A DNA stretch of 64,000 bases, taken from contig NC_092673.1 of assembly GCF_964355755.1 (NCBI RefSeq), positions 35,213,648 through 35,277,647 on the forward strand, given 5' to 3'. The position numbers were made by a program, and so were the translations under genes. This DNA comes from Antedon mediterranea (Eukaryota > Animalia > Echinodermata). The first letter of the stretch is position 1, and the number at the start of each line of letters is the position of its first letter. This document shows, one piece after another, positions 1 to 64,000 of this stretch. A model generated the notes under the pieces. That model worked only from the letters and a program-made list of their open reading frames with translations, did not search any database and was not told the DNA's origin.

Positions 1-459
1 CCACATATGAGTGAACAGCTGCAATTTTCAATTCAAACATGTTTCTGAGTTTTCGATTCGCATGAATGCGTGATAACTCATTTTCTGAGTTTTGATTGAC
101 TTAATTTCAGCAAAAATGGAAATTATAGTTTATTAGAGTTGTTCTACATTTTACAATGTTTTTCTGTTCATTAACAAAGGGAATGAAGTGAAAAAAGTCA
201 CTGACCATTAGAATGTCCAAGATGAACTATTGCATTGTAGGGATTCTGTGCCATTACATTTAAACGACCACATTTTGTTTGATAAGCTGAAATCTCTTTG
301 CCAACAGAAATATCCAAATACTTTAGGTAACCAACAGAACTCTAGAAAACAGATGCAAAATGGTTAAAGATTAACAATTTTCTTTAAAGGTATCTCTCTT
401 ATATGTCTCAAACCTAAAGCCCTCAGTTGATACTATTTTTATTATTTTGTCAAATCTAA

Positions 460-611
460 AGCTCTGCCTACACTATCAAACTAGTTTTGCCAAAAAAAAA
501 GTGTAATGTGCCCAAATGATAGTAATATACCCAAATATGGTAGTGATGACATCATGTCCATATATGGGCACATTTTTTTGTCACATAAAGTTTGATAGTG
601 TAGACAGAGCT
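460..611. mobile_element. MITE family A (PIF/Harbinger-like)
   Basis: TIRs AGCTCTG(T/C)CTACACTATCAAAC ... GTTTGATAGTGTAGACAGAGCT in a TAA/TTA site; 7 or more copies in the window. Confidence 0.8.
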
Positions 612-1115
612 TTATTCATACAGTATACTTCCTCGTAGTAAATTTCACTGACCTTTCTTGCCAAAATAAATAAAAAGAAAATGTTCTTTATCTTAATATT
701 ATACAATTCCTTCCTTCTGAATGCTGCCACCACCACAACCCTTTGCCAACGGGTGTCATGAAACCTAAGATCACGAAAGCTAAGACCCCCTAAGACACCC
801 CTTTGCCAACACTATTTGTCTATTCAGTTATTTCTCCTTTCATTTACTGTGTATTTTTATTAATTAACTTTCAAATGCCTTGTGTTTCACCTGTTGTCTC
901 AGCTTAAGTGACATGTTTTCCTATAAATGCATCCTTCCATGTTAGACTATTTCATTTCAATTTCTAAGTTTTGATCTACTTGTTTTATTTTGTATATTAT
1001 GGAAAATAAATGAATGAACAGTACACCAGCATCATATCACAATATTTTCCTAATCTTACTTCACACACCATCATCCACTTTCTATTTATTCCAATTTTGT
1101 ATCAATACTACTTAC

Positions 1116-1266
1116 CGTGGCGGCTAACAAGAAATGATAAGGCAGAAATTCCATTCTAAGTACATCATTGAATGTTTTAACACAGTGAAGTTCAGTGCCT
1201 TGATGATCATATATATACAACCACTTCTTTTGTGCCACAGCTAACATAGTCTCTAGATGTAACCAT
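1116..1266 (-). CDS. WDR46: WDR46 (BING4/Utp7) coding exon 6; gene continues beyond the left edge
   Basis: tag|A...ACG|gtaag. Encodes [50 protein letters not shown], matching the WDR46 AVAQ..YIYD.QG.ELHC...LEFLP.HFLL segment. Confidence 0.95.
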
Positions 1267-1431
1267 CTAAGTATAGAAGAATTGTAAACATATAATTTAT
1301 GAGTCTTTTTTTCCAACAAGAATTAACATATAGTGCGTTTGGCATTGGATATATACAACCATAAATACCACAAACACATATCACAATTACCATCCAGGAC
1401 CGCCAACCGGACAATTAAAATAAAAACTTAC

Positions 1432-1598
1432 TGGACTTCGCGTATGGTTTCCATGACGTTAATTTCAAAAAGAAGTTTTTTTGTGACCCAATCTATTGAT
1501 GCCAAATGACCCTTCTGTCCACCAATCACAAGATGTCTACCATTACGAGTATAGTCAAGGCGATATGGTCCAAACTGATCCAATTTCAATTCAAAATA
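1432..1598 (-). CDS. WDR46: WDR46 coding exon 5
   Basis: cag|...CA|gtaag. Encodes YFELKLDQFGPYRLDYTRNGRHLVIGGQKGHLASIDWVTKKLLFEINVMETIREV; phase fits the next exon. Confidence 0.95.
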
Positions 1599-1720
1599 CT
1601 GAAAACAAACATTAAAACAATTATACTATATATTTATTTTTAAATATTAAAGTATAACTGTTACACAAGGATTGTTATAAAATTCCTAGTTTTTTAAAAT
1701 ATACTTTGACATCCATCTAA

Positions 1721-1843
1721 AGCTTTGTCTACACTATCAAACTTTATGTGACAAAAAAATGTGATGTGCCCATAATAAATGGATACAATGACATTATATC
1801 ACTACCATATTTGGGCATTTAGTTTGATAGTGTAGAAAGAGCT
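1721..1843. mobile_element. MITE family A copy
   Basis: Same TIRs, flanked TAA...TAA. Confidence 0.8.
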
Positions 1844-1915
1844 TAACACAAACACTTTCTAATGGAGCATAATCTTTAAAAAAACTTTTTTGGATTTTCT
1901 TTATAATAATATTAC

Positions 1916-2003
1916 CTTTTGTGCACTAGTAACATCTACGTTTCTTGCCAGTTCATGCTGACTGATTTTGGACGTCTCTTCACCTTCATCGGCTTCCAAA
2001 AAT
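1916..2003 (-). CDS. WDR46: WDR46 coding exon 4
   Basis: tag|...AAG|gtaat. Encodes FLEADEGEETSKISQHELARNVDVTSAQK, a conserved WDR46 segment. Confidence 0.93.
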
Positions 2004-2301
2004 CTACAAGAAACAAATATAATCCACATAGCTCTAGTGCCAAATATTTTGCACTTTATCTTCTCAAACACACCGCTAGGGCACCTTCTAATTCTTCTTT
2101 GTTTTGCAAGTTTTAAAGGCTTAACAAATACTTTGTGTTTACACTATATTTTTCTTCATTTTAGACACATTTTTATGAAACAGCCGAATGTATTTTTCGG
2201 ACATCTTTACACGTCACACATTCAGGTTGCTAAGAGGTCAAAGATACCTGTAAGTATCTATTTATCAGACTGAGTTTGCTCATATAAATCAAATACTTTA
2301 C

Positions 2302-2414
2302 CCTGCCTCCTCCGTCAACAGTAGTTCAGCCCTGGCTGCCTCTTCTTCTGCTTGCTTTATCTTGTGTTCTTCGTTTTTTAGATTCCTCTTATGTTTTTTA
2401 TCTATTAGGTGCTT
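2302..2414 (-). CDS. WDR46: WDR46 coding exon 3
   Basis: cag|...GG|gtaaag. Encodes KHLIDKKHKRNLKNEEHKIKQAEEEAARAELLLTEEAG (conserved AARAELLL.EE.G). Confidence 0.92.
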
Positions 2415-2462
2415 CTGTAAAAACAAAGACAATAATTGTTGTTGATAATGTTTATTGCAAAG

Positions 2463-3150
2463 TAGCCAATCAGATATGGCAGTGTGAAGACATAACGCAT
2501 GCTACACTGCCTATGTATAGCCAATCAGATATGGCAGTGTGAAGACATACCGCATGCTACTCTGCCTATGTATAGCCAATCAGATATGGCAGTGTGAAGA
2601 CATACCGCATGCTACTCTGCCTATGTATAGCCAATCAGATATGGCAGTGTGAAGACATAACGCATGCTACACTGCCTATGTATAGCCAATCAGATATGGC
2701 AGTGTGAAGACATACCGCATGCTACTCTGCCAATCAGATATGGCAGTGTGAAGACATACCGCATGCTACTCTGCCTATGTATAGCCAATCAGATATGGCA
2801 GTGTGAAGACATAACGCATGCTACACTGCCTATGTATAGCCAATCAGATATGGCAGTGTGAAGACATACCGCATGCTACTCTGCCTATGTATAGCCAATC
2901 AGATATGGCAGTGTGAAGACATACCGCATGCTACTCTGCCAATCAGATATGGCAGTGTGAAGACATACCGCATGCTATTCTGCCTATGTATAGCCAATCA
3001 GATATGGCAGTGTGAAGACATACCGCATGCTACTCTGCCAATCAGATATGGCAGTGTGAAGACATACCGCATGCTACTCTGCCTATGTATAGCCAATCAG
3101 ATATGGCAGTGTGAAGACATACCGCATGCTACACTGCCTATGTATAGCCA
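2463..3150. repeat. 55-bp minisatellite with 44-bp deletion variants, in a WDR46 intron
   Basis: Unit tagccaatcagatatggcagtgtgaagacataccgcatgctactctgcctatgta, about 13 copies. Confidence 0.95.
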
Positions 3151-3242
3151 CAGCAACATTTGTCATTATGTGCTTACGATGATCATCCTATTGAGGAGAT
3201 CAGGTCTAAAAAAACATCTACCTAAGAACATGGTCAGAATTT

Positions 3243-3432
3243 AAAAGACAATGATGATTAAAGTCATTGGTTCGGTGCAGTTCATTGGGGTTTGGAGGAG
3301 GAATTCGTCAGACAATGATGATTAAAGTCATGGGTTCGATGCAGTTCATTGGGGTTTGGAGGGTTCGGTGTAGTTCATTGGGGTTTGGAGGGTTCGGTGC
3401 AGTTCATTGGGGTTTGGAGGAGGAATTCGTCG
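3243..3432. repeat. Nested short tandem duplication (~29-bp core)
   Basis: ggttcggtgcagttcattggggtttggag occurs 4 times. Confidence 0.85.
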
Positions 3433-3458
3433 GGCCGAGATACTGTATTCATTCTTAC

Positions 3459-3635
3459 CACATTATTTTGTTCTCCTCTTTTATATTTCTTCAGTGCTTC
3501 TTTATTAATTGGAGCTGGCCCTGCAAATTTGTCTTTCCTTTTGTTCCTTTTCTGTTTATTTTCATCTTCCACCATCTTCTCATCTTCAACATCATTGTCA
3601 GCTTTATCATCATTGAAATATCGTGATGAAGATGA
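3459..3635 (-). CDS. WDR46: WDR46 coding exon 2
   Basis: cag|...GTG|gtaag, 177 nt, phase 0-0. Encodes SSSSRYFNDDKAD...KRKDKFAGPAPINKEALKKYKRGEQNNV (DxFxGPAP motif). Confidence 0.85.
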
Positions 3636-4357
3636 CTGGTAAAAAAATTGGTATTATTTATTATATTAAACAATGTTTTTACAAATTTCTCTAATAACTT
3701 ATCAAACTGTTATATTATCATGTAAACGCTTATCCATTATCCTCTTTTTTTTTGCCAGCTAAAATGAAATTATGAACTATATTTTTGATACAGTGCATAC
3801 TGTATCGGAAATACTAAATTATTATTATATCTTATTATATACTCCCCTGTTTAAAAAAATGTTGGATCCGCCCCTGATATTGATTAATAAATAGAAATTC
3901 TGGTCTCTGTGAAAGTGATTAGGCCTGATATTTGTATATCCCACTTGCTTGTTTTATGGTAGAATCACTTTTTGGGGACAAAAATCAATTGCATTAAATA
4001 AGCCTAATTCTATTTTATGAAAAAATGGAAATCGGAATTATTAATTGGATTAATAAATGAATGAATAAAAAAGGAGAGTTTAAATCAATCAGATAATCGG
4101 ATGTTAACACAGGGTACAGTATATAAAATTGCTAGGCCTGATCACTTCCTTTTAGAATAAAAAAAAAACTAGCAGGGAACACGCAACACCGTGATCATCA
4201 AGACCTCATCCTTACTAATTAACAACGACAATCAGAGGCCTAGCTTTAAAACTTGTTTACTGATAATAGCAATGAATTTCATGGCTATTAAATTATACAA
4301 ACGTGAGCATAGTTCAATAATAAAGTCGAATAGTTAGATTGAAATAAAAATTATTAC

Positions 4358-4390
4358 GTTTCTCTTCTGTACAGGGTTACTTTGCTCCAT
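4358..4390 (-). CDS. WDR46: WDR46 probable first coding exon (MEQSNPVQKRN; an in-frame upstream ATG lies at 4414)
   Basis: AAAAT-ATG-G start context; phase-0 donor AAC|gtaata joins exon 2; next to a less AT-rich promoter-like stretch. Confidence 0.6.
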
Positions 4391-5061
4391 ATTTTGTGTT
4401 TCTAGCTGTAGCATGCACCGTCACACAAAACATGTGTTGTGTGACCACCAGTGACCGGACCACGCACATGGTAGAGTCTACTCTTTAGCAGGTAACAACT
4501 CTAAAACTGGTTTTCCAAAGAAGTTTTATCTGGTAAATATCTTATCTATATTTATTTACATTATTATTTACAAACAATTTAATGAATGTATTTTAATAGC
4601 CTTAAAATCCAATATACTATACAATACAACAATACAAGGAAACAAAATGGTTTCACAGTTTGTAAAGCTATATATTTTTACCTCCTACTACAAATGGTAT
4701 GAACCAGCTAAGTTAAAATACAGTGGACCTAAGCTTTAACCAAATATCCGTATTATATTTAATTTATACTAATGAACGAACAATGACCAAAAAATCATCA
4801 TCATCATCGAATCTTCCAGTGTTCAAATAAAAGTTTCTATACAAATAGGTACTTTTTTTTATTAGTTTTAATACTTTTTGAACTTCGATGTTTATAACAT
4901 TTTCAGTTTTGGTAAATTTCTTGTAACGTTGGAAATCGTAATTACTTTGTTTAATATTTGTCTGTTTTGGATTGAGCGAGTAGTATGTTTCGTATTCGTA
5001 CCTGTTTGGTATTTCCTTGATTAATAACTCTGTTTTTATTATTTTAGTTGCATATTATGAA

Positions 5062-5140
5062 AGCTCTGTCTACACTATCAAACTTTATGTGACAAAAAAA
5101 GGTGATGTGCCCATATATGGACATGATGATGTCATATCAC
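5062..5140. mobile_element. MITE family A, half copy
   Basis: Left TIR plus internal gtgatgtgcccatatatggacatgatgatgtcatatcac, then truncated. Confidence 0.7.
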
Positions 5141-7335
5141 ATACGTACGTGCGCAAGTTTGCGCAAACTATAGGAGGCACGTGGTGAACGTACGCGCGCG
5201 TGTAATGCAGTCCTACTTAGCAACGTTTCTTTGACAACCATAACAAACGAAAAACAACATTGCAACTGGAAGGTTCTTTATAATTTCGCTCTTGAAAAAC
5301 TTACTAATTTATCTTAAAAAACGCACTTTCGTCAATGTTTATAGGCGGATGTTTAAACGAAAGCGCAGACAAATGAATGGAACGTTTTCAATTGGGTAGG
5401 AAAAATAAGTTCAAATATAAGGTAAGTCTATTATATATGGCCTATTATAATTAAGCATATGTATTTCTTTCAATACTGTATAATAATACTCTTTTCTCAC
5501 GTTTTTTAGTCAGTACATACACTACTGTATAATTTAAGTTTTTCATCGATATGAGTAACAATATTTATTTGTGAACATTTGCTTACCAATAAATACTACT
5601 ACTAGGCTTAGGGCCTATGTTAATGTACTTTCATGTTTAATCTTTAATCATCAACACCTAGTGATTAAACATTACAGTACACTGAGTTACATATAAAATA
5701 ATTTATAAATATTAACTTTGTTGATCTTTTGATGTAAATTTTATTCGCTCAAAACGCTCAAGCTAGATGGACACATGAAATTATACTCATCCATAATTTC
5801 TGCTTTAGATTGCTGCTGCTCAGTACGCTGTACGCGTACTGTCTCGGCGGATCGCGGCGGGTGTGGTAAATGCGCCGTGAAATACGTGTGCGCGCGAGTA
5901 CGTTACTTAACAACATATCTTGGCAACTCAAACAAACAAAACACAGATTTCAATTCTAGAGGACAGAATGTTTGCTGATGGTTACCTCCTGAATATAATA
6001 TGCTCGATGAAACAACAACAAACATATATCGATATTGCCACGACATTTAACAATCAAAAAGGTAGTTATTTTGATAGACTAGATATTATTATAGAATTTA
6101 AAATATATAATAGTGGGAATGTGTCTTGTTCTTTTGTATCACTGCCAAGTAAAAGTATCACGCACGGAGGAGGCTTCAGTTACAAACAAAATTCAATCAA
6201 TTAAAATTGGAAAACATTTGTTTGAAAAGAAATTTATCAAATTATTACTGATATTAAAATAATAATCGCAATAAGTAACAGAAAATATAATAACAAAATG
6301 TAGAAAGCTAACAAAATTATATGTAGGTACAGTCAAAACTATTATTTTAGTTACATCGCCCTCTACAGAATGTATAGATATGTGGGAACGTCTCTCTTGA
6401 ATTAAAAATATGTAAGTAACAATTTGTATTGATTACAAAACAATATAATAAATATATAATGAACAAGACCAAACCAGGAAGTAGTAATTAATATTAAAAA
6501 TTAAAAATATGCTTACATAAAGTAATACAGCATCTCTCCAATCATTAAGTTGGGGAGGTGGGGGAAGGTTGGGGGTATATGAAGTGGAGGGAAAAAATAC
6601 TGTATTGTTCTTATTGATCATGACGTCATTTGATTGGATTTAAAAAAAAATTATATTCATGAAAAGCAGTATAAATGATTATCCTAAGTACCAGGATGAA
6701 AACTCGATTTCCTTTGTATGTATGCTTATCTATCGTCCGTAGTGTAAACGGGCCTTGTTGATAACAACAAATACAACATGTAAGAGTCATTTGATGTTTT
6801 TTATTAGGTCTGGAGGTAATGTATTACAAAACACAGTAATAATTAACAAAATTAATCAAATGATTCTAGTACATTGAAATATAAACAAAGATTAACAGGT
6901 GGTTTATTACAGGTGTCAATATGATTAAATATATTTACATAATTTACATATTAAAATCATTGTCAGCAAAACACTATTTTCATGTAGTGTGAACCACCAA
7001 TTCAAACAGAATACATTCGGGCATTGATCACTGTGAACAGGGTTATCTGATCAATAGTCAGACAATACATAATATGTTGAAATTTGTTTAAGACGCATTT
7101 CAAAAAGTAGGCCTGTTTTAAAATTGAAAACTACAAACCATCATTTAGACCTAACTTTAATAATTACCATAACATTAAAACAAATTTCTTTCTGGAATTT
7201 ACATCATTATTTTCAATTTCAATATAAAAATGGTTAAGTTAAAAATAAAATAATTATTGTATTTACACATCTAATAAGTTGTATTGTGTCCCACACAAAA
7301 CTACAGAATGTATTTAGTATCTAAGCTCACCACAA

Positions 7336-8990
7336 ACTTAGTGTTTAGTACCTGAACACATGGTGTAGTGCATACACTGTCTTATAACTTAGTGTTTAGT
7401 ACCTGAACACATGGTGTAGTGAGTACACTGTCTCATAACTTAGTGTTTAGTACCTGAACACATGGTGTAGTGCGTACACTGTCTCATTACTTAGTGTTTA
7501 GTACCTGAACACATGGTGTAGTGCGTACACTGTCTCATAACTTAGTGTTTAGTACCTGAACACATGGTGTAGTGCGTACACTGTCTCATTACTTAGTGTT
7601 TAGTACCTGAACACATGGTGTAGTGCGTACACTGTCTCATAACTTAGTGTTTAGTACTTGAACACATGGTGTAGTGCGTACACTGTCTCATAACTTAGTG
7701 TTTAGTACCTGAACACATGGTGTAGTGCGTACACTGTCTCATAACTTAGTGTTTAGTACCTGAACACATGGTGTAGTGCATACACTGTCTCATAACTTAG
7801 TGTTTAGTACCTGAACACATGGTGTAGTGCGTACACGGTCTCATAACTTAGTGTTTAGTACCTGAACACATGGTGTAGTGCGTACACTGTCTCATAACTT
7901 AGTGTTTAGTACCTGAACACATGGTGTAGTGCGTACACTGTCTCATAACTTAGTGTTTAGTACCTGAACACATGGTGTAGTGAGTACACTGTCTCATAAC
8001 TTAGTGTTTAGTACCTGAACACATGGTGTAGTGCGTACACTGTCTCATAACTTAGTGTTTAGTACCTGAACACATGGTGTAGTGCGTACACTGTCCCATA
8101 ACTTAGTGTTTAGTACTTGAACACATGGTGTAGTGAGTACACTGTCTCATAACTTAGTGTTTAGTACCTGAACACATGGTGTAGTGCGTACACTGTCTCA
8201 TAACTTAGTGTTTAGTACCTGAGCACATGGTGTAGCGAGTACACTGTCTCATAACTTAGTGTTTAGTACCTGACCACATGGTGTAGTGTCAGTAGTGTCT
8301 CACTTACTGTTCAGTGTCTAAACACATAGTGTACAATGTTTAGTATCTGACTACATGTTTGGTGTGTATAATGGACACTGTGTGTTTAGTACCTGACCAC
8401 ACGGTGTAGTGCCAGTAGTGTCTCACTTACTGTTTAGTGTCTAAACACATAGTGTACAATGTTTAGTATCTGACTACATGTTTAGTGTGTATAATGACAC
8501 TGTGTGTTTAGTACCTGACCACATGGTGTAGTGCCAGTAGTGTCTCACTTACTGTTTAGTGTCTAAACACATAGTTTACAATGTTTAGTATCTGACTACA
8601 TGTTTGGTGTGTATAATGACACTGTGTGTACAGTATCTGATCACACGGTGTAGTGCCAGTAGTGTCTCACTTACTGTTTAGTGTCTAAACACATAGTGTA
8701 CAATGTTTAGTATCTGACTACATGTTTAGTGTGTATAATGACACTGTGTGTTTAGTACCTGGCCACATGGTGTAGTGCCAGTAGTGTCTCACTTACTGTT
8801 TAGTGTCTAAACACATAGTGTACAATGTTTAGTATCTGACTACATGTTTCGTGTGTATAATGACACTGTGTGTTTAGTACCTGACCACTTACTGTTTAGT
8901 GTCTAAACACATAGTTTACAATGTTTAGTATCCGACTACATGTTTAGTGTGTATAATGACTGTGTGTACAGTATCTGATCACATGGTGTA
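7336..8990. repeat. 51-bp minisatellite grading into a related ~122-bp unit
   Basis: aacttagtgtttagtacctgaacacatggtgtagtgcgtacactgtctcat about 18 times, then about 6 longer units from ~8260. Confidence 0.95.
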
Positions 8991-10992
8991 CAGGAGTTAC
9001 AGTATAGTGTTTTACCAACTAGTGTTTAGCATGTCACCAGTTCAGTGTATAGTGTCTCACCTCATGGAACAGAGTATCTAAATCATGTTGTTACTTAGGC
9101 CTACTGTATAACATACAGTAATTTCTCCATGCTTATGTAAGCATTTTGCACCAAACACTATGTAATGCTATTACAGTATCTCATCCTAAGAACACACTAA
9201 GATTCTGTACTATAAACTGTAGAATACAGGCTGGGACATAATGTATCTTAGTATTGCATCACCTGATAAATACAACAATTGTAAACTATGCAAGGTTCGG
9301 CATAGCAAAGTATAGTCACTATTATATTAATTTAATTTCATCAAGTTATGAGTACAGTAGTACAGGATTATAATACTGTATAGCGTAAAACATAAAATGG
9401 AATGCTTTCTTCCTAGCTGGATTGTAAAATAAAATTATATGGAATCAAATTTGAATTTTACATTGATACGTTTTCCTTCCTAAAATTACATTTAATTTAG
9501 TGTTTTGGTAATGAATTGTGGAATATTAAATGTAATAATACGATCAAACAAACCAAAATTAACAAACAGATTATAAAATAGCTTGAACCTTGACACTAAA
9601 TCTATTTTTACACTTGTACATGTTATTAAAACAATTTAGAATATTGTATTCATTGTTATAAAAACAAAGCATACCGTACGTACTAACACCGTAACAGAGC
9701 ATACGTACTAACACCGTAACAGAGCATACGTACTAACACACAGTATATTGAAAGAACATAAAGAACATCAAAATGTAACTAAAAATGTCGGTTAAAACTT
9801 TTTATAAAAAGGAAAATAACTGATAAATAGTGCAATGTTAAATTTAGTGGCAAACAGGGTAATTTGGTGATTGGGGATAATTTGTACTATTTCTTTGATA
9901 TTCACGATCCTCTTGATGCAAATGCAAATCTACAGTTAACAGGTATTTTGTCATTCATCTCGCAATATGATTAAATAGAATTCAATGTCACAAGTCAAAT
10001 ATTCAAGAATATTCAGATGGAGACATTCAATGCGTTACAAAAAATGTTGCTACACCGTGCTTAATGCAATCCCATAAGGCATTGTAAATTTGCCGATGGA
10101 ATATATGTGACAGGTGGTTGCCGTGATTACGGACTTTACAATGTCAAAGTAATGTATGAATATATGTTGTATGGAATATTAACATTTTCTTTTGATGTAA
10201 ATCATTTAAAATTGAGTTACCATCAGCACCACTGCCAGGTATCATAATCATTATCATAATTAAAATTATCAAAATCTTATTAAAAGTAAAATTATTATTA
10301 ATCATTGTAATTCAATTTAAATTAGTAACATCAGCATCTGATTTCTTATTATTAACATAACATGCTAGAATTATATCTATGTAATCTTAATTAAAAACAT
10401 ACAGTTATTAATGTTACGTTATTATCATTAATCATAATAATAATAAAGAAGTTTATCTTTATTATGTTATTCCATCATACAAAGGTTTGCAATTGTCAAC
10501 TTAACACTTAATATTTTTTGACCACTATAACATGACCATTTCAACTACTAAAATAATGATCTGATGTGATAATATTTAGAAGGGAAAAAAATAATAGAGA
10601 AAAATAATTTAAACAAAAAAATTAAATAAAATGGTTAAAATGTCCAAAACAAAATAGTAAACATTCAACATTTTTAAAAAGCCAATTTTCTATCACAAGT
10701 TCAGGAAAAAGTGATTAAAATACTTGGCTAAACATTGTGTTTAGAATTTGCCAAGAAATTAGAATGAATATGTTGGAATTTAAGATCTTTCTAAAAAAAA
10801 ACCAAGTAAATAAAATACGCACACACACACACAATATGTACATAAATAACAAAATAAGATAATAAAATAAATTAAACATTTATACAGATAATTTTGAATG
10901 TTGTAAAGGCCATTATGTTGTCCCCTTTGTACATTACCACCATATTTTTTTTAGCAAAATATGTTTTTTTTTTTCGCTATGAGTACAAAAGA

Positions 10993-11166
10993 CTATTTTT
11001 CTTGAGAGATAACATCATTTGATAATGACTCTGGAAGATCACACCTCTGTTCTTCTAACCGTTGCGATTGTACTCGTGAAATTAACATGAAAAAGTCTTC
11101 GTCTGGTACGGTCGGGGCTTGTACACGTTCAGGAGCGTCTGTGCGTTGGTCTTCTATTCTTGTGCT
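10993..11166 (-). CDS. GPSM2: GPSM1/2 (LGN/AGS3/Pins) terminal coding exon: end of GoLoco 3, GoLoco 4, stop
   Basis: cag|STRIEDQR...PTVPDEDFFMLISRVQSQRLEEQRCDLP...EK-TAG (stop 10993-10995). Confidence 0.95.
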   Translation of the reverse strand, partial: STRIEDQRTDAPERVQAPTVPDEDFFMLISRVQSQRLEEQRCDLPESLSNDVISQEK

Positions 11167-11334
11167 CTGAAACGATTTAAAAATATATTATTATTAGGAT
11201 GTGACTATTTAAATCAAGTTCAAGTTCATGTTCAAATTTATTCACATAATGCAAACATATACAAAATATAAAAGATACAAGTGGTTGGAAATTAAGTAAA
11301 TAATAGTTGCATTATGCCTGGAGAATACCAGGAG

Positions 11335-11520
11335 TTGAATGGCATTTAGTGGAGTTGAGTTGAGTGAAATTGAGTTGAGTGGAATTGAGTTGAGTTGACT
11401 TGAATTGAGTAGAATGGGGTTTAGTGGAATGGAGTTGAGTGAAGTTAAATTGAGTGGAATGGAGTTGAGTGGAGTTGAGTTGAGTTGAGTTGAGTGGAAT
11501 GGAGTTTAGTGGAATGAAGT
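11335..11520. repeat. (GAGTT/GGAAT)n pentamer microsatellite
   Basis: Directly visible in the sequence. Confidence 0.9.
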
Positions 11521-11580
11521 TGTAGCTCGGTGGTTAGCATGCTTGGCTACCAATCCCAGGTTCAAATAACAACTCCACTC
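11519..11580 (+). mobile_element. tRNA-derived SINE head (internally deleted)
   Basis: A box TAGCTCGGTGG, B box GGTTCAAA; same family as 41753-41912. Confidence 0.6.
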
Positions 11581-12894
11581 TTATGGACTTTATGTATATC
11601 ATCTTGGTGTCTATGTTCTGTGAATGGAATAAATAAATACAAAATACTGTATATAAAATAAGTGTGATTAGAATTATTTTGATTGTGTCTGAATTTGGGC
11701 GTATTCAACGTCATACTGTCTGTACAGTTAAAAATTTAATTTAAATAATGTCTAATTGCTTCTCAGTTACCTATGTCACACTAACATGTTTCATTTACAT
11801 GAAATTCAATGTAATAATATATTCATCTCAATATCTAATTTCTTTAATAGCATTATTATTTAGAATACACTTTTCTTTTCAATTTATGGTATTTGTTCAA
11901 AAACGTTATGCTTGATATAAACACAGTATACAACACAGTATAATGTTATGCTTATAAGCATAATATTTGAACTTGAATTGATGAAAATTGTTTGACTAAC
12001 GAGAATAAAATAGTTGGCCAAGTGAATGCCTATGGTTGCATAGCTGTAACAGATCAAGTCTGATAGAACTAGGTCATTTTCATCACCTACAGAATTTATA
12101 TTACTAGAAATCATTGTTTTTATTTTCTCTTCCTGTGGAAAGTTAAGTGGGCTGTTACAGCTCTACGTATGGTAGAACCAGTAGAGCGATGCTAAGTGCT
12201 TTTGCAGAGTCGTATAAAGTGCCCGTCTTAACGGTAGCTGCAACGATTCGGTTTTTGTCGATAAGTAATTTTTATATAAATATTTGTTAAAAGCAAAAGA
12301 TTTATTATTCACTAAAGAGAACTGATTAAATAATATTTGTTGATTATGATATTGTTAAACACAGAAATCATTTTAGATATAGCATATTCCAAAAACACTA
12401 AATTTCACCAGTCAAATCACAACTAGCTTATTTATACAGTAAAACCAACATCACAATATTGTTGCTCATAGTGATAGATTGAATGTTACCAGATTCAATT
12501 GATTTCATCCGATAAACAACTTTTTTTATTCTCAATCACCAGGTGAATTTTTATTTTATTATTGTTAACATATATTATATTTGTCAGAGTTCAATTTTTG
12601 ACTAACCTATAAAAACTAAAATGACAAATACACACCTATTCCATGAAATATCTCCTAACTTTTGTTGCCTAATTGCCTGTAACGTGAAAAGTAAATTACA
12701 CTAACGTCTTTACGTATTTGGTTACCAATGAGAGGTAGTTAACGTATTTTGATAGGAAATCTTGACTACCTAGGCAAGCACTTGAAGCAATTTTTCCATT
12801 ATACTTAATCCTCGTCACAGGAAGATATCATTAAATTATATAAATAGAATCTATTGGTAATCTCACCAAACACCAAATGTCATGATCTACTAAC

Positions 12895-13079
12895 CTGACA
12901 GCGTATCAACATATCAAAGAAGCTATCGTCGGGTACGTTAGATGGTTCTTTTAATTTGGTAAGGATATCTTCGTCTTTGTTACGTAAACCTGGTAGTGAT
13001 TCAACGTTCATTCGTTGTTCATTCATTCGTTTACCTTGGAATTTTGCTATACTATTCATAAATTCTTCTTTGCCTTCAT
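12895..13079 (-). CDS. GPSM2: GPSM1/2 exon: GoLoco 2 and first half of GoLoco 3
   Basis: cag|...CAG|gttagt. Encodes EGKEEFMNSIAKFQGKRMNEQRMNVESLPGLR...PDDSFFDMLIRCQ; phases consistent. Confidence 0.95.
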
Positions 13080-13174
13080 CTGAAAATCAAAATTAACAAT
13101 TTATTAGTGATATAAAAAGTTAACAAAACAAATTTTTCTTGTTTTTCATTTAATTATTTGTAAGCTTTTTCTTA

Positions 13175-13278
13175 AGTAGTGATATCCCCAAATATGGTAG
13201 TGATAAGAAGTCATCATGTACATATATGGGCACATCACATTTTTTTGTAACATAAAGTTTGATAGTGTGGACAGATCT
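13175..13278. mobile_element. MITE family A, partial copy
   Basis: Internal core and right TIR tttgatagtgtggacagatct. Confidence 0.7.
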
Positions 13279-14238
13279 TTAACAAAACAAAACTTTGTTT
13301 ATACTTCAGTTTCAATATTCAATAATAAACACTTTTTAAAACAAATTTGGTTGAAAACTATTCTTTTTTTTAAACAAGTAAACAATATCCATTACAGTAA
13401 TTCTAAAGTACACTAGGCAAAGTGTTGCAATGAGAGTATTTTACAAAATGTTCTTCTGATTCTATTAATTTCATTTCATATTTGGTAAAAATTGTATTTT
13501 TCATAGACTGTCATTTGCTTACAGTAGTTGTGTTGTTGAAATTGTGAATTAGACATTTTTTTATTTTAGTTTTTCTAAGTTTAAATGTCTGATACATAAG
13601 TTGGTTAGATAATTTTAAATAATTTAAAATTATTTTATTATTATGTTTAAATATGATTCTAATTGTTATATAGTTCTTATTTATATATGTATATTTTCAT
13701 CCTGTAATTGGTGTTTACACTGTTGGATGTACAATTAAATTTAAAAAAATAAATAAATAAATAAAATGAACTATAATAGTCAAGTATATTAATATATTTA
13801 CAGATGTACAGATACAGATCTACATAGTAATAAAAGTAGGCATTTTATGATTTTACAATAATAAAGTTTAAGTGGGAGATTGACACCAGAATAAAATGAT
13901 GGCAATGAAGTTTGCAATATTTATTGTATTAAATACTATTCATCTAGTGAGTACATTACACGTTACTATTTTTTCTCTTATAACGTGCAGGAATTATTAA
14001 GTGTGAATTCAATAGTAATGATATTGAATTATTGTTGTAAAGTAATGAATAATTCAGAAATAAAAACTATTACGTGAAATAAATGCAAAAAGGCAAAAAT
14101 GAATACATAATATTACAGAATATTCAAAATCATTATTTTATCCATCAATAGATGATTTCAAAAATATTAGATAATTCTGAGGTTCTCAGAAGTGTAGATG
14201 ATTTTCTGCTTCGTGTATAATGTCTATTAATCACATTT

Positions 14239-14430
14239 ATAGCTGGCGTAATGACACTATAGAACTAGGATAGATTTAGTTAGTGATAATAGCTGGCGTA
14301 ATGACACTATAGGACTAGGATAGATTTAGTTAGTGATAATAGCTGGCGTAATGACACTATAGGACTAGGATAGATTTAGTTAGTGATAATAGCTGGCGTA
14401 ATGACACTATAGGACTAGGATAGATTTAGT
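14239..14430. repeat. 50-bp tandem repeat, about 4 copies
   Basis: agctggcgta recurs at 14241, 14291, 14341 and 14391. Confidence 0.95.
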
Positions 14431-14809
14431 AGTATACTGTAGGTACAGAATCCTTGAAATGTGAAATTTAGTAGAGTAAAGCCTATGTTCAAACAGGATA
14501 AATAAAAGCTCAGTTGTTTAGGCTAAAAAAGTCCTGAAACTTAACTGTGATTGGTGAATATGGCAACCAGAGAGTATTTATGAGAAATGAATCTGCATGT
14601 CAGTTTTAGAATAGGTAGAAGATTTAAGGACGAGGTAAAGAAATCTTATAATATGGGTAGGCTTTAGTCAAGTCATTCTAATCATTGTTGTCATTGGTAT
14701 ATTGCCTACTGAAGTCTACTTAAATAAGAACTGTTCAACAAACAAGTGAAGCTGACAAAATTGAATAGCCAGCCATTCTGCTAAAAAGAAAGAGATAGAA
14801 AGAAGTCTG

Positions 14810-15970
14810 CATGGAATATGCAAATTATTGGACAGTGGTTTCATCTGCAAAGAAACAAATAGAAAGAATCTGGAGAAGTTAGCAGAAAGTGAAATGGAAC
14901 ATGCAAGTTATTGGACAGTGGTTTCATCTGCAAAGAAACAAATAGAAAGAATCTGGAGAAGTTAGCAGAAAGTGAAATGGAACATGCAAGTTATTGGACA
15001 GTGGTTTCATCTGCAAAGAAACAAATAGAAAGAATCTGGAGAAGTTAGCAGAAAGTGAAATGGAACATGCAAGTTATTGGACAGTGGTTTCATCTGCAAA
15101 GAAACAAATAGAAAGAATCTGGAGAAGTTAGCAGAAAGTGAAATGGAACATGCAAATTATTGGACAGTGGTTTCATCTGCAAAGAAACAAATAGAAAGAT
15201 ACTGGAGAAGTTAGCAGAAAGTGAAATGGAACATGCAAGTTATTGGACAGTGGTTTCATCTGCAAAGAAACAAATAGAAAGAATCTGGAGAAGTTAGCAG
15301 AAAGTGAAATGGACCATGCAAATTATTGGACAGTGGGTTCATCTGGTGCAAAGAAATAGAAAGAAAGAATCTGGAGAAGTTAGCAGAAAGTGAAATGGAA
15401 CATGCAAATTATTGGACAGTGGGTTAATCTGCAAAGAAACAGATAGAAAGAATCTGGAGAAGTTAGTAGAAAGTGAAATGGAACATGCACATTATTGGAC
15501 AGTGGGTTCATCTGCAAAGAAACAGATAGAAAGAATCTGGAGAAGTTAGCAGAAAAGTGAAATGGAACATGCAAATTATTGGACAGTGGGTTCATCTGCA
15601 TAGAAACAGATAGAAAGAATCTGGAAAGAATCTGGAAAGAATCTGGAGAAGTTAGCACGAAGTGAAATGGAACATGGAAGTTATTGGACAGTGGGTTCAT
15701 CTGCTAAGAAACAGATAGAAAGAATCTGGAGAAGTTAGCAGAAAGTGAAATGGAACATGCAAGTTATTGGACAGTGGGTTCATCTGCTAAGAAACTGACA
15801 GAAAGAATATGGAGAATATAGCAGAAAGTGAAATGGAAGAACATGCAAGTTATTGGGCAGTGGGTTCATCTGCAAAGAAACAGAAAGAAAGAATCTGGAG
15901 AAGTTAGCAGAAAGTGAAATGGAACATGCAAGTTATTGGACAGTGGGTTCATCTGAAAAGAATCTGGAAA
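14810..15970. repeat. 83-bp minisatellite, about 14 copies
   Basis: tggaacatgcaagttattggacagtggtttcatctgcaaagaaac... with period 83. Confidence 0.95.
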
Positions 15971-17231
15971 AGCCTGCATTACTAAAAAAAAGAAGTTTAG
16001 TAGCACAATGGCACATAGACAGGTATAGATATTTTTTCTTACTGGTACCATTCTACATTGAGAAAATTGCAATTTCTAGCAGTTAGCAATATAACCCCTG
16101 TTCTTGTGTGTTTTTAACCATATAAACAAAATATTATTTAGCCAGATTACAACTGACAGCCTATTCAAATGAATTTCCATCTACTTATGAATGAATGCAA
16201 ACATTTATAATAAAACTATTTTATTGCGCCCTCTGGGGATTTAGTAGAGCATACCAAGCAATCCCCCCGAGTAAAGTGAATCAACATTTACTTTTTAGAT
16301 AAATGTTACAAATGAATTTCAACATAGAAAATGCACATACTATTACCGAATATTATTTCTTATGTTCAATAACAATTTATAATAGGCAATTTAGAATGCT
16401 GCCGTTGTGTGAATGACTCAGACACAAATAATGTCTATCCGTTATTCCTAGCGGAATGTCATTTTCTTTCTTGGTAATAGCATGTCAATTTCCCTATCAA
16501 AAGAATGACTCAACATATTATAGTTTGGATAATTCCTAGGGAACTGCACAAATTTATAATACTTGGTATGCAGTTTTCATAATATAATATATTACAATAA
16601 AATTGTACAAAAGATATTGTTTGTAATTGCGTGTGTGTCCAGTCAACCGGTTTGGAAGGATAACACAACTCAATGATAATGATATTTTGACTAATGTACA
16701 ATGATTATATTACAGAATTAGGTTAGGTTTGACAGTATCGGTTCAAACACTTAATAAATAAATAGAAATAAAAAGCTAAAATATACTACTGTAATTTTTT
16801 ATGATGGGTATCAATAGGGTATCAGACCAACAATGTCAAGATTATATAAATACGAATATAATATTCTTGAAGATTACTATTATTACATATTGTTTGTCCA
16901 AGATTAGATAGACAATGACATCAATGATGTTTTGATGTTTTACAGTAAATGAAAATGATGTTTTATTCATGATCAGTAATAAGGAAAAAAAGATACCACA
17001 ATTTCATTGTTCTTATTGATCATGACGCCAATTTATTGGATTTGAGAAAATATTATTTTTATCAAAGTTAAATGGTTAACTATAGTTCTATTAAATGGTT
17101 AACTATAGTTCTATAATGAAAACTTTCCTAAATGAATCTGTTTATTTGTAGGAAAAATGTATCTATCATTTTAAAATTTTAAAACTAACCAGGCTAGCAG
17201 ATAAAGTCATTCATTTGTTTGCATTTATTAC

Positions 17232-17358
17232 CTGTTGCAGCACATTTCTCTTGTGAGTTAGATTTCGGCAACGACATTCGCTGTTCATCCATACGGTTGC
17301 CTTGGAAACGACTCAACAAGTCAAAGAAGCTGTCATCAAAATCTGGAGATGAGTATTT
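17232..17358 (-). CDS. GPSM2: GPSM1/2 exon: GoLoco 1
   Basis: tag|KYSSPDFDDSFFDLLSRFQGNRMDEQRMSLPKSNSQEKCAAT G|gtaata. Confidence 0.95.
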
Positions 17359-18375
17359 CTAAAAAAAACAAACCCAAAATAATTTAAATATTCAATTAAA
17401 TTGATAATTGACAACAACAATTCTCCAGCAGGCAAGGTTTTATTTCATTAAATGTTGGCTGGTAAATGGCATGTATAGATAGTAAATTAACACGTAAATA
17501 GATTACCAAGGCAAAATTTTGCTATGGGAGAATGCATCATGGGAAGTCTTGCACAAGTCCTTATGGGATAAGATTGTTCTTGTACATTTTACTCGTATGC
17601 TATAAATAGAACAACCTGCAGGTACCAAGAATCATGTTCAATTGTACAGTACTACTAGCCAGTGTAGTACTGATTCTATGTAGTTAGTAAATAATTATAC
17701 CTAGGCCACACTAGGGAATTAAATTTACTAACACAACATAAAACATGATGTTTATAGTTATAATTCTTTACTCTTTTTTCAATCAAAGGGCATCTCTCGA
17801 ATGACAAGATTAACGCATAAATTTCGTCTTCTTGAAATTGATTAATAGACCGTAAAAATACACAAAAAACAATTAGCTAGCAGTTTGTGTCTTGTAAACA
17901 AGTATTGAATTGTAAATTTAATTAAATATTTACAAAGTTTTTCTAGCTCAAAGTTTCATATTATAAGGGTATATGTCGCTATATTTAGCATTTAACATCA
18001 ATATCATGAATTATTCATAAAAGACAGTGTACGCTTTACTAAGCAAAATGATGTGAGATTTTAATGGCAAGAATGTAACTCAATCATAATTCTATTAGTA
18101 GATAGAAGATGTTAAACAATAAATGAATAAAAATATTTTTTCTTTAATAAATAATCTAAATAGAAATGAAAGCTATTACTAAACCTAACCTCAAAATAAT
18201 CGGAAACAAAAATAATGTTTAGGCAGCTTTAAACGCATTTCCAAACACCCACACCGATACTGCATTCTAACATGCGCACACACCAAATTTTCGAACTTGT
18301 AACTTTCAAACGTAACATTTATGACAGTCACGTAGTAGACAAGAACAGTTGTTAGCAAACAATTGAACGAATTAA

Positions 18376-18819
18376 AGGGTAGCTTCAAATTTAAAATTGT
18401 TATTGCTTTTTAAAATAAAATATTATAAACCTATAATAATATAATAACCCCTTAAATGTTCAAACAGGTGAAGCACAACAGGTGTCATGGAATAAGCCCT
18501 TTTAAACAAATTTGGTGCTATACCGGACTTCTTATAAGACAGAAAATTCACCAAAATTGACTTAAATTTTTTGAAAATTTCTGAAGGAAAAAAGAATAAA
18601 AAGGTATAAATTTTAATACCATTTTGTTACAATTTGGTGGACATATTTGTATTAACATATCCTAACTTGTAACATTATAAAACAGTGCACTATAGCACAA
18701 ATTTTTTTTAAAGGGCTTATTTAAAGATGGCTATTAAAAAATAATTGAAGTTATCATCAATGTTGTTGAATACAGTAGTTTATAATAAAGAATATAAATG
18801 TTAAACCCGGAGCTATCCT
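18376..18819. mobile_element. Kolobok-like non-autonomous DNA transposon
   Basis: TTAA-AGGGTAGCT ... AGCTATCCT-TTAA (TTAA TSD, AG..CT ends). Confidence 0.65.
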
Positions 18820-20700
18820 TTAAGATTATGCTAGGTAAAACTGGGGGGAGGGGGTCAGTTACCCTACATTTTCAATTGTGTATGGCCTAAAATAATACTA
18901 GGATTTCCAACTTTAATTCAATCTACTTTCCAACATCAATATGAAGACGCATTTCAGGATCATTTAAAGATCATTCCACCCACTCAGCTTTTTTAATGCA
19001 GGTGTGGTAATACAAATGAATATTAATTGAAAAAATAAAATATTAAAGTCAACAAATAGAATTCAGGAATTAGCCTTTTTCCTTTCCATATTGATATTTC
19101 TACTGCAAGATCAGAGGGTGGAAGATGACACAATCACCAATGGCAACCATGCACATATTGATTCAAATTTTGCCAATCAATTTCTCTCTTTACGTCAACC
19201 TATAGTTTTTATATTATTCTTAACTAAAACATAATTATTCAAATGAATGTTAAGTTGAATGAGTTTTGAAGGGACTAGCCTATTTACAATATATTTTCTT
19301 ACCAGTTTCAAACTTTTTCAACTGTAACTTATTATCATACCTAAGTGGTTTAGATTGCATTTTAAGTGAATGTAAATCAGCATAGCTTTAATTGGTGAAA
19401 AAACTACACAGAGATGAAATGAATACATCTATTGTTATCAAAACATCTCAAGGGAGGTTAATATACCACGCATTTTATAATCAAATAAAACAAATCCAAT
19501 GTGCTACTTGAAAATCAATTTTAATTAAAGGTTATTTTATTGCCAAGAAATTAGAATAGATCAATTAAACTATTATACAGTTTTTCACTTATTTGCTTTA
19601 TGAATTGTTAAAATCAATAGTTTTTCCATAAAACTATTTTTATATAAAACATCATCATCATCCTCATTACATTCTCTTATCACAAATTCATAATCAAATT
19701 CCTCATGATCATTATCTTTCTATTAAGTTATCATTAATTTTTATACAAATAATTAATGTTTAATAGTGCGATGGTACAAATAATTTCATGAGGTGAAAGA
19801 TGAAAGGTTATACAGTATTACCATCAGAGATGTTCACTGTTGGCCTTCATTTTTTTTTCCCTACGCGAGAAGATTTTTTTCATACACGAACAAATTGAAA
19901 TAAAGTACTATTTATTACACGATAGTTTAATAGTACAGTATATTGAACAACATGTGACCCACAATCGTCCAATCAAATGACAGGAATTTATTAAGGTGTT
20001 ATATAATATCATTTAATTTAGTCATCAATAAAGATGCTTTAACATTTTAAATCCCTGTAGAGCTTAAAAACAGTGTCAACATTATAATTGCCAAACTAAT
20101 TGCTGTTACTATTAACAGATTTAAATCATTAAGTCCCTGAAGCTTACACATTTTTTTTGTTGCTTTTACAGATAATCATCGTATAAATCCCAGGATACAT
20201 TGCTGCATATTTTCCTGTTTACCGGACTCAATCAACCTGCGGATTATTTTACAAATGAAAGGTGTAATCTTTGCGTACAATTTGTTTTAATCTATTCTGT
20301 TTTATTAACAAATTAACTACGGAACACTCCGTGAGCGTTGTGTTGAGATAACGTGGCATTTTATGTTGCAATTAGTCAGATACCTGGTAAGCTATGTCGA
20401 AGGTCACGCCATCAAATCAATGTGTTTAATTTATGTTTGATTATTACTGTATGGCTGATCAAACAGTATTGATGATTGCAAGTCACTAAGAAACATTAGT
20501 ATAGAGCTTAATTAACCAATTAAATTCTAATTTATTTAATACTAGTATACCATGAAGAACATTTATTATTATTCACAATACAGTATTTGAACAGGGTGGT
20601 AAAAAGGTGTTATTATACAGTACTGTGCTGGTAATTGGATCTTTTTGGAGCGTGGTTATGGTGCTAAAAACATATTTTAAAAAATAGTGTACTTTGAAAG

Positions 20701-20869
20701 CAGGACTCGCAGAATCAGGATATTGTTGCTTTGAGGACAATCAGTGTCCGAGATGTGCTTGCCCTCTAAATTTCTTGGTTGCCGAATTCTTTTTTGAATT
20801 TTACTTGGTTGCCCATCAGGATCGACCGCTTTGACTTTTAGTTGCCCTTCATAAATTCTGCAAGCCCAG
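20701..20869. mobile_element. Degenerate hAT-like MITE
   Basis: Imperfect TIRs caggactcgcagaat / attctgcaagcccag and internal ttggttgcc repeats; no clear TSD. Confidence 0.4.
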
Positions 20870-21750
20870 TATAGTACAAATGTTATGAGTGCAATGTACT
20901 ATAGAATATTTTAATTTATTGAAAGATAAACATGTCTATTTAATGAGGCGGAACCAAATTAAATAAATAGACCAGTCCATCTTTCAACAAATGAAAATAT
21001 ATACATTCTGAATACAAACAATTTATTATTTGTCGATCGGAATATGGTGGTCGGAATTTGGTCGGGGAGTAGACTTTTTATAGATAGCACACACTACACT
21101 ATCATCAGATTCGCAAAAACATGAACGTGCAAAGTATAACCACCTAATTGTGACGACGGATCAAATTACTAATGCATGGTACATATTTATCAACCAATAA
21201 AATGAAAAGGGTAGGTGTGTTATAAAAAAAAATGCACACAGATTCCTTTCCATTGTGAAAAGAAATCAGATGCAAACAGTTTGCTGGATGCAAGACTGTT
21301 TATTATTAAGATTGTCAATGTCGAGATTTCAATTGGAATATCCATTAATTTCTCACAGATGTATACAACACTACATCTAATTACGATCTGGTTTTTTGAA
21401 TTTCATTTTTCACCCGTAATTCACATTAAATCTTACTATACCCAATTGAAGTTTTCCCCAGAGTAATGCAATAAAGAGAGTTTGGCCAATTTGCATCATG
21501 CGGCATGTTGACACAAACAGAACCAGCCAACCGCTATTTGCTATCAATAGCGGTGTACATCGTCAGAACAATTTTACTGATTATTCGGTTTGTTAGAATA
21601 TTTTTATCATCCTTTTTTCGTGTTTAAAAAGAATTTATACAAAGAAACATAACATAACATCTTGATGTTTGTCACGTATAGAATAGTATTATAAAAGCAA
21701 TGCTGTCTACAAAAATCTGGTACTGTGTGAGTAAAGATTTGAACTTAGAT

Positions 21751-22138
21751 GATTACACTGAAGAAGGAGAGCGGACATTATACAAGTGTTTAAAATTATC
21801 AAGGGCTTGGATGATATTGAAGCCGAAACCTTTTTTGACTTTAGAGAGGACAGTAGAACAAGGGGCCATCAATTCAAATTAAGAAAGCCAAGAGCCCGAC
21901 TGAAAATCAGAAGCCACTTCTTTTCATGTAGAATCGTCAACACATGGAACAATCTATACCACACTACAGTACAAGCAGAAAACATAAATGCATTCAAGAA
22001 TCAACTAAACAAAGACAGAGCAATGGGAGATAAATTTTGCTACCAATTCTAGATTAATACAGAAGAAATGGAGGGCGTTTAAAAGGCATTTTGCCTTAAT
22101 CAAGAGCCCGAAGATTCAAGTAAGATTCAAGTAAGATT
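21751..22138 (+). mobile_element. 5'-truncated CR1-type LINE (C-terminal end of ORF2, 3' UTR, tandem tail)
   Basis: RRRRADIIQVFKIIKGLDD...SRTRGHQFKL...R.HFFS.RIVNTWNNL, the typical CR1 ORF2 end; tail of aagattcaagt repeats. Confidence 0.85.
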
Positions 22139-22519
22139 GATAAAGAGGCATGGTTATGACCATTATACCCTTTTATACCAAAACTCTGCAGTGATCTCTG
22201 GAGACAATCTGGAGTTTGTGATCATTCAAAACATTGAGAAACACTGGAGAGACCACATTCGCACCAAACTAGGAACACCGAGTTTTTCTTTTGGTGCAAA
22301 ACGTTGGTAACACACATTTGAGTACATTAAATGTGCATGTTCTGTGTGGGAACCCTTATTGTTTTTCGTTTACAAAGCTTGGTTAGGTGTTTTGAGTTGC
22401 GTTTTTAATGTGAATGTCTTGGAAAACAGGCAATAATCGTGGCGCTTAATTTATATACCCTAACTAAAATTGGCCTCAGCCTATAATGACTGCCACATAA
22501 AAATAAATGATATACTTAC

Positions 22520-22693
22520 CCTAGGCGGTTTAAGGTTGACAGTCACTTGACCTGGGTCTGTCGAGCCGTTAGCGCTGATACTGTTATTAGACCCAGAATG
22601 CACTATCTTTTCCTTGCTACTCCTCTTCTTCAAAAATGCGCCTTTTGGCTTTTTGTTTACCTTTTCCTGGCTAGGTTTTTCTGCTGAATTCTG
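22520..22693 (-). CDS. GPSM2: GPSM1/2 linker exon (NAGNAG acceptor; alternative start 22690)
   Basis: 174-nt open phase 0-0 exon QNSAEKPSQEKVNKKPKGAFLKKRSSKEK...VNLKPPR with donor AGG|gtaagt; bridges the flanking phase-0 exons. Confidence 0.8.
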
Positions 22694-23444
22694 CTAACAT
22701 AAAATAAATATTTATAGTTTTAAAGCACAATTTAGTTTAGATCGCCCTAAAATGATGAGTGGCTCTATTTACAATTCAAACTTTAGGCTAAAAACACCTT
22801 TAAAATTTAAGAACCACAACAACAGATGATAATTGAAGATTGAAAGTACGCCCTTTTATGCACCTTATTTTTACTCATATTGAAAAGTCTATCACCCAGT
22901 GTACAAAATAAAATTAGTATTTTATCATGTTTTTTTTGGTAGCCAATCTGACTGAAGTCGCCTTATATAACTTTTGAAACCAATTTTTAGCCACAGTTTT
23001 ACTACTACTGGGACACCAGGGGAAAACTGCAGCAAACCCCAATTAAGGGCTCCAACTGTATAGTAAAATATGCATTTGAGATTTTAAAATGTTTTTGAAT
23101 ATTGTTTTTTATTTAGCGAGTTACTGTAAATTTGTCGACAGATATGATTCAAGATGTTTAAAATACTTTTACATTTTTCGTCATCAGTGATAATGCCTTC
23201 TAATGCTAGGCTATCCATCATTTCAGAGCGAATACCTTCAGCTTAACTATAAAATATCTACTTGCAATATTGTTTCTTGAACTACGTTCTCATTGTAAAA
23301 AAAACATTAATAAAGGAATGAGTAAACAATATGTCAGTCAGCAGCAATAATTTCAGTTGTTTATGGAATGTAGTATCTGTTTTGCCTATTCCCCTTTTTT
23401 TGTATGTGGTTATTGTATGGCTCACTCACTCATTCCATGATTCT

Positions 23445-23457
23445 GGTGGTAGAACAA

Positions 23458-23491
<34 letters not shown>

Positions 23492-23640
23492 AGTGTACAC
23501 ATAGCTCATGTGCACTTCAAAGAACCTAGTACATCTTTCGAGACGAGTAGGGGGTTACCCAAGTTTATTAGTACATCACAGCCACTGATCATAACTAGGC
23601 CCTCTGGGAGACCAGATCGCCCAGTTTAAATAAATAAAAC
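23445..23640 (+). mobile_element. SINE fragment with a Deu/Nin-like central domain
   Basis: ctcagataaggactataaaccgtaggtcc...aaagaacc...ttcgagacgagtagggg resembles the DeuSINE/AmnSINE conserved domain (recognition from memory); ends in an aaataaataaa tail. Confidence 0.55.
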
Positions 23641-25694
23641 ATTTTAATTCAATTGCTATACAGCCTTACAACTTTGAAACACTGGTTGTGGGGCCCCACT
23701 GCTGACTATTATTACAGCAGCCCCTACATTGAGTATCCTCAGACGTATTGGTATGCCTCTGCTCTGGTTAAAGTGAGAAGCCTTTGAGAGAAACCCTTGA
23801 TCAATGACAGGACCAACTAAGGTGCTTTAAACAGTCTAGCTCAGCTTAGTTTCATCAGATGAATGCAAGCCTAATTTGACATTGTCGTTGTACAATGTAT
23901 TGTTATTATAATTTTGTCGAATAAATAATTATTTTATATCCCTTAGGAACTTTAAGAACTGGCAAAAACTAACTATTATTTTTAAATAAAAATAGATTGG
24001 GTATGGTATGGCTTCTCAAACACAACAAGCTATGTTTGGAAGGTAATAACACCTTTGGATGACCAAACACAAACTTTCTTTGAAAGGAAAATCTACCTAT
24101 GTTAATGTAAAGGAGATTGGGCTTTTTTTGGTGTTTCTCAGCAAGAAAATAACTTTCTTTGAAATACAATTTTAAAAGTGAATTCTCTTGATGAATAGAA
24201 ATGAGTTTTTCAAGAGTTTCAAGCCTAAAAATGAAACTTTACACACACTAAGCAAATCATCTTTAGTACAGTAGCTTATTACAAACTATATTTCATCGGG
24301 GAAATTTACAGACAACTGACATCGATGTCACACATTCTGAAAGAAAATCTCTTGATGTACAAGATTTTTACATTATGGTATTTCAAATTGATAATAAATT
24401 ACAAGATTTTGACTTTATTTAACGATGGATGAGAAACAATCTAGTAGATAGTATAAACAGTAAGACAGATACTAGTAAATTAATGTTGCTCAATTTGATT
24501 TCTACATAGCTGGGGCGAAAGATGAGGAAATAACGTTGGCTGTGTTAGTGCGAGAGGGCCTTTAGGGTGAATTAGAAATAGTCATGGTGATTGGCTCTGG
24601 AAATTACCTTATACTACGAAGTGGTTCATATTAGAATTCTATATGCAAATTATTCATCGTCTTTAGTAGTGCTACTGTAACTTGAGCTCAAATTGTTAAT
24701 ACAAAATAATGAATGTTGGACGGGGAGAATATTTTTAGGGTCAGTTTTTCTCCATGGCACCGAATAAACTGTTTATTGCAAAATATTTAGAATATTATTT
24801 TTATGTCAACTTCATTTCTACTGAATTTGTGCTCCTAAGTAATCATTTAAATCAGTACGGATATATTGTTAGCATTTAATACCAAAAATGCAATGAGTCC
24901 TGGCGGTCAATTCAAACATTACTACAGTGTACAGTAGTTGACTCAAGACCAGCGGCTGCGAATCAAATAACCATTATTAAGATTATCAAATCCAAAATAA
25001 TGTATTAAATAAATTATGTGATACAGTAATTAAATAACTGTGACGACAGTAATGTTCTATAAGAAATTTAAATCTCAATACCAATCTTGAACTTTGTCTT
25101 TGTCTTTAACAGGTGTATAGTATATTTGAAAACAATATAATTACAAAACTATATTTTATAAAACTTTCTAAAACAGAATTTAAAAATAATAATGAAAGTT
25201 TCAATATTCTAAAAAGAAATTGATTTTTACAACATACTCATGTATATGGTTGTCGTATAGGCTAAATTCTGACATTTAAATACCAACTTGTTATTTTAAT
25301 ATGAATAATTGATTACATATAAGCACAACAGATGTGAGATTTCCAAACACTTAAATGTGTAATGTAAATGCTGTTATTCAATTGAAAGTTTTAATACCAA
25401 TTTCTACGACATACTGAAATGTTAATTGTCAAGTCAATTTGCACATTTAACTAGACGATAGATATTAATAGATGGAATTCAAATGCTAGTTAATGTAAAT
25501 GCCGTTACCTAAACCTCTACAAGAGGAATAGTAAGTTGTTGGTTGATGAATAATACATTCCATAAATAAAATGTTTAAAAAAAAGTGTATCACCGAAAAG
25601 GTATGTAAGGTCACATTTTACTTTGTACTGTAGCAGACAGTAATTATCAAACAGGTTTATTATATTTAAAATCAATAATGATTTACAATATAAT

Positions 25695-26110
25695 TAGTGA
25701 CAACATTATATTGGTATGGTGACAATACTGATGAAGATGAAAATCAGTGATAATATTATATCAATGGTGACAATATTATATCAATGGTATTAACAATACT
25801 GATGAAGATGAAATCAGTGATAATATTATATCAATGGTGACAATATTATATCAATGGTATTAACAATACTGATGAAGATGAAATCAGTGATAATATTATA
25901 CTGTATCAATGGTGACAATATTATATCAATGGTGACAATATTATATCAATGTTGACAATATTATATCAATGGTGACAATATTATATCAATGGTGACAATA
26001 TTATATCAATGGTGACAATACTGATGAAGATGAAAATTTCTAAATTTCTAAAATGAGAATCATTGATAATAATACTGATAATACTGATGAAGATGACAAT
26101 CAGTGACAAT
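25695..26110. repeat. Nested ~20-bp and longer tandem repeat
   Basis: gtgacaatattatatcaatg units interleaved with actgatgaagatgaaatca units. Confidence 0.85.
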
Positions 26111-26805
26111 CATTCTAAAGATAATAAATACTGATGGAAATGTCACAGTATCCTGATCTAAATCATGTGTGTATTGTCAACAATGACAATAATAAAAAAG
26201 ATAAAATAGATGATGGTTATTGTATTCCTGACTTTGGAAAATTAGCCGTTACTGCAGGATTATATTTTAATTATCGTATGCATTAAATATCTTTGTGTGA
26301 TGATAATAACGCACAAATCAATCTATACTTTGATCGTTTCCTTTTTGCCAAAATCAATATTTAGTTAATCTTGAGAAATTAATTCAAATTCTCTTTATAT
26401 TGCTCACCTTGCTATTAGCATTCTACCAGGAAATCAAACTCCAAGTGCCTTACCATTTTTAATAACTAATAAAAAATAGACATCAGGTCTTGTGTATATT
26501 TTTAATAGAGCAACTTTTTCACACAAAAACAATTAAAAAAAGTTATTGATAGCAACTAAACAGGCCTTTAGCAATTAGTATTGCTTAAGAGAAAACATAT
26601 TTAAATATTAATTTTTGTATTTTAATTTTGATTGAATTAAAAACAGGTCTTTAATTGGGAGTATTCTAATAAAGGAATGGGTATTATATAAAATTTCTTT
26701 TTGAACAACCAAAAATAGTATAAGCGAACTTACAGTATAGGTTTCGAAACATACTGTAAGTTCGCTTATAATAAAGGAATGGTCTTTAATTGGGAGTAAA
26801 TTTAA

Positions 26806-27055
26806 TATAGATTGGGAGGTACATTAATTTAGATTGGGAGTACATTTAATCTAGATTGGGAGTACATTTAATCTAGATTGGGAGTACATTTAATCTAGAT
26901 TGGGAGTACATTTAATCTAGATTGGGAGTACATTTAATCTAGATTGGGAGTACATTCATTTTAGATTGAGAGTACATTTAGTTTAGATTGGGAGTACATT
27001 TAGTTTAGATTGGGAGTACATTTAGTTTAGATTGAGAGTACATTTAATTTAGAGT
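26806..27055. repeat. 22-bp minisatellite, about 11 copies
   Basis: Unit tagattgggagtacatttaatc. Confidence 0.95.
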
Positions 27056-30000
27056 GACAAAAGTCTTTAATTGGGAGTACATTAAAGTTCGAGTGAATTA
27101 TAAAACATTCTCTTTAAATGGGAAGAGTATTTAATTTATGAACATTTGTATTTGAATATTGTACGATAAAAAACATTATTAAAGAAGCAAAATTCAAGAC
27201 AGTTTAAGCGAGTGTTTTTATCTGGTTTTATCTAGTTAGTAAAAGCATGTCAGCTATCTCAACTGACATGGGTTATACTAACATCCTATAGTATGCTAGT
27301 ATAACACAAACATTGAGTTTTGATGCAAAGAATTTCTCCATGCATAATTTAGTAAGAGTAGTTTGACATGCTATTTAATAAATGCAATATATTTTATATG
27401 CATTATCTATCAACTTGATTTACTCGTTTAAAACAAGAACATTATTCGTTTGTCAATTTTCAACGAGCATTCAACAATTTTTTAAACTTTTGATTTGTAA
27501 TTTTTAAAATCTTCATTGAATTATTAAGAAATACAAATGAAATGAATTGTTTATAAAAAATGTATATTTGCTGTTTGCAATGAAGGATTTTAATTAATTT
27601 ACTCAATTAATTTTAATCAACCTCTTCTATGTAAACACATTGTATTTGATTTGTTTTGTTATACCTACTATACCTGTAGTAAAGATATTTTCAAAAGTAG
27701 TTTAAAACCTTTTCGATTCTATGGTACCCCATATAGCCCTCCAACTGTCCACCTGAATTAACATCCTTAACACCATTTTTGCCACTATATTGGATCTAAG
27801 ATGCCATAAACCTGCCCAATACAATTGCCATTATTTTGGTACAGTATTTCATTTGTAATTTGTATGGATGTCTGCAGTAGGAAAAGTTGTATAATGAAAT
27901 GCTGTACAAATTCTCTCTTCATATTAAATATGAGTATTTGATTATAATATAAAAGAAAAAAATAATGTGTTTTAGATCTTGTTTCTGTATAAACTACAAT
28001 TTATGATACTGTACTGTATTTAACAAATCTGTAACTAAATGTCTTTAAATGTAATATATTAAATTTAATTTACAATTTTAATTGGATTATTTATTGACTA
28101 ACAATTTGATAGCAATTCGATATGGTATACATTTCATTATAATATTATGTGTATGTATTATGCGTCAGTAACTATCAATACTAATGTGCATGGTGTAGTA
28201 TGATAAGCAATCCATGGTGCGACAGGCATACATATAATGGCAGGTACTGTGCCAATATCAAGTACTACAAAACAGCTGTAATTGCTAAAGAAATTTTGAC
28301 AAATTACGGACATGCAGAAATGTAGACAGGGACCACAAAAAAAAATTTACATGATGCGACCAAAAATTAATTGAAACTCCAGCAAAACTCAACAATTATA
28401 AAATATCTTGGTATCATTATTTAAAAAAACATATAGAAATTAAACAACAAATAGAATATTATGACTGTTGCAGCCAAAAGAGCTGAACTGCAGAAATATT
28501 TGGACAGAAACTACAAGAATCTCATCAAAAGAATAAAAAGGACGAACGGCAGACACACCATGAAACACCCTTTCAAGTAAAAAAAGTATTTGGTGCATGC
28601 TCAGAAACGATGATGTATCTTCCTAGCAAAGGGTAAATTAAATAATAATGTTAATATTTCTTCTCATTAATATAGATAACATTTACTTATACTGCATAAT
28701 ATCATACAAAACATTAATTATTCACAATATGTAATAAGCTCCAGATTTTGATTACTATTTAAAACAACAAGTTTTGTCAATTTCACTCGAGCAAATTTGG
28801 TTTTATTAGTAAAGTGAATTATTTTATTTCATTTTTCATTTTAAAAGGCAATGAATTCAATTTTTCATGGTAATGTTGAAGGTTATTGGTTTTAATTTAC
28901 CTATTTCTGTTCCACGATATCAATTGCATAATCCTACTTTATTTTCAATATCAAGAGCAAGGGTAAAAAAACGGTTTTTCAATCATCTTCCAAAATTATA
29001 TTATTTCTGTGTAAAATTGATGGTTCTGTTCTTTTTCATTCGCTTGCTTGTCAACAGGTTTTGTTTATGTCACTAATATCTAAATTTTGTCTTTTTGTTA
29101 TTTGTAGATTTTTAGCTGTATATTACTGTATGTCTTTCAGCCCTGTTAATGGTTCAATTATCTAATCGTATTATTTAAATATTTTAATTGATAACGTAGC
29201 TTTTTTTTTCTCAATTTTATATAAATCAAAAAGTTAAAATTAAAATAAAAAGTGTATAGCATGGTATAAATATTGATCTCGAGTACACCAGCAGTGTATC
29301 AGTCAATGACAGCCATGCCTTTTCACAATAAGATGGCTAAAATACAAGAACACTAAAAGTAATGCTTATGTATGGTTACTGTAAAATGATGGAATCTTTT
29401 AAATTATGTAAAAAAAAAATTAAAAGGTTTGCTGTTTGTTTTGAAAATATTAAAAACATAAATTATATGTTTAATTTCAAGATTCAAGAAATTTTATTGG
29501 TCCACTTAAAATGGAAATTTGATTTGCTTGGCATAATTAAGACAATGAAACGACAAAGTAAATACATCAAATTGCAAAAATTACTATTGTTGAGAAATAA
29601 TCCAAATATGTACTACGATTACTAATAAAACATTACAGTACAAATAGCATATACTATATCAACAAGAAAATACATGAGAATGTAATTAAATTCACTAACA
29701 CACCATCACTTACCTGCTTTACTAAATATATTTGGCTTAATTACAAATAAAATTCAAATAAGGAGATAAATCCAAAAATAAAATTCCACAGCAAACATCA
29801 AAAGATTCTCCAATGATTTAGATGATAAATTTAGCATACAGCAACCAGAGAACAAAAATGTATCAAGAATAGATTGCTAGACATCCACAAGGAGCAATGA
29901 GTAAACCAAACATACGTACAACCATGAGGCTACTACGCAGCTCAGTGGCGGCAAGGCAATCAACAGAAGTATCAAAATACAACTTACACACACAACAACC

Positions 30001-31756
30001 AAATAGAAATATCTGCAATTGCTTGGTTCATTATAGCCTAGTCTGCTAGAACCATTGAGCATGTAGAATTAGCAGGCACGCTAATTGTATATATCTCTAG
30101 CTGGCGTGCTCAACTAAACTTACAAAATACTTAGCAGTAGAGCTTCTGATTTATGGATCTGATGTTGGTTTTATACGACTATAACATCATCCTTAAAGGG
30201 GACATGTGTCAATTAAGACAAACACACAAATATTACAAACACACTGTTCAATTAGAAATTTAGATTAAGTTTTAAAAAAAAACTCACCCAAATCAATAAT
30301 TACCAATTGATTTGTCACAGGTGTTAAATTAAAGCATAGGTTTGACCTCAATTATTAGCATATTGTTAAAATGAATACATTGCTATTATATGACTGAGTA
30401 TAGGATGAGGGGAGAGAAGTTAAAAATATGGCAAATACTCAATTTACATTAATAGTTAAAGAGAAGGTTATAATATTAGAAGTATTATTGAGTATAGTTC
30501 CAGGGGGACTAAGTTGCTAAATGTTTCCAAAAATTAGGGGGTGTGGTTTAACTGATTTTAATAACAATGAACTTAATAAAGTCTTGTGAATTTAGCATAA
30601 ATTTAGGGGTGTGATCTGTACACAAACAATTTAAAAGTGCAGTAAAACATTGGATTGTGTTCCTAGAAGGCTATCATAATTATGATAATGACCTTCCTAT
30701 TGTTATAACACATTTCAAATCATATAGCTAATTAAAGTTCACTGTCTGTAGAGTGCTTAGTACTTAATAGACAAATATTATTCTTATAAATATGAACGAG
30801 AGATTTAACCAAATCATTAACCTAAATAAGATCGTTTTATTGCTAATATATTATTCATTTTAATACTATTTATCTTATATTTTCAGTGATTGCATACATA
30901 ACTTTACTTGACCTTTTGTTGATTTTTAATGTCATTTTTTTCAAAAAAAATTACTGAATGAGTTGGAAGTTGAATAACCGATTGGTTAAAGCACGCTCTG
31001 TGAAACATATTGGAAAGATGCGATAAGCACATGTAACAAATTCTAAAGGCAAATTACTGAAAAAATGAAAACACTAAAGAATGTGGTATATTACTTTACT
31101 TGCATCTATTTATTGAATATTATTATTTGTTACGATATGGACTTTGTTCTGAAATAAAAGTGAATTGAATGGGCAACAGTGGTTGTTTCTCAATGGAGAT
31201 GAAAATAAAATAAGCAGAAAAATTCTAAATCAAAAACTGAAGTAAAAAAATAATGTAAAAAGATCAGAAAGAAAGTGATAAGCTTTCTGAAAACAGTCGC
31301 TTTGGCAGGGCTATATTATTATACTCTTCATATTAGGGTACTGTACATTCTTATTAAGATTTTTGTATATTATTTAGTATAATTTTTACTTTTACGTTGA
31401 ACCAACAAAAACGTTAATTACAGTTTACCTTTTAATGATGTTTCAACATCATCAGTCTAAAGCCTGGGTTGGCGCTTTTCAGCGAACAACGCCACAATAG
31501 TCTGGATAGAATCAACGACTTTATTTAGATTATTTGTACATTAAGCATGAGGTTGCTGGTCTAGTTAGCAGTAAGCAAAGCTTCAAATAGTCCAAAACAG
31601 GTTTCACTACTCACTAAAGTATACAGTATATTTACAGTACATGTTAGGTTGGGTAAATATTGAACCATAAGTAGGCCATTAATAATATGAAGGGTCATTA
31701 ATAAACTTAATTATATGTACTATAGCAAACCAACAGAACATCAAGATATGATTTAA

Positions 31757-31912
31757 AGCTTTGTCTACACTATCAAACTAGTTTGACTAAAAAAGTGTGA
31801 TGTTCCCAAATATGGCAGTGATATGCTTAAATATGGTAGTGATATGACATTATCGTGTCCATATATGGCCATACCACATTGTTTTGTAAAGTTTGATGGC
31901 GTAGACAGAGCT
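31757..31912. mobile_element. MITE family A copy
   Basis: Both TIRs, TAA...TAA flanks. Confidence 0.8.
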
Positions 31913-32247
31913 TAAGAACAATAAACATGTTTCCAAAGAACGAACTAGATACTAATATTCGCACTGAGACACAGAATAAGAAACTATCACAGATCTGGGG
32001 ATGGCCTACTTCCTACGTCACATGATCAGTTTACAGTCATGTGACATGAATATCGCCAGCATATCAATTTCACTTTTTAGTCAAGATAATTATGGAATAC
32101 TTAAAATATCTGCAATTATCTAAGAAATATTTGCACATAATATTACTTTTTGAATTTAATTAAACTCCAATTTGAAATTTAAGCTATAAATAAAGTTACA
32201 CAGTACAACAACACACTCTAGATAAATTAAAACTCCTCCTTATGTGA

Positions 32248-32398
32248 TACACCTCTCCTGTTCAGAGAGACACCTCCCCTGTTCAGAGAGACACCTCCCC
32301 TGTTCAGAGAGACACCTCCCCTGTTCAGAGAGACACCTCCCTGTTCAGAGAGACACGTCCCCTATTCAGAGAGACACCTCCCCTGTTCAGAGGGACAC
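32248..32398. repeat. 21-bp minisatellite, about 7 copies
   Basis: Unit gacacctcccctgttcagaga. Confidence 0.95.
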
Positions 32399-34424
32399 TC
32401 ATATGAAGGGCAAATTTTACCATTAAAAAAGGATACAAATATGTTTAAAAGGCACATTTACACTAGGAAGATATTGTTTTGTACCAAAAAAAACCCCATC
32501 AAAACTATCCTCAATAAAATCTCTTTTTTTTTCAATAAACATGTGTATTGCACAATATAATGGTAGATTTTTACGTAGTAAATGTTTGACGTCCAATATA
32601 AGAATTATTCATTTATCAAATTAAACATAGTATCCTTTTAGACTAGCTTCATACCATAACAATTGCGTGCTCAAATTAGTGTTTACCAACTGAATGACTG
32701 ACTGACATAGTGAGCTGTAGAGTTGCACGCGACTAAAAACTGTTGACTGCATGTGCTAATGAGGTGTAGATTGGTATTATTATAGACATTTTATGTACCA
32801 TATACTGTATAACAAAAAAACAAGCACATTTATCAATCAAATTAAATAATGTTAGCCTTCCATCTGTAGCTTTAAAATATAAAATGTTTAACATATGCTA
32901 ATGAGGTCAACGGTTCAAATCTCGCACTGAACATTATTGATTAAATTTAAAGGAAACATTTAATTGGGCATGGCAAGTTTATAGCAAGTAAGTAATTTAA
33001 TATCATCAATGAAAACAAAATGAATTTCATTAATATCATGAATCCATCATTTTGACACATTGTTATAAAAATTATTGAAATTATATGAAAAATTGACAAC
33101 TGAACACTCAATGTACAATTTCCTCCTCAAGAAAAAATATTTCACAACTTTTACGTCGGTTGAAATTTGGCTTGGATGTCAAAATAAGCTTTTAGGATTG
33201 GTATAAGAAAAGATGAGTTTAACATCTAGCAGGGTCAAAGTTCATAACTATCATCTTCAGTTACTTTAGGGTATTTCATGGTCTTTGTTTCTTTTTTTTT
33301 GTGTAAATCTTTTACGTTTATTAAGGCACTAAATTATTATAGACAACCATAATTATTATTATTAATATTTGTTGCTATTCGTAGTTTAATTGAATATTGC
33401 ATACTAGCAAAACAATAACATATAAATTAATAAGAAAAAACTGAATTGTAAAATTGTTTTCCATTTATAAACAAAATATTACATCGATATATTGTTAAAT
33501 CTATTTGTGAAATGAAATAGTTTATCTTCTCTAAGAATATTTTATTATTGCATCTGTGTTGTGTATTGTATAAAAAATAAAAATATATAAAAAGTAATAT
33601 ATGATGAAAGTAGACATGTAGAAAGTGAATACATGTCATGAATGCATTTTATCACTGTTCTCTATCACAATAGATAATTTAAATGACCTGGGAATTGAGC
33701 GTGGTTGTACATTGATACGTCGCTATAGTATTTCAAGTTATCATTTTAGTTTCACCAAAAAGAAAAAACATTATTCTTCAATTCTAATTATAATAACCAA
33801 TTAGTTAATTATACTATTGCAATGAAACTCATGCAAGGAGAAGAATTAAAAAACGATTGAAATTCTTCATATAAATTTCACAGACATAGAGAAATTTCAA
33901 ACTTTAATAGCATATAAATGGTAAAGAATAAAAAATCTGCGAGAATAAGAAAAAAAAAATCTTTATTGTACAGGTATCCCACCATTTAACCACTAGGGCT
34001 TTCATAGTATCATTCTAATCTGATGACCACCATTCACATTTATTCTGAATTAATTATTTATAAAGAAATATATTACGTATTATTTGTGGAAATTAAATAA
34101 AAACAAACAAAGATTATCAGCGTTATACATGGTTCTCAGTAATACTCAAGCTAAAAACAGTGAACAGGCAAAAAAAAAAAATTGATACACAAAATATAAA
34201 TTTGACAGGCATAGACAAACTATAATTCACCCAGTGATTTTCTGGAAATTGATTATTAATTTATAACTGATGAAGATGAGAATTTGTTTTAAATATTTGT
34301 ACAAATTATGTATGTGTACACCTGTTTGCAGGATTAACACACCTGTATAAATGTAGTTAACATGCACAGTGTATGCATAGCAATATGACTTGGGGCAGCT
34401 ACATCCGGACAAAAGTAAGAAACA

Positions 34425-35568
34425 CTAGATTTGAACTCGTCACTACGGACGAGTTAGGTTATCCGCAGAGCAAACGCCACGTGCACGTCATACGTTAGAA
34501 TATTGCGCAGAGAAAACCATTATGCCATTGAAAAAATGTTAGTGCGCTCTCTATTTTACGTCACGTCTAAGTATACACAGTATACACTATATATTGTATA
34601 CGTACTACATACAGTGAAGAATATGTGAAAATAAGTGGCCCAAGTTATTGACGCTTTTGGACATGATGACGTCATCACAATTTTAAAAACGGTATATCAT
34701 GCGAAAGATAATTGATTGGCATAGACAATATAAAAAAATGGGGGGAAATGGAATTAGGATAAGTGGAGATGCGCTCTATTAAATGTGATGAGCTATGACG
34801 AAAGAGACAAAAATCCTATATTTTATATTTGAGTGGCCATACGATGACGTCACTATGTCCTGTTAGCCATATCGATGCATGATTCGATATCTGCAACTCA
34901 TCAACTTCCAGAATGTGTAATTTAAAAAAAGTTCACCTCGTAGTTTACAATCTATGACTGTTTTAAAAAAGGCATAATTTTCATGAATTTTTGAACTTTT
35001 TCATCAAAAACGCGCGCAAATTGTTCAATTCTACGTGCTCGTATGAGGTGATTTTAAGTCGAAATTGTTTGAAAGTTGGTAAATTTACTAAAAAAGATAG
35101 GAAAAACAAAAATCAAGCAAAAAAAAGATGTTTTTGCGCTACGTGCGCACGCGCGCGTAAAAAAATTGCGCACGCGTGGGAATTTTTGAAATGCTCAAAA
35201 TGACCTGAAACGCGTAGAAAGTTGATTAGAAAATGAATTTTCGCATTTTGAAATTTTAAACGCGCGTGCGCGCGTAACTTTTTGGAAAACTGCCATTTTA
35301 AATCCATAGAAAGTTAGCGCATGATATAAATTACACTTTTGCCAAGTTTCAATTAAAATTGCTTTTTGGTTTTCAATCTATGTTAAATACGCAAAATTCA
35401 CAAAATCGCGCGTAACTTACGCTGCGCGACTCTAAAGTCAAAAAACGAAACGTCCTGCACATCTACAGCTACAGGTCAATCTTATGAAAAAGTTACACAA
35501 TCTTCTGTTTGCCAGAATTAGAGATACGCTGCCAACAAAATTCAGGGAAAGAAAGAAGAATAACATAG

Positions 35569-35599
<31 letters not shown>

Positions 35600-35643
35600 T
35601 CCTGACAATAACAAGGGGTTATCCGCCAAGAGCGGATAACCAA
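34425..35643 (-). mobile_element. Non-autonomous Helitron/Helentron (HINE/DINE-like)
   Basis: Minus strand: 5' GGTTATCCGC..GCGGATAACC hairpin then poly-T; 3' subTIR GCGGATAACC, stem-loop CTCGTC/GACGAG and CTAG terminus. CpG-rich interior. Confidence 0.7.
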
Positions 35644-35740
35644 CTATACAGTACAGACGATATATTTTTACTATCAAAAAAAGGAGGAAAATGAAAACTA
35701 TGGAACGCAAAGATTGCAAAAAGTATCATAAAGAGACTAC

Positions 35741-36099
35741 TAAAGTTTTTTCTACATTATCAAACTTTATGTGACTAATAAACGTGATGTGCACATGGAC
35801 ATGGTTCTGTCTACACTATCAAACTTTATGTGACTAAACAATGTGATGTGCACATGGACATGGTTCTGTCTTCAATATCAAACTTTATGTGACTAAACAA
35901 TGTGATGTGCACATGGACATGGTTCTGTCTACACTATCAAACTTTATGTGACTAAACAATGTGATGTGCAAATGGACATGGTTCTGTCTTCAATATCAAA
36001 CTTTATGTGACTAAAACAATGTGATGTGCACATGGACATGGTTCTGTCTTCAATATCAAACTTTATGTGACTAAACAATGTGATGTGCACGTGGACATG
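35741..36099. repeat. ~59-bp tandem array derived from the MITE family A end, 6 copies
   Basis: Unit ctgtctacactatcaaactttatgtgactaaacaatgtgatgtgcacatggacatggtt. Confidence 0.9.
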
Positions 36100-36497
36100 A
36101 AAACTCAATAATTAATAATAATCATCTTTATTAACATGTTTTGGGGACAATACATCTTCAATGAACAACTATAACACTATATAGAATATATGAAATAGAT
36201 GTAAGATGTGATATAACGGTGATGTTAAGGCAGGTGTACAGCCTTGGTATTGTCTGATTACCTGTGTATTTCTTGCAATCAACTGGAATAACTTAATTAA
36301 ACAGTTTAATTAAGTCGTGTTCATATGTATACATGAGTCCGTTTGGATTAATGGGTTGTGAGCTCCGAGATTGCGTGAATTAGTCAACCGTTAAAATACA
36401 GTTAGTAATATCGCACGATATAGCCTCTCGTGTTAACATTTTTACAGTTAGTGATTAACAATTAATTATGCTCACTGATTATTATGCTTCTACAAGA

Positions 36498-36840
36498 GAG
36501 AGGCGATTAATGTTAGCCTACAAGTTGTCGTGTCAGTCATAGACGCACCTCAAGACAGAGGCGATTAATGTTAGCCTACAAGTTGTCTTGTCAGTCATAG
36601 ACGCACCTCAAGACAGAGGCGATTAATGTTAGCCTACAAGTTGTCTTGTCAGTCATAGACGCACCTCGAGACAGAGGCGATTAATGTTAGCCTACAAGTT
36701 GTCGTGTCAGTCATAGACGCACCTCAAGACAGAGGCGATTAATGTTAGCCTAAAAGTTGTCGTGTCAGTCATAGACGCACCTCAAGACAGAGGCGATTAA
36801 TGTTAGCCTACAAGTTGTCGTGTCAGTCATAGACGCACCT
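36498..36840. repeat. 58-bp minisatellite, 6 copies
   Basis: Unit gaggcgattaatgttagcctacaagttgtcgtgtcagtcatagacgcacctcaagaca. Confidence 0.95.
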
Positions 36841-37037
36841 AGTTCAGCTTATGGCAACTGATCTTCATGAATGTTTGTTTTTGGTTTTCCATTTTTAAAA
36901 ATAAATATAACCTTATTTTCAGTTTGGACCAAATCTTTATTAATGTAACTCAGCCATTATAAACACCTAAAAACATGCTTTTGTCTTGCAAAAGACTGTA
37001 CATGTACATCGATTCTGTCAGTCGATATGGTTGTGTC

Positions 37038-38172
37038 CAGTGGCGGATCTAGGGGGGGGGGGGTGAATAGGGTGGCTAGCCACCCCCCTTAATTCTAAAA
37101 AAAAAAAAAAAAAGATGCAACCTAATCGCGATTGACCGTCGCTAGACGTGGATTAATCTTTTAATTAAGAAGAGTAGGCCTAGCTAGCTAGGCCCTACTA
37201 GAGCTAGCATTAATAGTTGTGTGTAAATAGGCCTACACAGTGAAAGAGCTAAAGAGTTCAATTACTATTATGAATTCAAGAGTTTAAAAAGAAAACACGA
37301 TTTACAATCTTCGGAAAATACCCATTTTCAAAACACACGCACTCCTAAAACTACCAGCGTCACGTTGTCAAGCTCGCTCCTCGTGTGAATGCTGACGTCA
37401 TCACTCTCCCAAATACACCATTTTCCATTGCAGTTAATTTCCGCCGCCCTGGTCACGTCCGTCCGTGTGTGCACAAGCGTTAGCGTGGTATATTTACACC
37501 CCTGAGTGGAGTGTAATATTGGGAACTTTTTTCTCGCGCATGAAAGTTTTTTGTATAATATTATGGTATGCAGTATAAACGATAAAAATAAACGAGAAAC
37601 ATGGTGTTCTTTTATTATTTTATAGGCATAAAATAAACATGAAATGTCTTGTATGTACACGGGACGGCCGAAAAAAGTATGTGGCGTATTTATTTGGCGT
37701 TTTTTGATTTGCGTTATAGACACGGCGATTACTGCAATCATTGTATACCAAATTACATTGAGTTATTCACCCGGCTGTAGGGTATATATCTCTGAGGTTA
37801 ACAGACAACCAAAACACGGTACACAACACATGCACTCTATCGAGGCATTTTCGGAGTACCGCATTAATGTTCATTTTGTTTGAAGGTTTTTCGATCAAAG
37901 TTTATTATTAGTTCGTCGAAAAAGATCCGTACAGTAGGCCTATTTAGGAAGGATGTATTTAAATTTACATTAGGCCCCTATGTAATATTTGTTATTAAGT
38001 GTGAAACAGTTTCTCTAGCCTATTAAACAGTGTGTAAGCATCTATTTTTTTAAAAATTTTCGGAACCTCCAGAGGGGACACCCCCTCCCAAACCCTCCCC
38101 CGCTCGGTGCTACGCACCTCGTTTGCCACTTCCGTAGCCACCCCCCCTCGTCAGATCCTAGATCCGCCACTG
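37038..38172. mobile_element. Non-autonomous DNA transposon with 5-bp TSD (hAT5-like)
   Basis: TIRs CAGTGGCGGATCTAGG / CCTAGATCCGCCACTG, flanked by GTGTC on both sides. Confidence 0.75.
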
Positions 38173-39246
38173 GTGTCAAATGACTTTCAATAAACAACTC
38201 TTTATCAACAAAATTTAATCAAATAGGGTATATAAACCATACCAAATGTGTGCGCTATAAAAGACAATTTACAAAAATGTATTTTTTTTATAAAATTTTT
38301 ATGAAGCGTTTCAACACAACAAAGTCAAGCATTTATTTTTCCTGGAGTATCATTGTCATATAAGATTAACGCAAAATTGAACAATTTTCATTTTATTCTT
38401 CAGAAATTTTCAAAATAACACTAAACATTTTGAATATTAGCCAACAACATGTACATCTTCCATTATTTGTTGTGTATTGATTTTAAAAGTTAATCGTTCA
38501 GTTATATGTACATACTGGATTTAAATTATAATGAAAGTAAACACATTGATGACAAAACAAATATTTAATAAATCCACATTGACAGAATTTAAGCTTGGTT
38601 AATTAGCATATTTTCAACTAAAGAGCTAAGAATATTAATTTTAATGCCAGAGAATTACATAGAAAACTGGAAAGAGATTTAATAGCCATTTAAGGCTCAC
38701 ATGTGGGAAGTGATGGGAGTCATGTGACATCTAAATTTCATACTAGACTGATTTAAATTGAACTTGGGAATATGAATTAGTTGTGTTGTGGCCTTTTACT
38801 GTGATTATTCGTTAATTACACTACAGTAGAACATGTACCACCCATGTTTCATATCCCTGTGAAACAAGGGACAATATATCGCGTAAATAGAGCTAAATTA
38901 ACAAGATCGCATTGTGCGCACAACCTTCATACGCACATACTCTAGTTTAGCTAGTATTTTGCATACTTAATACTTTCTGAAAATTATTCGCGCCATGAAG
39001 CAAATTTCAATCACTCGCGAAATGTGCAAAAGTTTCATGTGTGTGAGAGTTTCTGGTTTTACAGTAGCTTGTGAATACTTGAGAAAAGAAAAAAACAAAA
39101 AGATGTTGAGGTTTGGTGTTGTATGAGTTTTATTTGATTTCTTTATGTGTGTCTATTTTAATTGCTATATTATATATTTGTTCACTCATAAGTCAGAATT
39201 GGCTGATCTTGTAAACAAGAGTGTGGTTAAATAAACAAATACATAC

Positions 39247-39314
39247 CTTATCAGGCGTCATTCTGACTAGCTTAAGGTTTTCCATGCTACGTCTTCTTGG
39301 TTTAACAACATCAT
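39247..39314 (-). CDS. GPSM2: GPSM1/2 linker exon with the conserved RRxSMENL phospho-motif
   Basis: cag|AT GAT...KPRRRSMENLKLVRMTPDK|gtatgt, matching the LGN RRHSMEN..L...TPEK motif. Confidence 0.93.
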
Positions 39315-41752
39315 CTGAAATAATTGATAAAAACAAAATAACTGAATGTAAAATATATACATATAAAAAGGAAAATAATTTAAATTAGTTGCTTTTTAGA
39401 ATTTCTTCATTGGACTTTGATAATGATCCATGATGTAGTTGTAACCTCGTTTTTTTTAAATTGTTATTTCACTATAATGAAATAATTTTAAATTAAAAAA
39501 TATGCATATTGTTTGACAGTGGAATAAATAAACTCATTGGCAACTAAAATCCAATCAAACACATGAAATATATTAAAGACCTCATTGATGGTTTATTATA
39601 AGAAATTAGATGAACCTCGATATTAATTATTATATATATATGCACAGTTCTAAAAACCCCAAGGCTTGGATGTGAAGAAAATCTTATTCTATGGTTTAAA
39701 CAATGTATTGTCAAAGTGCATTGAAACAAATGATTTGAAATGTTGTCGATATAACATAAAGCAAGATTTTAAATGATTTCAAAATTGAAACTTTGATGTT
39801 ATTATACTGTTATGACGTTTGACAGTTAAATCGTTAATTTCCCACGGTGTAAAACCTCTGATTTATTATACATTTGAAATTATCACTTAGAGTGAATGCT
39901 AAGTACTAGAGTCACTAAGGTCAATTTTCTTAATGTTTAAAACCAATTAGAATTTTCTAATTTTAAAAGCTCAAAACAATGGATTATACAACAACAGAAT
40001 GATTCTATGAAAAGAAACTGTGGTAAAACAGGTTTTTCTTTTGGAATAAATAGGTCATTGAAAATTGTTGATTTTTTGTTTATAATCTACAGTGTAAATG
40101 TAAAGTTTATTCATTTTTAGCTGTCGTATAATATAAATAAATAAAACATTATTTACATACAGGCCAGATCGTACAATGTTATTGCACATAGATCGCTTTA
40201 TAACACACATACCTATAAGCCATTACCAAAATAATGGCATTAGGAATTTCACGATGGAGCTGGTGCAGATATCAGAATCTGCACTAAGCATGTTTTAAAA
40301 CGCACAACTCAGTCACCAGTCTTCCATTGAACAAAATTCTCAAAATGTTTACAAGTAGTATATCTCATTCATGAGTTAGCCTAGATGCGCCCCAGTTCAG
40401 AATGACACAAAGTACAAACCTGGGACAACACAATTAATACACTTGCTTGTATATATAAATACACAAATTCGAAAATGTATAACTTTACAAAAAAATAAAT
40501 AAAATTTAAGTACCAGTATAAAAATCCTGAATATTATATAAAAGTCCTTCAAAAAATCATAATAGCAGTATAAACTCACATAAAATACACAAACATCCTA
40601 ATAGCAGTAAACTTCCTCTATACAAGTTGTCTTGCTCAATTTTATTCTTGATATTGAATTACAGATTGGTATAATGCATTCTAAGTGGGCAAGTGGTTAA
40701 GTGCCGATTAAAGGTCATGGCACTAGGGTTCAAATCAAAGCTTGTTATATTCAATGAATAGGTTTATTATATACACTTGATTTGATTGAGATCTCTTTAA
40801 TATTATCTGGAGAATATACGAATTAGAGAATTCCTATAGTCTCCTTTGACTTAATCACTTGAGATGAAAGTTAACATTTATGAAACAAATGTTGAAATTT
40901 AAATGTTGAAGTTGATTATGATAATGGTGTTGAGTTATTAAATCATGATATCAATATAGTCTTGGTTTATATTTTAATGTTATTTTTATATGTTGTAATG
41001 TGAAATTTGGTGTATTTTTAAATATTTTGTTAATAGTTATTTAATTGTAAATTCAACTGCAATAAAAAAATTTAATTGAATAAATGATGATAATGTTGAT
41101 AAAATAAAAAAGATATTGATTTATTTTGATTTTTAAATGATTATATAAATGATATTGATAAATTGATTTTTTTATTGATGTAAATGGAAGTTCTCGACGA
41201 CAACAACAAGATCCATGCAAGGCATCCTGTAATTGGCGATTTTTGGATTTTGGATGTGGTTGAAATAAAATGAAATAAAATAAAAAAATAAAATATTTGT
41301 TCTTGCACAATCCTGTTAATGTTTCTCTCTCCAAAACAAACAAGCACAAAGTTAGAGGCAAGTACTATTACTATTGAAATAATATAGCCCTTGATATTAA
41401 GGAGGAATATCAGTTGGCTGCATTTGATTTAGCTATTTAAAACAAGTTTTTAAGACCTGGATAAATGAAAGCATGTCGGATATCTTGAGCTTTTTATAAA
41501 ATTGTGAACTTCTTCTGATTTTGCATTTTATAATATAAATTGAAATGGACAATCTGAATCGCCACAAGTCATTTGTCAGTATATGACTACTGCTACATAT
41601 TCCTCTTATTTATGATGTCATTTAAAATTGTAAATAAGCAAGATTATTCTAATGAAGGGGGTGGGAAGGGGAGGATTGTAATAAAGTTGTTCCACTGTCA
41701 TTAATTCACTCCGGCATTATTTCACTGTCATTATTTCACCCTGGCATTATTT

Positions 41753-41912
41753 ATTTTATATTTTATCGTGCTTATAAACTAAGTCTCATTTGAGGCTTAG
41801 GAAGTGGAGTCGAAAGAGTTGTGATTTACAACTCTGGCACTAGGTCAGGATTGAACCCTGGACCTTGGGATTGGGAGGCAAGCATGTGAACCACCAAGCT
41901 ACAGCTCCACTA
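41753..41912 (-). mobile_element. tRNA-derived SINE
   Basis: Minus strand GGAGCTGTAGCTTGGTGGTT...GGGTTCAATCC, A-rich tail, possible 12-bp TSD ctggcattattt. Confidence 0.7.
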
Positions 41913-41969
41913 CTGGCATTATTTTACTCTGTCAATATTTCCCTGTCATTATTTCACTCTATCTGTGTA

Positions 41970-42845
41970 TTTCACTCTGGCATTACAGTTCACTCTAGAA
42001 TGATTTCACACTGGCATTACAGTTCAATCTAGAATGATTTCACTCTGGCATTACAGTTCACTCTAAAATGATTTCACTCTGGCATTACAGTTCACTCTAG
42101 AATGATTTCACTCTGGCATTACAGTTCACTCTAAAATGATTTCACACTGGCATTACAGTTCAATCTAGAATGATTTCACTCTGGCATTACAGTTCACTCT
42201 AAAATGATTTCACTCTGGCATTACAGTTCACTCTAGAATGATTTCACACTGGCATTAGTTCACTCTAGAATGATTTCACATTGGCATTACAGTTCACTCT
42301 AGAATGATTTCACTCTGGCATTACAGTTCACTCTAAAATTATTTCACTCTGGCATTACAGTTCACTCTAGAATGATTTCACTCTGGCATTACAGTTCACT
42401 TTAGAATGATTTCACACTGGCATTACAGTTCAATCTAGAATGATTTCACTCTGGCATTACAGTTCACTCTAAAATGATTTCACTCTGGCATTGCAGTTCA
42501 CTCTAGAATGATTTCACTCTGGCATTACAGTTCACTCTAAAATGATTTCACACTGGCATTACAGTTCAATCTAGAATGATTTCACTCTGGCATTACAGTT
42601 CACTCCAAAATGATTTCACTCTGGCATTACAGTTCACTCTAGAATGATTTCACACTGGCATTAGTTCACTCTAGAATGATTTCACATTGGCATTACAGTT
42701 CACTCTAGAATGATTTCACACTGGCATTACAGTTCACTCTAAAATTATTTCACTCTGGCATTACAGTTCACTCTAGAATGATTTCACACTGGCATTAAAG
42801 TTCACTCTAGAATGATTTCACTCCAAAATTTTTTCATTCTGGAAT
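41970..42845. repeat. 34-bp minisatellite (dimer of ttcactct-based subunits), about 25 copies
   Basis: Unit tttcactctggcattacagttcactctagaatga. Confidence 0.95.
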
Positions 42846-43429
42846 GATTTTTAGGCTTGACTTGTTTTCCTTTCTTTTACAAGGTACTGGCACACAATGT
42901 CTGCACTATTACACACACATATTTCTTGTCTGTCTGACCACTTATTTGAAAACTTTTTTTCTCATTCGAAAGAAGAGGAAGAGGGGTGGGGCTATTTCAT
43001 CTACGCAACATTTTAATCTGTAAATAACATCTCAAGTATACTTCAAAATAAATAAACCGATACATAAGCCATAAGATGAAGCTGAAACATAATTCCAAAG
43101 CTTTCATCTCTCACTATCAGTATCAATTTCATGTAAATTTAGTAAAAGGTAATAATGTCACGGTAAAATTTAACGTACATACTTCCCAGAAACATTAAGA
43201 TTAACTTTTTATCAAATTTCCATTTAAAGTATATTGTTTATTAATAATATGAAGGCCTACTTTAAATGTGAACATTATGAGTATATTTATAATCAAGTCA
43301 TTATAAGAATCAATATTAATTGGACGAACTCTTTTTATTGAAAGAACGATAAAATCAACTTACTTAGATACTGTAGCTGATGTACAGTGTAGGTTGGGTG
43401 TAAAAAACTTAGAAATAGGTTTAGAAAAA

Positions 43430-44080
43430 AATGCTTGAAATTAGGTGGGTGCTTTGAAATAAGGTGGGTGGGCACTTAAAATTAGGTTGGTAGGTGCTTG
43501 AAATTAGGCGAGTGGGTGCTTGAAATTAATTGGGTGGGTGCTTGAAATTAAGTGGGTGGGTGCTTGAAATTAATTGGGTGGGTGCTTGAAATTAATTGGG
43601 TGGGTGCTTGAAATTAATTGGATGGGTGCTTGAAATTAATTGGGTTGGTGCTTGAAATTAGGTGGGTGAGTCCTTGAAATTAGGTGGGTGGGTGCTTTGA
43701 AATAAGGTGGATGGGCGCTTAAAATTAGATTGGTAAGTGCTTGAAATTAATTGGGTAGGTGCTTGAAATTAATTGGGTGGGTGCTTGAAATTAGGTGGGT
43801 GGGTGCTTGAAATTAGGTGGGTGGGTGCTTGAAATTAATTGGGTGGGTGCTTGAAATTAATTGGATGGGTGCTTGAAATTAATTGGGTGGTGCTTGAAAT
43901 TAGGTAGGGAGGTGCTTGATATTAGGTAGGTGCATGCTTGAAATAAGGTGGGTAGATGCTTAAAATAAGGTGGGTGGGTGCTTGAAATTGGGTGGGTGGG
44001 TGCTTAAAATAAGGTGGGTGGGTGCTTAAAATAAGGTGGGTGGGTACTTAAAATTAGGTGGATGGGAAGCTTTAAAATAA
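43430..44080. repeat. 22-bp G-rich minisatellite, about 29 copies
   Basis: Unit gggtgggtgcttgaaatta(att/ggt). Confidence 0.95.
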
Positions 44081-44104
44081 ATGGATTACTCCATGCCTAC
44101 CCAT

Positions 44105-45156
44105 AAAAAATTATTGGCAAATGCCCTGCCCAACTCTATCCTTCACAAAACATTATTGGCAAATGCCCTGCCCAACTCCATCCTTCATAAAACATTATTG
44201 GTAAATGCCCTGCCCAACTCAATCCTTCACAAAACATTATTGTCAAATGCCCTGCCCAACTCCATCCTTCACAAAACATTATTGGTAAATGCCCTGCCCA
44301 ACTCCATCCTTTACAAAACATTATTGGAAAATGCCCTGCCCAACTCCATCCTTCACAAAACATTATTGGTAAATGCCCTGCCCAACTCCATCCTTTACAA
44401 AACATTATTGGTAAATGCCCTGCCCAACTCCATCCTTCACAAAACATTATTGGTAAATGCCCTGCCCAACTCCATCCCTTACAAAACATTATTGGCAAAT
44501 GCCCTGCCCAACTCCATCCTTTACAAAACATTATTGGCAAATGCCCTGCCCAACTCCATTCTTCACAAAACATTATTGGCAAATGCCCTGCCCAACTCCA
44601 TCCTTCACAAAACATTATTGTCAAATGCCCTGCCCAACTCCATCCCTTACAAAACATTATTGGCAAATGCCCTGCCCAACTCCATCCTTCACAAAACATT
44701 ATTGGCAAATGCCCTGCCCAACTCCATCCTTCACAAAACATTATTGGCAAATGCCCTGCCCAACTCCATCCTTCACAAAACATTATTGGCAAATGCCCTG
44801 CCCAACTCCATCCTTCACTAAACATTATTGGTAAATGCCCTGCCCAACTCCATCCCTTACAAAACATTATTGGCAAATGCCCTGCCCAACTCCATCCTTC
44901 ACAAAACATTATTGGTAAATGCCCTGCCCAACTCCATCCTTTACAAAACATTATTGTCAAATGCCCTGCCCAACTCCATCCTTCACTAAACATTATTGGC
45001 AAATGCCCTGCCCAACTCCATCCTTTACAAAACATTATTGGCAAATGCCCTGCCCAACTCCATCCTTTACAAAACATTATTGTCAAATGCCCTGCCCAAC
45101 TCCATCCTTCACTAAACATTATTGGCAAATGCCCTGCCCAACTCCATCCTTCACTA
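44105..45156. repeat. 42-bp minisatellite, about 25 copies
   Basis: Unit aaacattattggcaaatgccctgcccaactccatccttcaca. Confidence 0.95.
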
Positions 45157-45536
45157 AGGTTGTATGAATTAAAATATTTTTAGTTTGCTTCTATATTACA
45201 ATACCCTTACTATAAATTTTATACAGGTTTTATTGTTTTTGTATGCTCTGAAAATATTGTGTTGAAAACTGTATCATATTTTTATATATTAACAAGCAAA
45301 TGACCTGTTTAATGGTTGTGTGCTCAACAAATATGTAAATGTGTTTATAAATTCAGTTGCGATACATCCAATTTGAAATTTGCATTCTTGAATTACATAT
45401 GTATTGCAAAAAAAGTAAATGACATGCTGCTGCTGCGGTTCATATGTCTACAAACATAATGCAAATATAGTTGTAATCATAGGTCTACTATAACGCATGG
45501 TTCTAAAACACTTTGTGTACAAAAACATTTTGAACA

Positions 45537-45924
45537 TGGATTAGAATACACATACTGTACTTTGCTGAGGGTGGATTAGAATACACATACTGTACCTTGC
45601 TGAGGGTGGATTAGAATACACATACTGTACCTTGCTGAGGGTGGATTAGAATACACATACTGTACCTTGCTGAGGGTGGATTAGAATACACATACTGTAC
45701 CTTGCTGAGGGTGGATTAGAATACACATACTGTACTTTGCTGAGGGTGGATTAGAAAACACATACTGTACCTTGCTGAGGGTGGATTAGAATACACATAC
45801 TGTACTTTGCTGAGGGTGGATTAGAATACACATACTGTACCTTGCTGAGGGTGGATTAGAATACACATACTGTACCTTGCTGAGGGTGGATTAGAATACA
45901 CATACTGTACTTTGCTGAGGGTGG
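45537..45924. repeat. 35-bp minisatellite, 11 copies
   Basis: Unit tggattagaatacacatactgtaccttgctgaggg. Confidence 0.95.
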
Positions 45925-46962
45925 CAATAAGTACATCACTCTATTGCCATTCTAAATTTATAAAAAACATTTTATCTTTGTCCACTCATCACTCTTTCTA
46001 TAAGTTATAAGCAGTTTTGATATGCAAAGTAATTTAATACATTTATTGCATGACTGCAGCAGGTCTATCATTCACAAACAACAACAACTTATCTTTTGAG
46101 ACATTCCTAGTCAGGGAATACCCCTTTTATTAGGGGTTAATGAGGGGAAATATGTGTTTTAACACTTTTATACAGAGGTATACTCATCTTACTAAAAAAG
46201 ACACTTTGCTGGGTCCTAAAAGTGTCCCTTTAATAGGGGTTCTAGTGATAATGATAATGATTGTAAAGCCAATATCAGGAATTATATGTTGAATAATATT
46301 TGATTTATTAGTTTTCACATGTACTAACAAGGGCAGATGTTTCACAGAAACCTCTCCAGCATCCAATAAAAAGTAACATTACTCACACCTCGGGTAATGA
46401 TAGAGATGTACACACATTATTATCTTCACACCATACCAATATTAAAACACACCCTCTTCTTCACATCTCTGGTATAGAACATTATCATCTTCAATATGTA
46501 TGTTAACAAGCACTGACCTATAACCGTATTCTGTCTAGGATCCATTATAACTGCGTAGTAATATATGCATTTCGCACCTCAATCCTCCCTTTAATTACAT
46601 TGGAACATCTAATAAATCACTACACCTGTCTATGTTCGACAAGTGCCTAGGTTTATTCCATTTCCGATGTAGGGATATCATATTTCACAGCCAAACATGT
46701 CTAGAAATTATTTATAACCTCTAGTTGTAAATTTATGTTATCTAGCTGTTGTGTAATTTGTATACAGTATACACATATCATTTTCCACAAGTATTGTTGT
46801 GTGGGACTACCTTTGTCATTTATGGAAAGAAGATCAGTATAGCCTTCATGAATTGACACCATCCCATGAAATTTTAAAAAAAACCTTTACTATGTGGTTT
46901 CAAAAGAAGTCAAAGTAAGCATAGATCGTTATGGACCTCAACAATTGTTATAATCATTCTTA

Positions 46963-47090
46963 AGCTCTGTCTATACTATCAAACTTCATGTGATGTGCCC
47001 ATATATGGACACACGATACATCATATCAATACCATATTTGGGCACACCACATATTTTTTGTCAAACTAATTTGATAGTGTAGACAGAGCT
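46963..47090. mobile_element. MITE family A copy
   Basis: Both TIRs, TTA/TAA flanks. Confidence 0.8.
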
Positions 47091-49047
47091 TAACAAATTT
47101 AAAATTCTTTCGAAAATTATATTTTATAGATAAAAAGCAAATAAGATTGAAGAAATTATTTCTGGTTTCAGATTTATTTTAAAATGTGTGAATGGTACTA
47201 AAGTAGTTGCAATGTATTAAAATATAATGAAAGAAGTTAATGGGATTGAATTGCTGCTATGATACCAATTACATATGATAGCTGTGATAAAAAGACTAAT
47301 GAGAGACATCATCGTATAAAATAAATAAAGTCAAGTTAGTAACTAGGTCACCAAAGATAATAGATCCATCACTTAAACTGATATTAAAAAGATATTGTGG
47401 TAAATTAGTTTGGTACATCATAAGCATTGACTAGAGCTTGGTTCAAGATTGTTTCTCAAGGTAATCACCATTTTTTAATAATATTAAAAAATATATTCAT
47501 ATTTAATTTTGTGAAAAAAACAAACACTTTCATATATTACCTTAATGTTTTTTCTTGTATCATTTTTTAATCTCACATATTTTGTGATTTTAAATGAAAT
47601 TATGGAAAGAATAACAATTTTGGGACTAGGCTACTTGTAAATGGATCAACTACAACATTTATATAAACAAATATTAAAATGTGTAATAATCCTATGTTAC
47701 TGTTTACTTGACAAAAGTTAAATTATTGTAATTTGTGTGACATAATGTAATATCATCATTTGTGTAAAAATATTTTTGTTGCCACAGTTTTTAATCCAAC
47801 TTTTAATATCTATAACCTATTTATTATGAATACAGTACTTGACGATATTAATAGTTAGGGGGCCAAACACACAAAAGAAGAGGGAAAAATAATAACAAGT
47901 ATTGTGTGGTTAACTGGTGTGGTGGTACATACTGTATATTGCACATGGCAAAGTACTTTTTATAAAAACAAGAGTTCATCAAAAATACTGTTGGTGATAA
48001 AATTAACGGTGAATGTACAGTAAGTCTAATTTAAAATTACTGTTTTATTAGTGAGCCTACAGTAGACGTCATCATCACCTAGCCTACTACCTGATTGAAT
48101 GCAAATTGCAATCGCCAATCACCACATCACACAATATATGTGACAGTATTTTTATTATATTTCAAGATATTAATACATATAAATTATACCTATGTTTTGC
48201 CTCCCCAACAAATGGCAAAAATCTTTTTGGGTAAGTTGAGATAATCCAAAGTACTTGCAGTAATACATTCTAAGGTTTATTTATAGTGTATCATTAAACA
48301 AAAAATATAAACCATAAGCTACTGAAAACCAAAACAAAAAAAACGGCTTATGAAACATCTGTATCGGATTTGGATACAAATTAAAAGATTGTTAAGGATG
48401 GTCAACACTTTAGGTCTGACATTTGAAAAATACATATAACACTCTTTGATAGGCTAACCTCACGACGCAATCAAGTTCTAAGCTTATAAATGGAACGGAA
48501 ACATCATTTAGAACTTACAGTTATTTATTATTGTTAGTCTTCCTACCAATAAAAAATAACAGGTGTACAAATGTTTAACAACTACATTCAAAATGTTGAT
48601 TTGCAATTTAGATATGAACATAAATGGATGAATAATCTATTCAATCTCTATTTTCTTTTTTCTTTTACTGGAGCACTACTGCTTATTTTCTTTTATTTTT
48701 TTCTTTTACTGCAGCACTACAGTACTGCTTCTTTGGGCATGTGCAGATCTGCTGTTAGTCAACTAGCACTATATAAATTATTATTAGTAAATGTCAGTTT
48801 GGGATTTGAAAGACTATGGTATGTTCAGGCTTAGTTATTTAAGCCTGTTTTTCAGTCGACGTTGAGTTTCGGCTAGTTCAACTAATGTTACGATCGTTGA
48901 AACTGATTAATCAAATGGTTTACCAACGTCACCTCCATAGTTTGTGAACAAAAAACATTTTGTACATTTTTTAAGGTCCAATATTTCAAAATAACAAGTG
49001 TGTGAGTTAAACTAATGTATAATACAAATACAATTATAATTGTTGTC

Positions 49048-49218
49048 CTTAGTGTAAGCATATACTTAGTGTAAGCATATACTTAGTGTAAGCATATACT
49101 TAGTGTAAGCATATACTTAGTGTAAGCATATACTTAGTGTAAGCATATACTTAGTGTAAGCATATACTTAGTGTAAGCATATACTTAGTGTAAGCATATA
49201 CTTAGTGTAAGCATATAC
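49048..49218. repeat. 17-bp perfect minisatellite, 10 copies
   Basis: Unit cttagtgtaagcatata. Confidence 0.95.
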
Positions 49219-49740
49219 CTGTAGATATCAGCATAAACATGAATGTTTATTAATAAAAATTGTTTTACATAGTTTAAAGACACAGACGTAGCCTCCCTAT
49301 AAAATTTCACCTTTAAATAATTATGTACCTGTACTTTTAAATGACATATGCCGAAAATACTTTTATAATGCAGAGTAATTACGGGGTTACGCCGCTGTTT
49401 TTCCCCAAACTATATTTTCAGAGAGACTATGAGGTAGTACTACTAGGGATAAAGGTGCAATAAAGCAAACATTTTGAAAACATTGTCAAAAATAATAAAG
49501 TAAAACCAAAAAGCAGAATTCTGATATATTCCAATGAACATTGTAAATTGAAATTGATGAATTACCAACAGCCATTAATATTGACGTCTTGGCAATAACG
49601 TGTGTTTACCTTGCTGTACCACGTCCCATGTGGACGATACCAGCTAGCTGCTAATTGACAGATGAATAGATGTCGTTTTCAAAGGACCTATGAATAATTA
49701 AATATTAGAAAAATGCTATAACAGTAGGAGCTGCACTCAC

Positions 49741-49772
49741 CTTTTGATCCTATGGTACTTGTACTGCACAGA
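49741..49772 (-). CDS. GPSM2: GPSM1/2 32-nt micro-exon (LCSTSTIGSK)
   Basis: Acceptor ttttgctctcccaacag, donor AAG|gtgagt. Provides exactly the phase 2->1 change needed between the exons at 56112 and 39314. Confidence 0.75.
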
Positions 49773-50274
49773 CTGTTGGGAGAGCAAAACAATTATAACA
49801 GTAAAGTGTTGGTACTAATGGTTAGCAATTAAAAGTGTAAATTGTACGTACTTAAGCTAAATTGCATAAGGGCCAAGTCAATGCCATTTATTTACTGATA
49901 TTTAGTAGCCATGCTGAAAATAAACAAACATCAGCATACAGAAAAACGTTGCTGTTGATACAGTAGCTATATTTTGTTACGTCTGGGTCGTCAAACCTCA
50001 GGATAAGTGAAATGGATAATAAATTAATTAGAAAGTAAATTTCTCCATGAGAAATCCTTCATTATCACCATTGTAATTAAGAGATTTATGACTGAAAAGA
50101 AGAAGGTCACCAGTGACATCATCACGTCTGTAATTGTCTGCAATGTAATTCTTTGCAAAAATAATTTAAATGAAACATTATAATTATAATTGTAGTGTGT
50201 ACTTGACCAGGAAAAAATGACAGTGTTCATTGACAAGAGAGTCTACAATAAAAAATGCAACACGTTTTGCATGG

Positions 50275-51530
50275 CAATGAAATATTGACAAACTGAAAAG
50301 AACTAGAGAGCATACTCAATGAAATATTGACAAACTGAAAAGAACTAGAGAGCATACTCAATGAAATATTGACAAACTGAAAAGAACTAGAGAGCATACT
50401 CAATGAAATATTGACAAACTGAAAAGAACTAGAGAGCGTACTCAATGAAATGTTGACAAACTGAAAAGAACTAGAAAGCGTACTCAATGAAATATTGACA
50501 AACTGAAAAGAACTAGAGAGCATACTCAATGAAATATTTACAAACTGAAAAGAACTAGAGAGCGTACTCAATGAAATATTGACAAACTGAAAAGAACTAG
50601 AGAGCATACTCAATGAAATATTGACAAACTGAAAAGAACTAGAGAGCATACTCAATGAAATATTGACAAACTGAAAAGAACTAGAGAGCATACTCAATGA
50701 AATATTGACAAACTGAAAAGAACTAGAGAGCATACTCAATGAAATATTGACAAACTGAAAAGAACTAGAGAGCGTACTCAATGAAATATTGACAAACTGA
50801 AAAGAACTAGAGAGCATACTCAATGAAATATTGACAAACTGAAAAGAACTAGAGAGCATACTCAATGAAATATTGACAAACTGAAAAGAACTAGAGAGCA
50901 TACTCAATGAAATATTGACAAACTGAAAAGAACTAGAGAGCGTACTCAATGAAATATTGACAAACTGAAAACAACTAGAGAGCGTACTCAATGAAATATT
51001 GACAAACTGAAAAGAACTAGAGAGCATACTCAATGAAATATTGACAAACTGAAAAGAACTAGAGAGCATACTCAATGAAATATTGACAAACTGAAAAGAA
51101 CTAGAAAGCGTACTCAATGAAATATTGACAAACTGAAAAGAACTAGAGCGTACTCAATGAAATATTGACAAACTGAAAAGAACTAGAGAGCGTACTCAAT
51201 GAAATATTGACAAACTGAAAAGAACTAGAGAGCATACTCAATGAAATATTGACAAACTGAAAAGAACTAGAGAGCATACTCAATGAAATATTGACAAACT
51301 GAAAAGAACTAGAGAGCATACTCAATGAAATATTGACAAACTGAAAAGAACTAGAGAGCATACTCAATGAAATATTGACAAACTGAAAAGAACTAGAGAG
51401 CGTACTCAATGAAATATTGACAAACTGAAAAGAACTAGAGAGCATACTCAATGAAATATTGACAAACTGAAAAGAACTAGAGCGTACTCAATGAAATATT
51501 GACAAACTGAAAAGAACTAGAGAGCGTACT
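50275..51530. repeat. 42-bp minisatellite, about 30 copies
   Basis: Unit caatgaaatattgacaaactgaaaagaactagagagc(a/g)tact. Confidence 0.95.
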
Positions 51531-51628
51531 GACAAGCAAGCAACTGAGATTCAAGAATTCAAGAACTAGAGAGCGTACTGACAAGCAACTGATCGAAAAT
51601 GAGTACAACTGAAAGGAAGTAGTGTATG

Positions 51629-52997
51629 ACGTCATGAGGTAATTTCCCGATTGATCGTAATCAAAACCGTACTGGGTTTGGTCTACTAGCGTTCCTGCTC
51701 CCAACCAGTAAATCCATTCATAGAAGCCTTAATGAAGTAAGCCTACCTGGTGGTGGCCATAGAACGGTCCCGAGATAACGACTATACTTCGGCTTTAGTC
51801 GATAGAAGATTGAATAAATTGTTAGAATAGAGTATACGATGTTATGATTATGTGTAGATATGTGATTTGTTCTTTTTATTCAAATGATGTTATGTATTTA
51901 ATAAATTTGTTATATCAATTAATTAAATTATCGTAGATTGCATATTATGCGATGAATATTATTTAATAAATGTTTGATATATTATTATTATTATATTAAT
52001 AAAAAAGATATTTGTTAGTATAAATAAAAAATATAGATATAAGGAAGAAAAGCAAAGAGATTATGGAGCGGCTGTACCAGAATATACAACACTAAGTATT
52101 GTAAAGTTAATATATTAAAAATTTAGGCGATCTTGTCAAAGGTCAAGCGCCTTCAGCCTTCCACGTTTCGATATTCAATATTGAACTTGACCTGACGTGG
52201 TTCCACAATATCTTTATATGAAAATGGTAGAGTGGATAGAAACATAAATTAATTTAAATTTAAAATGTTTACCTTAAACTGGTTTTGAACTGAATCGGTT
52301 GATGTCTTATCGTTGTATGTATGATTTGGTTTGGTTTAAATTATGTTCGATAAAAGTGCGTATGCGTATAGAATGAAATGCTCGCGTTACGATGTACGCG
52401 TGTAATGCTGTTTATATCGTATAATAGATAAAGGATGAAAATATAGAAGGTATGATGGTAGAAAAATAAAAAAGCAGTTTAGGATGTAGAAATAGGAAAA
52501 GTTTGTTAGTGCCAAAGTGTAGATTTTGAATGCGAGAAATTACTAGAAAGTACATTCCTGCTAGAGTCCTATGTCGGCACCTAGGCCTATATAACGTCAT
52601 GAGGTAATTTTCCGATTGATCGTAATCAAAACGGTACTGGTGGGTTTGGTCTACTAGCGTTCCTGCTCCCAACCAGTACATCCATTCATAGAAGCCTTAA
52701 TGAAGTAAACCTACCTGGTGGTGGCCATAGAACGGTCCCGAGATAACGACTATACTTCGGCTTTAGTCGATAGAAGATTGAATAAATTGTTAGAGATAGA
52801 GTATACGATGTTATGATTATGTGTAGATATGTGATTTGTTCTTTTTATTCAAATGATGTTACAGTATGTATAATAAATTTGTTATATCAATTAATTAAAT
52901 TATTGTAGATTGCATATTATGCGATGAATATTATTTAATAAATTTTTGATATATTATTATTATTATATTAATAAAAAAGATATTTGTTAGTATAAAT
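51629..52997 (-). mobile_element. Non-coding retrozyme/Penelope-like insertion, ~965-bp monomer in partial tandem
   Basis: Near-identical ~400-bp direct repeats at 51629-52025 and 52594-52997; flanking target sequence duplicated (51561-51629 and 53060-53128); hammerhead-like motif inside. Confidence 0.6.
52125..52200 (-). ncRNA. Candidate non-circularly permuted hammerhead ribozyme (U3-A8 variant)
   Basis: Minus strand CCACGU-C-AGGUCAAG-UUCAAUAUUGAA-U-AUC-GAA-ACGUGG-AAGGCUGA-AGGCG-CUUGACCU-UUGACAA-GAU-CGCCU. Stem III is 6 bp, stem I 8 bp, stem II 3 bp; GUC cleavage triplet, GAAA and UUGACAA core are all present. Confidence 0.65.
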
Positions 52998-53148
52998 GCA
53001 CGAAAAAGAACTAGAAAAGAAACTAGAGAGCGTACTCAATGAAATATTGACAAACTGAAAAGAACTAGAGAGCGTACTGACAAGCAACTGATCGAAAATG
53101 AGTACAACTGAAAGGAAGTAGTGTATGAGTCTTTATGTCGACAATGAA

Positions 53149-53360
53149 ACTGATTGTAACTTGTTATGATTACCATACACACACATCACATACTGATTGT
53201 AACTTGTTATGACCATACACACACATCACATACTGATTGTAACTTGTTATGATTACCATACACACACATCACATACTGATTGTAACTTGTTATGATTACC
53301 ATACACACACATCACATACTGATTGTAACTTGTTATGATTACCATACACACACATCACAT
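53149..53360. repeat. 43-bp minisatellite, 5 copies
   Basis: Unit actgattgtaacttgttatgattaccatacacacacatcacat. Confidence 0.95.
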
Positions 53361-54349
53361 GATTCATGGTTGATTAAGAACCAAACTTGTGTCTTCTTGG
53401 ATAAGAACTTAAAACTGGAGGTCTTCTGTACATATCTGCAATGGGCTTTTGGTTGAATGTTTTGCTATAAATTACATTTTTTTCATGTAATTTTTTTTTC
53501 TTTTTTCGATCCAAACTATTGTGTGACATTAAAATAGCATATTCAACAAACAAATTTAAAACAATATTTTTTCAGGGGATAATATCTTTAAATCACAATG
53601 AGAGAAAACTTTAAAATTGCTATTTTTCAGTTTTAGTAATTTAATACATTTATCTGCATTTAAGCATAATTATAATAACCATGCATTCTTGATTCAAAGC
53701 AAAAGAGATAACATAGGTCCAAAACTATATCATATTATTACTGTACTTATAAAAAAAACTGTGTTAAATTTGAATAAGTGATTAGCTCAGAAATTTCAAA
53801 ATGTATGTTTTATCTTTTTCGTATTGGCAAGGTTTGGAAATCTCTCCATTATTGATTTTATTTACTGTTAATGTTGAATTGACAACTCGTAATTAAAAGT
53901 TTCCCTATGGGAATCAATCATGCACTGCATTTCTGAACAATGATTTAACAGGAATGGCAGAGTATTGAAAACACTAAAATGTTTCATTTTAAAATTATAA
54001 TATAATCAGCTTAATTAAAGCTTTGATAATATTATTAATTACAAGTTGTAATGTATGTTGTGGAAAAATTGATTTATTTATGGTAATATCGTTGATATTT
54101 AAAGTTGAATTTAGTAATGTGTGATGACAATTTTTCTTTGCCAGACAGAAGGCAATATTTCTTAATGATGTGAGACAAGAGCACTTTCTAGGACAATTAT
54201 TATAAGTTGTTTATTTTGGAGGAAAATGGTTTAAAATACAGTTCAACAGAATTAAACTTTTTAGATAAATAACAATTTTTTTTTAAATTGGGGTACTTCT
54301 GGTATTATAGTAAATTTATGTAACTATTCATATTTTCATTTCAGACTGT

Positions 54350-55092
54350 GGCTACGGTCACACTAAAGCCTCAAGCCTGGCACGACTTAACGCGATTGAG
54401 ATTTCAAGCCAGGCTTGAGTTTATTGGGCGGTCACACTATTCGAATACTGTTCGGAATTCAGTCAGCTAGCTAAATAGATTACGTGAGCCAATCTGTAGT
54501 ACAATTTTATTTAGAATTCACTAGGCCTATGCATTTTGTTGTTAATGTAGATGATTTAAATTTTTAAAATATATATAATGTAATCGATCGACTGATCGTA
54601 AGCATAGGCCTGCCGCAGACAGAGGCGGTATCCTATCTAATACTACTGTAGTAGGCTAGCCGATGCTAGTTTCGTCTTCAATTCACTAGATGGCAATGCA
54701 CAGAGTACAAAATGCCGGTGATAGTTACGAAGGACCTCAGATTACAAGAAGAAAAATTAATGCACAAATCTCTTTGATATCTTCACGTGTTATCTAAAAA
54801 CTCAACCAAAACCCGACGAAACGATCCACACAAAAAAAAGCCATGTGGATATCCATCCACTCTAAAATTCCCAATAAACAACACAGAGTTGATGGCTGTG
54901 ATTGGCCAGATTCCAAAAAAAATATCAATCCCGGTCATGCTAAGGTTAACTCAGGGTCAATCTGGGTAGCGCGTCTGGGTTGAGTTGGATTGAAATTGAT
55001 TTCAAGCCAGTCGCGTGCGATCCACGTTCGGTCACACTACAAAAATCTCAATCGCGGTGAGTTGCGCCAGGCTTGAGGCTGTGAACGTAGCC
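54350..55092. mobile_element. Harbinger-like non-autonomous DNA transposon
   Basis: Long imperfect TIRs GGCTACGGTCACAC..AGCCTCAAGCCTGGC..CGCGATTGAGATT / AATCTCAATCGCG..GCCAGGCTTGAGGCT GTGAACGTAGCC. Confidence 0.7.
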
Positions 55093-55126
55093 TTTATGAT
55101 TGTTAAATAAGTGTAAAAAAATACAG

Positions 55127-55858
55127 TTCACCCTGATTTAGGGGACACTTTGTATGGACCTAAAGATGTCCACCCTGATTTAGGGGACACTTTGTATGGA
55201 CCTAAAGATGTCCACCCTGATTTAGGGGACACTTTGTATGGACCTAAAGATGTCCACCCTGATTTAGGGGACACTTTGTATGGACCTAAAGATGTCCACC
55301 CTGATTTAGGGGACACTTTGTATGGACCTAAAGATGTCCACCCTGATTTAGGGGACACTTTGTATGGACCTAAAGATGTCCACCCTGATTTAGGGGACAC
55401 TTTGTATGGACCTAAAGATGTCCACCCTGATTTAGGGGACACTTTGTATGGACCTAAAGATGTCCACCCTGATTTAGGGGACAACACTTTGTATGGACCT
55501 AAAGATGTCCACCCTGATTTAGGGGACACTTTGTATGGACCTAAAGATGTCCACCCTGATTTAGGGGACACTTTGTATGGACCTAAAGATGTCCACCCTG
55601 ATTTAGGGGACAACACTTTGTATGGACCTAAAGATGTCCACCCTGATTTAGGGGACAACACTTTGTATGGACCTAAAGATGTCCACCCTGATTTAGGGGA
55701 CAACACTTTGTATGGACCTAAAGATGTCCACCCTGATTTAGGGGACACTTTGTATGGACCTAAAGATGTCCACCCTGATTTAGGGGACACTTTGTATGGA
55801 CCTAAAGATGTCCACCCTGATTTAGGGGACAACACTTTGTATCGACCTAAAGATGTCC
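55127..55858. repeat. 39-bp minisatellite (42-bp variants), about 18 copies
   Basis: Unit caccctgatttaggggacactttgtatggacctaaagatgtc. Confidence 0.95.
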
Positions 55859-56111
55859 CATTAATAGAGTTAGGATTTAATATGCAATACAAATTTAATA
55901 GACTCACATTATTCTTTTAGAAGCTCTTAAAACTTTAATTTTATCAAAACAAAGTAAGTAGACAAAATGTCTGTAACAGATAATCTGAAGGTGTTCCGCA
56001 TGATCGGTTAGACCTGGTTGACTGTACGGTTGATTGCACAAATCAGAAAACAATTTTGCAAATGTCATTCACCCAATCACACAATAAAATGCCAGATTTA
56101 AAGATACCTAC

Positions 56112-56182
56112 CCATTTTCCACTAATCTTCCTAGGTTCCTTAAATTCATTTGTGCTGTGACTTCACCTGTTCTATCACCGAC
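56112..56182 (-). CDS. GPSM2: GPSM1/2 exon, end of the TPR domain
   Basis: cag|VGDRTGEVTAQMNLRNLGRLVEN GG|gtaggt. Confidence 0.9.
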
Positions 56183-56433
56183 CTGAAAGAAAAGAAATTA
56201 TCGTAAAAATTAATATTCACATGCTTGCAGAGGTCATACTATCTGGTTCATTCGTTGATGCTATATTGAGACAAATATCAGATCCCTTGAGAGGAGATGA
56301 CATGGAGATTTTTTAATAGAACTGATGAAGAAATAAAGATACACCCGGCAGAACAGAAAACAAGACAGGTTATATAGTCATGGGACTTATATAAATATGT
56401 GGTAAGGCTATAACACCTGACAGTAAACCTTAA

Positions 56434-56825
56434 AGGGTAGCTACACGGTAATTTCAAATTTCTATTGTTTATTATAAAATATGAACCTTTGCAACAATAT
56501 TGATAATGACCCTACTTTATTGATAATATTGATAATGACTTTATTTTCAATAGCGGAAAATCAGAATGACCATTGTGAAATAAGGCCTTTCTTTAAAGTG
56601 GTGATACCTGACTTTTTCGTAATGCTATAAGATAGGCTGACTTTCAATGACTTATGATCATTAACCTGGAAACTATTGGTAATAAAAATTGTTTTTAATT
56701 TACATTAAAATGAGAGTAAATTTTCTTTCTTTATTATCTTATCATAAATGTTGTTATAAAAGCTATTTATTTCATTTTAAGGTTATATTTCATGATAGTA
56801 GACATTTTAAGCCCAGAGCTACCCT
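56434..56825. mobile_element. Kolobok-like non-autonomous DNA transposon
   Basis: TTAA-AGGGTAGCT ... AGCTACCCT-TTAA; same TIR as the 18376 element. Confidence 0.7.
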
Positions 56826-57072
56826 TTAAAGGAAAGCTAACATCGGCTTTAACTGAGTGAATGTTCAGGCCTACAGAGTTATGGTTTTATACCATAATGC
56901 GATGTCACATTTTATGTTGTAACAGCAAAGTGTTTAAACTTGATGAATTACACCTTTGTTAACTGTCACAAATCAACCAGAACTTTGCTATTCAAAATTT
57001 GCATGCAATGGTGAATGAACTTTAACCTTTGTGCAGGCAATGATAAAAGCGTAAACAAGATTACAACTGTAC

Positions 57073-57181
57073 CTCTTTGGATATCTCAAAGTGGAATGTT
57101 GTATATTCAATTGCTTTTTCATAATTTTGTAGATTCGTGTGTGCATTTCCCAGACTCCAGCATGCTCTTCCCTCGCCAACT
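57073..57181 (-). CDS. GPSM2: GPSM1/2 TPR exon
   Basis: cag|VGEGRACWSLGNAHTNLQNYEKAIEYTTFHFEISKE|gtacag, 109 nt. Confidence 0.96.
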
Positions 57182-57665
57182 CTGCAAAAAAAATGATTAA
57201 AAAATGAAAAGATTATTAATTTCGTTAACTGACTGTACAGGATTTATTTCCATGTAAAAATGCCAGTGCTTGGATTTTTGCATATATAATTATATATATA
57301 ATATTAAGTCGCAATCGTAACTGTCCGTTGTCCGCACATGTACTTAAGTTTTACTGAGTTATAATGTTAGCACTGAATTTTTTGGCTAGGTGAGATACTG
57401 GGCAAGCTCAGTGAGTCGGGCAAAGTTACTGTGCTGTTCGCATGGGAGTTATGTTCGCATGGGAGTTATGCTAAAACTTTTATTTGGACGAAAAGTCCAG
57501 CTTTATTCTCTCAAAACATTTACTTTACCTTTCTTTAATTGATCAACAGATTGGCAGATTGCCAATTACTGGATGCATCAATGTCTTGTAAACCAAGTAA
57601 AACTAATTTTTAACATAACAAAAATAGACCTTTTTCACATATTAATTATACATAAAAATACTTGC

Positions 57666-57821
57666 CTATCACTCAGAATTTGTGCAATGCGTAAATGCCT
57701 CATGTGGTATTCTACCGCTTGTTCAAAATCCCTCAATAAAGTGAAAGTGTTGCCGAGACTGTAGCATGCTTGAGCTTCTATCGCCTGATCCCCAAGTCCT
57801 CTTGCAATCTGTAGTGATCTC
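57666..57821 (-). CDS. GPSM2: GPSM1/2 TPR exon ending at a GC donor
   Basis: cag|RSLQIARGLGDQAIEAQACYSLGNTFTLLRDFEQAVEYHMRHLRIAQILSD AG|gcaagt, 156 nt. Confidence 0.94.
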
Positions 57822-57986
57822 CTGAAATAAATAAAATAACAAAAGATACAGAATTTAATTAAATGCTTTCACATTATTACTCACATTAAACACGTATGGC
57901 AGTAATCAGCACAGTTTGTGCTTTGACCTAACCAGGTACTTTTTTGTACACCTGGGTGGAGAGAGCCAAACACAAGTAAAGTTTCT

Positions 57987-58218
57987 TGCAGGACACAGGC
58001 AATGCGACAAGTTCTGATCTCATAACACGCTCTCAGTATACAGGCAATGCGACAAGTTGCGATCTCATAACACGCTCTCAGTATACAGGCAATGCGACAA
58101 GTTGCGATCTCATAACACGCTCTCAGGACACAGGCAATGCGACAAGTTGCGATCTCATAACACGCTCTCAGTATACAGGCAATGCGACAAGTTGCAATCT
58201 CATAACACGCTCTCAGTA
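57987..58218. repeat. 45-bp minisatellite, 5 copies
   Basis: Unit acaggcaatgcgacaagttgcgatctcataacacgctctcagtat. Confidence 0.95.
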
Positions 58219-58363
58219 TATTCAAACAAACTGAAATCATACATTATTGCAGTGAAAAAATGTAGTTGAAAAGTTATCAAATAAATTGTTCATTATTTTT
58301 GACTACACAACTGTTTCACGAGTGAAACCTCATGAGAGCAATGGCATAATGGTAAAGAGATAT

Positions 58364-58980
58364 CATGAGAGTTTGAGACATGTCAGTGCCATATTGCCGA
58401 TATAAAGTAAGGACAAGATCCTGTTTACTCTTATGAGAGTTTTCGACATGTCAGTGCCATATTGCCGATATAATGTAAGGGCAAGATCCCGTTTACTTTT
58501 ATGAGAGTTTGAGACATGTCAGTGCCATATTGCCGATATAATGTAAGGACAAGATCCTGTTTACTCTTATGAGAGTTTGAGACATGTCAGTGCCATATTG
58601 CCGATATAATGTAAGGGCAAGATCCCGTTTACTTTTATGAGAGTTTGAGACATGTCAGTGCCATATTGCCGATATAATGCAAGGACAAGATCCTGTTTAC
58701 TCTTATGAGAGTTTGAGACATGTCAGTGCCATATTGCCGATATAATGTAAGGGCAAGATCCCGTTTACTTTTATGAGAGTTTGAGACATGTCAGTGCCAT
58801 ATTGCCGATATAATGTAAGGGCAAGATCCTGTTTACTCTTATGAGAGTTTGAGACATGTCAGTGCCATATTGCCGATGTATAATGTAAGGGCAAGATCCT
58901 GTTTACTCTTCTGAGAGTTTGAGACATTTCAGTGCCATATTGCCGATATAATGTAAGGGCTTAAGATCCCTGTACTCTTA
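58364..58980. repeat. 68-bp minisatellite, about 9 copies
   Basis: Unit atgagagtttgagacatgtcagtgccatattgccgatataatgtaagggcaagatcc... Confidence 0.95.
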
Positions 58981-60368
58981 TTGCCTTGTACTTCGGATGT
59001 AAAACCATTGGTACTTTGTCTGCACATGTGCATGGTTAAGAACGTGGTTGCTTATTACAACATTTGAAACCCAATTCAATAGAGACAAATATTTGCTCTT
59101 AACATAACAATTTACGTGAGCATTCCATGTGCATTAAATTGCAAGTTATTTTAAAATGTTTTAGAATGAGAAATCATAACAATGAAGAAGTTGATTGACA
59201 CAGACTGTTATTTACTCAGCTTGTTGAATTAAACCAGCTTCCACATTAGACAACAGAAGATGAATAAACTGGACATTCTACAACACTGAAATAAATCATT
59301 TAAACTGATTCAATGTACAGTATTATCAGGAGCCATTCTGTCCAACATAAATCGTATATGACAGAGTTTATAGTCCCAGCTTCATAAGAAATTTAGCAAA
59401 TATTAGGAGGTTAGGATTACAGTTGGATTGCATGGACGACATGGATTCCAAGTTTTAGGTTGGTGGCTCGATATGTCTTAACTGTTAAACCCCACCATTC
59501 TAAAAATAGAATTGCACTGCAACTGCAGAAGAAAAATTTTAACTTGATCCCTTAAATGTAAATACTTTCTTTAATTAACCTCAAGTTAATAAGGAATTAT
59601 TTGTTGTACATATTTTTAATCAATGTCAAAAGATTTGCTTTGCAGTTATTTATCATCTGAATGAACGATTACTTTCCAAGTAAGTCCAGCTTTAATCAGT
59701 CTACAGCTCAAAGTAAAGATGTATTGAAATCGCAAAGAATATACTGGATGACAATCTGCTCTCATAAACAACACTACATAGCTGATTTCAGCATACATTT
59801 ACAACATTATGACATGAAGCATTGCCAACAGGTGTTAAATGTATTCAATGTTTAAGAGATGACTTCCGATATTATAGTATATAGTAGCAGTTACTAGTAT
59901 ACAAGCAAAAAGGAATGAAAATCAAGGTCACAACTTGAAAGGTCGTACAGGTTGTTACTTTGAATCTAATCAGAGTATATTTTTGATGCCTTTTTTTTTT
60001 TTTTTCCAAACCCAACCAACAGCAAAAGAAATTCGCCAATAAAAAAAGAGGAAAAAACAAAACGGACACAAATACAAGAACAAATGCCAAAAATCCTTTG
60101 AAATTAAATTATTCAATGTGTCTTTCAAACCATAAGCATGTCAAAGGTTAGAGGTCATAGGTTACTTTAGTACTAATAATCTGCAGCTGTATCAAATTGT
60201 CCTTTGAATACATGGGCATTTTAAAGGTTACAGGTTATAGGTTACTTACTTGTAATAATCAGCAGAACATTTAAAAGTTTACGGGTCATAGGAAATAATC
60301 TGAAGTGATTCAAATTGACCTTTTGAAAACATGAGCATTTAAAAGGTTAGAGGTCATAGGTTACTTAC

Positions 60369-60484
60369 TTGTAATAATCGGCAGCTGAATCAAATTGCCC
60401 TTTGAATACATGGGCGTTTCCTAGGTTACTGTATGCTCTTCTTTCTGCTGCCTTGTCTCCAAATTCTTTTGCAATAGACAATCG
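60369..60484 (-). CDS. GPSM2: GPSM1/2 TPR exon
   Basis: cag|RLSIAKEFGDKAAERRAYSNLGNAHVFKGQFDSAADYY AA|gtaagt, 116 nt. Confidence 0.96.
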
Positions 60485-61408
60485 CTGTAACAAAGGAATC
60501 AAATATATTTATACTACAAAAATGTTTGCTTAAATGCAAACTACCAATTAATTTTTATGATTTAATATTAAATCTACAAAAATCAATAATGCCAGGTTTT
60601 TTAACCAATTCCATGTACTGCATGTATCATTCAGTAATCTAATAGAGTGTCATATATTCATTGCCATTGACAACCACAGTGCAATATTAATTTAATACAT
60701 TAAACAAGCCAATACATTCTGCCTGCATACTGCTTTGTTAATTATGGATTAGTGTCCTTTGGTTTTCCATAGAGCTATAAAAAATAGATTTATTTTATTT
60801 AGATCCAGCCACTGATACCCACAACATCTTAATTTTGTCAGTAATTTGCTTTTGGATTTATAATTTATTTTACAATTACACAACGTGCCCTTTTCACCAA
60901 TTTACTAGACACAGTACAGGATTCTTCAACGTTGTAATTAAAAGAAAAATTAATAGCCCCCTCTATTTTTGCTTTCATACAAAAATGAATTTGGATTTAA
61001 AAATATCTTTTTAAAAATTATAATCCTCTATCAAATTGCAATAGACAAACAATACTAAACTGAAGCATAGCCTCTAGACTAATATACATTTACTTAGATA
61101 TAGGATTATCTATATCAGCTCCTTCTCCACATTGTCCATTCATTTTTATAATAACAGACAATATTGCTCTACATGCCAAACACTTTAACCACCATGCTAG
61201 ATATTATACATAGACATGGCAGGCTAGGATACCATGTTAATGTATATCATAATACATTAACCTTCCTTTGGGGCATCTCTATTAAGGGGACACTTCCACA
61301 TGGAAAGAACAAGGGGAAATGTCTACCCCTATTCACATGATTTGAATGTGCTCCCTTAACCTTCTACTGTCTACAGTACTGTAACCTGGAATTGAACATC
61401 CTGTGTTA

Positions 61409-61560
61409 AGCTCGGTCTACACTATCAAACTAGTTTGACAAAATATGGTAGTGATATGCCCAAATATGGTAGTGATATGCCCAAATATGAAATCATCATG
61501 TCCATATATGGGCACATCACATTTTGTTGTCACATAAAGTTTGATAATGTAGACAAGGCT
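61409..61560. mobile_element. MITE family A copy, 13 bp from a GPSM splice donor
   Basis: agctcggtctacactatcaaac ... gtttgataatgtagacaaggct. Confidence 0.75.
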
Positions 61561-61573
61561 CCACATACAGTAC

Positions 61574-61697
61574 CTCTTCATGATACTTGATAGCCACATC
61601 AAACTTTCCCAGTAGGTAGTAGGTGTTGCCAAGGTTACCACAAGCTCTTCCCTGTGCTGCACGGTCTCCAAGCTCGCGGACAAGTTTAAGGTTAGCC
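61574..61697 (-). CDS. GPSM2: GPSM1/2 TPR exon
   Basis: cag|ANLKLVRELGDRAAQGRACGNLGNTYYLLGKFDVAIKYHEE|gtactg, 124 nt. Confidence 0.96.
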
Positions 61698-61864
61698 CTG
61701 ATGATAAAAATAAAATACACACAAACGTCATAAAATAACACTTTTCCAAAAAAACAGATATTTCTTTCTCAAAAATAATTAGGAACTAATGCCAATTTTT
61801 CAGAGTGTGTACATTTTAAGTTAAATTACTACTGTGTATCTGTTCATTTCTGCCAGACAAATAA

Positions 61865-61990
61865 TTTATTTGTTTTTTATTTGTTGCTCATTCATCAAAT
61901 ACAATAATACAAATACATATATGCAAATGACAGGATGAGAGCATGAGGATAACCCTATAAGCTGTAGAGCTTGTGTCCACAGGGATCCCT
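61865..61990 (-). mobile_element. LINE 3' UTR relic
   Basis: Minus strand stem-loop (ggatccctgtgg...aagctctacagcttatagggttatcc) followed by T-rich sequence and aaataaaaaa. Confidence 0.35.
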
Positions 61991-62828
61991 ATATACACAC
62001 AACATTATCATGCTTGCTATAGTGACAATGAGAAAACACAATTTAATTGATTTACAATTGTGAAGAAAGAAACAAATAATATTGACGGATATGTATCAGA
62101 AACAAATTATAGAGCTCTGTGAAACTGAATTATACTACAGCAGAACACATCTTTTGAGACGCACCTATTTTAGGGGTCATCTCTATTTAGGGGACACCCA
62201 TATTAAAGGGAGATTTTTCTATGAATATGCGCATATGTTGAATATATTGAATGGAATAAGATACTGCTATGTGCATCAAGACATTGATTGTACATTATAA
62301 TATTATAAAAGGTTATAAATCCTTTGCTGATCCACACTAAATCTGTCTGTTAATGACGCTGTTAGACGTAGACAATTTGTGCTACTGATGATCCTAGTAG
62401 GCACGAATATAATGCTACTAACCTATAAGCAATTGTGTGTTGATGAGTTGTGTTTTCTTATTTGCTATTTGTTTAAGATGTAGTATTATTTATATAGATT
62501 GAAGCAAAAACAATATTAAAACCTGAGTTCAAACCTTGTCATTTTATGCATAATAATAATAATATCCTGGATTTATATAGCACCTAATATTGTGAAACAA
62601 AGCGCTGAACATTATTACCCGAGTCATTTTTTTTTTATCAAACACGTACGGAAACTTACTCCCATAATGCAGCTAGTAATCAGCATACTTTTATTTATCT
62701 ATAGAAATTATATGACTTAGAACTCCTAATAAGGGACACCTCTGGGACCCAACAAAGTATCAATTTGGGGTGTCACCTAACGAATAGTGTTAAAAGAGAT
62801 ATTGCCTCAAGTGTTCTTTTTACACAAA

Positions 62829-62918
62829 AGTGTCATCATGATGAAAGTGTCATCATGATAAGGGTTTCATCATGATAAGGGTGTCATCATGATAAAGGTG
62901 TCATCATGATAAGGGTGT
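62829..62918. repeat. 18-bp minisatellite, about 5 copies
   Basis: Unit gtgtcatcatgataaggg. Confidence 0.9.
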
Positions 62919-63757
62919 CCTACTGTACAAGAAACCATGTAGCGTTTACATTTGTTGATTAACTTTACACTTCAATATTAAACAAAACATATAATTTTGA
63001 TAATAATTTATACTATTTTAATTATTATGTTTAAAAAATTCTTCTTTTGATGTCCACTCACTTAATTTTTATTTTACTAACTAATGTGGTTTTTAACTTC
63101 TATCTTCTAGTTTGTTCTATTGTTTTTCTTCAATTAACAGAAACATAATCAATTCTATAAAATGATGACAACTTTAATCCATGTTGTTCTAATAATAGCT
63201 AGATTTGAAAAAGCATTATCAGTTGACGTAAGCCATGTTTACGACGTGCAGGTGAATTATAACTCTTTACAGTCTGGGTGTATTGTTCCATAGAAGCTAA
63301 TGTCATATATTTCAAATGACATTTATTTACAATTGGATTTATCAAATTGCAGCGAGTAAACTTTCCTGAATCCAGATCGGAAAAGTGGCAACTATCCTTC
63401 ATAGTTTTCAAATGTATCCAGGCAGTTTCTAACTATACACACATTCCGATTAGCAGACATGTGGATTCATCCAAGTTTATTCCAATAAGAAAATTTTTTT
63501 TTTATTTCAGCATTTGCATAATCTAAATTTCTTTTAATATGGTAAATTATAGCAATGTCTGTGGTATGTCACTCTTAAAAAAAAAAAAATAGTGTACACT
63601 TAAAAGTAGCATTAAGCCAAATACAAACTTTATATTAATGGCTACCAGATTTCTTCTCTATGTAGATGGTTACTTAAACCAGTACCAGGTGTACCGCAAA
63701 CTTAACCTTAACCAATAAAAGAAAAGTAGTAAAAGTAAGAGAAAAACTAATCCATAC

Positions 63758-63900
63758 TCATAGTAGTCAATGGCGGTAAGAAGGCTCTGTTTAACGTCCC
63801 GCGGAAAGTCACCAGGATCTTGGTGTCCACTTCCATTTGCATGCTTCCCTTTGGCATGAAACACATTCCCTAGATTATATAAAGCTCGAGCCTCACCCAT
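63758..63900 (-). CDS. GPSM2: GPSM1/2 TPR exon (internal; upstream exons lie beyond the window)
   Basis: cag|MGEARALYNLGNVFHAKGK...QDPGDFPRDVKQSLLTAIDYY GA|gtatgg, 143 nt. Confidence 0.96.
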
Positions 63901-64000
63901 CTGTAAAGAAACAAATCATTAAATAAAATTAGAATAGTAGTTAGAAATAGAAAACATACATTGAAAAATACATGTGTAGATCTACTTATTTTCCTAACGC

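Follow-up and report, generated by a model that had tools for sequence, protein, structure and literature searches.

A candidate type-SGC hammerhead ribozyme with a U3-A8 core in a multi-copy repeat, probably a non-autonomous retroelement, from the genome of Antedon mediterranea

A non-coding repeat in an intron of the echinoderm Antedon mediterranea carries a candidate hammerhead ribozyme whose three core blocks follow each other in the non-circularly permuted order S-G-C. We consider it likely that this ribozyme, with a predicted cut after position 52194, sets the RNA 5' end of a non-autonomous retroelement which is probably copied by a reverse transcriptase of the Naiad type. All positions are those of the window, i.e., the whole stretch of 64,000 nt analysed here, counted from its first letter.

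An earlier note on this DNA, made from the letters alone, had proposed a rearranged hammerhead at 52200-52125 of the minus strand. Direct reading of the sequence recovered all of its segments and pairings at these coordinates, with 26 pairs in five helices, every one of them Watson-Crick (six in stem III, eight in stem I, three in stem II, five in the closing helix and four in the linker hairpin). The hammerhead core is complete, with U16.1-C17 at 52195/52194, GAAA at 52169-52166 and UUGACAA at 52139-52133; the G10.1-C11.1 pair is present, and the core fits the consensus YUGANRA, GAAA and UH with a 3-8 pair and A15.1-U16.1. Stems I, II and III adjoin these core blocks. The 3-8 pair is U3-A8 in place of C3-G8, and the note's assumption that this exchange is tolerated is borne out by its natural occurrence and its activity in vitro (PMC3088659). 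The proposed departure from circular permutation was confirmed by a descriptor, which returned for this motif the order S-G-C and none of the orders CGS, GSC and SCG of types I, II and III. The parts of the predicted ribozyme are as follows.

52194..52200, minus strand: 5' half of block S with the stem III strand, U16.1 and C17 (sequence, pairing, copy boundaries)
Between 52194 and 52193, minus strand: predicted cut (core position, copy boundaries)
52186..52193, minus strand: 3' half of block S, the 8-nt stem I strand and predicted 5' end of the cleaved RNA (sequence, pairing)
52174..52185, minus strand: hairpin of 4 bp in the S-G linker, pair probabilities 0.76-0.94 (pairing)
52161..52172, minus strand: block G with a stem II strand, GAAA and a stem III strand (sequence, pairing)
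52153..52160, minus strand: G-C linker, seat of the three commonest copy variants at 52153, 52154 and 52160 (copies)
52125..52152, minus strand: block C with a stem I strand, the UUGACAA core and a stem II strand (sequence, pairing; layout as in PMC10085705)
52152-52148 with 52129-52125, minus strand: 5-bp stem I-II helix closing block C (pair probabilities 0.90-0.97)

The order S-G-C was named type SGC by Eckert et al. (2023), who validated five such RNAs in vitro and used mutants to demonstrate the need for the helix that closes block C (PMC10085705). Their 583 SGC sequences all came from metatranscriptomes, near hairpin ribozymes, and according to that paper the type was not found in any genome of a known organism; type CSG is known there from two metagenome sequences. 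The statement in the earlier note that rearranged hammerheads were reported only in a few animal lineages was mistaken; this order had been published from metatranscriptomes only. Both of the extra helices that it pointed out are present, but the closing one was already described and mutationally validated for SGC. Judged by its letters, the candidate agrees with type SGC in all features that can be tested. It resembles HRIMA-1 and its variants in block order, core positions, the stem I-II helix and a length of about 80 nt. It differs from the published SGC RNAs in the U3-A8 core, as only three atypical cores are named among the 583 in PMC10085705, none of them of this kind, and three UUGA-type strings are absent from the supplement. 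Further differences are the S-G linker, which has 13 nt with a hairpin here and about 3 nt in HRIMA-1, and the source, which is animal genomic DNA here and metatranscriptomes for HRIMA-1 and its variants. HRIMA-1 proper is set apart by its description, which calls for CUGAnGA, a short S-G linker and a fixed 5-bp stem I sequence, whereas we find UUGACAA, the 13-nt linker and an 8-bp stem I. Because the search pattern of that study demands CUGAUGAG and an S-G linker of 0-8 nt, it could not have retrieved this RNA with its UUGACAAG and longer linker. The compensatory swap of the 3-8 pair is shared with the hammerhead variants of PMC3088659, whose passage on U3-A8 concerns neither non-circular orders nor animal retroelements. 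Rfam gave no match at the gathering score, ribozyme included, as the note had anticipated for standard descriptors, and its sole weak match was a snoRNA outside the element (E 0.13). A literature search, judged by titles and abstracts and covering mostly journals other than subscription journals, listed no paper that assigns type SGC or CSG to the genomes of animals or to Naiads.

A loose descriptor allowing any block order gave three matches in the window compared to 0.53 per shuffled window, and at least 17 Watson-Crick pairs in stems I-III were reached by only one match in 3286 dinucleotide shuffles. A second descriptor, for a non-circular order plus the closing helix, had this motif as its single match in the window; shuffled sequences gave a relaxed match in 154 of 3780 cases and an equally good one in 0 of 3780, a wide margin for descriptors that were both written after the motif had been seen. 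Two loose matches of type I order with UUGAUAA cores lie at 38135 and 35693 (minus strand), a number within the chance expectation. A second copy is absent from the window. When folded as a nested structure, the RNA retains three helices (stem III, the linker hairpin and the closing helix, with pair probabilities of 0.76-1.0). The strands of stem I and those of stem II remain in loops, and these two stems would form as pseudoknots that connect the two domains. The stacking energy of stem I is -14.6 kcal/mol, and that of all helices sums to -44 kcal/mol without loop costs versus a nested minimum of -21, a comparison which is indicative only. The z-score of the nested fold is unremarkable (-0.95), as expected because two of the helices are pseudoknots. 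Stem II is short with its 3 bp, and the minimum-energy nested fold pairs CUUG with CAAG of the core, which represents a competing, weaker alternative.

We also scanned sequence collections for related ribozymes. A loose pattern yielded 87 stretches in the viral collection, and the descriptor gave seven matches over 88 loci, one of them with SGC order in a viral contig (L046:285-350, with a UUGAGAA core and stems of 6/4/4 bp with G-U pairs allowed), which is probably due to chance. Tighter patterns, in which the letters of stem II and some of those of stem I are set and which would let distant relatives escape, produced no match in the prokaryote genomes or the viral collection and one in the metagenomes; this lies on a GC-rich, coding-like contig that has no similarity to the window.

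The earlier note had missed both the surrounding retroelement and the host intron. The ribozyme lies inside a 1373-bp partial-tandem insertion comprising 1.4 units of a 972-bp period, which reads on the minus strand as repeat R (52997-52590), segment U, the ribozyme, 99 nt and repeat R again (52025-51625).

52590..52997, minus strand: upstream direct repeat R, 408 bp, pseudo-LTR-like truncated copy (repeat comparison)
52203..52589, minus strand: unique segment U from R to the ribozyme, with a depth far below that of R or the ribozyme (contig depth)
52026..52124, minus strand: T-rich segment 3' of the ribozyme, belonging to the unit of high depth (contig depth)
51625..52025, minus strand: downstream direct repeat R, 401 bp, with the putative start of reverse transcription at its end (repeat comparison)
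53060..53128, no strand: left copy of the flanking duplication, a putative target-site duplication (69 bp identical)
51561..51629, no strand: right copy of the flanking duplication, heading a 42-bp minisatellite (repeat comparison)
49773..56111, minus strand: host intron, bounded by the exons 56182-56112 and 49772-49741 (splice sites with agreeing phase)

The two R copies are 95.8% identical and form the partial tandem with pseudo-LTRs that is typical of non-autonomous derivatives of Penelope-like elements (PLEs); partial tandems and pseudo-LTRs are described as traits of PLEs and Naiads (PMC8557442). The end of the downstream R resembles the 5' half of the cleavage site and has 2 nt in common with the flanking duplication, whose identical 69 bp extend to about 120 bp at 86%. 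The element has a longest open frame of 94 aa with no Pfam match, the scan of the window covering the 150 longest of 293 open stretches, and the ORF with GIY-YIG endonuclease and reverse transcriptase of an autonomous Penelope-like element (Naiad) is absent. A tRNA-derived SINE head was rejected, as no tRNA was found. Repeat R folds no better than its shuffles on either strand, and twister-like and SECIS-like readings of it by eye failed in their pairings.

Exons for TPR (63915-57064) and GoLoco domains (17358-10996) were recognised by Pfam on the minus strand and span most of the window; from this domain layout, we take the host to be a GPSM/AGS3/LGN-like animal gene. The ribozyme lies within its intron 56111-49773 in sense orientation to the host transcript and therefore would cut the host pre-mRNA. 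The window is AT-rich with many minisatellites, host introns included. The insertion itself heads a minisatellite of 30 copies of 42 bp (50275-51530 and 53009-53128). About two of the units are found duplicated across the insertion, and the right-hand copy is interrupted by a local duplication of 49 nt.

The earlier note had suggested a search for copies, and the element family indeed proved to be multi-copy in at least two organisms: the 972-bp monomer is partly present in fourteen sequencing runs from 7 studies, and four of the runs, from organisms A and B, gave 1472, 266, 526 and 662 contigs that aligned to it. The depth is highest on the ribozyme and on 52587-52800 in R and far lower on U; the summed contig depth is not a copy number. 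The pieces listed are a small selection out of about 3000. Of these, 13 extend into the ribozyme from the downstream side; nine of the 13 stop at 52193-52195 (organisms A and B), and the other four stop at 52150, 52182, 52188 and 52241. Five of these nine continue into unrelated sequence, apparently at three loci (pieces 16 and 24, and likewise 17 and 25, are likely the same two loci in two samples), and four are contig ends. These boundaries agree, if indirectly, with the cut position predicted from the core. In run X1, both of the largest absolute drops in depth are located within 52180-52197, and loose ends that differ from one another lie behind 52185 (three contigs), 52190 (three) and 52193 (four). 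The boundaries in organism A scatter over 52185-52198, 52213, 52223 and 52241, other X1 pieces have their ends at 52186-52241, and the table of shared ends shows no place shared by many contig ends in either contig alignment. Two joints, 52192-52597 and 52202-52595, tie the end of R to the region of the cut.

Variants at or above 1% in the X1 copies concentrate in the G-C linker, at 52153 and 52154 (18-19%) and 52160 (99.6%). The first base of the closing helix (52152) varies in 2% and G12 at 52169, a CpG site, in 1.3% of the depth, and position 52200 differs in single contigs. Compensatory changes in the stems were absent among the X1 copies of this young family, whose youth alone may account for the conservation. 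The ribozyme is also present in four contigs of organism D with changes in the linker, and the region 52090-52260 is covered by one contig in run X10 and by none in run X11.

Naiads are partial-tandem PLEs described as lacking canonical hammerheads (Craig et al. 2021, PMC8557442); eight of them are tagged 'half core' there, with the second half 35-50 nt away on either side. We read the 3' regions of 31 of the 54 Naiad consensi of that paper purely by eye; they were chosen by motif matches and headers instead of at random, and their names follow the file order. A non-circular hammerhead with the helix closing block C was recognised in ten of the 31 3' ends. Seven of these (Naiad Parc, Nbra-1, Nbra-2, Nbra-3, Hcon, Hpol and Ptep) have the order CSG with 5-7 bp in stem I, 4-5 in stem II, 5-11 in stem III and 7-16 in the closing helix, all with different letters. 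Type SGC was seen in Smim (8 bp in stem I, 7-10 in stem III and 15 in the closing helix), in the spider Naiad Sdum (8 bp in stem I, 3 in stem II, 6 in stem III and 24 in the closing helix) and, more weakly, in Ovul. Naiad Sdum shares the SGC order, the linker hairpin, the closing helix and the U3-A8 core with our candidate; the layout is kept with different letters in Sdum and Smim, and we take this as a likeness of layout. In Dst-4, blocks G and C and the closing helix are visible with S out of view; Chem-4, Movir-2 and Esco are ambiguous, and in 13 of the 31 no core is visible over roughly the last 600 nt. Naiad Lpol, Dst-1, Dst-2 and Dst-3 have the order S-G-C, and their stems I and III are good, but a normal stem II is missing, with block S of the ostracod Naiads roughly 250-300 nt upstream of block G, an arrangement which may represent a further wiring.

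At the opposite end, eight of 23 Naiad 5' starts examined by eye (those of Sglo, Pmar, Mcor, Mgal, Bpla, Pfla-1, Pfla-2 and Cmel) begin with CUGCUGGU-hairpin-CC(G/A)AG, and this motif recurs in both R copies of our element, with a rough chance expectation of 1e-7 per unit, the pattern having been picked post hoc.

51747..51774, plus strand: Naiad 5'-end motif CUGSUGGU-hairpin-CCGAG in R, antisense to the ribozyme (Naiad consensi)
52715..52742, plus strand: second copy of the Naiad 5'-end motif, in the other R (Naiad consensi)

The element thus resembles Naiads in its pseudo-LTR partial tandem and the 5'-end motif and differs from them in having no ORF and in carrying the motif antisense to the ribozyme; the sequence in common is this short motif only, and it comes from Naiads of other species. 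One idea for the origin of the antisense motif is a head-to-head Naiad junction. The hairpin of the motif varies among Naiads yet stays paired, and two enclosing helices are seen in several of them. In most, the motif lies 20-35 nt from the 5' end, a spot where a self-cleaving RNA could be expected. The 3' ends read by eye show no hammerhead in Pmar, Mcor, Mgal, Pfla-1 and Pfla-2, which carry the 5' motif. The hammerhead-free 3' UTRs of CGi, Tgra, Pmar, Skow-1, Skow-2, Pfla-1 and Pfla-2 have a common motif, CGGGUG ... GCAGG ... GCU ... CACC, and a 10-nt echo of its middle, perhaps by chance, occurs in R near 52668-52657 of the minus strand.

We propose that the transcript would enter from upstream, either from the host intron or from an upstream copy. 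Two nested domains would fold first, one in which stem III encloses blocks S and G and one in which the 5-bp helix encloses block C, and then kiss via stems I and II, which would create the usual hammerhead core and leave a 5'-OH at 52193 by standard hammerhead chemistry. A Penelope-like reverse transcriptase would initiate internally, where R ends, and copy in the direction of the 5' end. By running off at the cut, it would produce copies of about 570 bp starting at 52193, the common short form; template jumps would explain the head-to-tail joints 52192-52597 and 52202-52595, and an uncut or circular 972-nt template the rarer R-U-ribozyme-R form of this locus. Initiation inside the RNA is reported for a Poseidon PLE (PMC11167929). 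The same paper describes ribozyme cleavage as dispensable in vitro for an anole PLE, with no reads starting at the cut, and therefore the boundaries observed here are the more telling, if they hold. We lean towards the wider view that non-circular hammerheads, instead of being a rare feature of viroid-like RNAs, reside as ribozymes in a large part of the Naiad clade and in its non-autonomous offspring across animals, with the cut fixing the 5' ends of the copies here; the consensi read by eye suggest a distribution with SGC in spiders and octopus and CSG in nematodes and a spider.

If type SGC indeed occurs in a high-copy animal repeat and SGC and CSG in Naiads, doubly pseudoknotted RNAs enter ordinary animal genomes. 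Non-circular hammerheads in Naiads would also explain why descriptor searches called these elements hammerhead-free, and they would provide numerous natural sequences with which to study covariation and structure. Copies starting at the cut site make the role of PLE hammerheads directly testable, and a cut that fixes 5' ends would be genomic evidence for a PLE hammerhead acting in the transposition cycle.

A strict retrozyme cycle departs from this preferred reading in the intermediate only: the SGC ribozyme would be real, tandem copies would be cut twice, and a cut-to-cut monomer of 570 or 972 nt would be circularised and build up as circular RNA before reinsertion. The 1.4 units of the insertion and the tandem junction 52997-52027 present in contigs speak for such a cycle. 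The end of R resembles the 5' half of the cleavage site, so that joining units head to tail would restore a stem III of 4 bp. Like the animal non-LTR retrozymes (PMC7229834; Li et al. 2026, 10.64898/2026.07.22.740005), the element is non-coding, AT-rich, multi-copy and hammerhead-bearing, and those elements are likewise tied to PLE pseudo-LTRs and long flanking, i.e., target-site, duplications. They occur in tandem and make circles (PMC7229834), and family lengths of up to 972 bp occur (10.64898/2026.07.22.740005). However, the animal retrozymes described in these sources have one type I hammerhead per tandem unit and mostly 170-400 nt, whereas this copy has a single ribozyme of type SGC in its 1.4 units. 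We keep this cycle as a tentative alternative.

It is unlikely that the ribozyme is an idle piece of a Naiad 3' UTR, caught in an inverted junction of an element that moves through a plus-strand RNA with its start near the Naiad 5' motif. The Naiad 5' motif on the plus strand would fit such an origin, as would the inverted truncated copies beside 5' ends that are typical of Naiads (PMC8557442) and the lack of covariation in the family, but the ribozyme core is intact, and an antisense ribozyme would not account for the clustering of copy boundaries at the cut on the minus strand.

It is highly improbable that a viroid-like circular RNA, the kind that yielded the first SGC ribozymes, left an endogenised fragment here. 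The metatranscriptomic origin of all 583 published SGC sequences near hairpin ribozymes and a unit of viroid-like size are in its favour; against it stand the absence of a second hammerhead core on either strand of the element and of any Rfam ribozyme, a GC content of about 30%, an R without notable fold, the viral, metagenome and prokaryote collections without match, and the Naiad motif with its pseudo-LTR layout. That the parts came together by chance, or that the fold does not form at all, is barely credible: the descriptors were fitted with the motif already in view, nested folding offers a competitor and the pseudoknotted fold is a prediction from pairings, but no shuffle was equally good, copy boundaries lie at the cut, and Naiads show the same architecture in different letters.

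Elsewhere in the host intron, two similar segments in opposite orientation (54380-54410 and 55050-55075), noticed by eye, flank about 650 bp and resemble the inverted ends of a small DNA transposon.
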